DNA of 64,000 bases from Candidatus Latescibacterota bacterium. GTDB lineage: Bacteria; Latescibacterota; UBA2968; GCA-2709665. The position numbers and the translations under genes are program-made. The stretch lies in the NCBI GenBank assembly GCA_965237675.1, contig OZ250150.1, positions 3,424,001 to 3,488,000 on the forward strand. Reading direction: 5' to 3'. Positions 1 through 64,000 of this stretch are shown piece after piece (the first letter of the stretch is position 1; each line of letters begins with the position of its first letter). The notes under the pieces are model-generated. The model did no database searches. It was not told the DNA's origin and was given only the letters and a program-made list of their open reading frames with translations.

Positions 1-787
1 AAAGCGAACGGAACTCGAAGAGAAGGCTCGTGCGGCGCTTGACCGGCTTCAGCGCATTAGCGGTCCGGGCAAACCGCTAGAAAACCTAATGGTCGATCTC
101 GCTGACACGGATTCCCAGTCTATCGCCGACGAGATAGACGGGCAGGAGGAAGAAAGGGCCATTGCCAACGCCCGGCGTGAGGAGTTGTCGACAGAGCGTG
201 GCTCTATCCGGGCCGATCTGAAAGGGCTCATGGGCGAGGAAGAGTCGTCCCGACTTCGGATGGAGCGAAACGTACTCCTGGAGCAGATCAAGGACCACGC
301 CCGGGAATGGACCCGGCTAACGCTTGCCCGTAACCTGCTTGAAGAAGCGCGGCGAAAGTTCGAGCAAGAACGGCAGCCGGGAGTCGTCCGTCACGCTGAG
401 GAATTCTTCACTGCGATCACCAATGGACGGTACCGGCAGGTTTACGCACCTCTCGGTGAACAAACGATCACGGTTACAGACACCGACGGGCGAACGAAAC
501 AGCCGACCGAACTCAGCCGTGGCACTCGGGAGCAGTTGTTCCTGTCGCTCCGTTTCGGGCTGATTCGCGAGCTTGGAGAGCGAACGGAGCCGCTCCCCGT
601 CGTCGTGGACGAGGTCCTGGTGAATTTCGATCCCGAACGCGCGCTTAGGGCCGCCACCGCCTTCACGGAGCTATCCAAAACCAACCAGGTGCTGGTCTTT
701 ACCTGCCATCCGACGGTCGTCGATTTGTTCAAAAACGCGGCCTCCAAGGCGGGCGTTGAGAAGCCGGACGTATTACAGATCAAGTGA
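1..787 (+). CDS. YhaN/SbcC-like AAA ATPase, C-terminal part (5' end outside window)
   Basis: Frame is open from position 2. Coiled coil, then ABC-type signature LSRGTREQL, Walker B VVVDEVLVNFD and H-loop VFTCH, typical of the YhaN (AAA_27) family. Confidence 0.85.
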   Translation, partial: KRTELEEKARAALDRLQRISGPGKPLENLMVDLADTDSQSIADEIDGQEEERAIANARREELSTERGSIRADLKGLMGEEESSRLRMERNVLLEQIKDHAREWTRLTLARNLLEEARRKFEQERQPGVVRHAEEFFTAITNGRYRQVYAPLGEQTITVTDTDGRTKQPTELSRGTREQLFLSLRFGLIRELGERTEPLPVVVDEVLVNFDPERALRAATAFTELSKTNQVLVFTCHPTVVDLFKNAASKAGVEKPDVLQIK

Positions 788-929
788 GTTGCCTGATTCC
801 AGAATCCATTCCGCATTTCGTCGACTGCGCACTGTGGCGGGCCCATTGGTAATTCAACGAACGGCCGGCGACAGTATCCTACAAATCGTCTGATCGACCC
901 ACGCCCCACCCCATCCAAATTCTCCGGTC

Positions 930-2765
930 TTACCCTTCGTACCATCCCGCCTGCAGGGCCCACATCCGGGCGTACTCTCCGCTTCGGGCGACCAGTTCAT
1001 CGTGGGTTCCTGCTTCGATCAGCCGCCCTTCCTTGAGGACGAGGATCCGGTCGCACATCCGCGCCGAGCCCAGCCGATGGGAAACCACGACCGTCGTGCG
1101 CCCGCCGGCCATGGCAAGAAAGCGCCGGAACACGTCGGCCTCGGCTTTCGGATCCAGGGAGGCGGTCGGTTCGTCGAGGACGACGAGGTCGGCGTCCCGC
1201 ATGAAGCCCCTGGAAATCGCAACCCGCTGCCACTCCCCGCCTGACAACTCCGTGCCGCCTTCGAACTCCCTGCCAAGCAGGGTATCGTAGCCCTCCGGGA
1301 GCCGGCTGGCCACGGCGTCCGCTCCGCCCCGGCGCGCCGCGGTTTCGATTTCGGCCTGCTCTCGCATCCGCTCCCAGCGACCAAAACCGATGTTCTCTCC
1401 CAAAGTGAAGGCGAAACGGGTATAATCCTGGAAGACCGCCGTTGACTGGTCCCGGAACTGGTGGCGGTTTGCCCGTTCCGCCGGGAGGTCGCCGTAAAAA
1501 AGCTCGCCGGTGGTGGGGTGGAACAGCCCCAGCAGGAGCTTGACGAGGGTGGTTTTGCCTGAGCCGTTCGCGCCAACCAGGGCCACGCGCTCTCCCGGAC
1601 GGATGGTTAGGGTGACTTCCTGGAGAGCGTAGCGCTGCGACTGAGGATAGCGGAAGGAAAGGCCCCGAGCGACGATTGGCGTCCTGTCGAGGGAGGTGAC
1701 GGCCGCGCCCCCTGGGGGCTCTTCCGGGCCCAGATCCAGGTAGATGAACAGGTCGGCGATGTTCAACAGCCGGATTCCAAGGTAGCCGATCCGGGAGATG
1801 ACCCGGTCGACGCTTTGGCGCACCTGGCGCAGAGCGACGATCATGGCGGCGAACTGTCCCGCCGACAGCCCACCCTCGAGGGCCGCCCACGCCGACCAGC
1901 CAACGCCGGCGGCGAACGCGAGGAGGCTGAAAGCCGACAGGACCCCTCGTAGGGCCCAGTTCCTGCGAAGTTGCTGATAGATGGCCTTGGCAACTCGCCA
2001 ATAGAGGTACTCCCACCAGCCGGTCAGGGCGGGACCCAGGCCGAACACCCGCACCTCGTTGGCGGCCTCCCGCTCCGTTAGCGTCCTTTCCAGGTACCCG
2101 CGCAGCCGCTGCGCCTGCGTCGACCGTCGAAACGTGTAAAACCTGCCCCGGTCGTGGATAATGCTCATCATGGGAGGCGGCAGCGAGACCAGGACGATGG
2201 CAACGAGGAGCAGCGGGTCCCACAGAGCGACGACGACGGCGACGGAGACCGCCGTCACTGTTCCGGTAAAGATCGATCGGATTTCGCCGAAGAGGTTCAG
2301 GAAAAAGCCGGGTTTGGCTGCCTCCTGGGCGCGGCGCAGGAGATCGTGGAAATCGGCCCGCTCGAAGGTCTCCAGGTGAAGCGCCCGGGACTTGACCTGG
2401 AGTTGTTCAAGCAGCCGATCCTCCAGTTCCTGCTTCACTCGCTCGAGCAAAATCAATCGGGTCCAGGTCTGAATGCCGGTTTCTGCCACGATAACGGCCG
2501 CCCACAGGGCCAGCCACGGGAACATGGCATTGACCGGTAGCTGGCCCTCGTACACGCCGAGGCCACGATCGAACAGTTCCCGTACGACCCAGACCGTCGC
2601 GGCGGGTAGCAGACCGGTCGTAAACTCCAGTATAAGGGACGTGACTGCCCGCCACGGATCGGTGCGGATCATCCAGTCCAGGAAGCGGATGAGGGTCCGG
2701 GGACCGCGAGGGCGCTCCAGAATGGGATCGGGTTCTACCGGTACCACGATGCCTGTTCCTCCCAC
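930..2765 (-). CDS. ABC exporter, fused permease/ATPase half-transporter
   Basis: N-terminal TM helices; Walker A GANGSGKT, signature LSGGEWQR, Walker B LVVLDEPT, SHRL. Confidence 0.92.
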   Translation of the reverse strand: MGGTGIVVPVEPDPILERPRGPRTLIRFLDWMIRTDPWRAVTSLILEFTTGLLPAATVWVVRELFDRGLGVYEGQLPVNAMFPWLALWAAVIVAETGIQTWTRLILLERVKQELEDRLLEQLQVKSRALHLETFERADFHDLLRRAQEAAKPGFFLNLFGEIRSIFTGTVTAVSVAVVVALWDPLLLVAIVLVSLPPPMMSIIHDRGRFYTFRRSTQAQRLRGYLERTLTEREAANEVRVFGLGPALTGWWEYLYWRVAKAIYQQLRRNWALRGVLSAFSLLAFAAGVGWSAWAALEGGLSAGQFAAMIVALRQVRQSVDRVISRIGYLGIRLLNIADLFIYLDLGPEEPPGGAAVTSLDRTPIVARGLSFRYPQSQRYALQEVTLTIRPGERVALVGANGSGKTTLVKLLLGLFHPTTGELFYGDLPAERANRHQFRDQSTAVFQDYTRFAFTLGENIGFGRWERMREQAEIETAARRGGADAVASRLPEGYDTLLGREFEGGTELSGGEWQRVAISRGFMRDADLVVLDEPTASLDPKAEADVFRRFLAMAGGRTTVVVSHRLGSARMCDRILVLKEGRLIEAGTHDELVARSGEYARMWALQAGWYEG

Positions 2766-4648
2766 ATTCCGGCGTACACGCCTCCGGTCGCCAGCAGGTC
2801 GTCGTGCCGACCCTCCTCGACGATGCGACCGTCCCGCAGCACCAGGATGCGATCGGCCATGCGGGCGGAGCCGAGCCGGTGGCTGATCAGCAGGGCGGTA
2901 CGCCCCTCAAGCAGTTCGGCGAACTGCCGGTAGAGCCCCGCCTCCGCCACGGCATCGAGGGCCGCGGCCGGCTCGTCGAGGATGAGCAATTCCGGATCGC
3001 GGGTGAAGGCGCGGGCGATGGCGATGCGCTGCCATTCGCCGCCGGACAGCCCCTGCCCGCCGTCGAGGACGTGCCCGATCGGGGTGTCGTAACCATTGGG
3101 AAGCCGTTCCGCGAGCTCGTCGGCGCCAGAGCGGCGCGCTGCCTCCGCGACCACCGACATGTCAGGGTGTAGCCACGAGGGCCATAGTTCGGCGGCAGGC
3201 CCATCTCCCGAGTTACCCAATGTACCGATGCCGATGGATTGTCCCAGGGTGAGTTCGAACCGGCAGTAGTCCTGGAAAGCGGCGCTCACGGCGTCTGACA
3301 GGCTGTCGGGGTCAATATCAACATAATCCAGACCATCGGCTGTCACGCGCCCCGCGGTGGGGGGGTAGAGACCGAGGAGGATCCTGGCCAGGGTGGACTT
3401 TCCGGCGCCGTTGTCGCCGACGAGGGCGACACGTTCGCCCGGGGCCAGGTGGAAGCTGACTCCCCGCAGCACGGGCGGGGCCGCATCCCCGGAAGCGGCT
3501 GCCGGGTAGGCAAAGTGGACGCCGTCGACGATAATACCACTCTTAATTGGCCTCGGAAACGCGGCGGATGGGGGTCCGCCTTTTTTACCCGGGGTTCGGG
3601 TCTTGGGGTCGACTCCGTCGGACAGGTCGAAGAAATCACGTACGTAACCGACTTCGGCCGAGTGGGCCTGCAGCTCCCGGGAATTGTGGCCGAGACTGGC
3701 GCCGGCGCCCAGCATGTCGTCGACACCCTGAAAAAGCGCCACGAATTGTCCGGGTGTGAGTAACCGGACTCCGAGCAGGTATGCGAGGAGGCCTGCGACG
3801 CCGAGGCCCACGGCGACACGCAGCCCGGTGGCCGGCAGGCCTCCGATGACCTGGCGCTGGCGTTGGTCCAACAGCCGCTCCCTCAGTGCCCGTCGCATCG
3901 AGCGCCAGCGTTCGGTGAGCGGCGCGTGCAGGGCGAAGAGGCGCATCTCCTTCTGTTCGGTACGCCCGGTCAGGATGCGGTCGACGTAACCGGCCCGGCG
4001 CTCCTCCTGCGTTTCGCCGTAGGTAAAAGCCATGAACATGCGGCTCTGCTCCATCTCCAGACGGACCTGCGGCGCCAGTACGGCCAGCAGGACGAAGGTA
4101 ATCCACGGCGAAACCGCGGCGAACATGGCAGCCACGGAGACCGCCTTGATCGCGGCCTCGAATACGTGCAGGGTCGTGAAGAATAGCCGATCCAGCTTCC
4201 GCCCGGGATCCCGGGCCCGCTCGAGGCGGTCGTACGTCTCACTGACGTCGAAGAACAGCAGGGGCAGCCGGGAGGAACGTTCCAGAAGTCGGCGGCCCAT
4301 GAGATGGGAAAGGTTCTGTTCCAGCCGGAGATGGAGGACGTCCCGCACGTTCCAGAGCACCTCTCTGGTGAGTAGAAGGATCACGCCGAAGGCAATCAGC
4401 CACGGGAGAATATCGCCGAAGCCCGAGGTCCCGCCGTCGGCTGCGTCGACCACGGTGTCGACGAGGTTCCTGGTGACGTGGATGAGCAGGGCGGGTTGGA
4501 TGCCCAGCAGGATGTGCACAGCGATCAGACAAAGCGCCGCCATCCTCGCATGAGCCCATATGTGGCGCCATCCCCAACGCAGGGTTGCCCTGATCGCTGT
4601 GGCGTTCTCGCGTCGGTTCCAAAAATCGAGGTCCGATCGCGGCAGCAT
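2735..4648 (-). CDS. ABC exporter, fused permease/ATPase half-transporter (probable heterodimer partner of the adjacent gene)
   Basis: TM domain; GDNGAGKS, LSGGEWQR, ILDEP, SHRL; overlaps the next gene. Confidence 0.92.
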   Translation of the reverse strand: MLPRSDLDFWNRRENATAIRATLRWGWRHIWAHARMAALCLIAVHILLGIQPALLIHVTRNLVDTVVDAADGGTSGFGDILPWLIAFGVILLLTREVLWNVRDVLHLRLEQNLSHLMGRRLLERSSRLPLLFFDVSETYDRLERARDPGRKLDRLFFTTLHVFEAAIKAVSVAAMFAAVSPWITFVLLAVLAPQVRLEMEQSRMFMAFTYGETQEERRAGYVDRILTGRTEQKEMRLFALHAPLTERWRSMRRALRERLLDQRQRQVIGGLPATGLRVAVGLGVAGLLAYLLGVRLLTPGQFVALFQGVDDMLGAGASLGHNSRELQAHSAEVGYVRDFFDLSDGVDPKTRTPGKKGGPPSAAFPRPIKSGIIVDGVHFAYPAAASGDAAPPVLRGVSFHLAPGERVALVGDNGAGKSTLARILLGLYPPTAGRVTADGLDYVDIDPDSLSDAVSAAFQDYCRFELTLGQSIGIGTLGNSGDGPAAELWPSWLHPDMSVVAEAARRSGADELAERLPNGYDTPIGHVLDGGQGLSGGEWQRIAIARAFTRDPELLILDEPAAALDAVAEAGLYRQFAELLEGRTALLISHRLGSARMADRILVLRDGRIVEEGRHDDLLATGGVYAGMWEEQASWYR

Positions 4649-4707
4649 ACGACGCTCCCTGTAGGTGCGCGTGTATGGGAGAAAGCTCCACGGATGCCTG
4701 CCCGATT

Positions 4708-4736
4708 AAGATAGGTCATCCAGCGCACGAATCCAA
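4708..4736 (-). promoter_or_regulatory. Putative sigma70 promoter for the ABC exporter pair
   Basis: Minus strand TTGGAT-N17-TATCTT with an AT-rich UP-like tract upstream, ~60 nt before the start at 4648. Confidence 0.4.
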
Positions 4737-4781
4737 CGAAAAAATAGACCGTAAATACTTATTATTAAAAAATTTATATAC

Positions 4782-4810
4782 TTGACTTCCGAGTAGCTTT
4801 TTGTTATATT
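4782..4810 (+). promoter_or_regulatory. Strong sigma70-like promoter with extended -10
   Basis: TTGACT-N17-TATATT with TG at the extended -10 position and AT-rich sequence upstream. Confidence 0.6.
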
Positions 4811-4826
4811 ATTATTGTGGAAAATC

Positions 4827-4868
4827 AAAGAGGGAGTTGGAGATATATATCTTCAACTCCCTCTTTTT
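4827..4868. terminator. Bidirectional intrinsic terminator-like hairpin
   Basis: AAAGAGGGAGTTGGAGATA / TATCTTCAACTCCCTCTTT arms with one mismatch (G-U on the + transcript); T-runs follow on both strands. Confidence 0.7.
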
Positions 4869-5228
4869 AGTCTCTTTAATTCGGCCTTCGTAACCGTCCG
4901 GGGCACCAGACCGGAGAGGTATATCGTTCAACAGAATGGCTATGCAACGCAATCAGTCGGGTACCGGTGGGGCAGTTGTCGACGAACCTTGAAGACTGTC
5001 AACCACCGGATCGTACGTGTTCTCGGCCCTTTCGTTCACCGTGGTTACAGCTCGTGCTGCACCTTGTCTATCGACCAGTTCGATCACCCGTTTCGGTGTC
5101 GCGATGCCTCCGTCTCTATGGGCTACAACCGGCGACCATGGACGCATATCGGTATTGGGATCGGCACGATGTGGATGGCGCCCCGCCGCGTGAACCTTGA
5201 ACGGCAATCCCGCCGATTCGTCTCCCCT

Positions 5229-5408
5229 CTATGATCGTTCATGCAGATATCGCTCTGCGTAAATATCCAACACTTTTCGGATCATGCTCTGATAGGGTAC
5301 GCCATTCTCCCGGGCGCTCGACTTGAAGAAATCGACGCTTCTTTTGTTGAGATCAAGAGTCACGCGCACGGTTTCATCTTTAAGGACAAGCTGGTCGGGA
5401 GACGGCAA
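5229..5408 (-). CDS. CopG/BrnA-like ribbon-helix-helix antitoxin (59 aa, absent from the ORF track, possibly N-truncated)
   Basis: Manual translation from TTG (GGAG upstream): MPSPDQLVLKDETVRVTLDLNKRSVDFFKSSARENGVPYQSMIRKVLDIYAERYLHERS*. The VTL.L...VDFFK..A...G.PYQ.MIR..LD pattern is typical of CopG/BrnA antitoxins. Confidence 0.75.
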   Translation of the reverse strand: MPSPDQLVLKDETVRVTLDLNKRSVDFFKSSARENGVPYQSMIRKVLDIYAERYLHERS

Positions 5409-5505
5409 CTGACTGCTCCAGCAGGAACTGTTGTCAATAGATTACTCTATATTGTGAAATGAGGAATTGCTGGGATGCGGAGCAGGCACGAGGCCGCGCT
5501 GAACG

Positions 5506-6765
5506 CTAGCGATGATGGAATCCGTGGTTCAACTCCAGCCGGATGCCCAGCACCAGTGCGTTCTCGATTGTCCTTTCGGCGCCGGGGTTGATGATATATT
5601 GAATATCCGGCTGGATCTGCAACCTGTCGTTGATGTGAGCACGATAGGTGAATTCGATTGCTGTCTCATGGCGCTCCGCGCCAGAGGCAGCGCGGAAATC
5701 TCCGCCACACCGCGCCATCGCAACGGAAACCGCGATCTGGTCGTCCGGCCGTTGGGGGACGAATCCGGAAAGGATCGTCCCGGCGCCGAGGTAGCTCTCG
5801 AAGGGATTGAGCGCGCCGTTGGCGGTTCCGTAGCGAATGAAGACCGATGCGGTCCGTCGGTGGGCCGCGTCCGTGTAGGCCATGCCTTCAGCAAATCCAT
5901 ACCAGCCGGCATTGCCGCCCCGACGCACGGGATTCCCCCACGCGTCGGATTCGTGAAGCGATTCGAATTCCGCACTATACGAGAATGCGCCTAGACCCAA
6001 CCGCAATGCGCCGGGGAATTCGCGGGTGTATTCGAAGGCATGCAGAACGCCCTCGCGGCTGCTTAACTTGATTGCGGTGGCCGAGGGATTGTCGGGATCG
6101 CCGGGTACCGCGTCAAGGAGTGCGTAACGCACAAGATTGTTGTTGTCAATCCTCCACTCGAGGCGCGCGGTCAGCGATGTCGCCGGAAATACCGACGGCC
6201 CGCGTTCCCCGGTCTGGGAGTACGTGGGCACGATTCCGTGAGACCCGTTCAGGAACAACCCCGCCGAATCGACAGCGTCGAACTCGCTGTTGAGATCGTA
6301 GAGTCCGAATTTCAGATCCAGCCCATCCGAAAAGGGATGTTGATACCAGAATTCGTAAAGTCGGAACGCCTGCTCCGCGTCGATGTTGGAAACGACCTGC
6401 GTGTCGCCCGTATACCGGTCCGAAAACGTCGACGCGTTGTTCCAGAGCAGATAGGCGAACATCGATCCGCCCCCGGGTCCGAAGATCCGCCCAAGGTCGA
6501 ACGAAATCGTCGCATCGATGTTCTGCAGATAGGCCGAGCCGTTCCTGATCCCCCCGGAAGCGTTGTGAAGCAAGTCCGCGACGTATCCGAGTTCGGCGGA
6601 AAACACACGGGCATCGGATTGTGGTTCCGAGGCCGCCAGGCCCGCGGTGGAGCCGATCAGCAGCGTGCAGAATACAACACGCCGAAATCCGAACGCGAGT
6701 CCTTCTCTGAACTTTCCCGATCCTATCGTCACACCGGCGATGAATCTACCCTCTATTGAAATCAT
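5506..6765 (-). CDS. Carbohydrate-selective porin, OprB family
   Basis: Signal peptide; motifs SNIDA..FRLYEFWY, GLYDLNSEFD, RPDDQI, E..IEFTY, IQPDIQYIINPG, ALVLGIR. Start uncertain. Confidence 0.88.
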   Translation of the reverse strand: MISIEGRFIAGVTIGSGKFREGLAFGFRRVVFCTLLIGSTAGLAASEPQSDARVFSAELGYVADLLHNASGGIRNGSAYLQNIDATISFDLGRIFGPGGGSMFAYLLWNNASTFSDRYTGDTQVVSNIDAEQAFRLYEFWYQHPFSDGLDLKFGLYDLNSEFDAVDSAGLFLNGSHGIVPTYSQTGERGPSVFPATSLTARLEWRIDNNNLVRYALLDAVPGDPDNPSATAIKLSSREGVLHAFEYTREFPGALRLGLGAFSYSAEFESLHESDAWGNPVRRGGNAGWYGFAEGMAYTDAAHRRTASVFIRYGTANGALNPFESYLGAGTILSGFVPQRPDDQIAVSVAMARCGGDFRAASGAERHETAIEFTYRAHINDRLQIQPDIQYIINPGAERTIENALVLGIRLELNHGFHHR

Positions 6766-6906
6766 AGGCGTACCTTTCGGTTGATGTCCGTCAAGAGTGT
6801 ACAGTTGTTTCCAGGGTTATGGTTTACGCTGTGTTTTCCAGGTCCGGCGCCGCACCGTGTGCGGCACCCGCCGATGTCTTCACGACCGGTCGTAGAGCTG
6901 CTCTTC

Positions 6907-7821
6907 TCAGAATGTGAGTTCAAATGTCTGCGAGCTGTACCCCGCGAATATGCCGTATCCGTTCTCGACGTTGCTGTACACCCTGACGGGTTCGGCAAAG
7001 GGGTTGTCGACCGTAGTTTCATGGAGAAGGGCGCTCTTGAGGTGTCTGTAATATGCCTCGCTTATGTGGCGGACCTGGACCCGGATTACACGCTCCAGGC
7101 TCGCCTCAACCGCAAGGTCAACGGACGATAGCTCAATTTCGTGCGATTCACCGTCGAACAGGGCGTCGCTGAAAAACGTCTCGGAACCTGTGAACGGCTC
7201 AACGCCCTCGGTGACTGGATCTTCAATCCGGTTGTCGGCGATAATGGATGGATCTCTTGTGGAAAAATACAGATCGCGTCGACCCGACCGGCCAGGGGCA
7301 ATGACGCGAATCTGATATCGGTTTTCCTCGCCGGGTGGATCCTGAATCTGAAGGGTGATCCGGAATTCGGTAACCGTCGTAACGCCGGGTTCCCCGGGAA
7401 CAGGATCGGAGGTCTCCACGCGATACGATTCGATGGACGTCGGTACGGGTGGGGGTGCGCTGTCAGTCGCATGGACGGTCTCAAAGCCCGGCGCTGACAC
7501 CTGCAACGAGTAGGACCTGCCCGCTTGCAGTGGTTTTTCGCTTGCATACACCCGTTCCCGGTCGAGAAAAGGTAACCGATCGATGATCCGGCCATCTGAA
7601 AGCAGTTCCACGCTGGCGCCGGTAACCAATCGCTCGGGCCCGGGCGAGGGTTCCAGAATGCCGACGGACCGGCTGACGGATGCCGCCCATCCTCCGTCCG
7701 GGGTGAAGAAGGCCTTTATCACCAGTCGAGGCGTGTGTTCAGGCAAATCCGGGTTGATGATCAACTCGCATCCTGAGAACGCGAGGACGAGAATCGAGAT
7801 TCTGAAGAATGTGTTCTTCAT
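6907..7821 (-). CDS. DUF4249-family lipoprotein
   Basis: Lipobox LAFSGC; motifs DPPGEENRY, FSDALFDG, ISEAYY, EPVRVYSNVENGYGIFAG; lies downstream of a TBDR. Confidence 0.8.
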   Translation of the reverse strand: MKNTFFRISILVLAFSGCELIINPDLPEHTPRLVIKAFFTPDGGWAASVSRSVGILEPSPGPERLVTGASVELLSDGRIIDRLPFLDRERVYASEKPLQAGRSYSLQVSAPGFETVHATDSAPPPVPTSIESYRVETSDPVPGEPGVTTVTEFRITLQIQDPPGEENRYQIRVIAPGRSGRRDLYFSTRDPSIIADNRIEDPVTEGVEPFTGSETFFSDALFDGESHEIELSSVDLAVEASLERVIRVQVRHISEAYYRHLKSALLHETTVDNPFAEPVRVYSNVENGYGIFAGYSSQTFELTF

Positions 7822-7837
7822 GGCTGGACCTCGACAA

Positions 7838-10342
7838 TCAGTACTTGAAACGGTAACTGATCCACGGCAGAACCGGAAACAGGGTCACCTGTTTGGCCTG
7901 GTACTCCCTGGTATCCGTCTGGGAGTCACGGAAATCGTCGAAATAAATGAAATAGGGGTTCTTTCGATTGTATGCATTATAGGCCCCCACACGGAATCCG
8001 TGCCTGGACCAGTCGAAGTTGAACCCGAAATCAACCCGATGGTAGGCGGACATTCGGAAGCCGTTGCGGTCTTCGTAGATCCTGGTTTCATAGGGTAGCA
8101 CGCGGGGGGTCCAGAGTTCGTGTCCCCCTATCGATCCTCTGACGTACTCGTCATAGTAACGCGCGACGGGTATGGTAATCGCATTGCCGGTTCCGTACAC
8201 CCAGTTTAACGAGGCGTTCGTGATGCGCGTCAGCTGATGGGTCAGGACCAGCGCAATGTCGTGCCGGCGGTCGTAGCGAAAGGGAAATTCACGTCCCTCA
8301 TTCAGTTGGGCGAAACGGCGCCTGGTCCATGAAAGCGTATACCCGATCCAGCCCGTTGTGCGGCCGCGCTTTTTTTGTACGAACATTTCGACGCCGTAGG
8401 ACCGCCCACGCCCCGTTTCCACCTTGTCCTGCCAGTCCTGGTGTTCGCCGAACCCCGCCAGAAACGCCGCGCCTTCCCGGTACTCGATCAGGTCGGTCAT
8501 GGTCTTGTGATAGGCCTCCAGGCTGAATTCGTACTGTCCCTTTTTCAACGCGCCCGCCAGGCCGAGGCCGAACTGCCGCGACCCCTCGGGACGCGCGCGA
8601 TCGGTGGCCGGAAGCCACAGGTCGGTGGGGAGACCGATGGTGCTGTTGGAGAGCAGATGGATATACTGGCGCATCCGGGCATAGGACGCTTTAAGGGCCC
8701 ACCGCGGATTCAAAAGGAAACGTGTCGATACCCTGGGTTGCAAGGATCCGAAGCGCGAGCCGTCCAAAGTGAAGCCGGAGGCGTGCAGCCCCACGTTGGC
8801 CCTCAGCCGTTTGGATAGGCGGACGTCGTCCTCCACGTACAGTCCGAACTCCTGTGCGTCCGTCGCCTGGGCAGCGCCAAGTGTTGTATCCTCAGGGGCG
8901 CCGCTGGCGGGATTGAATCTGTACTGCGCCGCTCCGGGGCTATATGTGTGGTAGGTGCCGTTGCCGCCAAAGCGGATATAGTGGGCGGGATTGGGAATGT
9001 AGTCGAGATCCAGTTTAAGGCCGAAGTCCCGGATGCCGGAGTGGTAGCGCAGGCTGAGGGTCTCGGTCTCGTGGACGTCCTCGTCACGTGTCGTGGAGCG
9101 ATCGTCGATGTCCGAGGTAAGCTTATAGCGGCTGAAGATCGCGGTCAGATTGCCGAAGAGCCGGTTGCTGAAGAGGATGTTCCAGCGCAGCGTCGAAGTG
9201 AAGTTGCCCCAGCCGAAATCCGCGGACGTCGCCTCTTCGCTACGATAGTTGCCGGTGGTGTACTCGTTCTTAATGTCACTCCAGAAACGGTCGTCACCGC
9301 CGTACAGGCTCAGGAAAACACGATTTCGGGGCGACAGGATGTGGTTCACCTTGGCGTTGATATCGTAGAAAAAATAGCCACCCCGCTCGTTGGGATCCAG
9401 AAAGGGACGGATCAGCAGATCGATATACGTCCGCCGTGCCGAAACGATGAATGAGGTCCGGTCTTTGCGTATAGGCCCCTGCAGGGTCACCTGGGAAGCC
9501 ACAAGACCGATGGAGCCTTCGGCTTCGAACGTCTGCATGTTGCCGTCCTTCATGGCAACCTCCAGAACGGAGGAAAGGCGCCCGCCGAACCGCGCAGGAA
9601 ATCCGGCCTTTGTAAGTTGTACGTTCTTGACTGCGCTGGTGTTGAAGACAGAGAAAAAGCCGAAGAGGTGGGAGGCGTTGTAGACAGGGGCGTCGTCGAG
9701 CAGGATAAGGTTCTGATCCGGACCGCCGCCCCGAACGTAAAGGCCACTCATACCCTCGGCGCCGGACTGAACTCCGGGAAGAAGCTGCAGGGTCTTCATC
9801 AGGTCGACTTCGCCCATGAGGACCGGTGCGTTCTCGATCTGGCTTACGGGTACGTCGACAACGCCCATTCGAGTCTGGTCCTGGATCGGATCCAACCGCT
9901 CTGCCTCTACCTCAACCGTCTTCATTTCAAGGGGGAGGGGCTGGAGGGCGAGATCCATCCGAAGGTCGCGGTCCAGGCGGATTGCCAGGGTATCGCTACG
10001 AAACCCGATGTACGAAACCACAATTCGAAGCGAATCCGCCGGCAGGGTCAGACTGAAAAAACCGTAGCGATTGGTGATGGCGCCCTGGCGCAGTGTGGGT
10101 TCGTACAGGGCGGCGCCGATGAGCTTCTCGCCATTGGAGGCATCTTCGACGTACCCGCTGATCGTATATTCCGCGCGAGGTTGCGCATGGGCGTCGAAGG
10201 CTAAGCCCAGTAAGAGGATCGGTACACATCCGCGAAGAGACCGGAGAAACGTCCTGGCCGCGGAAAAAGCGGCAATATTCGCGGAAGCGTTAGGCACGAT
10301 CAAATTTGCAAGTAGAAATGTCTTCACGGTGGTTCGGTTCAC
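7838..10342 (-). CDS. TonB-dependent receptor with N-terminal CarboxypepD_reg-like domain
   Basis: TISGYVEDASNGEKLIGA domain, plug LQLLPGVQ..VRGGGPDQNLILLDDAPVYN, GFPARFGGRLSS, aromatic C-terminal strand. Confidence 0.92.
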   Translation of the reverse strand: MNRTTVKTFLLANLIVPNASANIAAFSAARTFLRSLRGCVPILLLGLAFDAHAQPRAEYTISGYVEDASNGEKLIGAALYEPTLRQGAITNRYGFFSLTLPADSLRIVVSYIGFRSDTLAIRLDRDLRMDLALQPLPLEMKTVEVEAERLDPIQDQTRMGVVDVPVSQIENAPVLMGEVDLMKTLQLLPGVQSGAEGMSGLYVRGGGPDQNLILLDDAPVYNASHLFGFFSVFNTSAVKNVQLTKAGFPARFGGRLSSVLEVAMKDGNMQTFEAEGSIGLVASQVTLQGPIRKDRTSFIVSARRTYIDLLIRPFLDPNERGGYFFYDINAKVNHILSPRNRVFLSLYGGDDRFWSDIKNEYTTGNYRSEEATSADFGWGNFTSTLRWNILFSNRLFGNLTAIFSRYKLTSDIDDRSTTRDEDVHETETLSLRYHSGIRDFGLKLDLDYIPNPAHYIRFGGNGTYHTYSPGAAQYRFNPASGAPEDTTLGAAQATDAQEFGLYVEDDVRLSKRLRANVGLHASGFTLDGSRFGSLQPRVSTRFLLNPRWALKASYARMRQYIHLLSNSTIGLPTDLWLPATDRARPEGSRQFGLGLAGALKKGQYEFSLEAYHKTMTDLIEYREGAAFLAGFGEHQDWQDKVETGRGRSYGVEMFVQKKRGRTTGWIGYTLSWTRRRFAQLNEGREFPFRYDRRHDIALVLTHQLTRITNASLNWVYGTGNAITIPVARYYDEYVRGSIGGHELWTPRVLPYETRIYEDRNGFRMSAYHRVDFGFNFDWSRHGFRVGAYNAYNRKNPYFIYFDDFRDSQTDTREYQAKQVTLFPVLPWISYRFKY

Positions 10343-10485
10343 TCAACTCGATGTGGATTAATGTTTCCCCCGTTATCTTGGAGGTGTCCAAAATTTTTCC
10401 CAGGAGCGGTGGAGGAGGCGTCTCTGTATTTGATACGCAACTTTGGGGAGTGGTTCCGGCGCATGGATGGAGAAAGGCGTTCGGC

Positions 10486-10917
10486 TCACCGTAAAGGCGA
10501 TGGCACAGGAATCAGTCGGAAACCGCGATTTTCCGCAGCCCGATAGGTCGAAAAGCCGCGGCGGTCAAGCGTGAGGATATCGAAGCAATCCAGGCGTTCG
10601 GCAAGAAACACAATGGTGGCGTCTGCGTAGTCCATCGGTCTATCCGCGTGTTTCTCCATCAGGATCGCGGCCGACCGCAAGGCTGCCGGCTGAGCGAAAT
10701 CAAATACCTGAATGCGGGCCGTTGTGACGAATTCTGACAGCAATCGGGGACCGGACCGGTTTCGCGCTAAAAAATGCATGGCTTCCGTGATGACCGCGGA
10801 CGTCGTACAGAGCTGTCCGGTAAAGCCGTCGAGCGCGTCTCCCACGTCATCGTGAGCCGGATCTGCGGCATTGAGATAAGCGACCAGGGGACCGGTGTCA
10901 AGAAGCCAGTACGTCAT
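10486..10917 (-). CDS. vapC: PIN-domain toxin (VapC family)
   Basis: LLDTGPLVA, VITEA, MDYADA, ILTLDRRGF acidic PIN motifs. Confidence 0.9.
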   Translation of the reverse strand: MTYWLLDTGPLVAYLNAADPAHDDVGDALDGFTGQLCTTSAVITEAMHFLARNRSGPRLLSEFVTTARIQVFDFAQPAALRSAAILMEKHADRPMDYADATIVFLAERLDCFDILTLDRRGFSTYRAAENRGFRLIPVPSPLR

Positions 10918-11147
10918 CGACGCCAGTTCCGTTCACGCAGATGCCTGCGCCACGGGTCTGAATCCGGATCGGAGAGTTCCAGACACCCCCTAAGGTGTCC
11001 GGCTCTTTCTGCCACCGGACTCTCGGATATGGCTTCTTCGAGAAGCCTGCGGACGAGTTCTGAGACCGTCAATCCCTGAACCTGGGCGCGCTTTTCCAGC
11101 GCCTCTCGCATGGACTGGTCCGTCCGTACTGTCAGTGTCGTATTCAT
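10914..11147 (-). CDS. RHH antitoxin (VapB-like)
   Basis: MNTTLTVRTD..REALEKRAQVQGLTVSELVRRLLEEAI ribbon-helix-helix; ATGA overlap with the toxin. Confidence 0.85.
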   Translation of the reverse strand: MNTTLTVRTDQSMREALEKRAQVQGLTVSELVRRLLEEAISESPVAERAGHLRGCLELSDPDSDPWRRHLRERNWRR

Positions 11148-11183
11148 GTAATACAATATAATACAATGTAATACAACGTGCAA
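11147..11183 (-). promoter_or_regulatory. Leaderless promoter with three 10-bp direct-repeat operator
   Basis: TTGCAC-N17-TATATT-N7-ATG; + strand repeats TGTAATACAA/TATAATACAA/TGTAATACAA at 11147-11176. Confidence 0.7.
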
Positions 11184-11293
11184 TCAAATATGCCGAAAAT
11201 GCCGGATTTTCATCCCGACAGTAAGGAAAGCCCGGATAAAGGGATCGTGGTCCGATCTGCAGGGCCGGGGGAGGTCTCAAACCTGCCCGCATC

Positions 11294-12301
11294 TCACACG
11301 TCCCACACCTGCTCGAACAGGCGCATCCAGTTGCCGCCAAGCAGTTTTTTGATCTCCCCGGCGTTGTAGCCCCGGTTTGCAAGCGCCTCGGCGACGTTCG
11401 GGAACTCCGACGGCGTCGCGATGCCCTTCGGTTGGAAGCTCAGGTCGGTGTAAGGAATCGAGCCGTCCGCGAACGTGGAAGGGAATTTGGTTCCCTGTTG
11501 GGATCCGAGATAGTGCCAGAATTCAAGGGGTTGGTCGTGCGTGGCGTCCGTGCCGATGGCGACGTGGTCGAGGCCGACCCGCTCGACCATATCGTCGATG
11601 GCGTCGACGAAGTCCTCCAACGTGGAATCGAACCCCCGGGGAAGGAAGTTCGCGAACGACGTGGCGCCCACGACACCGCCCTTCTCGGCGAGGCGTTTCA
11701 GCGCTTCATCCTCTTTGTTTCGCGGATGGTCACAGAAACTGCGGGCGTTGGCATGGGTAATGGCGACTGGCTGCTCGGACATTTCGATTGCGTCCAGCGT
11801 CGTCCTGGGACCCACGTGCGACAGATCGATGAGAATGCCCAGCCGGTTCATTTCGCGGACGGCATCGACGCCGAAATTACTGAGACCGGCGTCATTTCGT
11901 TCCCAGCAACCGCTGCCCAGCAGGTTTGTCTCGTGGTAGGTGAGTTGAATCACCCGTACACCGAGGGCAAGGAACAGGCCCAGCCGATCCAGTTCGTTTT
12001 CTATGGGTGACGCGTTCTGGAATCCGAGAATAACCCCGGTTTTCCCATGCTGCTTTGCCATGTGGATGTCGGATGTCGATTTCACCTGCAGGATGTCGTC
12101 GCGCTCCCGGAACCGCCGCATCCAGGCCGTGAGATGAGCCATCGTCTGAATGAAGTTCTCCCACGTGGACACGGTGGCGTTAATTGCCGTGAAATTGCCG
12201 GCGCGAAATTGCCGGAATACGCCATCGCTTTCCCAGTTGCAGATGGTTAACCCGTCGATCACAATTGCGTCGTCGTAGATTTCCCTCGGATGCCCTGCCA
12301 T
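11294..12301 (-). CDS. Membrane dipeptidase (peptidase M19 family)
   Basis: IVIDGL, GFQN, QLTY, DLSHVG, THAN, HPRNK, IGTD, LGGNWMR motifs; start set at 12301 (RBS-like AAGGGGG upstream). Confidence 0.88.
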   Translation of the reverse strand: MAGHPREIYDDAIVIDGLTICNWESDGVFRQFRAGNFTAINATVSTWENFIQTMAHLTAWMRRFRERDDILQVKSTSDIHMAKQHGKTGVILGFQNASPIENELDRLGLFLALGVRVIQLTYHETNLLGSGCWERNDAGLSNFGVDAVREMNRLGILIDLSHVGPRTTLDAIEMSEQPVAITHANARSFCDHPRNKEDEALKRLAEKGGVVGATSFANFLPRGFDSTLEDFVDAIDDMVERVGLDHVAIGTDATHDQPLEFWHYLGSQQGTKFPSTFADGSIPYTDLSFQPKGIATPSEFPNVAEALANRGYNAGEIKKLLGGNWMRLFEQVWDV

Positions 12302-12314
12302 CAGATCGACCCCC

Positions 12315-13445
12315 TTACTCGAAGCGTTTTCCAATCCTGAACAGATCGCCCAGCGGGTTCTCGCGGTCTTCTAGCGCATCGGCGATCACGGGACCGATGG
12401 CGCCGCCGAATTTGAATCCGTGGCCGCATCCGCAGCCCGCAATCAACACCCGCTTGTATCCCTGGGCCCAGTCGATGACGAACGCCTCGTCCGCCATATT
12501 GGCCATGTTGGTATACAGGCAGGACCGGCCACCAACCAGTTGTGCCGCACTCAGGCCGGGGATGCGATGGGCGACGAACTCCCGGGCCCATGCCAGAAAC
12601 TCGGGTGTGGGTTCACGCGGGACGTCGACCGCGGCGTCATCCCACTTGCTGTCTTCCGCCACCTTCACGAACCCCTCGTGCAGATATGGGAATCCGTACC
12701 ACAGGTTGCCGGGCGAGAGGATTGACCATACCGGGAAACGGGTGCGCTCGAACGGCGCCGGATCCTCGGGCGCGAAGAAAGCCATCTGCTGCCGCGTAAT
12801 GCGCACGCGTTTCTCCATGGCCGGCAGGAGTTCGGCCACCCACGGCCCGGCCGCCACGACGGCGCGGTCGCAGTCCTGCCATTCCGTGTCCGATCGGACC
12901 CTGGCGCCGGTTGGCGTCTCTTCCACCGCGGTGACGAGGGTGTTCTCGCGGATGGTCACGCCCGCGCTCCGCGCCAGCTCTGCCAGGTCCGCCAGCGCCT
13001 GGCCGCTGCGCAGGTAGCCTGCCCAGGGGTCGAAGAAAATCCGGTCCTGGTCGCTTACCGTGAACTGAGGAAATCGCTCGCGTGCCTGGCTGGCCGTGAG
13101 TTCATAGACGTCTTTGCCCATCCGGCTCAGTGTCTGCCAGCCCGCGTGGGCTTCGTGGTCCGATTCCAGGTCGCGCGCCACGATCAGCTTGCCGTGCTGG
13201 AAGTAAATCGACCGGCTCGTTCGGTTGTGCCACTCACGCCATTGCGCCGCGGCCCGCGTTACGAGTTCCACGTATGTCTCGTTCGGGTAGTTCGTGCGGC
13301 GGATCACCTTTGATACATCCGTGCTGGACGCCTCCGGGTTGGGGATTTCACCGCGTTCGATCAGCGTTACGCCGTGGCCCCGGTTGCGCAATTCCAGCGC
13401 CGCGGCCATGCCGAAGATTCCGGCGCCGACGATGCAGATATTCAT
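12315..13445 (-). CDS. FAD-dependent oxidoreductase, monomeric sarcosine oxidase/SolA family
   Basis: IVGAGIFG Rossmann motif, ASSTDVSKVIR, flavinylation Cys in SCLYT, GHGFKF. Confidence 0.85.
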   Translation of the reverse strand: MNICIVGAGIFGMAAALELRNRGHGVTLIERGEIPNPEASSTDVSKVIRRTNYPNETYVELVTRAAAQWREWHNRTSRSIYFQHGKLIVARDLESDHEAHAGWQTLSRMGKDVYELTASQARERFPQFTVSDQDRIFFDPWAGYLRSGQALADLAELARSAGVTIRENTLVTAVEETPTGARVRSDTEWQDCDRAVVAAGPWVAELLPAMEKRVRITRQQMAFFAPEDPAPFERTRFPVWSILSPGNLWYGFPYLHEGFVKVAEDSKWDDAAVDVPREPTPEFLAWAREFVAHRIPGLSAAQLVGGRSCLYTNMANMADEAFVIDWAQGYKRVLIAGCGCGHGFKFGGAIGPVIADALEDRENPLGDLFRIGKRFE

Positions 13446-13666
13446 GAAGCGCTCATAGGTGGAGGGTGATGTTTTTCGTGCGCCCACACAAGTAGGCTGC
13501 GATGCCGCAGCCCTCTTAACGCGAAGGCTCGGGGGCCGCAACTCACTCCAGACCAGTTGACGAGATTGCGTATGGATTGTTAATGGCCACGTTCGGGAGC
13601 ATCAGAAATGTAGCGAGGACAGGTTCAGGGACGATTCGCCCATCGCGATGCAGCACCGCTAATCGA

Positions 13667-14545
13667 TTACACATCCACGCCCGACCGCAGCAGCAAATCC
13701 GGTATCATGTCGGTAAACTCATCCTGTCCCCGGTCACCACCATCGCGGAACCGGACGATGAGGTCTCTGACCAGCGGACTGACCTCCAGCGGTACCCCGA
13801 GTTCTGACCCAAGCTCAACCCCCAGACCCATATCCTTCACCGCCAGATCAGTGGTTGAGCCCATTTGACCGCTGTTCAAGAACAGCGAGAGGGTGCGTTC
13901 AAACATCCTGCTTTGCCCCATACTCGCCTTAACCGCATCCAGCAACAGTTGCAGATCGATCCCGGCCTTGGCACTTATCGCCACGCCCTCGCACACACCG
14001 ATGAAGTTGACGAACATCATCAGGTTGTTGATCAGCTTGATCACATTCCCGGATCCGGCGGGTCCCATGTGGACGATCTTGTTGCCGATAGTCTCCAACA
14101 CCGGCTGCACCCGCTCCAGATCCTCCGCATCACCACCCACAAATAGGGTGAGCGTAGCATCCTGCGCGCCAAAGATGCCACCGCTGACCGGCGCGTCGAG
14201 CACGTGCAAGCCCCGTTCCGCTCCGCGCGCGAAAATGCGGCGCATCGCCGACGGTGCGATGGTGCTGGTGTCGACGTAGGTCGATCCCTCCGCCAGACCA
14301 GCAAACACCCCGTCGTCACCCAACACTACCTGCTCGACCGCCTCGGTGCTGGGCAAGGAGGATAACACCACTTCGGATCGAACCGCCACCGCCTTCGCGT
14401 TTTCAGCCCAGGTCGCGCCCGCCGCCTCGAGGTCGTGGCCAGTCTGACGCCGGGTATCATGGATGGTCAAGGGGTGCCCGGCATCCAGGATATTGGCCGC
14501 CATCGGCTGCCCCATCTTACCCAGACCAATGAACCCGACTCTCAT
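13667..14545 (-). CDS. NAD(P)-dependent beta-hydroxyacid dehydrogenase (3-hydroxyisobutyrate/tartronate semialdehyde reductase family)
   Basis: GFIGLGKMG, LDAPVSGG, KLINN, KDMGLG. Confidence 0.9.
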   Translation of the reverse strand: MRVGFIGLGKMGQPMAANILDAGHPLTIHDTRRQTGHDLEAAGATWAENAKAVAVRSEVVLSSLPSTEAVEQVVLGDDGVFAGLAEGSTYVDTSTIAPSAMRRIFARGAERGLHVLDAPVSGGIFGAQDATLTLFVGGDAEDLERVQPVLETIGNKIVHMGPAGSGNVIKLINNLMMFVNFIGVCEGVAISAKAGIDLQLLLDAVKASMGQSRMFERTLSLFLNSGQMGSTTDLAVKDMGLGVELGSELGVPLEVSPLVRDLIVRFRDGGDRGQDEFTDMIPDLLLRSGVDV

Positions 14546-14553
14546 GTGAATCC

Positions 14554-14943
14554 CTAGCGCTGTTCTTCATGGGTGTCAAATTCGGCCGGCATGGTGATTT
14601 CGATCACTTCCCAATCATCGGAGTATTCGAGAACTTCATGCCTGATACCGGGTGGCTGATACCACGCGTCACCCGCTTCGACCCGAATCTCGCCGATGTC
14701 CTCGAAGTAGAGGCGGGCCCACCCGTTGATCAGATAGACCATCTGAAAATCCAGATCGTGTGAGTGATAGCCCAACGGTCCGGTACATGGTTGCCGGGCG
14801 CGGATGATGTGGGCCAGAACTCTCGCCTCCGTGGCGTCCTTGATACCCAGATCCCGATAGGAAAAATAGGGACGCAACCCCTCCTGCCTCCAGAGGGCAT
14901 CTTTGGCGTGTGCGGCGAACGACTTGACCTTTTTCTCAGACAT
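14554..14943 (-). CDS. Cupin-domain protein
   Basis: YHSHDLDFQMVYLINGW and GDAWYQPPGIRHEV cupin motifs; RBS GGAGG. Confidence 0.85.
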   Translation of the reverse strand: MSEKKVKSFAAHAKDALWRQEGLRPYFSYRDLGIKDATEARVLAHIIRARQPCTGPLGYHSHDLDFQMVYLINGWARLYFEDIGEIRVEAGDAWYQPPGIRHEVLEYSDDWEVIEITMPAEFDTHEEQR

Positions 14944-15081
14944 AGTACACCTCCTGTGTTGCAGGGGATGCCAATGGTTGATGGCGGGACAAACTCATCG
15001 GCGGACCGGCCGAAAGATTGCCTATTAATTGTGCGCCAAACCCGCTCGGTGTGCAAGTCATTTCTACGAGTGGCGCCGGTA

Positions 15082-15373
15082 ATGTAGGCGTATATGAAGT
15101 CGGAGATGCCCTGTCTCGGGGTGCAGGCGCCTGCGCTGCGAGCGGTCTGCCGAGAGGTCTTTGGCGCACATCCGCTGGAGACATACAGGCGATGGCGCGA
15201 CGCCGTATTGGCGATCTGGAGACGCGCGGACTACCGCGAAGAGCGTTACGCGGCAATCCGACCTGTCTGGTTACCGGCAGTGTCGCGAATTCCAGACCTT
15301 GGAAAACCTCCCATGTTACGAGGAGATGGTGACCGACGGTGCGTGGTGGGACTATGTCGACGCTGTGCCGTGA
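15082..15373 (+). pseudogene. DNA alkylation repair protein (AlkD-like) remnant
   Basis: M*AYMKSEMPCLGV...YREERYAAI then +1 shift to DLSGYRQ...GAWWDYVDAV; in-frame TAG at 15085, extra C at ~15259, truncated on both sides. Confidence 0.75.
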
Positions 15374-15490
15374 ACGCCCGATCCGCTGACATCATCAGGG
15401 GACAACGCATCGAGGTGCTTGTGAAGAACGTTACCGCCGCCATGCTCTACGATGTCGTCCAGTACCCGCACAGGTCCGGCCGAGTTTCAG

Positions 15491-16277
15491 TCAGGCCGAG
15501 GCGCCGGAGTAGTGGCGGAGCCCCCACCGCCAGAACAACCGCGAGGCGATCAGCATTCCGGCAGCCACGAGGACCGCAGCCGTCAATGACTCCGTATCGA
15601 GCCGGCCGGTCAATGCCCGGGCGGGGACCGTGATCGCGAACGCAACCGGAACGATAAACGTAAGGACAAAACGCAGCCAGTGGGGATAGATACCGATGGG
15701 CCAGCGGCCGGCCTGGACCATCGTGTCGAAGATATTGAGGATATTTTCGACCTTTATATACCAGAATGAGATGGTTGACAGGATCAGGAAAAAGCTGTAG
15801 ATCGTGGCCGCGCCGCACAGAAGGGCCAGGCCGAAGGTGACTGCGTCCACGGCGCCGACATCCACGCCCCTCTTGAAAAGTGCATACGACAGCACAATCC
15901 CGCCAAGGGCGAAATCCGTGACTTTCCAGATGCGAAACTGGCTGATACTGATCAGAAACTGCGCATCCTCGGGCTTCGTGAGGGTATAGTCGAGCGTTCC
16001 CCGACGGACGTCCGTCATCAATTGCGCCCATACTGGGCCGGATGACGATAGAGATCGCCCCTCCTATAATGATGAACACACCGATCAGGGCGAGCAGATC
16101 GGAGGATCTCCAGTCGCCCAGTGTTTCGGTGTGCAGAAAGACGACGTAGACGCCAAGAAGCGCCTGTACAAGATTCACCATGGACTGAAGGATCTGGACG
16201 TAGAAGTTGACGCGATAGGCGAGTTCGTTGAGAATGCCTATCTTCAGAAAGGTCCATATCACAATCAGTTTGTGCAC
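15491..16277 (-). pseudogene. ABC-2 family permease with a single +1 frameshift (or a sequencing error)
   Basis: N-half (ELAYRVNF) and C-half (DVRRGTLDYTLTKP, RWPIGIYP) join into one ORF if one G is removed from ATGGGCG (+ strand CCC at 16027-16029). Confidence 0.8.
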
Positions 16278-16305
16278 AGGCGTAGACCCCGCACCGAAGC
16301 CGTTC

Positions 16306-17100
16306 TCAGGATCCCACCGCGGAGTATTTCTTGATGCCCCGGTACCAGACGAGTTTGACGATGCCGAATCCGATGATAACCCACACGACTTGCATCAGGA
16401 AACCGTGTGAGATTTGCGTGTGGGTGAGCCTTCCAAGGAAAAGCTCCACGGGAAAGGCGACGGACCATTTGAACGGGAGCGCGTCGGCGATCGCGCGGGC
16501 CCAACCCGGCAGCAGGTCCAGTGGGGCGATCCGGCCCGAGAGGAACAGGCCGAATAGGAAGTATATCTGATTGACTGCGTCGTTCCGCGTTGTCCAGAAG
16601 GCGACCAGTGAAAGGGACCACTCAATGAAAAATCTGAGGAGATACGCCAGAATCAGCGAGAACAGGAAGAGCAGTACACTTGTTAAATCGATGTCAAACG
16701 TGGGATTGAACAGGAGGCAGAGCACAGTCGCGGACGGGATCAACACGAACAGCGTCAGGGTTTTGTAGCCGATGTTGTCTGCAATGTCGCTGTGGATGGG
16801 ATGAATCGGCTTCAGGAGCATCGCGGACAGTTCGCCGTGCTGCACGCGATAGCCCATCTCGTGCATGATCCAGGTGAACGTCCACATATTAACGACCATC
16901 AGGACGATGTAATACGCGGCGAACCCACCCGCATCGTAGCCGGCCACTTCTCCGCCGCGGGCTAACGCGACGGTTGACCAGACGACACAATAGATCGTCG
17001 GCTCAAGCAGCCCGCCGATCATCCAGATCGCCATGGCGACGCGATATTGAAACTGAAGCGCTAGTGTGGTTTTCAGGTATGCCCAGTAGATCGACAGCAT
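16306..17100 (-). CDS. ABC-2 family permease
   Basis: QYRVA, GELSAMLLKP, LSGRIAPLDLLP, LPF..FPVE, YSAVGS; six TM segments. Confidence 0.88.
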   Translation of the reverse strand: MLSIYWAYLKTTLALQFQYRVAMAIWMIGGLLEPTIYCVVWSTVALARGGEVAGYDAGGFAAYYIVLMVVNMWTFTWIMHEMGYRVQHGELSAMLLKPIHPIHSDIADNIGYKTLTLFVLIPSATVLCLLFNPTFDIDLTSVLLFLFSLILAYLLRFFIEWSLSLVAFWTTRNDAVNQIYFLFGLFLSGRIAPLDLLPGWARAIADALPFKWSVAFPVELFLGRLTHTQISHGFLMQVVWVIIGFGIVKLVWYRGIKKYSAVGS

Positions 17101-17294
17101 AGGCGTTTATGGTGGATGCGGGTTCTTCCGATACTCATCAGATGCCGCCCGGGCAAAAACCGGGAGTCTCTAAGCTCAGGGACAAGAGAGCGTGGAACAG
17201 GGGGGCGGCGCGGAGGCGTGCTGGACGGCGTCGTCGAGGCGGCCGGTTCCATATCTTAGATAACTGGTGCGGTTATCGGCTTCTGTGTTGCGCC

Positions 17295-18326
17295 TCAACA
17301 CGAAGTGGATTTCGCCCACCCGATCTCGGCGCCGGCCGGATCGGGATCATCTCCAGACGCCTCAACAGAGAAAACCTGTTCGATGACTTCCTCGATGGGC
17401 GGGTCTTCAACGGTCAGGTCCAGCACCGGCAAATCGCCTAGAATTCTCGCCGTCACCTGCGGGGTGGCCTCTTTAGGCACACGAAGAGAGTAACGCAGCC
17501 CGGCTGCCTCTACGCCTTCTCCATATGGCGAGAGGTCCACGTTCTCTGTCTCCAGTTCGACCACAACGGTCTTGTGGGGGGAGAATCGGGCGACGAGGTC
17601 GGAAAGCGCACCGTCGAAAAGGATCTTACCGTGGTGGATGATGACGACACGCTTACACAGGGCTTCGACGTCGGCCATGTAGTGGCTCGTGAGCAGCACC
17701 GTCGCGCCGTGCGCCCGGTTGTACTCCTCAATGAAAGTACGAATGCGGCGCTGCATGGTGACGTCGAGACCGATTGTGGGTTCGTCGAGGAACAGTACCC
17801 TTGGACGATGCAGCAGGGCGGCCGCGATCTCGCACTTCATCCGCTCCCCGAGCGAGAGGTTTCTGACCGGTTTTGGGAGAAGCGATTCCAATTCGAGCAA
17901 ATCCGTCAGCTCATCGAGTGTCTTCCTGTAGTCACTGTGCGAAATCCGATAGACCGCGCGGTTACGTTCAAGAGAGTCGATCATCGGGATATCCCAGATC
18001 AGCTGGTTGCGCTGTCCCATAACGAGCGTAATCTGCCCAAGGAAAGCCTTTTCGCGCCTGTGGGGGATATGACCCAGTACTTCGGCCGTCCCGTCTGTGG
18101 GATAGAGCAACCCCGATAGCATCTTGAGCGTCGTGGTTTTTCCCGCCCCATTGGGACCGAGAAAGCCCACGATTTCACCGGGATCGACGTTGAAGGAAAT
18201 GGTTTCCACGGCCTTGACCAAACGTGTTTTCCGTTTGACCAGGCTCTTGAGCGCTGCGCCCAGGCCCGCCTCGCGCTCAGGTACTATATAGAACTTGGAA
18301 AGATCTCTAACCGTGATGACGCTCAT
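17295..18326 (-). CDS. ABC transporter ATP-binding subunit
   Basis: GPNGAGKT, LSLGERMK, LFLDEPTIGLD, TSHYM. Confidence 0.92.
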   Translation of the reverse strand: MSVITVRDLSKFYIVPEREAGLGAALKSLVKRKTRLVKAVETISFNVDPGEIVGFLGPNGAGKTTTLKMLSGLLYPTDGTAEVLGHIPHRREKAFLGQITLVMGQRNQLIWDIPMIDSLERNRAVYRISHSDYRKTLDELTDLLELESLLPKPVRNLSLGERMKCEIAAALLHRPRVLFLDEPTIGLDVTMQRRIRTFIEEYNRAHGATVLLTSHYMADVEALCKRVVIIHHGKILFDGALSDLVARFSPHKTVVVELETENVDLSPYGEGVEAAGLRYSLRVPKEATPQVTARILGDLPVLDLTVEDPPIEEVIEQVFSVEASGDDPDPAGAEIGWAKSTSC

Positions 18327-18532
18327 GTGAGCCTGGATGCCGTTGCCGGCGGTGTTGCCTGAACTTGAACGTGAAAAGTGCGTATTCAACCGGTTTGGAA
18401 GAACCCCCTGATTGGCGATGCCCGATCCCGGTCATTCATTGGATGCACAACGAGCCGCCGGTTTTCTGAATGCGGCGGCCCTTGACCACGACAAGCGGAA
18501 GAACTATGCCATACAAAATGCAACCTCGGCAC

Positions 18533-19765
18533 TCATATCTGAACCCTGTCCTGTATCACCTGCCAGTCGGATTCCGTCATGTCGCTGTAATGCCAGTAAA
18601 TGAGGGTGGTCAGGCCGCCATTCTCAACGGTTTGCAGCATGTGTTCCAGTTCGCGACTGTCCATGCGGACACCACCGTGATGCAGCCCCATCCAGGGCCG
18701 GATGCGTGAGACGTCGCCGAGGCGTTCCCTCATTTTGGTAATTTCGCTCAGGGCCACCTGCTCGAAGAACTCGGCGGGCAACGGGGCGTCCAGGTCGGCG
18801 AGGCAACTGACCCCTGGTACCCACAGGGCGAAGAGCTCTCGGACGCGGTCGAGCGCTTCGGATTCGGACATTCCCGGGTTCCACGCGCACAGGGTTTCCG
18901 CCCAGCGGTACAGGGTGCCCTTCAGGCCATCGATCCCGTGCTGCCAGAAATAGAGTTTCGGGCACTGGAAGTCGACGATTTCCGCAAGGCGTCCGAAGTT
19001 GTATCCTGTAAGCGGCGCAAAGGCAGGCAGGCGGGGGCCGCAGGCCACCTTTCGCGGCGGCTTGAGCGACCGGGCGGTGTCGGCAAATGCGCCGATGTAG
19101 TTTTCGATGCTGTCGGTCTTGAAACGGAACCAGTCGAACAGACCGGGGTTCGAGATCAGCGCGTCGAGGCCGTCGATCAGCCCGCGTTCGCGGCGGCCCG
19201 GAGGCAGGCTCCGCATATTCTTCAAACTGTTCTCAAGGCGCCCCTGGGCTTTCCAGAGGGCATCGAAGTCGTAACCCCACTCTTTCGCTCGTGCACGGCA
19301 GCAGTCGCAGTCGCACCGGAACAGTTTGCTCCGACGGTCGAGTGAGATTTCGTACCCCCACTCGGGTCCGTCCAGGATGAATCCGTCTACCCCGGGGAAA
19401 CTGCGAACGACGTCTCGCGTTCGCGCAGGGCCGTACCTGAGCTTTTCCGGATTGTTGATGCAGCCCGGTGCGGCTTGAAGCCAATCGTGCAGATAAACGC
19501 CGAAGTTCCGGTCTTTCGCCTTTTCAACGGCACGTTGCAGTGTTTCGAACCTGGGGATGTCTACCGGCGACATTTCCGGCGGACGGGTCTCACATCCCGT
19601 ATAGAGTTCCGGCGTTGGCGGATACGCGGGCGACGTCCCGAATCTCAGGTCGCCCAGCACGATCGTGTCGATGCCCACCCCTTCCAGGCGGTCCAGGATA
19701 CTGTCGGCGCCTTCTTCTTCGAAGGCGTCGATGAGGCCGATAAACATCCATATATCGAGTGGCAT
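18533..19765 (-). CDS. Hypothetical protein, possible glycoside-hydrolase-like TIM barrel
   Basis: Long ORF with alternating beta/alpha pattern, VDGFILDGPE followed by CDCDCC, WFRFK. Confidence 0.55.
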   Translation of the reverse strand: MPLDIWMFIGLIDAFEEEGADSILDRLEGVGIDTIVLGDLRFGTSPAYPPTPELYTGCETRPPEMSPVDIPRFETLQRAVEKAKDRNFGVYLHDWLQAAPGCINNPEKLRYGPARTRDVVRSFPGVDGFILDGPEWGYEISLDRRSKLFRCDCDCCRARAKEWGYDFDALWKAQGRLENSLKNMRSLPPGRRERGLIDGLDALISNPGLFDWFRFKTDSIENYIGAFADTARSLKPPRKVACGPRLPAFAPLTGYNFGRLAEIVDFQCPKLYFWQHGIDGLKGTLYRWAETLCAWNPGMSESEALDRVRELFALWVPGVSCLADLDAPLPAEFFEQVALSEITKMRERLGDVSRIRPWMGLHHGGVRMDSRELEHMLQTVENGGLTTLIYWHYSDMTESDWQVIQDRVQI

Positions 19766-19778
19766 GGCAGGTCCATAC

Positions 19779-19810
19779 AAAAGGGAGGGCGGGTATGAAA
19801 CCCCGCCCCC
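19779..19810 (-). terminator. Possible terminator after nadA
   Basis: GGGCGGG/CCCGCCC stem followed by TCCCTTTT on the minus strand. Confidence 0.4.
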
Positions 19811-19832
19811 GCGGCATACGTTATCTGTGAAT

Positions 19833-20882
19833 TCAACCTATTTCCAACATCCGATCCACCGCGCGTTTGGCTCGAATGCGGATTTGCTCGGGTACCTCGA
19901 TGATCTGCTCGTTGTTTTTCAGGGCATTCAGCGTGTCTTCGAGGGTGATTTCGTTCATGTGCGGACACCGGATGCTGCAAAGCCGAACCATTTCCTTGTC
20001 CGGGTTGTCTGCCATGATATTGTCACCCATGCTGCATTCCGTGAGGAGCAGATAGCTGGAGGCTTCAGTCTCTTGCACATAAGCGCTCATCTTGGACGTG
20101 CTGCTGGAGAAGTCGGAAGCCGCCACAACTTCGGGGCTGCACTCCGGATGGGCGAGAACGAGCACGCCCGGGAATTGCTCGCGCACATCGGTGACGTCGC
20201 CGACGGTGAATTTCTCGTGCACTTCGCACCGGCCGTGCCAACCGATCATCTCGTATTCCAGCTCTGTTCCGGGCAGTTCGGGTTCCTCCCTTGTGGGGAA
20301 AATGATCCGCTTGCCGGTTTCCTGGGCCACGTTGGCCGCCAGGTATTCGTCGGGAAGAAAGATGACGGTATCGCAACCGAGCGATTCCACGACCCTTGCG
20401 GCGTTGCTGGATGTGCAGCAGACGTCGCATTCCGCTTTCACGTCTGCATAGGTGTTTATATACGTGACGATAGGGATACCCGGGTAATCCTCCCGCAGTT
20501 TGCGGACGTCCTCGGCAGAGATGCTTGCCGCCAGGGAGCACCCGGCAATCCGTGCCGGCAACAGAACGGTCTTGTCCGGGTTGAGGATCTTCGCGGTTTC
20601 CGCCATAAAACGCACGCCGCAGAATACGATGGGGTCGCAATCGGTTTCGGCGGCTTTACGGCTGAGTTCAAGCGAATCGCCCACCACGTCTGGCACGGTA
20701 TGGAAGAGCGCCGGCTCCATGTAGTTGTGACCCAGGATGATGGCGCCGCGCTCTTCCTTCAGGCGGTTGATTTCGTAAACCAGTTCGGCTTTATATAGAA
20801 GCTCGATTTCCGGCACGATACCGCTGAGTTTGCGCGCCATCTGTTCGTACGTTTCGTGGAGCGTATTTTCCAGAATTGCCAT
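19833..20882 (-). CDS. nadA: Quinolinate synthase A
   Basis: ILGHNYM, GDSLELS, FCGVRFMAETAK, AGCSLA, YINT, C.VH, AHPEC, CPHM. Confidence 0.96.
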   Translation of the reverse strand: MAILENTLHETYEQMARKLSGIVPEIELLYKAELVYEINRLKEERGAIILGHNYMEPALFHTVPDVVGDSLELSRKAAETDCDPIVFCGVRFMAETAKILNPDKTVLLPARIAGCSLAASISAEDVRKLREDYPGIPIVTYINTYADVKAECDVCCTSSNAARVVESLGCDTVIFLPDEYLAANVAQETGKRIIFPTREEPELPGTELEYEMIGWHGRCEVHEKFTVGDVTDVREQFPGVLVLAHPECSPEVVAASDFSSSTSKMSAYVQETEASSYLLLTECSMGDNIMADNPDKEMVRLCSIRCPHMNEITLEDTLNALKNNEQIIEVPEQIRIRAKRAVDRMLEIG

Positions 20883-20960
20883 GACGTAGATCCCCGTGCC
20901 CGTTCAATGCGGGTTTGTTATCGCTAAAGATAACCAAAATTTTTTTATCGGCAAGGGATA

Positions 20961-21650
20961 GATGCGGTCAAAAAGCTCGGATGGACGGATCCTATCGGCA
21001 AGGAGTTTGAGTGGCGCGGCCGACGAAAAGGCCGGGTGATCGGTGTTGTCAGGGATTTTCATTCCCAGTCGTCGCATCACCGCGTAGGTCCGGTGGTTAT
21101 GTTTCATTGGATTCATCTGATCCTTTCGTTGCGGATTACCCCGGTCGGAATTCCGGAGACATTGGCTTTTTTGGAGCAGACATGGAAGACGGTCATCCCG
21201 CACCTGCCGTTTGATTTCTATTTTGTGGATGAACGGGTCCAGGGAAGTTATCGGTCGGAGATCCATCTGACCCGGACGGTTGGAATTTTCGCATTGCTTG
21301 CCGTTTTTGTGGCCTCTCCAGGTCTGTACGGATTGGCAGCGTTCACGACTGAGCAAAGAACCAAAGAAATCGGCGTCCGGAAGTCATTGGGGGCATCCGT
21401 TTTCCGTATTGTCGGGATGCTGTCGAGGGAGTTTTTGACACTGGTGGCGATCGCCAACCTGCTGGCCTGGCCGATGATCTACTGGGCGATGGATGCGTGG
21501 CTGAGGGCGTTTCCCTATCGGGTCGATCTGGGTATCGGTGTTTTTGTTCTGAGCGGTCTGTTCGCATTCGTGATTGCGCTGGAGACGGTGAGCTATCACG
21601 CATCCAGGGCGGCCCGGATAAATCCGGTGGATGCGTTGCGGTATGAATAG
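20961..21650 (+). pseudogene. C-terminal fragment of a MacB/FtsX-type ABC permease
   Basis: Homology begins mid-domain (DAVKKLGW.DPIGK, IGVVRDFH); EQRTKEIGVRKSLGAS and NPVDALRYE present; in-frame TAA at 20931 and no N-terminal part. Confidence 0.8.
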
Positions 21651-21751
21651 CGAGGAGGGATTTCTCAGTCGGCCGTCGATTCGTCTGCGTACAGGTTCCT
21701 CGCGCCCGGCGTCTGTCGACCCGGCCGGCGGACCCCCGGTGCCGGTTCGGT

Positions 21752-22810
21752 CTAGGCCCTCAGATCTTCCTGCCGCGAACGCTTGAGGAGTTCCGCTTCC
21801 GCCGCCTGCCTGTCCGCGTCGGCCTTGAGTGGAGTAACGGTGACTCCGGGCGCCGGCCGCGGGGAAAGGATCCGGCTGGCGCCGGCATTTCGGAGCGCCC
21901 GTACAACCGGTTCGGGCTCCGGCGCCAGTGCGATGATCGTCCCGCCGCCGCCTGCCCCGGCAAGCTTGGCCCCCAGAGCCCCGGCTTTCAGCGCCGTCCG
22001 AATGAGGCGTTCGTTTTGCGGCCCTGAACCGCCCAGGTCCCTCTGGATTTCGTGATTCTCGACCATCAGTTCACCCAGGGTCTCCCAGTCCCTAGCCAGG
22101 AGGGCGCGCTTACCCATCCTCGCGAGGTGGGCAATGCGAAGGTAGCTGCGCACGACTTCCCGGTCGCCCTCCAGCCACCGTTCCCGAATCGGCCGGTGCA
22201 CGAAGGCGGAGTTGCGTTTCACACCCGTGTGGGCCAGGATAAAGGGGAATTCGTCCACGTATGGCGCAAGCGGCTCCACGGTGGCGTAGGGTTCGTCAGC
22301 GAGCGCGCGGTAAAATTGCTTCTCGCGGAAATCCAGGTAGTTCAGCCCTCCGATCGTGCACATATAGGCGTCCTGATAGCCGCACAGAACCAGATAGTGC
22401 AATTCGATGTGGCGGGCCATTTCAGCACGGTGGAACATGTGGACAGACCTGCCCATGTAGGCCAGAATGGCGTTGAGAATGGATACGATCAGAGCGGATG
22501 AACTGGAAAGACCCGCACGGAAGGGGATATCGCATGCCCAGCGTAGGGAGAATAGCGCCCTCTTCAGGTTGAGGAAGTCGACCACGGCTATTGCGACGTC
22601 GAAATAGCCGCCGTCCGGTTTCAGGTCTTCCGCGGCGCGAATCACACGGCGGTAGCCTGCGACTTCGAAGCTGAGCTCTTCGGCGGGTTCGATCAGTACG
22701 ACCGCCCGTTCCAGCGTGGAACAGGAGATGACGCTGCCGCCGTACATGTCGGTGGGATTGCCGATAATGCCAGCTCTGCCCGGTGCCGTGCTCATGTAGG
22801 CCCCCGGCAT
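21752..22810 (-). CDS. GHMP-family sugar kinase, glucuronokinase-like
   Basis: PGRAGIIGNPTD, IPFRAGLSSSSA, GYQD, GAKLAGAGGGG. Confidence 0.8.
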   Translation of the reverse strand: MPGAYMSTAPGRAGIIGNPTDMYGGSVISCSTLERAVVLIEPAEELSFEVAGYRRVIRAAEDLKPDGGYFDVAIAVVDFLNLKRALFSLRWACDIPFRAGLSSSSALIVSILNAILAYMGRSVHMFHRAEMARHIELHYLVLCGYQDAYMCTIGGLNYLDFREKQFYRALADEPYATVEPLAPYVDEFPFILAHTGVKRNSAFVHRPIRERWLEGDREVVRSYLRIAHLARMGKRALLARDWETLGELMVENHEIQRDLGGSGPQNERLIRTALKAGALGAKLAGAGGGGTIIALAPEPEPVVRALRNAGASRILSPRPAPGVTVTPLKADADRQAAEAELLKRSRQEDLRA

Positions 22811-22812
22811 AC

Positions 22813-23718
22813 TCAGAATTCCCTCAACTGTTTCTGAAGGTGCTGGCGGATGAGGTAACCGTGGCGTTGGTCCGAGATGGCGAAGTCTATGAAGGCCTTG
22901 AAGTAGGATACGGGGTCGCCGATGCCATATCGAAGTTCTTCTTTCTTTAACCGGACGCAGCGTACCTTGCGGCCCATTTTGATGAGCGTCGCAATCGCGT
23001 CGGTCAACTCGAGTTTGCCGCTGGGACCGGGAAGGGTGTGCCGGATCGCTTCGAAGATCTCGGGATGAAACACATATCGGGCGGCGACTGCAAGGCGACT
23101 CGGCGCGTCTGCGATAGCTGGTTTTTCCACAATGCTCTCGATCTCAAAGTCCATCCGGGCTCGGCCCAGGGGCTTGACGATGCCGTAATTCGACACATCG
23201 GAGGGATCGACCTCCACGACAGCGATCGTGCAGCGAGAATCGTGCTGGAAGTGGGACCTGATCATCCTTCGGACGAGCCCCGCGTGGTTCCCGGACTTGA
23301 CGATTGTGTCCCCAAGCGCGACAACAAAGGGATCGTTTCCGACGAAGTCCTCGGCTCCGCCGATCGCGTCTCCGATTCCACGCGGTGTGTGCCGCCCTTG
23401 GGGAATGAGCTGGCGGGTGAAAAAAAACCTCACCGACTTCCGCCCATAATCCACCTCTTCCAGCAGTTCCCGGTTATCGCTTTCCGATAGGCGATTCAAC
23501 AGTTCAGCGTCGCGATCGAAGTGATCTTCGACAGACCGTTTGTCGCGCCCCGTAATGAACAGGAATTTCGCCAGGCCCTGGTCCACCATTTCTTCCACGA
23601 CGTATTGGACCACGGGTTTGCACGCGACAGGGAGCATCTCCTTCGGTTGCGATTTGGTGGCCGGCAGGAGCCCGGTGCCCATACCGGCTAACGGGATCAC
23701 GACCTTCTCGATTTCCAT
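22813..23718 (-). CDS. UTP-sugar-1-phosphate uridylyltransferase-like protein (GalU/GalF family)
   Basis: VIPLAGMGTGLLPATKSQPKEMLPV, IVEKP, ELTDAI; start at 23718 with GGAG upstream. Confidence 0.85.
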   Translation of the reverse strand: MEIEKVVIPLAGMGTGLLPATKSQPKEMLPVACKPVVQYVVEEMVDQGLAKFLFITGRDKRSVEDHFDRDAELLNRLSESDNRELLEEVDYGRKSVRFFFTRQLIPQGRHTPRGIGDAIGGAEDFVGNDPFVVALGDTIVKSGNHAGLVRRMIRSHFQHDSRCTIAVVEVDPSDVSNYGIVKPLGRARMDFEIESIVEKPAIADAPSRLAVAARYVFHPEIFEAIRHTLPGPSGKLELTDAIATLIKMGRKVRCVRLKKEELRYGIGDPVSYFKAFIDFAISDQRHGYLIRQHLQKQLREF

Positions 23719-23960
23719 AAGACGGAACTCCTTGAAGATTCTGCTATCGGTTATCCGGCCGAACTTGCCACCGGAATCGAGAACCTGCTTCACGGCAGCC
23801 CAACACGGGATTGGCCGCTGGGGTTTCCACCTCGGACCGTCTGAACAGGCGTTTCGGGGATGGGTTCGTTTCGAACGGGATTCCCGCCGAGCGGCTGCGG
23901 ATATCGGGGGCAATTTCGCGCGTGCTGCTTGAACAGGATCCAAGTAGGAAGAAGAGAATA

Positions 23961-23994
23961 TAAAATCAGGGCGTGCCTGCTGCAGCACACCCTG
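23961..23994 (-). terminator. Possible terminator downstream of trxA
   Basis: CAGGGTGTGC/GCACGCCCTG stem followed by ATTTTATATTCT; could instead overlap a promoter for the galU-like gene. Confidence 0.4.
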
Positions 23995-24184
23995 TATTCG
24001 ATGCGATGGTCACGGTTTTCACTGCGGCCGTTGAACCCGCACACGCCGACGTGTCTCCAAAATCGAGTTCGTTCGGCTCGCGTCGACGGCAACCGGTCGT
24101 GTTCGCTACGCGTACCCGGAAAGGGCTCGCCCCGATCCCTGTACGGAGTCGGGTCAGGGCGTTTCCGGACGGGTGGCCGTACGT

Positions 24185-24508
24185 TTACAACACGGCCTCG
24201 AGTTTCTCAACCAGCTGTTTTTTGGGGACCGCGCCGACAATCTGATCGGCCAATTCGCCGTTTTTGAATATGAGCAAGGTTGGAATACTGCGGATTCCAA
24301 AGTCGGAAGCGATCTTCTGTTCGGAATCCACGTCGACTTTGCAAACTTTGACCCGGCCCTCGTACTCTACGGCCAGTTCGTCCACAATTGGCGCAACCAT
24401 GCGGCAGGGCCCGCACCAGACAGCCCAGAAATCCACGAGCACCGGAATGGCGGACTCGACCACTTCAGACTGAAAGCTATCGTCGGTAATGGTTATTGCA
24501 TTTGCCAA
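24185..24508 (-). CDS. trxA: Thioredoxin
   Basis: [22 protein letters not shown]; probable TTG start at 24508. Confidence 0.95.
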
Positions 24509-24667
24509 CGCTCGCACCGCCTTTCTCTAATGGTTGTATGGAACACTTATCAGATGCCGGCGGTATTCGCCACCGCCACGGATTGTGAAATCTACAATGT
24601 TTGCCCTGGGATGTCAAGATTGAGTAAAATGTGTGGGGCACCCGGAAAGGCCCAACCGAACGCCGGA

Positions 24668-25696
24668 TCAGCCGGCCGGCCGAGAACACATCCGGCAGAT
24701 GAGTTGTGTGAGCGTGGCGGCATGGGTGCGAGAACGGGACTTCAGGAGGTTGTCCGCGTTCAGGAGGGCCTCGTAGGCGTCCCACAGGGCCTGTTCGTCG
24801 AAACGGCCCGCCTGTTCGAGATAGTTGGACAGAAAAAAGGGGGGTACCTTCAGTTTTCGCGCCATTTCCGACCGCGGCAGCCGAAGGTTCCGGAGCCAGC
24901 GGGCTTTACGTAGAATGCCGATGTGCCGGATGAGCATCGCGACAACGGCAACCGGGTTGTCACCCCGTTCGAGAAGGTGGTGCAGAACGGCCAGGGCGTC
25001 ACCGGCTTGCCGCTTTCCCACGGCATCCGTGAGTTCGAAGACGGTTGCGCTGCGCGAAGCGCCTGCCACCTGGATGACGTCGTCTCGCGCAATGGTATCT
25101 CGTCCATCCGTATATGTGGCTAGCTTCTCGAGTTCGCTGACCAGTTCGCACGGATTTGGTCCCACGCTGAGATGAAGCAGGTGCGCCGCGTCGGGTTCAA
25201 TCCGTTTCTCCAGGGCAGCCGCCCGTCTGCGAATCCACTCCGGGAGTTCATTTTCATAGGGTGGTCTGAATTCTACCGCAACGGCCTTTTTTCGCAAGGC
25301 GACGGAGAGCTTTTTGCGGCCGTCCAATTTGTCCGCGGTAAAAATCAGCACGGTGGATTCAACGGGATTTTCAATAAGGGGCATGAGATTGTGCGCCTCG
25401 GTGTCCCGCAGCCGTTCCACGCGTTTGACGACGACAACCCGCCGTGCCGCCATCATCGGAAAGGCGGTTGCCCGGCTGACGGCATCGGCCACATCCATAT
25501 CCTCGCCCCCGAAAGTGTCCAGATTGAACGCCCTTAATGTGGGGTCGACGGCAGCGTCGACAAGGGATTTCAGGCTTTCTTCCTTGCCGACGTTCTCAGA
25601 TCCGTACATCAAATACAGCGGCGCGAATTCGCCCCGTTGAATCTGCGCGGTCAGCTTGTCCCGCGTCGTGCCGGATTTAACGTTGGATTTGGCCAC
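24668..25696 (-). CDS. holA: DNA polymerase III subunit delta
   Basis: PLYLMYG.E, FPMMAARRVVVVK, ELEKL..Y, VFELTDAV, AD.LLK. Confidence 0.92.
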   Translation of the reverse strand: MAKSNVKSGTTRDKLTAQIQRGEFAPLYLMYGSENVGKEESLKSLVDAAVDPTLRAFNLDTFGGEDMDVADAVSRATAFPMMAARRVVVVKRVERLRDTEAHNLMPLIENPVESTVLIFTADKLDGRKKLSVALRKKAVAVEFRPPYENELPEWIRRRAAALEKRIEPDAAHLLHLSVGPNPCELVSELEKLATYTDGRDTIARDDVIQVAGASRSATVFELTDAVGKRQAGDALAVLHHLLERGDNPVAVVAMLIRHIGILRKARWLRNLRLPRSEMARKLKVPPFFLSNYLEQAGRFDEQALWDAYEALLNADNLLKSRSRTHAATLTQLICRMCSRPAG

Positions 25697-25783
25697 GGTC
25701 GTGGTTAATCGAGAAGGTGTGGAAGTCTTGGAAACACGCCCGGCGCCGTTGCCTTGGCGCGTTACACCGGTCGTGAGGGGGCG

Positions 25784-25975
25784 CTAACCGTCCATGTCGC
25801 GAAATTCAGCGTCTCTGATCCGATTCTTGTTGATGTCCCAGGATGACTTCTTGTCGGTTGGACATGACCCGTCTTTTGGGGGGGCGACCCAACGAAGGGC
25901 AGAGCGCAGCACATCCCGAAGAACGCGGTACAAAACACTCAACAACAGACCGAGAAGGACAATGCGCAGCAACAT
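25784..25975 (-). CDS. Small membrane protein
   Basis: N-terminal TM, C-terminal IRDAEFRD; follows purM with RBS GGAG. Confidence 0.6.
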   Translation of the reverse strand: MLLRIVLLGLLLSVLYRVLRDVLRSALRWVAPPKDGSCPTDKKSSWDINKNRIRDAEFRDMDG

Positions 25976-25987
25976 GCTGAACTCCCG

Positions 25988-27031
25988 CTATAGGATTTGA
26001 ACACCGGAATCAGGGTCGTTGACGACTTCCCCGACGATGTAGCCTGTCTCTCTGTTTCGACTCAACTGTTCGATCGCTTCGTCAGCCTGACCGGGAGGGA
26101 CGACAAGCACCAGGCCCAGACCCATGTTGAACACCCGAAACATCTCGTCGGTGCCAATATCGTCGCCGACCTTCCGTAACACGTTGAAAACAGGCAATTC
26201 GGGCCAGGTTCCCCGGAAAATACGTGCGCCCAGCCCATCCGGTAGGGTGCGTGGAAGGTTGTCGATAATACCTCCGCCGGTGATATGGGCCATACCCTTT
26301 ACCGATACGGCCGCTATAAGGGCAAGAACCGTTGAAACGTAACTCGTGTGAGGGGTAAGTAAGGTATCGCCGATTGTGCCGCCGAGTTCGTCTACGTGGG
26401 TGTCGACGGCCCATCCTGCGGTTTCGAAGAAGAGTTTGCGCGCCAGGGCATACCCGTTGGTGTGGAGGCCGCAGGACGGCAGACCGATGAGCTTGTCTCC
26501 CTGTTGCACGCGGGAGCCGTCCAGGATGTCTTCCCGGTCGACAATGCCGACGATCGTACCCGCCAGATCGTATTCGCCGTCGCCGTAGAAATCCGCCATT
26601 TCCGCCATTTCCCCGCCCAGCAGTGCGCATCCGCAGGCTTTGCATCCATTTGCGATTCCCTCAATGACGGCCTCGGCCACGTCGGTGTCGTGCTTTCCCA
26701 TGGCCAGGTAGTCCATAAAAAAGAGGGGGCGCGCGCCCTGTACAAGAATGTCGTTGGCGCAGTGGGCCACCAGATCCGCGCCGACCGTATGGTGGATGCC
26801 CGTCAGAAAAGCGATTTTGAGCTTCGTGCCGACACCATCCGTACCGGCCACCAGTACGGGATCCCGGTACGCCTCCCACGGAGGCGCAAAAAGGCCGCCG
26901 AATCCGCCTATGTCGGTGAGTACTTCCGGGCCGAACGTTGACCGCACCAGGCGTGCGATACCCTTCTTTGTCCGACTGGCGCCGTCAATATCCACGCCTG
27001 CGGCCATGTATGCGTCTGTCATTCCCGTCAT
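25988..27031 (-). CDS. purM: Phosphoribosylformylglycinamidine cyclo-ligase
   Basis: YMAAGVDI, GTDGVGTK, GLHTNGY, AHITGGG, FNMGLG. Confidence 0.97.
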   Translation of the reverse strand: MTGMTDAYMAAGVDIDGASRTKKGIARLVRSTFGPEVLTDIGGFGGLFAPPWEAYRDPVLVAGTDGVGTKLKIAFLTGIHHTVGADLVAHCANDILVQGARPLFFMDYLAMGKHDTDVAEAVIEGIANGCKACGCALLGGEMAEMADFYGDGEYDLAGTIVGIVDREDILDGSRVQQGDKLIGLPSCGLHTNGYALARKLFFETAGWAVDTHVDELGGTIGDTLLTPHTSYVSTVLALIAAVSVKGMAHITGGGIIDNLPRTLPDGLGARIFRGTWPELPVFNVLRKVGDDIGTDEMFRVFNMGLGLVLVVPPGQADEAIEQLSRNRETGYIVGEVVNDPDSGVQIL

Positions 27032-27111
27032 CAGATTGCCTTCGGTATGTCAGTTGTGAGATCCAGGGAACGGGACTATCGATTCACATCAGAGACTGGA
27101 GTATTTTCTAG

Positions 27112-28044
27112 CTACCTTACGCTGGCGGCACGGTTCGTGTTGTTCCCGGGGGCAACGCACGATGCGTCGGATGCCGCGACGATTTGTTCAGCGACCCGCG
27201 CGGCACGAACGGCTGATTCAACGTCGTGCACGCGAACAATGTGAGCCCCGGCGGCCACGGAGAAACCGATCGCCGCCAGTGTGCCTTGCAGCCGTGCCTC
27301 CGGCGGCAGATCCGGCGCGGTTCCGATGAATTTCTTGCGAGAGGGGCCGACCAGCAGGGGACGGCCGAGAATATGAAACTCGTCGAGCCGGGCGAGAATT
27401 TCAAAGTTATCGGTATTTCGTTTTCCGAATCCCAGTCCAGGGTCAATCAGAATCCGGTTGGGAGCGATGCCGGCGTCGAGAGCGGTATCCCGTCGCATTT
27501 CGAGAAAACCGAGAATTTCGTGAATCAAGTTGCGATACGTCGGCCTGATTTGCATGGTTCGGGGCGTGCCCTTCATATGCATAAGTACAACCGCGGCCCC
27601 CGTCTGTGCGACGGTTTCGGCCATCAGCGGGTCGAAACGCATCGCGCTTATATCATTCACGACGGATGCGCCCACCTGTATCGCTTTTGCGGCGACCGCC
27701 GCCTTGGTTGTGTCGACGGAGACGATTACGTCTGTTCTCGATGCAATTTCTTCGATCACTGGAGCCGTGCGGCGGATTTCCTCTTCCGTTGAAACGGGAT
27801 GTGCTCCCGGGCCGTACGTCCCGGCCGGACGGGTCGATTCGCCGCCGACGTCGATGATGTCCGCGCCCTCTTCAGCCATCCGAAGCGCGCGTGCAACCGC
27901 CTTTCGAGGCTCGAAATATCGTCCACCGTCGGCAAATGAGTCGGGCGTGACGTTAAGAATCCCCATTATCAGGGTTCGCGCGCCCAGGTGAAGGATCTCG
28001 CTCCGACAATCGAGCCGGCGCGTGGGGGATGCTACGTATCGCAT
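27112..28044 (-). CDS. folP: Dihydropteroate synthase
   Basis: MGILNVTPDSF.DGG, DVGGESTRP, LMHMKG, DPGLGFGK, SRKKF, RVHDV; start uncertain. Confidence 0.95.
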   Translation of the reverse strand: MRYVASPTRRLDCRSEILHLGARTLIMGILNVTPDSFADGGRYFEPRKAVARALRMAEEGADIIDVGGESTRPAGTYGPGAHPVSTEEEIRRTAPVIEEIASRTDVIVSVDTTKAAVAAKAIQVGASVVNDISAMRFDPLMAETVAQTGAAVVLMHMKGTPRTMQIRPTYRNLIHEILGFLEMRRDTALDAGIAPNRILIDPGLGFGKRNTDNFEILARLDEFHILGRPLLVGPSRKKFIGTAPDLPPEARLQGTLAAIGFSVAAGAHIVRVHDVESAVRAARVAEQIVAASDASCVAPGNNTNRAASVR

Positions 28045-28122
28045 GGAAAATGTGGACATGCAAAAGGGATGGCAAAATGACGCCACCATTTACCATCCCT
28101 CAATGATACTCGAGAACCGCGT

Positions 28123-30264
<2,142 letters not shown>

Positions 30265-30287
30265 AAAAACCGCCTTAACGATAACGC

Positions 30288-31739
30288 TTAAGAGGAGGCG
30301 ACAACGCCTCCCCAACCCCCCTTGAAGGTAACGTCCAGGACCGTTTTCGCCCGTTGCGTGACGGCCATGAACTGAGCGGTACGCAAGCCGACCACCCAGA
30401 GAATCGCCTGGCCGCCCATAAGCATCGGAACTTCGTCACGCAACGGTCTGGGTATCTTGAGGTTGATAAACAGGTCGCTGATTTTCTGTGTCCCATTCAG
30501 GCCAAACGGTCTGAAACGATCCGCACGGCGCCGATTTCTCAGAGACAGACCGTCTGAAGGCGCGTCCCAGTCGAAACAGGCACGAAAAGGATCGGACGAT
30601 CGATCGTGTTTTTGAGCCTGGCAGGCTGCCCGGATCCTCGTCTCAAGAACCGCGCCGATTTCAGGTATTTCGGTAACGCCCGGAACGGTGATGTCGGTCT
30701 GAAACGGCGGGGTTGGTCGACTCAGAATCAGCCACGGGCTAGAACGACGAAAGAAGATACCGGATGACACCTGAACCGCGCCGCCAGGTGCCAGACGCAA
30801 GGTCTCCATGCGACTGACGCTCTTTTCATCAAGCGCCCGCGCGCAGCCATGAAGCCGATAAAAGGCCGTTTTGAAGATCCGGCGCTGAAGTGTTATATGA
30901 TAACCGAAAACGGCCTTTTCATCAAGAATTATTTTTCGCTTACCTTCGTAACGCAGGGCCTTTTGGTACGCCGATTCTGCCAGTTGCCCGAGCAGTTGAT
31001 CCTCCCGCTGGATGATCTCCGCGGACCTGGCAAGAACTGCTTCGATGGCGGGGTTGTAGTCGGTCGCGATCTGCGGCAGTAGTTGATGCCGGATACGGTT
31101 CCGAAGGAAGCGGGTGTCGGCGTTGGTATTGTCGTGGCGTACCTGCAGGTTTCGGTGTTCGATATAAGCCTGTATCTGTTGTCTCGAGACCGCCAGGAGG
31201 GGGCGGATCCAGAGGCCGTCGCGGATCGGACGGATCGCGCCGAGTCCGGTTGGACCGGCACCGCGAATCAGTCGCATCAATACGGTTTCTGCCTGATCGC
31301 TGCGGGTATGGCCCAGGGCGATCCGGGAAGCGCCGGTGACACACAGCACGCTTTTGAGAAATCCGAGGCGCGCGTCTCGCGCCGCCGCTTCAGGAGAGCC
31401 CCGGTCCGGCAAGACCACTCTCTCGGAGAAACACGGCAAATCCATCGAGGTCGCGAGATCCGTCACGAACCGTTGGTCCGCATCCGATGCCGGGCCCCTG
31501 AGTTGATGGTTAACGTGGGCGACATAGAGCGCGATATCGAGAGATTTTCGAAGCCGGAATAGCAGATCCAACAGCGAAACGGAATCCGGGCCTCCCGAAA
31601 CGCCGATAACGATCCCGTCTCCGGGTAAGATCATATCGTGCCGTTCGATATAAGACCGCACGACCTGAAGCAGGTCTGGCCTATCGGAAGTTGATCCGGT
31701 CAGTGATGGCATGGCGGGATCGCCGGAGTGGCGAGTCAT
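30288..31739 (-). CDS. tilS: tRNA(Ile)-lysidine synthetase
   Basis: VSGGPDS PP-loop, [20 protein letters not shown]-terminal TilS_C domain. Confidence 0.95.
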
Positions 31740-32015
31740 GGCATGGTTCCGGACACGCTGCCTTCTGTAGCGGCGGCCCGGCGCGAACGATTTAACCGCT
31801 ATTGTCAGGCGGCGGATTCATGGTCTCCGACGCATCGGGTTTCGAATGGCGCTCCGGCATCTCGATCGTTAGACGCGGTTGAAATCGGTTCGGTTTCCGG
31901 AAAATCCGGATGTGGACGATTGACATGAGCGTTCGGAAGTCTCCTATTCAACGGGCCGCACAGAAAATAGACGTTTCACAACCTCCTTGCAAGGATAGAA
32001 AAACACGGGTGGAAC

Positions 32016-33002
32016 TCAGGGCAGGCGTTTGCCGAAGTTCTTTGCGAATTCCAGAAAGTCCGGAAAGTCGACCCGTCCGTTCCCATTCAGGTCGTAGATG
32101 GCGTTGTCGGTGTTGAAGGCCTGGGCAAAGCCGATGAAGTCACTGAATCCGATTTCCCCGTCACCGTCGAAATCCGCCCGGGAGTCGCCATAGACAACGA
32201 CGGCCGTTCCGGAGAGCGAGACGGCAATGCTGCTGTTTTCCGGGTCGTTGCTCAGAATAGTGATGGTGCCGGAGAAAGGGCCGGCCTCCACGGGGGTGAA
32301 GGTGATTTCGACCTTCGCGCTGTCTCCCGCCGCAACGATTAGTTCGGTTTGACTGACGGAGACCCCGTCGAGGTCGGATTGAATGTTGGTAATGTCGAGG
32401 GCGTTTTCGCCGGTATTCTTCACGACCAGGGTCAAGGTCCTGGATTCTCCCGCTGGAACGTCCTCACCAAAGTCGAGTGATGAATTGGAAATATTGATTG
32501 CAGGCGGCAGGACGGTCAGCAGTTGGCGGATACGCGCGGCCGTGGCGCTAAGGCCGGATGCGGTGCGCCCCCCGATGTGGCGGACGATCCCTTCTCGGTC
32601 CGCGACTAACAAAGTGTGAACACCGAGGGTGGTCTGAACGTTGCGGCCGGCCTCCAACAGCAGCGGGAATGTGATCGAGGTCGCTGCCTGAAAGCCTTGA
32701 AGTTGCGACTTGTTGCCATTATATAGGTCAAGCCCCAGGACCGTTACGCCATCGTCCTGGAACGCCTTCCAGATCTCTTTTTCTATGGACGGACCCGCCG
32801 CCCTGCACGTAGGTCAGTTATGGCCCAGGTAATAGAGGACCAGGACACTGCCCTTGTAATTCGCCGGGGTGTAGGTTTTTCCATCCAATCCCGTCAGCGA
32901 GAAGTTGGGTACTGCATGGTCGACCTGCTGGGCTTCCGTGGGCCCCAACGGGTAGAGTCCCAGAACCAGCAGGAATACGACAAACGTAGCGATTCGACTC
33001 AT
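32016..33002 (-). CDS. Secreted selenoprotein: AhpC/TSA-redoxin domain (U63-P-T-C66) + Ig-like (ASH/choice-of-anchor D-like) domain + dockerin/EF-hand-like C-terminal domain, 328 aa
   Basis: ORFs 32814..33161 and 32016..32657 share one frame separated only by TGA at 32814-32816. Read-through gives VLVLYYLGHN-U-PTCRAAGPSIEKEIWKAFQDDGVTVLGLD..ITFPLL. RBS GGAGG precedes ATG 33002; signal peptide present. Confidence 0.85.
32782..32816 (-). promoter_or_regulatory. Candidate bacterial SECIS element
   Basis: mRNA UGA-CCUACGUGCA-GGGCGG-CGGGU-CCGUCC: a 6-bp stem starting 10 nt after UGA, with a G-rich apical loop. Confidence 0.6.
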
Positions 33003-33036
33003 CGCAATCCTCCATTGAGAGAGTGTGTGGCCTGCG

Positions 33037-34620
33037 TCAGAAATGGGTTTTAATTCGCATTTCAAGTCCATTGAATGGCAGCACCTGATAGCAGGTGCCC
33101 GATGTACATGCGGCGCCGCCGCGCCTGCGCCCGGCGAAAACGAGGGCTTCGTATCGTTCAAGGAAGCGGACGTTCAGATTGACCGCCAACCAGGTGCGCG
33201 TCCCGGTCTCAATCCGATCCGCCGTTGCGCCATCGTCCACTTCAAACGGATCGTTGGTGCGGTCCAGAACAAGAGCGGCACCCATGCCCGACGAATGCTG
33301 ATACGAGGCCTGGGCAAAGACATCCCGGAACGCCGGTTCGTTTTGTGGTAGCCTGGCCGCGCGCCGGACCTGCAGATTGAATCCCAGGACATCCCCGCGG
33401 GGTGTAATGGATTCGACCCCCACGCCAGCGATTCTGTGCTTCCCGATCCCCTTCAGTTCGTCTTTTCCCCAGTCGACGAACAGGTTGGTTGAGATCGCGT
33501 GGCCCCGATCTTCCGACGGGAGGTCGACGTCCACGCCTAAATACCGCTCGTTGAAGGTTTTTACGAAGCCGGGCGCCAGTTCGTTCTCTCCCGTGCTTAT
33601 GTTGGCCGTCAGCGTGCCCAGGCCGAATAGCGTATATGTGGCTTCCGCCTGATAGCCTTTTTCGGTATCGGCAAGCAGGGCGTGGGTAGATCTGTTGAGT
33701 AACACAGCCGAATGTTCACGAACCAGGGATGGGGGATCGTTGAAACTGAAGGCGAAATTCCGATAGTCTTTATATTCCACGCTCAGGCCCAGGTTTGAAA
33801 TGCCGGAGTTGGCGGAAAGATAGAGGGCGCTTCCGTCCACGTGAATGTCCTTCAGCCCGGCATATTCGGCGTAGACGGTCGCGTAGACGTCCGGCCGGCC
33901 CGATGCTTCGAATGCGGGAGTCATGTCGAGTTCCAGGAAACCGGACCATGTGCGGGTTGAGTCAAGCCTGCTGGCATGATGGCTGACGGCCGTGACACCT
34001 GTCTTGATCGGGTTGGTGGGGCGTAACGAGATCTCGCCCCCGACGAGCCAGTTGTCCCTCCGAGGTATCTCGCGCAGAGGGTCTCCCGCCCGTACCGCGG
34101 GCGGAATGTCGCCCAATACGGGACGCCCGATCAGGGCTTTGGCCTCGGCTTGCCGTCCCGACCAGGTGGCTATACCGCCCTCCAGGTCTCGCGACGGCGA
34201 ATAGCGACGCCGGTATTGAGCGCTCTCCAGTATCACCCCCGGGAGATCGAAGGCCCTGAGCGTGATTCCCCGGCCCAGTATGGCGTAGTAGTTGCCCGCG
34301 ACCAGTTCGGTGGGTCCGCGATTCCACCGCAGGTGCTTCTGTGAAATATGCACCACCTGGTAGTCAACCGTTGAAAGCTGCGAGCCCGGGGCGGGGTGCC
34401 GCCACGAATTGAAGATTTCCGCCCGGATTCCTGCCTGAAGTCCGTGCCGGTTATAATCGACATCGAACTGCTCGTAAAGTGTGGAGACCGCCAGTGAATC
34501 CCCGCCCGGTACGCGGCCGCGCTGGATTTCGGTCAGACTGAAGGCCGTGACTTGCGCGGATGACGGGGTCGCGTTGAGGAGCAAAAGGAGTGCTCCCAGG
34601 CTATTTCTCAGCGTGGGCAT
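33037..34620 (-). CDS. DUF6029-like outer-membrane beta-barrel protein with C-terminal CxxxxC
   Basis: Signal peptide; GNYYAILGRGITLRA, EYKDY..NDPPSL..EH, G.RRGG..CTSGTC..V..FNG; C-terminal Phe strand (LEMRIKTHF). Family recognised from memory. Confidence 0.75.
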   Translation of the reverse strand: MPTLRNSLGALLLLLNATPSSAQVTAFSLTEIQRGRVPGGDSLAVSTLYEQFDVDYNRHGLQAGIRAEIFNSWRHPAPGSQLSTVDYQVVHISQKHLRWNRGPTELVAGNYYAILGRGITLRAFDLPGVILESAQYRRRYSPSRDLEGGIATWSGRQAEAKALIGRPVLGDIPPAVRAGDPLREIPRRDNWLVGGEISLRPTNPIKTGVTAVSHHASRLDSTRTWSGFLELDMTPAFEASGRPDVYATVYAEYAGLKDIHVDGSALYLSANSGISNLGLSVEYKDYRNFAFSFNDPPSLVREHSAVLLNRSTHALLADTEKGYQAEATYTLFGLGTLTANISTGENELAPGFVKTFNERYLGVDVDLPSEDRGHAISTNLFVDWGKDELKGIGKHRIAGVGVESITPRGDVLGFNLQVRRAARLPQNEPAFRDVFAQASYQHSSGMGAALVLDRTNDPFEVDDGATADRIETGTRTWLAVNLNVRFLERYEALVFAGRRRGGAACTSGTCYQVLPFNGLEMRIKTHF

Positions 34621-35137
34621 CTGCGTTTGCCTCGGCGTCTCCGGGCTTTGAAAAGAGCGACTCTACTGCGGCCAGTAACGCTTCGGCGTTTTTCGAATTG
34701 TATCCGACCTGCCGGAGCGTAATCTCGCCATTCTGCGTGATCAACAGCGTGGTTGGCAGGACATTGACTTGCATTCGCCGCATCACGCCGCTGTCGGAGT
34801 CCAGGGCGATGGGGAAGCTGACGTTTCGCGCCCGGAGAAAGGGTTTCACCCTGTTCTGGCCTCGTGGCCCGTCCACGTTGATGCCAAGTACCGTGAGTCC
34901 GGATTTTCCGTATTTCTCGTGGATCTTCTGAAGTTTGGGCATCGCCTTGACGCAGGGCTTGCAATAGGTCGCCCAGAAATCCAGAAGCACCGGTCCTTTC
35001 GTCAGAAGGGTTTTGAGGTTGACCCGTTCGCCCTGCAGGTTCCGGAGGTTGAAGTCGGGCGCGGAGGCGGCATCCGAGGATGCGACGCCGAGGACGATGG
35101 AGGCGATTGCAACGAACAATGGACGATTCGATTTCAT
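34601..35137 (-). CDS. TlpA-family disulfide reductase, exported
   Basis: Signal peptide, APDFNL, LDFWATYCKPC, VLGINVD, VLPTTLLI; overlaps the next gene by 20 nt. Confidence 0.9.
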   Translation of the reverse strand: MKSNRPLFVAIASIVLGVASSDAASAPDFNLRNLQGERVNLKTLLTKGPVLLDFWATYCKPCVKAMPKLQKIHEKYGKSGLTVLGINVDGPRGQNRVKPFLRARNVSFPIALDSDSGVMRRMQVNVLPTTLLITQNGEITLRQVGYNSKNAEALLAAVESLFSKPGDAEANADAHAEK

Positions 35138-35267
35138 CAATAGGAACTCTCCGCTGAACCGCGCCGGCCTGAGCACTGAAGGTTTTTCATGGCATAGGCG
35201 CCCGGACCTCGGTGTGGTTTCCGGCCCGGGACTCGCCATTGCGACGCATTTTGCGTCGAATCGCTTA

Positions 35268-35296
35268 ACAATAACCGAAATTCCCCGCCACATCAA
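35268..35296 (-). promoter_or_regulatory. Putative promoter of the tlpA-DUF6029-selenoprotein operon
   Basis: TTGATG-N17-TATTGT; inverted repeat CGACGCA-N3-TGCGTCG at 35242-35258 just downstream. Confidence 0.4.
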
Positions 35297-35572
35297 GCAC
35301 GATTTTTTCTGCCCGAGTGCCGCCGTACATTGAGAAGATGGGGATCACAACGCACCGGCTGCGCCGGAGCCCTGCAAGCAAGGTAACAACAGTATGGTGC
35401 GGAACTGACCGACGACCCGAAACTCTCCCACCCGGGCAGCCAGGGTCGCGCCGGCGGGAGACCGCCTGGTCAATCAGGATGGCGCGAATGGTTTGCGATC
35501 CTCTGAAAAGTCTTTGTGCAGTCCAGCCGAGTGCGAGGTGCGATGACCGCCCTTCCTTCAATCCGTTTCCGC

Positions 35573-35601
35573 TTGCAGCGCCTTTCCACTCAGCCTATAT
35601 T
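35573..35601 (+). promoter_or_regulatory. Putative sigma70 promoter of the Gfo/Idh/MocA gene
   Basis: TTGCAG-N17-TATATT. Confidence 0.5.
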
Positions 35602-35614
35602 GAAAATATACATC

Positions 35615-35638
35615 CCACTTGCGGGCGCCCGCAAGTGG
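35615..35638. repeat. Perfect 24-bp palindrome
   Basis: CCACTTGCGGGCGCCCGCAAGTGG equals its own reverse complement. Confidence 0.9.
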
Positions 35639-35764
35639 CGGAAATATAATGTCATTAATGCGCCGGGGTCGCGACAAGCGCGTTATCGTGTAGTCAATGG
35701 CGAGGCCGGGCGCGAGGCCGTCCGCGTTGCGGGCGGTCGTTGAATTTCATCAGGAAGGGGCGCA

Positions 35765-36817
35765 ATGGTACAGATTGGCATTATCGGTATCGGATTTATG
35801 GGGATGACCCACTATCGAGGCGCCCGTCGGGTGAAAGGCGGGAAGGTGACGGCCATCTGCACGCGGGACGAAAAAAAGTTAAAGGGGGATTGGCGGGGGA
35901 TTCACGGGAATTTCGGGGACCCCGGAGGCATTGAAGATTTGTCCGGGATCCGGACGTACCGGAAGATCGAAGATCTGTTGGCGGATCCGGAAATCGATCT
36001 TGTGAACATCTGCCTGCCCTCGGCGATGCATAGGGACGTGACGATAGCGGCGTTGCGGGCGGGAAAGCACGTGCTGCTTGAAAAACCGATCGCGTTGAAC
36101 CCGAAAGACGCCAACCGGATGGTTCAAGAGGCAAGCAAGACGCGGCGCTCGCTGATGGTGGCGCAGGTGCTGCCGTTTTTTCCGGAATTCGCCTATGCCC
36201 GAAGGGTCGTGGAGGAGGGGAAGTACGGCGAGCTTCTGGGCGCGCACTTCAAGCGGATTATTTCGCAGCCCGACTGGTCTTCCGAATTTGGAGACGTCGA
36301 ACGAAGCGGCGGACCGGGTGTTGACCTGCACATCCACGATACCCACTACATTCTTCTGCTGTGCGGCGTCCCCGACCAGGTATCTTCAACCGGCCGCCTC
36401 GTTAACGATCGTTACGCCGAGTATCTGTGTACGAGCTACAGGTACCACGACCGACCGGGTCTGAGCATCACCTGCGCTTCCGGGGCGATTTCGCAGCCCG
36501 GCCGCGCGTTTGCCCACGGATTCGAGATCTACCTCGAGCAGGCAACGCTGATTTACGAATTTGCCACGTTGGGCGATAAGCCGGTTCTGTCCATGCCTCT
36601 CACGCTACTTACGGACGACAAGAAAGTCCGAAAACCCAGATTGGGCTCGGGCGATCCGGTAGTCGCGTTTACTCGTGAGATTCAGGCTGCGGTCGATGAA
36701 GTGGCGAGCGGGGTTCCCGCCGAGGCACTGTCCGGGGTTCGGGCGGCGGACGCCCTCCGGCTCTGTTTCAAGGAGGTCGAGTCCGTGCGTCGCGGGCGGG
36801 CGGTGCGGGTAAAATAG
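35765..36817 (+). CDS. Gfo/Idh/MocA family oxidoreductase
   Basis: IGIIGIGFMG, AGKHVLLEKP, DLHIHD. Confidence 0.92.
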   Translation: MVQIGIIGIGFMGMTHYRGARRVKGGKVTAICTRDEKKLKGDWRGIHGNFGDPGGIEDLSGIRTYRKIEDLLADPEIDLVNICLPSAMHRDVTIAALRAGKHVLLEKPIALNPKDANRMVQEASKTRRSLMVAQVLPFFPEFAYARRVVEEGKYGELLGAHFKRIISQPDWSSEFGDVERSGGPGVDLHIHDTHYILLLCGVPDQVSSTGRLVNDRYAEYLCTSYRYHDRPGLSITCASGAISQPGRAFAHGFEIYLEQATLIYEFATLGDKPVLSMPLTLLTDDKKVRKPRLGSGDPVVAFTREIQAAVDEVASGVPAEALSGVRAADALRLCFKEVESVRRGRAVRVK

Positions 36818-37014
36818 GGAATGGGCGAGGATAGGGAGGAAAGCGCTGGGCGGACGAGCGGTCACGGGTGTGAGACAGATTCGGAGCGTGACGTATCGGG
36901 ATACATCGCCTGCTTGTTTTCGAAGGGCATACTACGGCGGATTCCGATGTCGCATCTTCGGGTTTGCTCGGAGCCCGGACCGGGCAGAAATCGCCGCGTT
37001 CCCGCTTACCGGCG

Positions 37015-38472
37015 TTAATTTCTCACCGCGATATCAACCGGTTTGCCCTGGGCGAACTCCGCTTCGACATTGCTCAGGCCGAAAAGGGTCGCGGAAAGGT
37101 CTCGGAGGGAGAGGGGTTCGGTAACGCGCAGACCCGCCGGCAGGCGGGGACCGATGAGAAGCGCGCGGTTGCCTGCCACATCCAGTAAGGCCAGGGTCGT
37201 CCGGTTCTGATAGCGGTGATGCTCCAGTACGACTTTCCGGATCTGTTCGATCGTATTGCGGCTGTCGGATCCGCCGGACAATTGAAAAAGCATCAGATCG
37301 GGTTGCGCCCTGGGAAGACAGGCAAGGACAAGCGAACTCACGAAGGCGTTCTTGAGTTCCAGGTTCTGATCGGAAGAAACGAGGGTCCTGACGACGAGCC
37401 GCGCCAGGACTTTGTTTTTGACGATTTTGTTGATTTTAAGTTTTTTCGGGGTGAGCGTCGGGTAGACAACATTGTCGATAAATGCCTGTGACCTGCCCTC
37501 CGACCTGGCTTCGTCCAGTGCAAGGCGGATTTTTTCCGCCGCCTGGTCTAAAGCGGAAGCCCGCACCGAGAGACACCCGAATTTCTTGTATTTCTTGTGT
37601 TTGCTGCGGTCCGGCGGGGCGCGATCGTCGAGATAGAAAGCCAGTGTGCGGGTACGGGTTTTGTCGTTAAGGGCGCGATTGTGATATTCGAAAAGGGTCG
37701 GGTGTGCGAGTTTGTCTCCCTTCAGCGCGTCGTCGCGGCCGGTCAGCAGGGTGGCCAGCCATCGTTCTGGCGGATTCGAAAAGGGCACGGTCTCCAGAAG
37801 GGTTCCCTGCGCGAGCAGGCTCTCGTCCAGCGTTGAATCGGATGATCCGGATTGCGCATGCATGATTGCGATTGCGAGTAGCGCCGGGGGGAAGTCCGCA
37901 CCCTCATAGACAAACCGATTGAACGCGGTTTCGATTCTTGCCCTCTGTTCCGGCATAATTTGCACATCAGGATTTCGCGGCCGCCTCTGAGCCGGCTCCC
38001 CGCGTTGCCCGGTTCCACGTCGCCGGCCAGGACCCTGTCGCAGTCCAGGTTCCCGACGTTGTCCAGGGCCCCTTCGCGTCCCGAAGATGCCTGCGATCGC
38101 CTCGCCGAAAGCCGCGCGCAGATCCCCATTCGACGCTTCCCTGGCCTTTATGAAAAAGTGTCTGAATCGCTCCCGCTCCTGCGGGAAGAAGTCATCCCAG
38201 TGTGTCAAAGAGTTAAGTATATAAGTCCTTATCGGGAGGGGAAGCCGGCGAAACGTCTCCTCGTTCCCCTTGACCAGGTCGTAGGCGCCAGTGGGGAGGT
38301 TGGAGAACTGGTCTCTTTGAAGTGGACTGAGATCAACGCCCCCGCCGCCTCTTCGACCTCTTCCGCCTCCGCCCCTTCGTTGCGCAAGCGTGTCCTCACA
38401 GGCAAGCAATAGGACAAGAAGGGTTGCCACGAGCGATATTATTCCTTGAGATGGTCTGGGGTAAACGGTCAT
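37015..38472 (-). CDS. Hypothetical exported protein with Arg/Gly-rich repeats
   Basis: Signal-peptide-like N-terminus, RBS GGAGG, 485-aa ORF; no recognisable family. Confidence 0.65.
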   Translation of the reverse strand: MTVYPRPSQGIISLVATLLVLLLACEDTLAQRRGGGGRGRRGGGGVDLSPLQRDQFSNLPTGAYDLVKGNEETFRRLPLPIRTYILNSLTHWDDFFPQERERFRHFFIKAREASNGDLRAAFGEAIAGIFGTRRGPGQRREPGLRQGPGRRRGTGQRGEPAQRRPRNPDVQIMPEQRARIETAFNRFVYEGADFPPALLAIAIMHAQSGSSDSTLDESLLAQGTLLETVPFSNPPERWLATLLTGRDDALKGDKLAHPTLFEYHNRALNDKTRTRTLAFYLDDRAPPDRSKHKKYKKFGCLSVRASALDQAAEKIRLALDEARSEGRSQAFIDNVVYPTLTPKKLKINKIVKNKVLARLVVRTLVSSDQNLELKNAFVSSLVLACLPRAQPDLMLFQLSGGSDSRNTIEQIRKVVLEHHRYQNRTTLALLDVAGNRALLIGPRLPAGLRVTEPLSLRDLSATLFGLSNVEAEFAQGKPVDIAVRN

Positions 38473-38643
38473 TTTTCGCCTCCCCGAGCGAAGGTCAAGG
38501 AATTACGTACATGGTTTGGTTGCGGACTCTGCTTCGCGGCCGATTTTGTCAGCCGTAGACGATCGATTCCGCTGCTTTTGTCGCCCGCCGCGCCGTCGTG
38601 AACGAGGGCAGGACCGTCGCGCGAAACCGGGCGGGACGGTCGT

Positions 38644-39420
38644 TTAAAGGTGTTCTCGAAGCCAATATAGGATTTCGGCGCGGGCCGCCGGGTTGTTCAG
38701 GAGAGCCGGACCGTTGGCTGTGCCCTGGTATCCGCTGACCCGAACCGGCTCCCCGGTACGCTGTGCCAGGATTTCGGAAGAGGTATACGCGTACCCGTCG
38801 CCGTGGGCCGCCATGAACAGGATCGAGCGCGGCCGAAAGTTCGGGACACTGTTGCCGAGCAGGATATCCTGACTGAGCCGGGTGATGAGGGATATGACGA
38901 CCGACGTCCTGACGTCCGGATAGATGCCGGAACTGACGTAAGCAATGTTGGCGCCAAGCGCCGCGCCCACGAGTCCGATACGCCCTGCGTCGACGTCGGG
39001 ACGTTTCTTGAGCCAGCCGAGCGCACCCTCGATATCCAGGGGCATTTTGTTGATATCTTCCGTCTGGAAGGTGCTGCGCGGAAAATAGACGTCGTTCCGG
39101 AAGGTGCTCCCTCCATGTCCTCGAATGTCGTAGGCAAGCACATGGTATCCCTCGTTGGTCAGTTCCGGCACGAAGGGAATCCAGATATCGAGGTTCTGGT
39201 CGAAGGGGTGGATGAGGACAACAGCGGGCCGCCGCCCCGTCTGGCGGTTGGAGGTAAACCAGGCTGCAAGAATGCGAAAGCCGTCGGGAGTCGTAAATGA
39301 GACCGCCTCGCCCGTAACCATCTCCGGCGGCGTCGTTGGCTCGCCGTCGGTTGGCTGTCTGCCGCAATCCGTCGAAAGTAGGGCGAACGCTATGAGAGCG
39401 AGATATTTGCAAGGTGCCAT
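38644..39420 (-). CDS. Alpha/beta-hydrolase-fold lipoprotein with degenerate catalytic residues
   Basis: Signal ending at Cys (STDCG), AVVLIH, LAYDIRGHGGS, RIGLVGAALGA. Confidence 0.8.
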   Translation of the reverse strand: MAPCKYLALIAFALLSTDCGRQPTDGEPTTPPEMVTGEAVSFTTPDGFRILAAWFTSNRQTGRRPAVVLIHPFDQNLDIWIPFVPELTNEGYHVLAYDIRGHGGSTFRNDVYFPRSTFQTEDINKMPLDIEGALGWLKKRPDVDAGRIGLVGAALGANIAYVSSGIYPDVRTSVVISLITRLSQDILLGNSVPNFRPRSILFMAAHGDGYAYTSSEILAQRTGEPVRVSGYQGTANGPALLNNPAARAEILYWLREHL

Positions 39421-39909
39421 GCGCCGTTGTAGCCGGTAAGGTTTATGGAAACATGATTATTGTCGCTCGACGTCTAAATTAACGACATCAGGCCTCCAAA
39501 GACAAGCGCGTATTGAACGCCGCTACCGATCGTTGCGCGTACCCGGTGAAATTTTAGCGAGTCCTGGATTGCGAAACCGGCAAACACGACCTGCTACTTC
39601 TGTATCGGCCAACGCCAGGCCGGCGGTATAACCCGTTACCGCGTGAAGGCGTCGTGACCCGTACCGGGTCAAACGGAACAGGGTCCGCTACCCCTTTTGG
39701 GCCGCAGGGCCGGCACGAAGCCGTACAACAAATGGCAACGGGGCGGACGGGATGGCAGCACGGAATTGGAGACATCCACGGACAGGGCATTAGCGGTTGC
39801 CATGTCGATTCTTAGACCATAAATTACCGAAATTCGTTCCGGAAAGCGCGTGTGTGCACGAGACGCCGGCCGGTTTCTTTCCATTCGATCTGCTTGAAGG
39901 AGATTCTCA

Positions 39910-40731
39910 ATGTTTCGGATTACCCTGTGTTGGATGGCGGCGGTAGCACTCATCGTTCCGGCCGTTGTCGCGGACGGGTACGATCAACGACCTATCGAGA
40001 CCCCCGGCATCTCCCCTCGCGCCGCCGGCGCAGGTCGGAAGGCGGGCCCTTCGAAGGTGCGCAACCGGGCGGGGATGGAATTCGTGTTGATTCCAGCGGG
40101 TAAATTTCGCATGGGATCGGCGAGCGACGAGGCCGGAGACCAGGAAAAGCCGGTAACGGAGGTGACGATTGGGCAGGCATTCTACATGGGAAAGCACGAG
40201 GTTACCCAAAAGCAATGGGAAAAGTTAATGGGGAACAGACCTTCGGACTTCAAGAGATGCAATGACTGTCCAGTGGAACATATTTCATGGAACGACGCGC
40301 AGGCGTTTGTCCGCGCGCTCAACGACATGGAGGATTCGAAGCGGTATCGATTGCCCACCGAGGCCGAGTGGGAGTACGCCGCTCGCGGAGGGACGGCTGG
40401 GGACCGATACGGTGCCAACCTGGATGCAATCGCATGGTATGACAAGAATTGCGACGAACGTCCGCACCCGGTCGGGAAGAAAAAGCCGAACGGATTCGGA
40501 CTGTACGACATGCTTGGAAATGTCTACGAATGGGTCCAGGACTGGAAGGGCACGTACCCTGGCGGAGAAGTGACAGATCCGCGGGGCCCCGCCCGGGGAA
40601 AGTTCCGGATGATGCGGGGCGGAAGCTGGGAGAACGGCGCACAGAGTTGCCGGGCTACGCACCGCCTCGACGCGTCGCCCGGTTTCCGGATCCACGTTCT
40701 GGGCTTGCGGGTACTGATGGAAGCCCGTTAA
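39910..40731 (+). CDS. Formylglycine-generating enzyme (SUMF1/FGE-sulfatase) domain protein, exported
   Basis: IPAGKFRMGS, HEVT, RLPTEAEWEYAAR, NGFGLYDMLGNVYEW, RGGSW; lacks the catalytic FGE Cys pair. Confidence 0.92.
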   Translation: MFRITLCWMAAVALIVPAVVADGYDQRPIETPGISPRAAGAGRKAGPSKVRNRAGMEFVLIPAGKFRMGSASDEAGDQEKPVTEVTIGQAFYMGKHEVTQKQWEKLMGNRPSDFKRCNDCPVEHISWNDAQAFVRALNDMEDSKRYRLPTEAEWEYAARGGTAGDRYGANLDAIAWYDKNCDERPHPVGKKKPNGFGLYDMLGNVYEWVQDWKGTYPGGEVTDPRGPARGKFRMMRGGSWENGAQSCRATHRLDASPGFRIHVLGLRVLMEAR

Positions 40732-40952
40732 CGCAAAATAGTATTGTTTCTCCACTCTACGCGGGTGTACATTTGCGGTTCGTGGAGGAAGTTGGCGGCC
40801 GTGTCGCTGAACTCGGTTCGCAATCAGGATGGAAAGGCGCGGGAAAAAGGACGGCACGTCCCAAGGAATTCCTTTCAATTCACCGGTAAAGACGTTCCCA
40901 ACCCCGTTTTGGCCTGACGGGCGGCATTTTCGGTCGAAAAGCCAAAAAAGAC

Positions 40953-40981
40953 TTGACATTGATATGCCGTTTGTCTACATT
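40953..40981 (+). promoter_or_regulatory. rRNA operon promoter
   Basis: TTGACA-N17-TACATT with an A-tract upstream. Confidence 0.75.
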
Positions 40982-41021
40982 TGGGGACTTCCGCAGATTG
41001 TGTACGTGCGGAATGATCGCC

Positions 41022-41033
41022 GTTCTTTGACAA
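41022..41033 (+). promoter_or_regulatory. boxA antitermination site (leader); a second copy lies at ~43012-43024 in the spacer
   Basis: GTTCTTTGACAA. Adjacent sequences pair with 42758-42783 and 46450-46470, forming the 16S and 23S processing stems. Confidence 0.7.
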
Positions 41034-41130
41034 TCGAATAACGTGCATGAGTTTTACCCGACTGGTATTCCCAGGTCTTGTACCTGGATCTTACGGTGTG
41101 AAAACCCCGAATTCGGGGTCTGATATTTTT

Positions 41131-42692
<1,562 letters not shown>

Positions 42693-42801
42693 GGGAGACA
42701 TGACATAAGGTCGTCAATGACGTTTATGTCTACTCTCAGGTCATTTGCCGTTGGGATTCTCGTGCACGTTATTTGATTGTCGAAGGCCTGCGGTGCGTTC
42801 A

Positions 42802-42878
<77 letters not shown>

Positions 42879-42899
42879 GAATACCTGTTTATAAAATCG

Positions 42900-42975
42900 G
42901 GGGATATAGCTCAGCTGGGAGAGCGCAGCCTTTGCAAGGCTGAGGTCACCGGTTCGATCCCGGTTATCTCCACCA
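42900..42975 (+). tRNA. tRNA-Ala(TGC)
   Basis: GGGGATA...TTTGCAA...TATCTCCACCA with a G3-U70 pair. Confidence 0.97.
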
Positions 42976-43364
42976 AAGTCCTATTGAAACCTGGGGACGC
43001 GCGTCCCCGCTTGTTCTTTGACAACCGAATACGGAATACGAAAGGCCATGCGGGAGTTTTTGTTTCCGTATGGACTTTCGTGGGTATGCTGCAATTTAGC
43101 ATAGCCGATCTCGTTCACGAAGCTGTCTAAAATGCCGATTCCGGCCTCCGCGGGTTGCGGGTAAAGACGTGCGGCAAAGATTCCGCCGTCGTAACCGGAG
43201 GATTCGGCAGCGGGCGCCAGGATGCTACTAGTCCTGTGCGGCGTTGCCGGGAACCGGTTTGGTTAGCGACTTTTCCAGTTGCTCGGCTGCAGGCGGTACG
43301 CATTTGACAACGGCTTCTTGTGGATTGTGCAGAACACACACGTGATCTGCCGAGAACCTGTTTT

Positions 43365-46395
<3,031 letters not shown>

Positions 46396-46477
46396 ATTAA
46401 CGGTTTCTCGGCGGATCGTCTGTGCATTTTGTAATGCAGCAAGATCCTAATTCCGTATTTCGGTTGTCAATTTTGTT

Positions 46478-46597
46478 TTCCTGGTGGCTATAGCGGAGGG
46501 GGTACACCTCTTTCCATTCCGAACAGAGAAGTTAAGCCTTCCAGCGCCGATGGTACTGCTTGGGTAACCTTGTGGGAGAGTAGGTCGCTGCCGGGAA
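46478..46597 (+). rRNA. rrf: 5S rRNA
   Basis: CCTGGTGGC...CCATTCCGAAC...GAAGTTAAG...GCCGATGGTACT...GAGAGTAGG...GCCGGG. Confidence 0.96.
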
Positions 46598-46650
46598 ACC
46601 CCAAACAGGGTCCGGGATTCATCTGAATCCCGGACCCTGTTTGGGGTTTC
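46595..46650 (+). terminator. Perfect 26-bp-arm hairpin ending the rRNA operon
   Basis: GAAACCCCAAACAGGGTCCGGGATTC-ATCT-GAATCCCGGACCCTGTTTGGGGTTTC. Confidence 0.7.
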
Positions 46651-46814
46651 TGGATGTAGAAAGAATGACTTGACATGCCTGTTGTTTCTATATTAATTAG
46701 GTTCTTCGGCCCCGGATGGATTTGTTGGCTGTTTCTCGTCTTTCCGGCGAGGTCGATTCAACGGCGGGCGGCGAATACGTCGCTGCTTTCTTGCGTTTAT
46801 ACAGGAGGAGGCGC

Positions 46815-48908
46815 GTGAATATCGAAACCCCTGACAGGATTCGGAACGTCGCCTTGGTGGGACACAGCAGCACGGGAAAAACCTCGCTGGCCGAGGCCCT
46901 GCTGTTTACGGCAGGCGGAAGCAATCGGCTGGGGACCATCGATGCCGGCACGACGACGTCGGATTTCTCCGAGGCCGAGATCGCGCGAAAAATCTCTATC
47001 GGCATGTCAATGTTGCACTGCGGCTGGAAAGGCACAAAAATCAACATTTTGGACGCGCCGGGATACGCGGATTTCATCGGGGACACCAAAGCGGCGCTCT
47101 GGGCGACGGACAATGCGGTTCTCCTTGTGCATGCGGCCAACGGTATTGAGATCGGGACGGATAAGGCCTGGGGGTTTGCGGAATCTTTCGGGCGTCCTCG
47201 TCTGTTTTTCATCAACCACATCGACAAGGAATTCGCCGATTTCGAAAAGGTCCTTAATGCCTTGCAGGAGCAGTATGGGCGACATGTGCTGCCGTTTCAA
47301 ATTCCCGTCAACCAGGGCGTAGGTTTCAACCAGATCATCGATGTACTGCATCGACGGCTGCTGACTTATCCCGCCGATGCGAGCGGAAAACCCGAAGTTG
47401 GCGAGGTGCCGGCCGATCTTCTCGACGACGTCGAAACCCACCGCGAACAGATTGTCGAAGCCGCCGCTGAAAGCGACGATGAGTTGACGGAGAAATACCT
47501 TGAGGAGGAGGATCTTTCGGAAAAGGACATCCTGAGCGGGCTTAAGGCAGGCATCGTGAACGGAACGACGGTTCCGGTTCTGTGTGGCGACGCGTCCAAG
47601 AATATCGGTACCGATCAATTGCTGGGGTTCCTCGTGGACAATATGATGGCTCCGTCGGAAATGCCCGCCAGGCAAGGACGGATGGTGGCAACGGACGAAT
47701 CTGCCGAACTCCTGCCGTCCGCGGACGGACCTCTTGCCGCCGTTGTGTTCAAGACCGTTTCCGAAACCGTCGGCGATCTCTCTTTCGTGCGTGTCTTCTC
47801 TGGAACGTTGCCAGCGTCCTCCGAGGTGTACAATTCGAATGGGAGATCCGTCGAACGCGTCGGTCAGATCTATATCCTGAACGGTCAGGATCGCGAAGAG
47901 GTCCAAGCGATTTCTGCTGGCGATATGGGGGCGCTTGTAAGGCTGAAAGACACACATAGCGGCAATACGTTGTGCGATCGTCGCACACCGGTTGAGGTTG
48001 CGCCGCTGGAATTCCCGCACCCGCTGATCCGCATCGCTATGGAACCGAAATCACGCGGGGACGAAGAGAAGATAAGCATGGGATTGCAGCGGATCCACGA
48101 AGAGGATCCCAGTTTCATTGCTGGCTACGATCCGGAACTGAAACAGATCATCGTTCAGGGGCAGGGCGAGTTGCACCTCGACGTTGTGCTCGACAAGCTG
48201 AAGCAGAAGTACGGTGTCGAGGTAAATACGGTTCAGCCGAGGATTCCGTATCGTGAGACGATCACGTCCAACGCCGAGGGGCACCACCGGCACAAGAAAC
48301 AGACCGGCGGACGCGGGCAGTTCGGCGAAGCGTATTTGCGAATTGAACCCACAAGCCGTGGCGAAGGATACGAATTTCAGGACGATGTGGTGGGTGGCGC
48401 CATTCCACGCAACTATATTCCGGCTGTGGAAAAAGGGGTGGTCGAAGCCATCGATCGGGGAGTGCTTGCCGGTTACCACGTTGTGGATACGCGGGTAACG
48501 GTCTACGACGGTTCGTATCACCCCGTAGATTCATCCGAAATGGCCTTTCAGATGGCGGGTTCCCAGGCATTCCAGAAAGCGTTTATGAACGCCCGGCCGA
48601 TTCTGCTGGAGCCTATATATAGTATAACGGTGATGGTGCCCGACAAATATATGGGTGATGTCATGGGCGATCTGAACAGCCGCCGCGGCCGAATCCATGG
48701 TATGGACCCGGAGGGCAGTTTTCAGGTCATACGGGCGGAAGTGCCGCTTGCCGAGCTATATAAATATTCGACGTCGCTCCGTTCGATGACGCAGGGCACG
48801 GGTGATTACACGATGGAATTCCACCATTACGAACCTGTACCCGCCGATCTGACCAGGAAAATCGTAGAAGCATCCAAGAAGGAGGAGGGCGAGGCCGTAG
48901 AGGCGTAG
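46815..48908 (+). CDS. Elongation factor G paralog (EF-G II type)
   Basis: Five-domain EF-G with KKQTGGRGQF and DGSYHPVDSS; G1 GHSSTGKT, G2 RKISI, G3 DAPGY; GTG start after AGGAGG. Confidence 0.92.
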   Translation: MNIETPDRIRNVALVGHSSTGKTSLAEALLFTAGGSNRLGTIDAGTTTSDFSEAEIARKISIGMSMLHCGWKGTKINILDAPGYADFIGDTKAALWATDNAVLLVHAANGIEIGTDKAWGFAESFGRPRLFFINHIDKEFADFEKVLNALQEQYGRHVLPFQIPVNQGVGFNQIIDVLHRRLLTYPADASGKPEVGEVPADLLDDVETHREQIVEAAAESDDELTEKYLEEEDLSEKDILSGLKAGIVNGTTVPVLCGDASKNIGTDQLLGFLVDNMMAPSEMPARQGRMVATDESAELLPSADGPLAAVVFKTVSETVGDLSFVRVFSGTLPASSEVYNSNGRSVERVGQIYILNGQDREEVQAISAGDMGALVRLKDTHSGNTLCDRRTPVEVAPLEFPHPLIRIAMEPKSRGDEEKISMGLQRIHEEDPSFIAGYDPELKQIIVQGQGELHLDVVLDKLKQKYGVEVNTVQPRIPYRETITSNAEGHHRHKKQTGGRGQFGEAYLRIEPTSRGEGYEFQDDVVGGAIPRNYIPAVEKGVVEAIDRGVLAGYHVVDTRVTVYDGSYHPVDSSEMAFQMAGSQAFQKAFMNARPILLEPIYSITVMVPDKYMGDVMGDLNSRRGRIHGMDPEGSFQVIRAEVPLAELYKYSTSLRSMTQGTGDYTMEFHHYEPVPADLTRKIVEASKKEEGEAVEA

Positions 48909-48934
48909 TTCGGAACGATGATCCGATGGCGTCA

Positions 48935-48970
48935 GGGCGGTGTCCTCCTGGACATCGCCCGCTTTCGTTT
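48935..48970 (+). terminator. Intrinsic terminator after the EF-G paralog
   Basis: GGGCGGTGTCC/GGACATCGCCC stem followed by GCTTTCGTTT. Confidence 0.55.
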
Positions 48971-49068
48971 CCGGCGGCCGATCCTCCGGAATAGCGTGAA
49001 CTCTGGCCGCAACAGGAAAACGGCGCGGCGCGGCGATGAAACGGTGAGTAAATCCACTCCTTTTTGTA

Positions 49069-49097
49069 TTGCCTAAATGTCCATTTGTTGCTATATT
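49069..49097 (+). promoter_or_regulatory. Promoter of the yebC-ruv operon
   Basis: TTGCCT-N17-TATATT with extended -10 TG. Confidence 0.55.
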
Positions 49098-49159
49098 ATC
49101 AAATAGTTAGAGAGATTTTTCAGGGGAATTTGTTGATCTTCGAAGGAGGTGGGCGCTTT

Positions 49160-49912
49160 ATGGCCGGTCATTCGAAATGGGCAAATATCAAACACAAAAA
49201 GGGACGGGCGGATGCCGCCAGAGGCAAGCTGTTTACCAGGCTGATCAGGGAGATTACGGTGTCCGCGCGGGAGGGGGGCGGCGACGAGGCGAATAATTCA
49301 CGGCTCAGGGCGGCCATTTTAAATGCAAAATCCGAGAATATGCCGGCCGTCAATATTGAGCGCGCCGTAAAGAAAGGCACGGGCGACCTGCCGGGCGAAT
49401 CGTACGAAGCCGCGGTTTACGAGGGATACGGCCCAGGAGGAGTCGCACTCTTCATCGAGGTGTTGACCGATAACAAGAATCGTGCGGTTTCCCACGTGAG
49501 GCATCTGCTCAACAAATATAACGCCAGCATGGCCGAAAGTGGCTCCGTTGCCTGGGTTTTCGATCAGAAGGGACTGGTTGTCGTGCCCAGAGACAACGTC
49601 GATGAAGAGACGATGATGATGGCCGCCCTCGAGGCCGGAGCCGAAGACATCGTCGAAGAGGAAGCGGTATACGAGGTTTACACGTCGCCGCAGGGCTTCG
49701 ACGGGGTGCAGAAAGCGTTGGCGGCACACGAGATTCCCGTTGAGCGTGCCGAGCTGACACGGGTGCCGCAGAATACGGTTCCCGTTGAGGGAAACACGGC
49801 GGCTCAGGTGATTCGATTGCTGGAGAGGTTGGAATCCGAGGATGACGTACAGAGGGTCTATGCGAATTTCGAGATGGATGAAGAGCAGTTGTCCGCTCTG
49901 ATTTCGTCATAG
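49160..49912 (+). CDS. yebC: YebC/PmpR family protein
   Basis: MAGHSKWANIKHKK, YEGYGPGG, TDNKNR, DDVQ.VYAN; RBS AAGGAGGT. Confidence 0.96.
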   Translation: MAGHSKWANIKHKKGRADAARGKLFTRLIREITVSAREGGGDEANNSRLRAAILNAKSENMPAVNIERAVKKGTGDLPGESYEAAVYEGYGPGGVALFIEVLTDNKNRAVSHVRHLLNKYNASMAESGSVAWVFDQKGLVVVPRDNVDEETMMMAALEAGAEDIVEEEAVYEVYTSPQGFDGVQKALAAHEIPVERAELTRVPQNTVPVEGNTAAQVIRLLERLESEDDVQRVYANFEMDEEQLSALISS

Positions 49913-50020
49913 TACAACCGTGTCCGACCGACCTGTTCGCCTCAGCACGGGCGTCTGGCACGGTCTGCGGTCTTCTCCGCGCGTATCGAGTTCAATCCGC
50001 GCACCGGAAAGGCGGACACC

Positions 50021-50665
50021 TTGCTCGTTATGGGTATCGACCCGGGCAGTGTGATTACCGGTTACGGAGTGGTGGAATATCAGCGCAGGAAGAGCCGGCT
50101 GGTTGCATGTGGAGGTTTGCGCCCGGATCCCGGACTTTCTTTTGCCAGACGACTGCTGGAGATTCACGATGGCCTGCTCCGGCTGGTTGAAGAATATTCA
50201 CCTGATGAAGCTGCCGTCGAAAATGTTTTTTATAGTGCCAACGTGAAGACATTGATAAAGATGTGCGAAGCCCGGGGGGCGATTAAAGTGGCACTGGCCA
50301 AGTCGGATCTGCCCATTTACGAATACGCGCCTCGCGAGGTCAAACAAGCTGTCGTCGGCCGTGGAGGGGCTTCCAAGGAGCAGGTTCAGTTTATGATACG
50401 AAGTCTGTTCGGTCGCGAACATGTCAGCGGTCCATACGATATAACCGACGCGCTGGCTGTCGCGGTCTGCCACGTGAACCGAATTCAGGCCCCGGGCGTT
50501 CATGCACAGCACCAAAAAGCCCTCGAGGGAAAACCGGCGGCGGCCTTTCCGACCACCGGGAGCGCGAACGCACGTGCGAGGCAAACGAACCGGCTGAAAC
50601 AGAAGCTTTCCGAGTTGAGCGTCGATACGGGTCGGACGACCGGGCAGAAACGAAAGGGTCGGTAA
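50021..50665 (+). CDS. ruvC: Holliday junction resolvase RuvC (with C-terminal extension)
   Basis: MGIDPG, AAVE, EARG, VKQAVVG.G.ASKEQV, DITDALAVAVCH. Confidence 0.95.
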   Translation: MLVMGIDPGSVITGYGVVEYQRRKSRLVACGGLRPDPGLSFARRLLEIHDGLLRLVEEYSPDEAAVENVFYSANVKTLIKMCEARGAIKVALAKSDLPIYEYAPREVKQAVVGRGGASKEQVQFMIRSLFGREHVSGPYDITDALAVAVCHVNRIQAPGVHAQHQKALEGKPAAAFPTTGSANARARQTNRLKQKLSELSVDTGRTTGQKRKGR

Positions 50666-50669
50666 TCGA

Positions 50670-51263
50670 ATGATCACCTACCTGGAAGGCAAACTGGCCG
50701 TAAACAGCCCCACGCATCTGGTCGTCGACGTTGCAGGCGTCGGATTTTTCGTCAATATTCCACTTTCAAGCTACGACGCGAACCGGGCTCGGGGTGAAAC
50801 CCTCAGAATATTGACCCATCTGCATGTGCGTGAGGATGCGCTGACGATTTTCGGATTCGTAACTGAAGCCGAGCGAGGCTTGTTTGAGTTATTGATTTCA
50901 GTTTCGGGAATCGGCCCTCCATTGGCCCAGAAGATCCTCTCCGGCGTTCCAATTCGGGTCTTTCGCAGGTTGGTGGCAGCTGAAGATGCACGTGGGCTGA
51001 CAACGATAAAAGGGATCGGCCAGAAGTTGGCGCAGCGTCTGGTGCTCGAGTTGAAGGACCGGATTGGCGATGTCCCCGACGTCGACGTGGGGGAGCGAGT
51101 CTCGCCTGTCGTGGCGGCACGGGCCGAGGAAGCGGCTCTGGCGCTTGCGGGTCTGGGGGTTCCGCAGTTGCAGGCACGCAGCGTGGTGACCCATGTGGTT
51201 CGTGATCACGGTAACGACGTACCGATAGAAGAGATTATCCGAGAAGCGCTACGGCGTCTATAG
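50670..51263 (+). CDS. ruvA: Holliday junction branch migration protein RuvA
   Basis: MITYLEGK, HVRED, LISVSGIGP, KGIGQKLAQRLVLELK. Confidence 0.95.
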   Translation: MITYLEGKLAVNSPTHLVVDVAGVGFFVNIPLSSYDANRARGETLRILTHLHVREDALTIFGFVTEAERGLFELLISVSGIGPPLAQKILSGVPIRVFRRLVAAEDARGLTTIKGIGQKLAQRLVLELKDRIGDVPDVDVGERVSPVVAARAEEAALALAGLGVPQLQARSVVTHVVRDHGNDVPIEEIIREALRRL

Positions 51264-51514
51264 TGTTCTTCCCCGGAAATGGATTGCCGTAATTCGGCCG
51301 ACGAGTCGGGATGAACCGGCGCCTGTCTGCGTGCAGCCTCACGCACGCAGACAGGGAAGAATGGTGACATATTTCAGGAACAGGAAACAGGGTCCGCTGA
51401 CGGGCCAATCTCCGCTGGAGAACCTCGCCGGAAGCTGAGCCCCAACGCCCAATCTGATGTCTCTGCGTTGGAGAAAGAACGTGAGATTGCGGCATCAACG
51501 GAAGACAGATCAAA

Positions 51515-52537
51515 ATGAATGAAAGGATCAGCGATCCCCAGACGCAGGATCAGGACCAGTTTGAAGGCAACGAGCAGTTGCGCCCGGCGCGATTTGCAGA
51601 TATGACCGGACAGGAGAAGGTTAAGGAGAAACTGCGGATTGCGGTCGATGCGGCAACGCACCGGGGCGACGCCATGGACCACGCACTTCTATACGGTCCT
51701 CCCGGACTGGGAAAGACAACGCTGGCATATGTGCTCGCCAACGAATTGGGGGCCGAAATCGCGCCGACTTCCGGCCCTGTGCTTGAACGGGCGGCCGATC
51801 TGGCGGGTTTGCTGACCAATTTAAACGAAAAGGACGTCTTGTTTATTGATGAGATCCATCGGATGAACAGGGTTGTAGAGGAAACGCTGTATCCCGCGAT
51901 GGAGGATTTCGTGCTGGACATTATGCTCGACAGTGGTCCAGGCGCGCGCTCTTACAGAGTCCCTCTCGAGCGATTTACCCTCATCGGCGCAACCACACGC
52001 TATGGCCTGTTGACCGGTCCAATGCGGTCCCGCTTCGGAATCATCGAGCGGCTGGACTTTTACACGGAACCGGAGTTACAGACAATCGTCGAGCGTGCCG
52101 CACGAATATTCAAAATTGAGATCCATCCTGAGGGAGCTTTTGAAATTGCGCGTCGGTCGCGGGGTACCGCACGGATTGCGACACGGCTGTTGCGAAGATC
52201 GCGGGACTATGCACAGGCGCGCGCGCAGGGTACGATTACGCTCGATGTCGCAGGTCGCGCGCTCGAATTGGCCGACATAGATAACGAGGGGCTGGACGAG
52301 ATGGACCGCAGACTCCTCTCGATGCTGGTGGAGAAGTACGGAGGGGGTCCGGTTGGCCTGAATAACCTGGCAGCAGCGCTGGGTGAAGAACCGGATACCA
52401 TCGAAGATGTCTATGAGCCGTACCTGATTCAGGAAGGTTATCTGCTGCGCACCCACAGGGGGCGACAGGCGACGTCGCATGCCTATCGGCATTTGGGGTT
52501 GAAACCTCCGGACGGGAGGCAGGGGCGCTTGATATGA
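51515..52537 (+). CDS. ruvB: Holliday junction helicase RuvB
   Basis: [28 protein letters not shown]. Confidence 0.97.
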
Positions 52538-52575
52538 CGCCGAACGGTGACGGATTCGCCGCGGGAGGTGGACCG

Positions 52576-53259
52576 ATGTACGTGTTGGGACTTGAAACCT
52601 CGACACCGGTGTGCAGCGTCGGGTTGGTGGATGACGAGCAGGTGGTCGTGTCCTATTCACAGAATACGGGATTGCGCCACGCGGAACGGACGATGGCGAT
52701 GGTTGAACGGGCAATGGAAGATGCGGGACTCGCGCCGGCGGATCTGAACGGGGTGGCCGTGGGATCGGGTCCGGGTTCGTTTACAGGCCTGCGGATTGGA
52801 ATGGCCGCGGCGAAAGGGCTGTGTGTCGCGTTGAAGCTGCCACTGTTGGCAGTACCGACATTGAAAGGAATGGCGGCACAGGTTGTCTTTGAGGGTATGC
52901 CGGTCTGTGCGTTACTCGATGCCCGCCGCGACGACGTCTACGCTGGCGTATACGGTCTCAATGCGGGCGTCCTAATGCCGCTCCTGCCAGATGCCGCGAT
53001 TCCCGTGGGGGATCTGATGCCGAAATTACCAAGGCCCGTTCTGATAGTCGGCAAAGGTGCGTTGACATACCGGGATCGGATCGAGGCATACATGGGCGAG
53101 GACGTCCGATTTGCTCCCGGAGCCGTCCATCCCAATGGTGCATCGGTGGCGCTGCTGGGCGCTGACGCGCTGCGAGGCGGGCATGCGGTCGACGTGGCAA
53201 CGGCGGAACCTGAATATTTGCGCCGGAGTCCGGCGGAGAACGCGAGAGTCAAACGATAG
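52576..53259 (+). CDS. tsaB: t6A biosynthesis protein TsaB
   Basis: LGLETST, GPGSFTGLRIG, LDARR, PEYLR; RBS GGAGGT. Confidence 0.95.
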   Translation: MYVLGLETSTPVCSVGLVDDEQVVVSYSQNTGLRHAERTMAMVERAMEDAGLAPADLNGVAVGSGPGSFTGLRIGMAAAKGLCVALKLPLLAVPTLKGMAAQVVFEGMPVCALLDARRDDVYAGVYGLNAGVLMPLLPDAAIPVGDLMPKLPRPVLIVGKGALTYRDRIEAYMGEDVRFAPGAVHPNGASVALLGADALRGGHAVDVATAEPEYLRRSPAENARVKR

Positions 53260-53293
53260 CATGCCGATGCCGGCTCGAAGGAGTCCGAAATCA

Positions 53294-53806
53294 ATGCGGG
53301 TCGATTCGCAGGAGCTATCCGAATACAGACTCGGTGAAATGGGTGCGGGGCATCTCGATGCGGTCGTAGATATCGAGCGCGTGGGATTCGCGAACCCGTG
53401 GAGCAAACGGGATTTTGAAAATGCGCTATCCAGGCAGGACAGCTATTGCCTCGTTTTCCTGTCCGGTAGCCGGGTCGTCGCATATGCGGTTGGCTTTCTA
53501 GTGCCCAACGAATACCACCTGGCCGATCTGGCAGTTCACCCGGACTTTCGGCGCCGTGGACTCGGTCGACAGTTTATGAAGGCGGTGCTGGAAGGGTTAC
53601 CTGATCGAAATGTACAGGTGGTGAGCCTTGAGGTGCGGATTTCCAACGTGCCGGCCATCGGGTTATACAGGAAGCTCGGTTTTCGGACCGTCGCGATTCG
53701 TCGCGGGTATTACAGCGAACCCGTGGAAGATGCGCTCGTTATGTTGAAGACGCTTTACGGACGTCTTTTCGAGTGGGTAAACAGTGGCGTTGCGGCTTTG
53801 TATTAG
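53294..53806 (+). CDS. rimI: Ribosomal-protein-alanine N-acetyltransferase
   Basis: NPWS, LAVHPDFRRRGLG, LEVRISN..AI.LY.KLGF, RRGYY, EDALVM; start uncertain. Confidence 0.92.
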   Translation: MRVDSQELSEYRLGEMGAGHLDAVVDIERVGFANPWSKRDFENALSRQDSYCLVFLSGSRVVAYAVGFLVPNEYHLADLAVHPDFRRRGLGRQFMKAVLEGLPDRNVQVVSLEVRISNVPAIGLYRKLGFRTVAIRRGYYSEPVEDALVMLKTLYGRLFEWVNSGVAALY

Positions 53807-53827
53807 TCAAAGGCAGGCGAGTGGCGT

Positions 53828-54892
53828 ATGTTCGACCAGGCAGTCGTGGGACAGAAGCGCGTGACGGAGCGGCTTGAGCGAATGACGCGAAGCGCAAATC
53901 TTCCACACGCCCTCTTGTTTACCGGGCCTGAGGGTACGGGAAAGGTCGCCGCAGCCCTTGAAATGGCGAGAAGCCTCTACTGCGACCGACGGAAGAAGGG
54001 TTGCTGCGAGGATTGCGGGGGATGCAGGAAAACAGCCGGTCTGAACCACCCCGACTTGTCTCTGCTGTTTCCGTTTTTGGCCCGAACGTCGCCCGAGATG
54101 GAGCGAGAGACGTTGCGCCAGATTGTGAACGACCCCTACGGATACCCGCTGCCGGCCGAACCCGCCACGCTCTCCATCGAGCAGATTCGAGCTTTGCAGA
54201 AGCAGTTTGCGTATGGCGCATTCGAGGGGGGTTGGCGGGTAGCGGTCGTTATGCACGCGGATCGAATGCGTGTTGAAGCAGCCAATGCGTTGCTGAAAAT
54301 GCTGGAAGAACCACCGGTTCGTTCTCTGTTGATTCTCACGTCGTCCAGCCAGGAGTCCCTGCTGCCAACGATCGTTTCGCGGTGTCAGTGGGTGGTGTTT
54401 TCTTCCGTTCCGGATAGCGACGCGGCACGGATGTTGATTGAGGGGTTAGAAGTTGAAGCCGACAGGGCGTTGTCCATCGCGCGGTCCTGCGGCGGAAACC
54501 TCAGGCGTGCACGCGAAATGGCCGATGCCGAGGGTGAAGACCTGCAGGACCGTGCGTATCGGTTTCTGGCGGCGCTTCTGTGGGACGATGAGGCCAGAAC
54601 CCATGCGGCACTGGAAAAACTGGCTGCAGATCGAGATGAAGCCTTACAACTGCTTGGCGGCGCGGAGATGTGGTTGCGGGACGTCCTGGTTCTTCGCTAT
54701 GGTGATGTAGAACGTGTGACCCACCGGCGCAGGGTAGACGATATTCGGCGACTGTCCCGGGCCTTTGACCTGGAGGGCTTGCAGCAGACAGCTGACAGGA
54801 TCGAGTCGTTGCGGGAGATGAATCGCCGCAACGTCAATCTGCAGGTTGGCCTCGTATCTTTCTGGCGTGAGGTCAAGAGAGTTGGGAACTAG
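53828..54892 (+). CDS. holB: DNA polymerase III subunit delta'
   Basis: PHALLFTGPEGTGK, zinc-binding Cys cluster, HPDL, AANALLKMLEEPP, LLPTIVSRC. Confidence 0.95.
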   Translation: MFDQAVVGQKRVTERLERMTRSANLPHALLFTGPEGTGKVAAALEMARSLYCDRRKKGCCEDCGGCRKTAGLNHPDLSLLFPFLARTSPEMERETLRQIVNDPYGYPLPAEPATLSIEQIRALQKQFAYGAFEGGWRVAVVMHADRMRVEAANALLKMLEEPPVRSLLILTSSSQESLLPTIVSRCQWVVFSSVPDSDAARMLIEGLEVEADRALSIARSCGGNLRRAREMADAEGEDLQDRAYRFLAALLWDDEARTHAALEKLAADRDEALQLLGGAEMWLRDVLVLRYGDVERVTHRRRVDDIRRLSRAFDLEGLQQTADRIESLREMNRRNVNLQVGLVSFWREVKRVGN

Positions 54893-55054
54893 TGTCCCGT
54901 CCCAGAAATATGTCACCATTCTGCCACCGGTCCATCCCGTCTCGCTGCGTTCGGCCGACCTTACAAAGGTCGCAGGCGTCTTGCGAGCCGGGCGACTCGT
55001 CGGCCGAATTTCGGCAATCTATTTCCAGGACAGAACACCAGGAAGGTTGGGTGA

Positions 55055-56959
55055 ATGGGGCGGTTCTATATTACAACGCCGATTTACTATGTGAATGACG
55101 AGCCTCATATCGGGCATGCATATACGACCATCATGGCGGATGTGTTTGCCCGCTATCATCGTGTTATGGGTGACGAAGTGCTGTTTCTAACCGGGACTGA
55201 CGAGCATGGTCAGAAGGTGGCGCAGGCGGCGAACGAACGCGGTATCGATCCGCAGGATCACTGCGACGAGATGGTCGAACGCTTCAGGAGACTGTGGGCG
55301 TCTTTGAATATCTCATACGATGACTTCATCCGTACAACCGAATCCAGGCATCGGCAGGTCGTGCAGAAGATTCTCCAGCGTCTATACGACGCGGGAGAGA
55401 TCTATGCGGACGATTACGAGGGCTGGTATTGCGTGCCCGACGAGCGGTTTTGGACGGAGAAGGATCTGTCGGACGGAAAATGCCCGGAGTGCGGACGGAA
55501 AGTGGCTCGGATTTCGGAGAAAAATTATTTCTTCAGAATGGGGCAATATCAGGAATGGCTGATCGACCACATCCGAGACGATTCACGGTTTGTTCTTCCT
55601 GTTTCGCGCAGAAACGAGATGCTCGGGTTTCTGCGCCGGCCATTGAACGATTTATGCATCTCCCGCCCGAAAGCCCGCTTGTCTTGGGGCATTCCGTTGC
55701 CATTTGACAATTCGTTTGTATGTTATGTCTGGTTCGATGCGCTGATCAATTACATCACAGCTGCTGGTTATCTTCAGGACACCGAAGTATTTGCACGGTG
55801 GTGGCCCGCCTCCTGCCACCTGATCGGCAAAGATATTCTGACCACGCACTGCATTTATTGGCCGACGATGTTGAAGGCAATGGGTATAGAGACTCCCGAT
55901 ACCGTGGTGGCCCACGGATGGTGGCTCGTCGACGACGAAAAGATGAGCAAGTCTCTTGGCAATGCGATTCGTCCCCTGGATCTGGCGGAGAAATACGGCG
56001 TGGACGCCTTTCGATATTTTCTGGTTCGCGAGATGGTTCTGGGGATGGATAGCAGTTTCGGCGAAACGGGATTCGTCCACCGGTATAATTCCGAATTGGC
56101 GAACGATCTCGGCAATTTACTGAATCGCACCGTCGTTATGGCCAATCGATATCTGGGAGGGCGCGTGCCAGCGGCAGATGTTAACCACCCTGTCCTGTCC
56201 ACGATAAAGGAACAGGCCCGGAAAACGCTGGATGGCGTGATCGACGCGCTGGGAAATATGAATCCCACGGGAATTCTGGATGCGATCTGGGACCTCGTGC
56301 GGCAGGCCAATCGCTTTGCCGAAGCGCAGGCGCCGTGGAACCTGGCCAGAGATCCGGACAGTAGGGATACACTGGAGGCAACAATCTACGGCCTTCTCGA
56401 GACGATGCGCTATCTCGCGGTGTTGCTCTTTCCCGTATTACCCGGTAAGTCAGAGGAGATCTGGGAGCAAATTGGTGCGGAGGGGGATCTGAAAACGCAG
56501 AATATTCATGGTCTTCATCCCTGGGGCGGGTTGCGCGCGGGAGGGGCGGTTAAGGCACGCGGCCCGATTTTTCCCAGGATCAATGTGTTGGAAGAGGACC
56601 TCTCGGAGAAACCCGATATGGCTGACAGGAAAGAGGATCTGGTTTCGTTCAAGGAGTTTCAGAAGCTTGAGTTACGCGTTGCCAGGGTGGAATCTGCATC
56701 CCGAGTCCCTGGCGCCGACCGCCTGCTGACACTACATGTCAACCTGGGTAACGAACAACGCCAGATTGTGGCCGGTGTGGCGGAACATTATTCCCCCGAA
56801 TCGCTGGTGGGGCGTCAGATTGTGATGGTGGCCAATCTGGAGCCGGCGACCATCCGGGGCGTGGCGTCGGAAGGGATGCTCCTTGCGGCTTCGGCGGACG
56901 GACGTGTTGCACTGCTGCGGCCGGACGCAGACGTTCCGGACGGAGCGGAGGTCGGCTGA
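55055..56959 (+). CDS. metG: Methionyl-tRNA synthetase with C-terminal tRNA-binding domain
   Basis: YITTPIYYVN..PHIGH, YVWFDAL, KMSKS, OB-fold tail. Confidence 0.97.
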   Translation: MGRFYITTPIYYVNDEPHIGHAYTTIMADVFARYHRVMGDEVLFLTGTDEHGQKVAQAANERGIDPQDHCDEMVERFRRLWASLNISYDDFIRTTESRHRQVVQKILQRLYDAGEIYADDYEGWYCVPDERFWTEKDLSDGKCPECGRKVARISEKNYFFRMGQYQEWLIDHIRDDSRFVLPVSRRNEMLGFLRRPLNDLCISRPKARLSWGIPLPFDNSFVCYVWFDALINYITAAGYLQDTEVFARWWPASCHLIGKDILTTHCIYWPTMLKAMGIETPDTVVAHGWWLVDDEKMSKSLGNAIRPLDLAEKYGVDAFRYFLVREMVLGMDSSFGETGFVHRYNSELANDLGNLLNRTVVMANRYLGGRVPAADVNHPVLSTIKEQARKTLDGVIDALGNMNPTGILDAIWDLVRQANRFAEAQAPWNLARDPDSRDTLEATIYGLLETMRYLAVLLFPVLPGKSEEIWEQIGAEGDLKTQNIHGLHPWGGLRAGGAVKARGPIFPRINVLEEDLSEKPDMADRKEDLVSFKEFQKLELRVARVESASRVPGADRLLTLHVNLGNEQRQIVAGVAEHYSPESLVGRQIVMVANLEPATIRGVASEGMLLAASADGRVALLRPDADVPDGAEVG

Positions 56960-56964
56960 GAACA

Positions 56965-57729
56965 ATGCTTGTCGATACCCATGCTCATCTGAATTTCCCG
57001 GAGTTTCTGGGGGAGGAAGATTCGATAATCCGGCGGGCTCGTGCGGAAGGGGTAGAACGGATTGTCAACGTGGGCACAAACCTGGATATGAGCCTGAGGG
57101 CGCTGGATCTGGCTTTGCGGCACGAGGGAATCTATGCAACGGTGGGGTTCCATCCGCACGACGTCGAACTGGCCGACGCGTCCGGCTTGGAGGCGCTGAA
57201 GCGGCTGGCATCCAGGGAAAACGTTGTGGCGGTTGGTGAGACGGGTCTGGATTTTTTTCGGAATTATGCGCCTCGGGATCTTCAGGAGCGGATGTTCCGG
57301 TTCCATATCCGGCTGGCACGGCAGGCGGGACTTCCGCTTGTCATCCACAGTCGCGGCGCGGAGGACCGGGTAATGGAGATTCTCGAGGCCGAAGGCGGCA
57401 ATGCGGCTGGCGGGGCGTTGCACTGTTTTGGCGGAAATCCGGCCCAGGCGAAGCGGGCCGTGGATCTCGGCTTCCATCTGGGATTTGGCGGAACAGTAAC
57501 GTATAAGCGCTCGCCATCATTGTCTGTGGCGATGGACATACCGTCCGATCGGGTGCTATTGGAGACCGATTGCCCGTTTCTTGCGCCGGTCCCGCATCGG
57601 GGTCGGCGGAACGAACCGGCATACGTGAGGCATATTGCCGAGTTCCTGGCCGGATGCACGGACGAGCCGTTCGGCACGTTTGCCACTCGAACCTCGGAGA
57701 ATGCCCGCCGGCTTTTCGGGTTGACGTGA
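56965..57729 (+). CDS. tatD: TatD family hydrolase
   Basis: DTHAHL, GFHPH, GETGLD, IHSR, HCF, LETDCP. Confidence 0.93.
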   Translation: MLVDTHAHLNFPEFLGEEDSIIRRARAEGVERIVNVGTNLDMSLRALDLALRHEGIYATVGFHPHDVELADASGLEALKRLASRENVVAVGETGLDFFRNYAPRDLQERMFRFHIRLARQAGLPLVIHSRGAEDRVMEILEAEGGNAAGGALHCFGGNPAQAKRAVDLGFHLGFGGTVTYKRSPSLSVAMDIPSDRVLLETDCPFLAPVPHRGRRNEPAYVRHIAEFLAGCTDEPFGTFATRTSENARRLFGLT

Positions 57730-58559
57730 TGACGAAGCCCAAAAAGGGCCTTGCGCAGCATTTCTTGACCGACGCAGGGGCTGTCCAAAGGATCGTTCGG
57801 GCGGCTGGTATCCGAGCGGACGATCTGGTGGTGGAAGTTGGTCCGGGCCGCGGCGCGTTGACCGGCCCGTTGGCGGCACAGTCGGCCAGGGTGATCGGGA
57901 TCGAACGGGATGATGCGTTGTGTGTCTTCCTGCGGGCGAAGTTCGGCCGGAGATTGCGTCTGCATAACCAGGATGTGTTAACGGTAGATTTTCGTAAACT
58001 GATTCGTGAGGAGGGGTTTGAACGGGCGATTCTGCTGGGAAACCTGCCGTTCAACATCACGGGTGCGGTTGTTCGGCGAATCCTGGATGCCCGGTTCCAG
58101 TTTAAACGAGCGGTACTGACCGTTCAGCGCGAGGTTGCCCGACGGATTGTTGCCGCGCCGGGCAACAGGGACTATGGAGTTCTGTCGATTGCCGTTCAAC
58201 TGCACACTCGGCCGAAGATATTGTTCGACCTGACTCCCGGCGTTTTTTTTCCGGCACCCAGGGTCGTTTCCTCGGTTATTCGGTTGGAATTCGATGGGGA
58301 GGCCCCCTTCCGGGTGAAGGATGAGGAATTTTTCTTTCGAGTCGTCCGTACGGCCTTCGGTCAACGGCGAAAGATGTTGAAGAATACCCTGCTGGGAATG
58401 GTAAATGGGAAGACGGAGAGCCTGCAACGCGTGGGTGCGGCTTCGGAGGTCGACTTCAGGTTGCGACCGGAAGCGATTTCTATATCGCAGTTTGAGCGGA
58501 TTTGCTGCGCGCTCAAGGAAAATTCCGAAACCAGCGGAAAGAATTACGGGCACCGCTAG
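57729..58559 (+). CDS. rsmA: 16S rRNA dimethyladenosine transferase
   Basis: PKKGLAQHFL, EVGPGRGALT, NLPFNI, QREVA.R, F.PAPRV.S, FGQRRKML. Confidence 0.94.
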   Translation: MTKPKKGLAQHFLTDAGAVQRIVRAAGIRADDLVVEVGPGRGALTGPLAAQSARVIGIERDDALCVFLRAKFGRRLRLHNQDVLTVDFRKLIREEGFERAILLGNLPFNITGAVVRRILDARFQFKRAVLTVQREVARRIVAAPGNRDYGVLSIAVQLHTRPKILFDLTPGVFFPAPRVVSSVIRLEFDGEAPFRVKDEEFFFRVVRTAFGQRRKMLKNTLLGMVNGKTESLQRVGAASEVDFRLRPEAISISQFERICCALKENSETSGKNYGHR

Positions 58560-58832
58560 CGGTCGCGCGGACCCCTTCACCTTAGGTCGCGAATGGTGCC
58601 ATGCCGAATTGCTGCACCGGCCCCTACCCCGTCCACATCAGGTGTCGTGGATCTGTGCGCCGATGAACAAGGAGTCGGTTTGTATCAAGGTGAATCGACC
58701 GGATGATTACGCGCCTCTCGCAGCCTGCATCGGATCGGCGGCTGGGGGAGATGGTTGTTTCGATGCAAGCGAGATGTCTTCGGGGAAAGACTTCCGCGGG
58801 ATCCACATCCATTCATCCAGAAGGGATTAGAA

Positions 58833-59762
58833 ATGCCTCCGATGCCGAAGGCGGATAAGATCTGGTTTAACGGAAAGTTTGTGGATTGGGACGACGCAAG
58901 GATCCACGTGTTGTCGCACGTCGTGCATTATGGATCCAGCGTATTTGAGGGGGTTCGCTGTTACAATACGCGAAAAGGACCGGCCTGTTTCCGATTGGCC
59001 GATCATGTGAATCGCCTGTTCGATTCCGCCAAGATATACCGGATGCCAATTCCTTATAGCCATGAGGAATTGTCTCAGGCCATTCTCGAAGCCATCCGCA
59101 GGAACGGACTTCAGGCCTGTTATGTGCGCCCCATCGTCTTTCGAGGATACGGGAGTCTGGGTGTGGATCCCTCGTCCTGTCCCGTTGAAGTCGTAATCGC
59201 CGTGTGGGAATGGGGCGCCTATCTGGGCGAAGAGGCCCTGGAAAAAGGGGTTGCGGTCCGGGTTTCCTCGTGGAACCGGCTCGCGCCGAATACGATGCCG
59301 TCGTTGGCGAAGGTAGGCGCCAACTACATGAACTCGCAGCTGATAAAGCTGGAGGCGCTCGCCGACGGATACGTGGAAGGAATCGCGCTGGATGCGCAGG
59401 GCCACGTCAGCGAAGCCAGCGGAGAAAATATCTTTATGGTAAAAAACGGCGCGATCTACACCCCCTCGACCGGATCGTCGATTCTGCCTGGCATTACCCG
59501 TCATTCGGTGATTACGCTGGCGCGAGATCTGGGATATGCGGTGACTCAGCGAGCCATTCCGAGAGAGTCTTTATATATCGCCGACGAAGTCTTCTTTACC
59601 GGCAGCGCGGCGGAGGTGACGCCAATTGCACAGATCGATCACATTCCGATCGGTGAAGGGACCCGAGGGCCCATTACAAAGGCACTGCAGGACGCTTTTT
59701 TCGGTGTTGTGTCGGGCGATGCGGACGACCGGCATGGCTGGCTGACCTTCGTAAATACGTAA
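58833..59762 (+). CDS. ilvE: Branched-chain amino acid aminotransferase
   Basis: [48 protein letters not shown]. Confidence 0.95.
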
Positions 59763-59827
59763 ACCCGTAAACCCAGGAAACCCGGTTACCACAATCGAAC
59801 ACCGGAAAGGACGTACTGGGCAGGGAT

Positions 59828-60646
59828 ATGGATGAATTCAAGAATAAGAGGATCGCTGTAGTCGGCGCTGGAAATATGGGCGGCGCGTTGATTTCGGGTC
59901 TGGTGCAATCCGGTACTGTACCGCCGGAACGGGTGACGGCCGTGGATATCGACGCGGCATTGTTGGAGGCGCATCACCGTGCGCTCGGCGTGAACACCAG
60001 CCGCGACGCCGCTGCAGTTGCCCCCGAACAGGACGTGGTGGTGCTGGGTTTGAAGCCACAGATGTGGGCCTCCGTTGGAGCGCCGTTGGCGCCGTCACTT
60101 ACCGATGGGCAGATGGTGCTTTCGATAATGGGCGGCGTGCGGACCGGCGCGATTGAAAAGGTCCTCGGCGGGCGGGTTCCGGTTGTTCGGGCGATGCCGA
60201 ATATTCTGGCGCAGATTCGCGCGTCTGTCGCGGCGATTTGCGCGGGCCGATTCGCGCGGGAAGCGCATATGGCCACGGCTGAAGCCATCTTGGAAACGGT
60301 CGGTGAGTCGGTACGGTTGGACGAACCGCAGATGGATGCCGTAACTGGGCTGTCCGGCAGCGGCCCTGCCTTTGTGTATGCGATGATTGATGGGCTTGCC
60401 GATGGCGGCGTGAAGATGGGGATTCCCAAGCCCGTCGCGCTTAAACTGGCGGCTCAAACGGTTTTTGGCAGTGCAAAAATGGTGATTCAAAGCGGGCAGC
60501 ACCCGGCGGTGTTGAAAGACCAGGTGACTTCGGCCGGGGGTACGACCATTGCCGGGTTGCAGGTTCTGGAACAGGCCGGATTTCGCGCTGCGTTGATGGC
60601 GGCGGTGGAGGCTGCGACACGGCGGTCGGAGGAGTTGGGAGCATAG
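59828..60646 (+). CDS. proC: Pyrroline-5-carboxylate reductase
   Basis: GAGNMG, RAMPN, GLSGSGPAF, VTSAGGTT. Confidence 0.96.
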   Translation: MDEFKNKRIAVVGAGNMGGALISGLVQSGTVPPERVTAVDIDAALLEAHHRALGVNTSRDAAAVAPEQDVVVLGLKPQMWASVGAPLAPSLTDGQMVLSIMGGVRTGAIEKVLGGRVPVVRAMPNILAQIRASVAAICAGRFAREAHMATAEAILETVGESVRLDEPQMDAVTGLSGSGPAFVYAMIDGLADGGVKMGIPKPVALKLAAQTVFGSAKMVIQSGQHPAVLKDQVTSAGGTTIAGLQVLEQAGFRAALMAAVEAATRRSEELGA

Positions 60647-60669
60647 CGGGGTTCCGGTCGGAGGTTGAC

Positions 60670-61275
60670 ATGATTGTGATTGTGGACTGCGGCGTGGGGA
60701 ATCTGCGTAGCGTGCAAAAGGGTTTTGAGCGCGTAGGGCACGCCGCCGTGATTACGGATCGCCCGGAAGATGTGTCCCGCGCGGAACGCGTGGTACTTCC
60801 TGGAGTCGGCGCCTTTGGCGACGCGATGGTGAACCTGAAGGCCGCCGGACTCATCGATCCTCTTATGGAGTCAATTGCCAGCGGTCGTCCTTTCCTTGGG
60901 ATCTGCGTCGGTCTTCAGCTTCTGTTTTCGGAGAGCAATGAGATGGGCCGCCACCGTGGATTTGGCGTTTTGCCGGGTTCCGTGCGTCGGTTCCCAGACG
61001 GAGTGCGAGTGCCGCAGATCGGATGGAACCAGATTCGAATTCAAAGACAGACCCCGCTTTTGACGGGCATTCCCGACGATGCATTTTTCTATTTCGTGCA
61101 TTCGTACTATGTGGATCCCGAAGTGGAGAGCGATTGTGTGGCAAAAACCGATTACGCGCTCGACTACACATCGATTGCGGGCCGGGGGGCCGCGTATGGG
61201 ATTCAGTTTCACCCGGAGAAAAGCCAGGACCTCGGGCTGCGAATTCTCAAGAATTTCGCGGAGCGGGTATGCTAG
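60670..61275 (+). CDS. hisH: Imidazole glycerol phosphate synthase glutaminase subunit
   Basis: GNLRSV, LPGVGAF, GICVGLQ, YFVHSY, QFHPEKS. Confidence 0.96.
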   Translation: MIVIVDCGVGNLRSVQKGFERVGHAAVITDRPEDVSRAERVVLPGVGAFGDAMVNLKAAGLIDPLMESIASGRPFLGICVGLQLLFSESNEMGRHRGFGVLPGSVRRFPDGVRVPQIGWNQIRIQRQTPLLTGIPDDAFFYFVHSYYVDPEVESDCVAKTDYALDYTSIAGRGAAYGIQFHPEKSQDLGLRILKNFAERVC

Positions 61276-62057
61276 CGAAACGAATTATACCCTGTCTTGA
61301 CGTCAAGAACGGCCGAAATGTACGAGGAGTGAAGTTCTCGGCCGACCGGGACGCCGGAGACCCTGTTGAACTTGCCCGTCGGTACGACGAGGAAGGGGCT
61401 GACGAGCTTGTTTTTTACGATATTACGGCATCGGCCGAGAAACGAAGGATCGTAGGTGAACTTGTGCGACAGGTATCGGAACAGGTGTTCATCCCGTTTA
61501 CGGTGGGCGGCGGGGTGAGGACTTTTGATGATATTCGCGCGATCATCGAAGGCGGCGCCGAAAAGGCGTCGATCAATTCGGCAGCGATTCGCACGCCGGA
61601 GTTGATTACCCGCGGCGCGGAGCGTTACGGCACACAGGCAATTGTCGGATCGATAGATGCAATTCGTTGCGGTAACATAAAGGGAAAACCAGAGTGGAAA
61701 GTGATGATAGACGGGGGTAGGACGCCAACAGGCAGAGATGCTATCGAATGGGCGATGGAACTGGTCGACAGAGGCGCGGGGGAGTTGGTGTTGAACAGCA
61801 TCGATGCTGACGGCACGAGGGAGGGGTATGACATTGAACTGAACCGCACTGTGGCGGATCTTGTAGACGTGCCGATCGTCGCATCCGGGGGTTCAGGTGG
61901 GCCGCAGCACATGTACCAGGTGCTTCAACAGGGCAGGGCAAGTGCGGCTCTGGCGGCGTCCATTTTTCACTATCGGCACTACAGCATTCCCCAGGTGAAA
62001 GCGTATCTGGCCAGGCGGGGCGTTTGTGTACGGCCCCGCGTTCGGGTGGATTTATGA
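61269..62057 (+). CDS. hisF: Imidazole glycerol phosphate synthase cyclase subunit
   Basis: MLAKRIIPCLDV, GADELVFYDITAS, FTVGGG, SIDADGT..GYD, ALAASIFH. Confidence 0.96.
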   Translation: MLAKRIIPCLDVKNGRNVRGVKFSADRDAGDPVELARRYDEEGADELVFYDITASAEKRRIVGELVRQVSEQVFIPFTVGGGVRTFDDIRAIIEGGAEKASINSAAIRTPELITRGAERYGTQAIVGSIDAIRCGNIKGKPEWKVMIDGGRTPTGRDAIEWAMELVDRGAGELVLNSIDADGTREGYDIELNRTVADLVDVPIVASGGSGGPQHMYQVLQQGRASAALAASIFHYRHYSIPQVKAYLARRGVCVRPRVRVDL

Positions 62058-63265
62058 CGCATCGTCGTAGGATGGAAGGCAAAGGGGCGGTACGAGCAGA
62101 GAACGAAACGACGGGTGATTACGTGCGGAATCGGATTTGCGCCGAGCGAAAGATGCTGTTTGAAAACGTCAGGCGTGTCGTGGTGAAGCTGGGCACGCGT
62201 GTGGTCACGTTGCCGGATCACGCGCTGAATCTGAAGTTGATCGAGCGCCTGGTTTCCGATGTGATCGGATTGCACCGGATGGGAATTGACGTGGCCGTTG
62301 TTTCTTCGGGTGCCGTCGGGGCCGGCATGGGGCGACTGGGTCTGGAGGAGCGGCCGCGACGCCTTTCGGCGTTGCAGGCAACCGCGGCGGTCGGGCAGGG
62401 CCTGGTGATGAATGCGTACAAACTGGCGTTCCGAGCCCATCGCATTCCGGTTGGGCAAGTCCTGCTGACTGCCGATGACCTCGATAACCGGCGTCGTTAT
62501 GTTAACGCGCGGAGCACATTGGATGAGTTGTTTCGATTCGGCGCCGTTCCGATTCTTAACGAGAACGACAGTGTGGCGGTTGAGGAACTCCAGCTTTCGG
62601 TCGGCGACAACGATCGCCTTTCCGCACTCGTGGCACATCTGGTTGACGCGGACCTTCTCGTTATCTTAACCGACGTCGATGGACTTTACTCTGCGGATCC
62701 GGATCGTAACGCCGACGCACGCCTCATTGCGCGGGTTGAGGAGGTCCGTCCCGAAATGATCGAAAGGGCCGGGAAAGCCGGTAGCCATGTGAGTCTGGGC
62801 GGAATGCGTTCAAAACTGGAGGCGGCTCAGAGTGTGATGCGCGGAGGCCGGATGGCGGTAATCGCAAACGGGCACAAGATCGGTTTGGGCCAGATCCTTG
62901 CCGGCTTACCGGCGGGCACACTGTTTCTCGCCGCGAGGGAAAGGCTGCCCGGCCGCAAGCTCTGGATTGCCAATTCCCGGCTGCACGGTGCCGTGGTTGT
63001 GGACGACGGCGCTGTGGATGCAATCGTAAAACGCGGCAAGAGCCTGCTGCCTTCAGGTATCGTCAAGGTCGTCGGCGCCTTTGAGGCCGGAGAGTTGATC
63101 GGTGTGGAAGACAGGCGTCGGCTGGAGGTCGCGCGCGGTTTGGTGAAGTACGGATCGGATGAGGTGCAGCGGATCTTGGGCAAGACAACGGCAGAGGCGG
63201 TGTCGATTTTGGATGTGGAGACGGGGGGAGAGGTGGTTCACCGGGACGATCTGGTCGTGTTGTAG
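62054..63265 (+). CDS. proB: Glutamate 5-kinase with PUA domain
   Basis: VVKLGT, VSSGAV, AAVGQ, NENDSV, GDNDRLSA, GGMRSK, SLLPSG, VHRDD; start uncertain (62054 or 62153). Confidence 0.95.
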   Translation: MTHRRRMEGKGAVRAENETTGDYVRNRICAERKMLFENVRRVVVKLGTRVVTLPDHALNLKLIERLVSDVIGLHRMGIDVAVVSSGAVGAGMGRLGLEERPRRLSALQATAAVGQGLVMNAYKLAFRAHRIPVGQVLLTADDLDNRRRYVNARSTLDELFRFGAVPILNENDSVAVEELQLSVGDNDRLSALVAHLVDADLLVILTDVDGLYSADPDRNADARLIARVEEVRPEMIERAGKAGSHVSLGGMRSKLEAAQSVMRGGRMAVIANGHKIGLGQILAGLPAGTLFLAARERLPGRKLWIANSRLHGAVVVDDGAVDAIVKRGKSLLPSGIVKVVGAFEAGELIGVEDRRRLEVARGLVKYGSDEVQRILGKTTAEAVSILDVETGGEVVHRDDLVVL

Positions 63266-63455
63266 TCGTCCTCGGCATGGGATGCGGCCACGGGCCGTTT
63301 TCCCGGCAGGCGGCGCATCTTTTGAACCCACGGACGGATTTGGTTGGTGGATGTCGGGTTTATCGATCGGCGAAACGCAGGCGGGAGCGTTACAGTGTTC
63401 CAAACCTTCGCAGAGGATCTTCGGTATGAAATTTTATAGAGGAATGGGTGAATAT

Positions 63456-63773
63456 ATGTACGCGCCCCGCCCCAAGATGTATCGATTCCTGTGGGCGCTG
63501 CCCGCCCTTTGGTTCGTCTATTTGTTTTTCGCGGGAGACAGTGGATATCTGCAAATTCGCCAGCGGAGCCAGCAGATTGAGGCGATGTACAGAGAAATTG
63601 AAACGGTAAGGACCGAAAACCGGCTGTTGGAGGCCAAGGTCGAAATGTTGCAGAACGACCTGGCGATCATTGAGAGGATTGCGCGGGAGCGGTACGGGAT
63701 GGTCAAGGAAAACGAAACGGTCTATATGGTGTACCCGAGTGCGCCGGCGCCAACTTCGGAAGACGAAAAATGA
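63456..63773 (+). CDS. ftsB: Septum formation initiator FtsB/DivIC
   Basis: TM, G..GY, coiled coil, IERIARERYGMVKENE; start uncertain. Confidence 0.88.
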   Translation: MYAPRPKMYRFLWALPALWFVYLFFAGDSGYLQIRQRSQQIEAMYREIETVRTENRLLEAKVEMLQNDLAIIERIARERYGMVKENETVYMVYPSAPAPTSEDEK

Positions 63774-64000
63774 TATTGAAAACCGAAGGGCTGGTTCTGC
63801 GCGGCTATCGGATGAGCGAGAGTAGCAAGGTGGTGGTAATCTATACGCGTACCATGGGCAAGGTGCGGGTGGTTGCCCGGGGCGCCCGGCGCCCCGGGAG
63901 TAAATTCGGCGCCAGCGTGGAGCCGATGACCTGGGGAACTTACGTTTTCTATACCCGTGAAAACAGAGATTTGCAGACCCTGAGCGAGGGTGATATTCTG
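63770..64000 (+). CDS. recO: DNA repair protein RecO (partial, runs off the window)
   Basis: Manual translation MILKTEGLVLRGYRMSESSKVVVIYTRTMGKVRVVARGARRPGSKFGASVEP... Confidence 0.92.
   Translation, partial: MILKTEGLVLRGYRMSESSKVVVIYTRTMGKVRVVARGARRPGSKFGASVEPMTWGTYVFYTRENRDLQTLSEGDIL

Follow-up and report, generated by a model that had tools for sequence, protein, structure and literature searches.

Two annotated reading frames in a Candidatus Latescibacterota genome almost certainly form a single gene that encodes an exported thiol-redox enzyme with selenocysteine and an anchoring tail

Does the in-frame UGA that divides a minus-strand gene of Candidatus Latescibacterota end a short protein, or is it read as selenocysteine (Sec)? 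The question arises from the window analyzed here, a 64,000-nucleotide stretch of contig OZ250150.1 (assembly GCA_965237675.1), in which translation table 11 yields two ORFs, 32814..33161 and 32016..32657, that share one frame and are split at the TGA of codon 63. A preliminary description of this locus had taken the two ORFs to be a single frame broken by TGA only, and translation with TGA as U bears this out: the minus-strand frame from 33002 to 32016 consists of 328 codons plus a terminal TGA (32018..32016), and its sole internal stop is the TGA of codon 63 (32816..32814, minus strand). We conclude that the split annotation almost certainly conceals one gene for an exported, Sec-containing thiol-redox enzyme with an anchoring tail. 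The gene is very probably functional, with UGA-63 decoded as Sec via SelB, tRNA-Sec, and a downstream hairpin, and we infer that its product is an exported, tail-tethered reductase.

The whole selenoprotein gene occupies 32016..33002 (minus strand), as defined by the TGA=U translation and by orthologues in 12 same-genus genomes, which are full-length at 326-328 codons. A Shine-Dalgarno-like hexamer, GGAGGA, can be read from the sequence at 33008..33013 (minus strand), 5 nt 5' of the ATG at 33002, and the orthologues have the MSRI... start in common. The UGA of codon 63 (32814..32816, minus strand), read here as Sec, stands in the context VLVLYYLGHN-U-PTC-RAAG and takes the first position of the motif U-P-T-C. 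Cys66 (32805..32807, minus strand), at the resolving position of this UxxC motif, is an invariant column in alignments of 19 and 25 sequences. The TGA had been proposed to fall at the first position of a thioredoxin-type CxxC, and the structural model agrees, placing codon 63 between a predicted strand (53-59) and a predicted helix (64-84). Contigs from two other studies span the UGA (32788-32958 and 32747-33100) with zero differences, so the TGA is not an assembly error.

Homologues were inspected for Cys or TGA at codon 63, a check that the preliminary description had proposed. Among 74 homologous matches from genus up to class (window copy included), codon 63 is TGA in 68 and a Cys codon in six; Trp or any other non-Cys residue was found at this codon in none of the 74. 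The first homologue set contributed 39 matches (37 TGA, 2 TGT), and a second set contributed 20 further regions (18 TGA, 2 TGT), of which the two TGT regions were deliberately picked, having been listed without a stop. A class-level set added 15 matches at 30-44% identity (13 TGA, 1 TGC, 1 TGT). In a phylum-wide sample, 64 of 151 genomes gave a domain match at E <= 1e-15, and among the 96 phylum-wide matches listed, 91 have one TGA, four have no stop, and one has TAA. A related-locus search with a single domain returned one locus, from a Candidatus Latescibacterota MAG. The Sec-redoxin gene belongs to a large, unannotated Latescibacterota family, whose members number one to three per genome throughout a whole class of the phylum.

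These counts bear directly on whether the locus is a pseudogene, i.e., an inactivated redoxin gene whose stop arose by nonsense mutation or through faulty sequencing. A lone in-frame stop does have the look of a fresh nonsense mutation, and one relative, with a TAA two codons ahead of its Cys codon, may be decaying. Yet the TGA recurs at the same codon across genera, families, and orders with the downstream frames intact, independent assemblies give identical sequence, and the position of the stop coincides exactly with that of the catalytic Cys, all of which make a pseudogene extremely improbable.

The reading frame 3' of the UGA is kept down to ~30% identity, and C66, P71, G90, G96, F112, P113, and G138 are invariant in an alignment of 25 sequences. 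Differences in codons 64-83 among the 12 same-genus orthologues number 35, 2, and 52 at codon positions 1, 2, and 3, respectively. Judged from these sequence comparisons, the region 3' of the UGA is under protein-level constraint. The same region weighs on the arrangement given in public annotation, two genes of which the first, for a 62-residue secreted peptide, ends at the UGA, whereas the second starts independently from the internal TTG at 32657 and encodes a "choice-of-anchor D" protein. Such an arrangement matches the two ORFs called under table 11, and several database fragments are indeed named "choice-of-anchor D domain-containing protein" or "DUF1573 domain-containing protein." However, it would leave codons 64-116 untranslated, although these hold the invariant C66, P71, G90, G96, F112, and P113 and, according to the structural model, would be needed to complete the thioredoxin fold. 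The codon-position pattern after the UGA is typical of coding sequence, the second piece would be without a signal peptide, and the Cys-codon homologues are one uninterrupted protein. We therefore regard two separate genes as very unlikely and treat the locus as one gene. The 54 database proteins that match the full-length query all cover only 14-74% of it, and none lists PF00578 or PF08534; public protein sets hold post-UGA fragments only, without the redoxin domain.

The source genome encodes the machinery that Sec insertion would use. The preliminary description had suggested looking for selA, selB, selC, and selD, and all four are in the genome. The tRNA-Sec gene (anticodon tca) lies at C1 4984019-4984116 and is directly adjoined by both selA (561 bits) and selB (358 bits). 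The selD gene (363 bits) itself has one in-frame TGA, 3 residues ahead of the K-V-S-P motif. The model scores for selA, selB, and selD are all above the NCBIfam cut-offs. UGA reassignment occurs in some uncultured bacteria, and with a reassigned code, or by near-cognate suppression, UGA-63 might be imagined to specify another residue, such as Trp, Gly, or Cys. Against this, TGA is the terminal stop of the Sec-redoxin gene and of most orthologues, and the barrel, TlpA, and other neighboring genes read normally under table 11. The full Sec pathway, with its Sec-type selD, and the fact that Cys alone alternates with UGA among the homologues likewise speak against it, and we give a non-Sec reading almost no chance.

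A SECIS-like hairpin (GGGCGG/CGGGU/CCGUCC) occupies 32787..32803 (minus strand), +11..+27 after the UGA, and is assigned by its fold and by fdhF-like spacing. It is the stem-loop GGGCGG-CGGGU-CCGUCC that had been noticed 10 nt after the UGA, recovered here at 32803..32787. Two alternative folds can be drawn, one of 6 bp with a CGGGU loop and one of 4 bp with a GGUC loop, and the GGUC (32795..32792, minus strand) lies at +19..+22 from the UGA. In the E. coli fdhF SECIS, too, a hairpin follows the UGA closely, and its GGUC lies at an equal distance from that codon; the present stem differs in being far shorter, at 4-6 bp, in showing no evident bulged U, and in its coding context. GGUC hairpins also occur 3' of the UGA in the source genome's selD and formate-dehydrogenase-like gene. 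When the 45 nt from the UGA are folded, the hairpin is the minimum-free-energy structure (-9.3 kcal/mol). Its stability is no better than chance (z = 0.15; of 200 dinucleotide shuffles, 109 were equally stable or more so), and its weight therefore rests on comparison with relatives.

The native stem around +20 has a mean length of 6.14 bp over 50 distinct Sec sequences, and synonymous recoding lowers this mean to 3.54 bp. The native stem is matched by <=5% of a sequence's own recodings in 28 of these 50, as opposed to none of four Cys homologues. Distant relatives retain a hairpin in this position, built from an entirely different stem sequence. Across 46 distinct sequences, fixed-register pairing holds in 67.1% of cells versus 39.7-56.3% with the partner slid. 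For the same 46 sequences in one register, 21 of 500 shuffles equalled or exceeded the observed covariation score, and 63 of 500 did so for the number of pairs altered on both sides; this covariation is modest because the stem register is shifted between subgroups. An Rfam search of 32650-32900 at a permissive threshold gave nothing above noise, with one chance lncRNA match (15.5 bits vs 60).

Genome-wide scans for SECIS-like sites (TGA within an open frame, followed by a GG- or GGU-loop hairpin) returned 203 and 84 matches, mostly in non-coding frames of this GC-rich genome, and the lone recognizable site was formate-dehydrogenase-like (C1:3919526). Control codons gave comparable or larger counts, and the scans were dropped as an estimate of the selenoproteome. 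RNA-library evidence comprises a single contig, 213 nt long and from a close relative (9 differences), which lies at 32080-32289, downstream of the UGA; it comes from a library labelled "sponge metagenome" in which DNA carry-over is possible, and the uncovered parts of the gene are uninformative on transcription.

What kind of enzyme would the read-through protein be? Pfam, AlphaFold2, and Foldseek identify residues 27-142 (32577..32924, minus strand) as a redoxin domain with a ResA/TlpA-like thioredoxin fold. AhpC-TSA (PF00578) matches residues 27-142 at 58.2 bits (cut-off 26), and Redoxin scores 43 (cut-off 26.6). The AlphaFold2 model has a mean pLDDT of 89.4 and sets U63 at the N-terminus of helix 64-84. 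The best Foldseek match is ResA 1su9 (TM 0.85, rmsd 1.9), and ResA and related extracytoplasmic reductases score TM 0.81-0.85. In addition, in an alignment with the TlpA-like protein of the same operon (27% identity), the UGA falls on the first Cys of that protein's CKPC motif.

The protein shares with the ResA/TlpA/CcmG reductases (B. subtilis ResA, 1su9 and 1st9) the fold (TM 0.81-0.85, rmsd ~2 Å), an active site where helix 1 begins, and an N-terminal export signal, recognized here by inspection. The conserved Pro113 stands at what we take to be the cis-Pro loop position of thioredoxins. It differs from ResA in having Sec for the nucleophilic Cys (UPTC), extra Ig and dockerin-like modules, and no evident link to cytochrome c maturation; the ResA subfamily model NF002854 gave 45.9 bits against a cut-off of 170, so it is not a ResA orthologue. 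The C-terminal part of M. tuberculosis DipZ (2hyx, 5cyy) shows the same two-domain extracytoplasmic layout, a thioredoxin fold followed by a beta-sandwich, and the Foldseek match to it spans 306-328 alignment columns. However, the superposition is poor (rmsd ~21 Å, TM 0.35), and the likeness is limited to domain order. DipZ contains Cys instead of Sec and is a fusion with a membrane CcdA-like part.

Altogether, we infer that the Sec-redoxin is an extracytoplasmic thiol/selenol-disulfide reductase. In the U63-P-T-C66 motif at the start of helix 1, the selenol would serve as the nucleophile of the ResA/TlpA-like domain. U63 would attack a substrate disulfide and C66 would resolve the selenenylsulfide, after which the oxidized U-C pair may be re-reduced via the envelope reducing pathway that would also feed the co-transcribed TlpA-like protein.

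A genuine selenoprotein with this fold might instead be a Prx/GPx-like envelope peroxidase. Selenols are good peroxide reductants, AhpC-TSA is the best Pfam match, the NCBIfam models for thiol peroxidase, PrxQ, and glutathione peroxidase match weakly (18-23 bits), and Bcp/PrxQ structures are among the Foldseek matches (TM ~0.70). Yet the ResA/TlpA-type structures fit better (TM 0.81-0.85), the UxxC sits at the thioredoxin CxxC position, and a classical WCxPC TlpA is encoded in the same operon. The Prx active-site signature, given as PxxxTxxC/U in PMC13188914, is absent here, with Leu at -7 and Gly at -3 of U63 (L-Y-Y-L-G-H-N). On balance, we consider a peroxidase unlikely and retain the disulfide reductase assignment.

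Three further segments suggest where such a reductase would act. A putative signal peptide covers approximately residues 1-25 (32928..33002, minus strand), recognized by inspection only from an initial MSR, a hydrophobic core, and a ..TEA end followed by QQ; the protein would be exported by it. The model has a low-confidence helix at 4-15 and disorder at 14-23 in this segment, and homologue N-termini are similarly hydrophobic. Behind the redoxin domain, residues 167-265 (32208..32504, minus strand) form an Ig-like beta-sandwich of the choice-of-anchor D/HYDIN-VesB/DUF1573 type, identified by Pfam, NCBIfam, and the model. Both PF22544 (HYDIN/VesB-like; 51.3 bits vs 25.5) and NF012200 (51.1 vs 45) pass their cut-offs, and the AlphaFold2 model places its strands at 169-268. 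There is one Ig-like domain here and up to ~seven in relatives.

The protein closes with a dockerin-like tail, residues 276-322 (32037..32177, minus strand), in which Pfam and the model indicate two calcium-loop-plus-helix repeats. EF-hand_1 scores 28.6 bits (cut-off 25.4), the modeled helices lie at 286-295 and 313-322, and the tail matches the calmodulin EF-loop. It falls below the dockerin cut-offs (Dockerin_1 15.8 vs 22.9; NCBIfam dockerin_GC 24.7 vs 29). Thus, the earlier label "dockerin-like" stands as far as the two repeats go, but a Dockerin_1 score under the Pfam cut-off does not allow more. Type I dockerins of cellulosomal proteins have the same architecture, with two tandem calcium loops, each followed by a helix, in ~55 C-terminal residues; the present tail differs from them in its sub-threshold Dockerin_1 score. 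Similar tails occur at >100 places in the source genome (117 tblastn matches), which also encodes cohesin-domain giants (6 matches) and 28 Dockerin_1 matches; the Sec-redoxin tail is absent from these 28 (E <= 0.001). A literature search on Latescibacteria with dockerin and cohesin found nothing. We propose that the Ig-like domain may act as a spacer and that the tail would tether the Sec-redoxin to a putative cohesin-type partner.

The gene does not stand alone. Directly upstream, and ending 34 nt before the selenoprotein start, lies a gene for a 527-residue outer-membrane beta-barrel that Pfam assigns to DUF6029 (33037..34620, minus strand). Its model is multi-stranded (pLDDT 72), and a Foldseek search with it retrieved generic large barrels only (usher pores, AlgE, OprD; TM <= 0.51) and no specific family. 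The barrel's only two cysteines, Cys505 and Cys510, lie in the motif A-C-T-S-G-T-C (codons at 33091..33108, minus strand), within a segment (503-512) modeled at pLDDT below 50. The first gene of the unit (34601..35137, minus strand; 20-nt overlap with the barrel gene) encodes a TlpA-like periplasmic redoxin with the motif W-A-T-Y-C-K-P-C and Pfam scores of 83.6 bits for AhpC-TSA and 72.3 bits for Redoxin. The DUF6029 gene is directly upstream of the Sec-redoxin gene in all 20 same-family loci, the window's own included. The barrel's Cys pair is kept in the same 20 loci and in 10/10 further loci down to ~34% identity, and is invariant in the alignment; in those 10 further loci, the TlpA-like gene always adjoins the barrel gene.

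This arrangement could fit an envelope redox chain running from a DsbD-type protein through the TlpA-like redoxin and the barrel to a dockerin-tethered Sec-redoxin as its outermost member, a possibility that we put forward tentatively and consider improbable as a whole. Reducing power would pass from an inner-membrane DsbD-type protein to the TlpA-like redoxin, which is predicted to dock on the DUF6029 barrel and would do so in its periplasmic mouth at the invariant Cys505/Cys510 turn. If true, the unit would form a thiol/selenol conduit that serves the outer membrane or passes through it, and the choice of selenium would reflect the need to keep the terminal redoxin active in an oxidizing exterior.

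How much of this is new? As far as their published descriptions go, "Prx-like thiol:disulfide oxidoreductase" and "Redoxin family protein" (pfam00578/PF08534, UxxC) are already predicted bacterial selenoproteins (PMC9312934, PMC13188914), the former being defined by pfam00578 together with UxxC/UxxU (PMC9312934), and "Prx-like 1" appears in a GOS survey (PMC2398784). A PF00578 score above the gathering cut-off together with a UxxC motif places the present protein within the Prx-like thiol:disulfide oxidoreductase definition. On the same published descriptions, it shares with these predicted selenoproteins the PF00578/PF08534 fold, Sec as the first residue of UxxC, and the existence of Cys homologues; compared by description only, it adds the signal peptide, the Ig domain, the dockerin-like tail, and the operon. 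The combination of a signal peptide with Ig-like and dockerin-like modules had initially been called unusual, a word to be tempered, for UxxC Prx-like/redoxin selenoproteins are, from what these sources describe, a kind already predicted (PMC9312934, PMC13188914). The new parts are the Ig plus dockerin-like fusion and the conserved operon with a TlpA-like reductase and a DUF6029 barrel bearing an invariant Cys pair. Literature searches found nothing relevant on a selenoprotein with a dockerin, and those on Latescibacter selenoproteins found no description of this family; supplementary tables of selenoproteome papers may list related sequences.

For the Latescibacterota, the finding means that gene callers systematically split this Sec-redoxin family. 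Given the redoxin-less fragments in databases and the one to three copies per genome class-wide, the selenoproteomes of these uncultured organisms are therefore undercounted. An exported, probably tethered selenol redoxin beside a Cys-pair barrel points to envelope or surface thiol chemistry without a characterized model, and the Sec-redoxin operon provides a specific case in which to ask why bacteria use selenium beyond the cytoplasm.

The Sec-redoxin gene (33002..32016, minus strand) is a single frame of 328 codons with a terminal TGA, and its sole internal stop is the TGA at codon 63 (32816..32814). The preliminary description had read two ORF entries as one frame, and the table-11 ORFs 32814..33161 and 32016..32657 do lie in a common frame. 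A GGAGGA hexamer on the same strand precedes the ATG at 33002 by 5 nt. The residues around the UGA are VLVLYYLGHN-U-PTC-RAAG. Contigs from two other studies (X3 record 8 and X4 record 14) span the UGA with zero differences, which rules out an assembly error.

The predicted protein begins with what looks by inspection like a Sec-type signal peptide (MSR, a hydrophobic core, then TEA/QQ). Two Pfam families match the redoxin part, AhpC-TSA with 58.2 bits over residues 27-142 and Redoxin with 43 bits, and these are followed by a HYDIN/VesB-like Ig domain at residues 167-265 (51.3 bits), with matches to DUF1573 and to NCBIfam choice-of-anchor D (51.1 bits vs 45). The AlphaFold2 model, built from a 25-sequence alignment (mean pLDDT 89.4), shows a strand at 53-59 and then helix 64-84, which carries U63 at its N-terminal end; the remainder of the thioredoxin fold follows, then a beta-sandwich at 169-268 and a pair of loop-helix repeats whose helices span 286-295 and 313-322. 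This bears out the earlier placement of the UGA at the nucleophile position of a thioredoxin-fold CxxC. The best Foldseek matches in the PDB are ResA (1su9; TM 0.85, rmsd 1.9) and other thiol:disulfide interchange proteins, with a Bacteroides putative disulfide isomerase also near the top (E = 2.8e-12), while Bcp/PrxQ ranks lower (TM ~0.70). The Prx signature PxxxTxxC, as defined in an excerpt of PMC13188914, is absent from the Sec-redoxin sequence. We infer a reductase rather than a peroxidase activity, along with its electron source and location. At a separate site, the genome encodes a single DsbD-type membrane domain.

The preliminary description had also combined a signal peptide with Ig-like and dockerin-like modules. 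The Ig domain scores above its cut-off and the signal peptide holds by inspection, but the tail reaches only 15.8 bits against Dockerin_1, below the cut-off of 22.9. The tail does match EF-hand_1 (28.6 bits), and calcium loops of the calmodulin type are hit with E-values as low as 5e-8. Among relatives, the number of Ig repeats ranges from zero to about seven, and the tail is unchanged. The 59-residue dockerin-like tail has 117 matching sites in the genome (tblastn, E <= 1e-3), 74 of them within ~15 codons of a stop (one tail match lies at C1:5054814-5054990, C1 being the genome's contig). Others are found close to where long frames begin, including a group of four at C1:2393690-2406582. The genome also holds 28 Dockerin_1 matches and six cohesin-domain matches, the latter in frames of 280-1711 residues. 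Extracellular, cellulosome-affiliated enzymes are attributed to Latescibacteria in a passage of PMC7081726 citing Farag et al. 2017.

The UGA is conserved among relatives. A six-frame search found the Sec-redoxin in 61 of 61 genomes (60 relatives and its own), with one TGA in nearly all matches spanning the N-terminal domain. Consistent with the UxxC selenoprotein proposed earlier, codon 63 is TGA in 68 of 74 homologues and a Cys codon in the other six, with no other residue; these counts include kin and are hence not independent, and they span down to ~30% identity. They comprise 39 hits at loci L018-L047, of which 37 are TGA and 2 TGT with the window copy counted in, 20 further regions (18 TGA, 2 TGT, the latter two picked deliberately because the six-frame search listed them without a stop), and 15 hits at class level (30-44% identity; 13 TGA, 1 TGC, 1 TGT). 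Of these last, the TGT copy is preceded by a TAA two codons earlier and may be a decaying gene. In a phylum-wide sample, the redoxin domain was matched at E <= 1e-15 in 64 of 151 genomes, all within four families (f1-f4) and none in the other ten families sampled; among the 96 matches listed, we counted 91 with one TGA, four with none, and one with a TAA. Downstream of the UGA, C66, P71, G90, G96, F112, P113, and G138 are invariant across 25 sequences, and codons 64-83 of 12 same-genus orthologues differ 35, 2, and 52 times at codon positions 1, 2, and 3. Together, these patterns indicate that a stretch left untranslated in the annotation is under protein-level selection.

The window's genome carries one Sec-redoxin copy. 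Four same-genus genomes (G004, G011, G009, and G002; loci L022, L025, L026, and L027) have a tandem paralogue immediately 3' of the orthologue, with ~65% identity and the motif U-(N/D)-L-C vs U-P-T-C in the orthologue. Locus L090 in another relative (G054:C178:900-3200) holds tandem Cys (TGC) and Sec (TGA) copies, both of which retain the GGACGGUCCGUCC hairpin 3' of the codon, and this pair may represent a recent Sec/Cys switch.

The organism is able to decode Sec. Its genome (5.6 Mb, 58% G+C) contains all of the Sec genes sought: one tRNA-SeC (tca; ARAGORN, C1 4984019-4984116), selA (561.2 bits, cut-off 268) and selB (358.1 bits, cut-off 242) directly adjoining it, and selD (363.1 bits, cut-off 125), which lies outside the window at G000:C1:309559-310482 (+), locus L001. 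In selD, a single in-frame TGA lies close to the start of the protein, three residues ahead of K-V-S-P, at what we take to be the Cys17/Sec position of SelD. This selD is itself a selenoprotein gene.

The stem-loop described earlier (GGGCGG/CGGGU/CCGUCC), a candidate SECIS element, does start 10 nt past the UGA and is also the MFE fold of that stretch. Numbered from the UGA, GGUC occupies +19..+22, where it forms either a tetraloop closed by a 4-bp stem or part of the CGGGU loop of the 6-bp stem just given. This is exactly the position of GGUC in E. coli fdhF. The genome's selD has an AGUCC-GGUC-GGACU hairpin after its TGA (loop +18..+21), and a formate-dehydrogenase-like frame outside the window (...NCSRA-U-HAPTVAGL..., C1:3919526, +) shows, downstream of its TGA, a stem of 7 bp capped by GGUCU at +19. 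Native stems near +20 were compared with 300 synonymous recodings of the same peptides. Across 50 distinct Sec sequences, they averaged 6.14 bp vs 3.54 bp recoded (mean MFE z -0.84), and by our count 28 of the 50 were matched by <=5% of recodings; four Cys homologues gave 4.75 vs 3.34 bp, z = +0.62, and none at that level. In distant relatives a hairpin persists at this site, with stem letters that are unrelated and encoded residues that differ. In a single fixed register, 67.1% of cells are paired vs 39.7-56.3% when slid, and the covariation score was reached in 21 of 500 shuffles. Hairpin energy was not above chance relative to dinucleotide shuffles (z = 0.15), and an Rfam search of the region around the UGA gave no match. 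A crude TGA-hairpin scan of the genome also returned five near-identical frames (C1:595350, 2561699, 2702844, and 4699718 on the plus strand; 2266019 on the minus), with a common 70-residue translation differing by one residue in one copy, which are probably part of a repeated mobile element.

The Sec-redoxin is the third gene of a tightly packed minus-strand unit, after a TlpA-like redoxin (35137..34601; W-A-T-Y-C-K-P-C) and a DUF6029 protein of 527 residues (34620..33037). The Sec-redoxin domain shares 27% identity with this TlpA-like protein, and U63 aligns with its first Cys. In an excerpt of PMC9603273, HHpred links DUF6029 to the Wzi barrel. The DUF6029 barrel gene is the immediate 5' neighbour of the Sec-redoxin gene at 20 of 20 same-family loci, the window's included, and was found in 51 of 61 relatives (a single match in 47). 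At ten further barrel-centred loci, the TlpA-like gene is always adjacent, and the Sec-redoxin gene is adjacent at four, with two copies in one; no Sec-redoxin was found beside the barrel in four examined genomes of the large genus g6. The barrel's only cysteines, C505 and C510 (A-C-T-S-G-T-C-Y), are kept in all 20 and all ten loci and are invariant in the barrel alignment A3. Further upstream are two minus-strand ORFs of 485 and 287 residues (37015-38472 and 38549-39412) with no Pfam family at E <= 0.001, and an FGE-sulfatase-type gene (39910-40731, +).

The barrel model is many-stranded (pLDDT 72) with a poorly defined Cys segment, and Foldseek returned only generic large outer-membrane barrels. 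Co-folding the barrel with the TlpA-like protein (ESMFold2, without alignments) scored 0.73 (runs 0.73, 0.76, and 0.70; best of three controls 0.00). This passes the tool's mark, which 51 of 78 solved complexes attain, against 2 of 108 mismatched pairs; among blind neighbouring gene pairs, 7 of 44 attain it as well. Between runs, agreement covered at least 90% of contacts, and partner pLDDT was at least 77. The contacts join barrel turns, including 506-508, to the TlpA active-site region (56-64). On the topology that we infer from the barrel model and the co-fold, they would take in all of the barrel's periplasmic turns, and the invariant Cys505/Cys510 turn is predicted to lie within the interface. 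This supports binding of the TlpA-like protein to the barrel without proving it, and such a pass cannot single out which thioredoxin-fold paralogue binds. We are aware of no solved complex between a TlpA and a barrel.

The Sec-redoxin family is represented in public protein collections by fragments alone. The full-length query matched 54 proteins, each covering 14-74% of it and none with PF00578 or PF08534; names include "choice-of-anchor D domain-containing protein." Several come from MAGs labelled Gemmatimonadota, whereas the nearest genome record is labelled Latescibacterota, and the labels of these MAGs appear inconsistent. A contig of 213 nt in a "sponge metagenome" metatranscriptomic library aligns to the Ig/tail part (32080-32289) with nine differences; it derives from a close relative and is no proof of transcription. 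UxxC selenoproteins of the Prx-like and redoxin type are already listed as predicted families (PMC9312934, PMC13188914), and an excerpt of the GOS survey reports 225 of the "Prx-like 1" type (PMC2398784). In a literature search of main texts, we found no paper linking selenoproteins with dockerins and no description of this Sec-redoxin family in Latescibacterota.

Altogether, the gene very probably encodes a genuine selenoprotein, an exported ResA/TlpA-like reductase. The direct results here are its gene structure, its conservation, its fold, and the genome's Sec machinery. Sec would be inserted at codon 63, the U63 selenol would serve as nucleophile and C66 as resolving residue, and the redoxin domain would be borne on an Ig spacer and tethered by the dockerin-like tail. 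What gives it wider interest is its conserved association with an outer-membrane barrel bearing a Cys pair and with the TlpA-like protein predicted to dock there.
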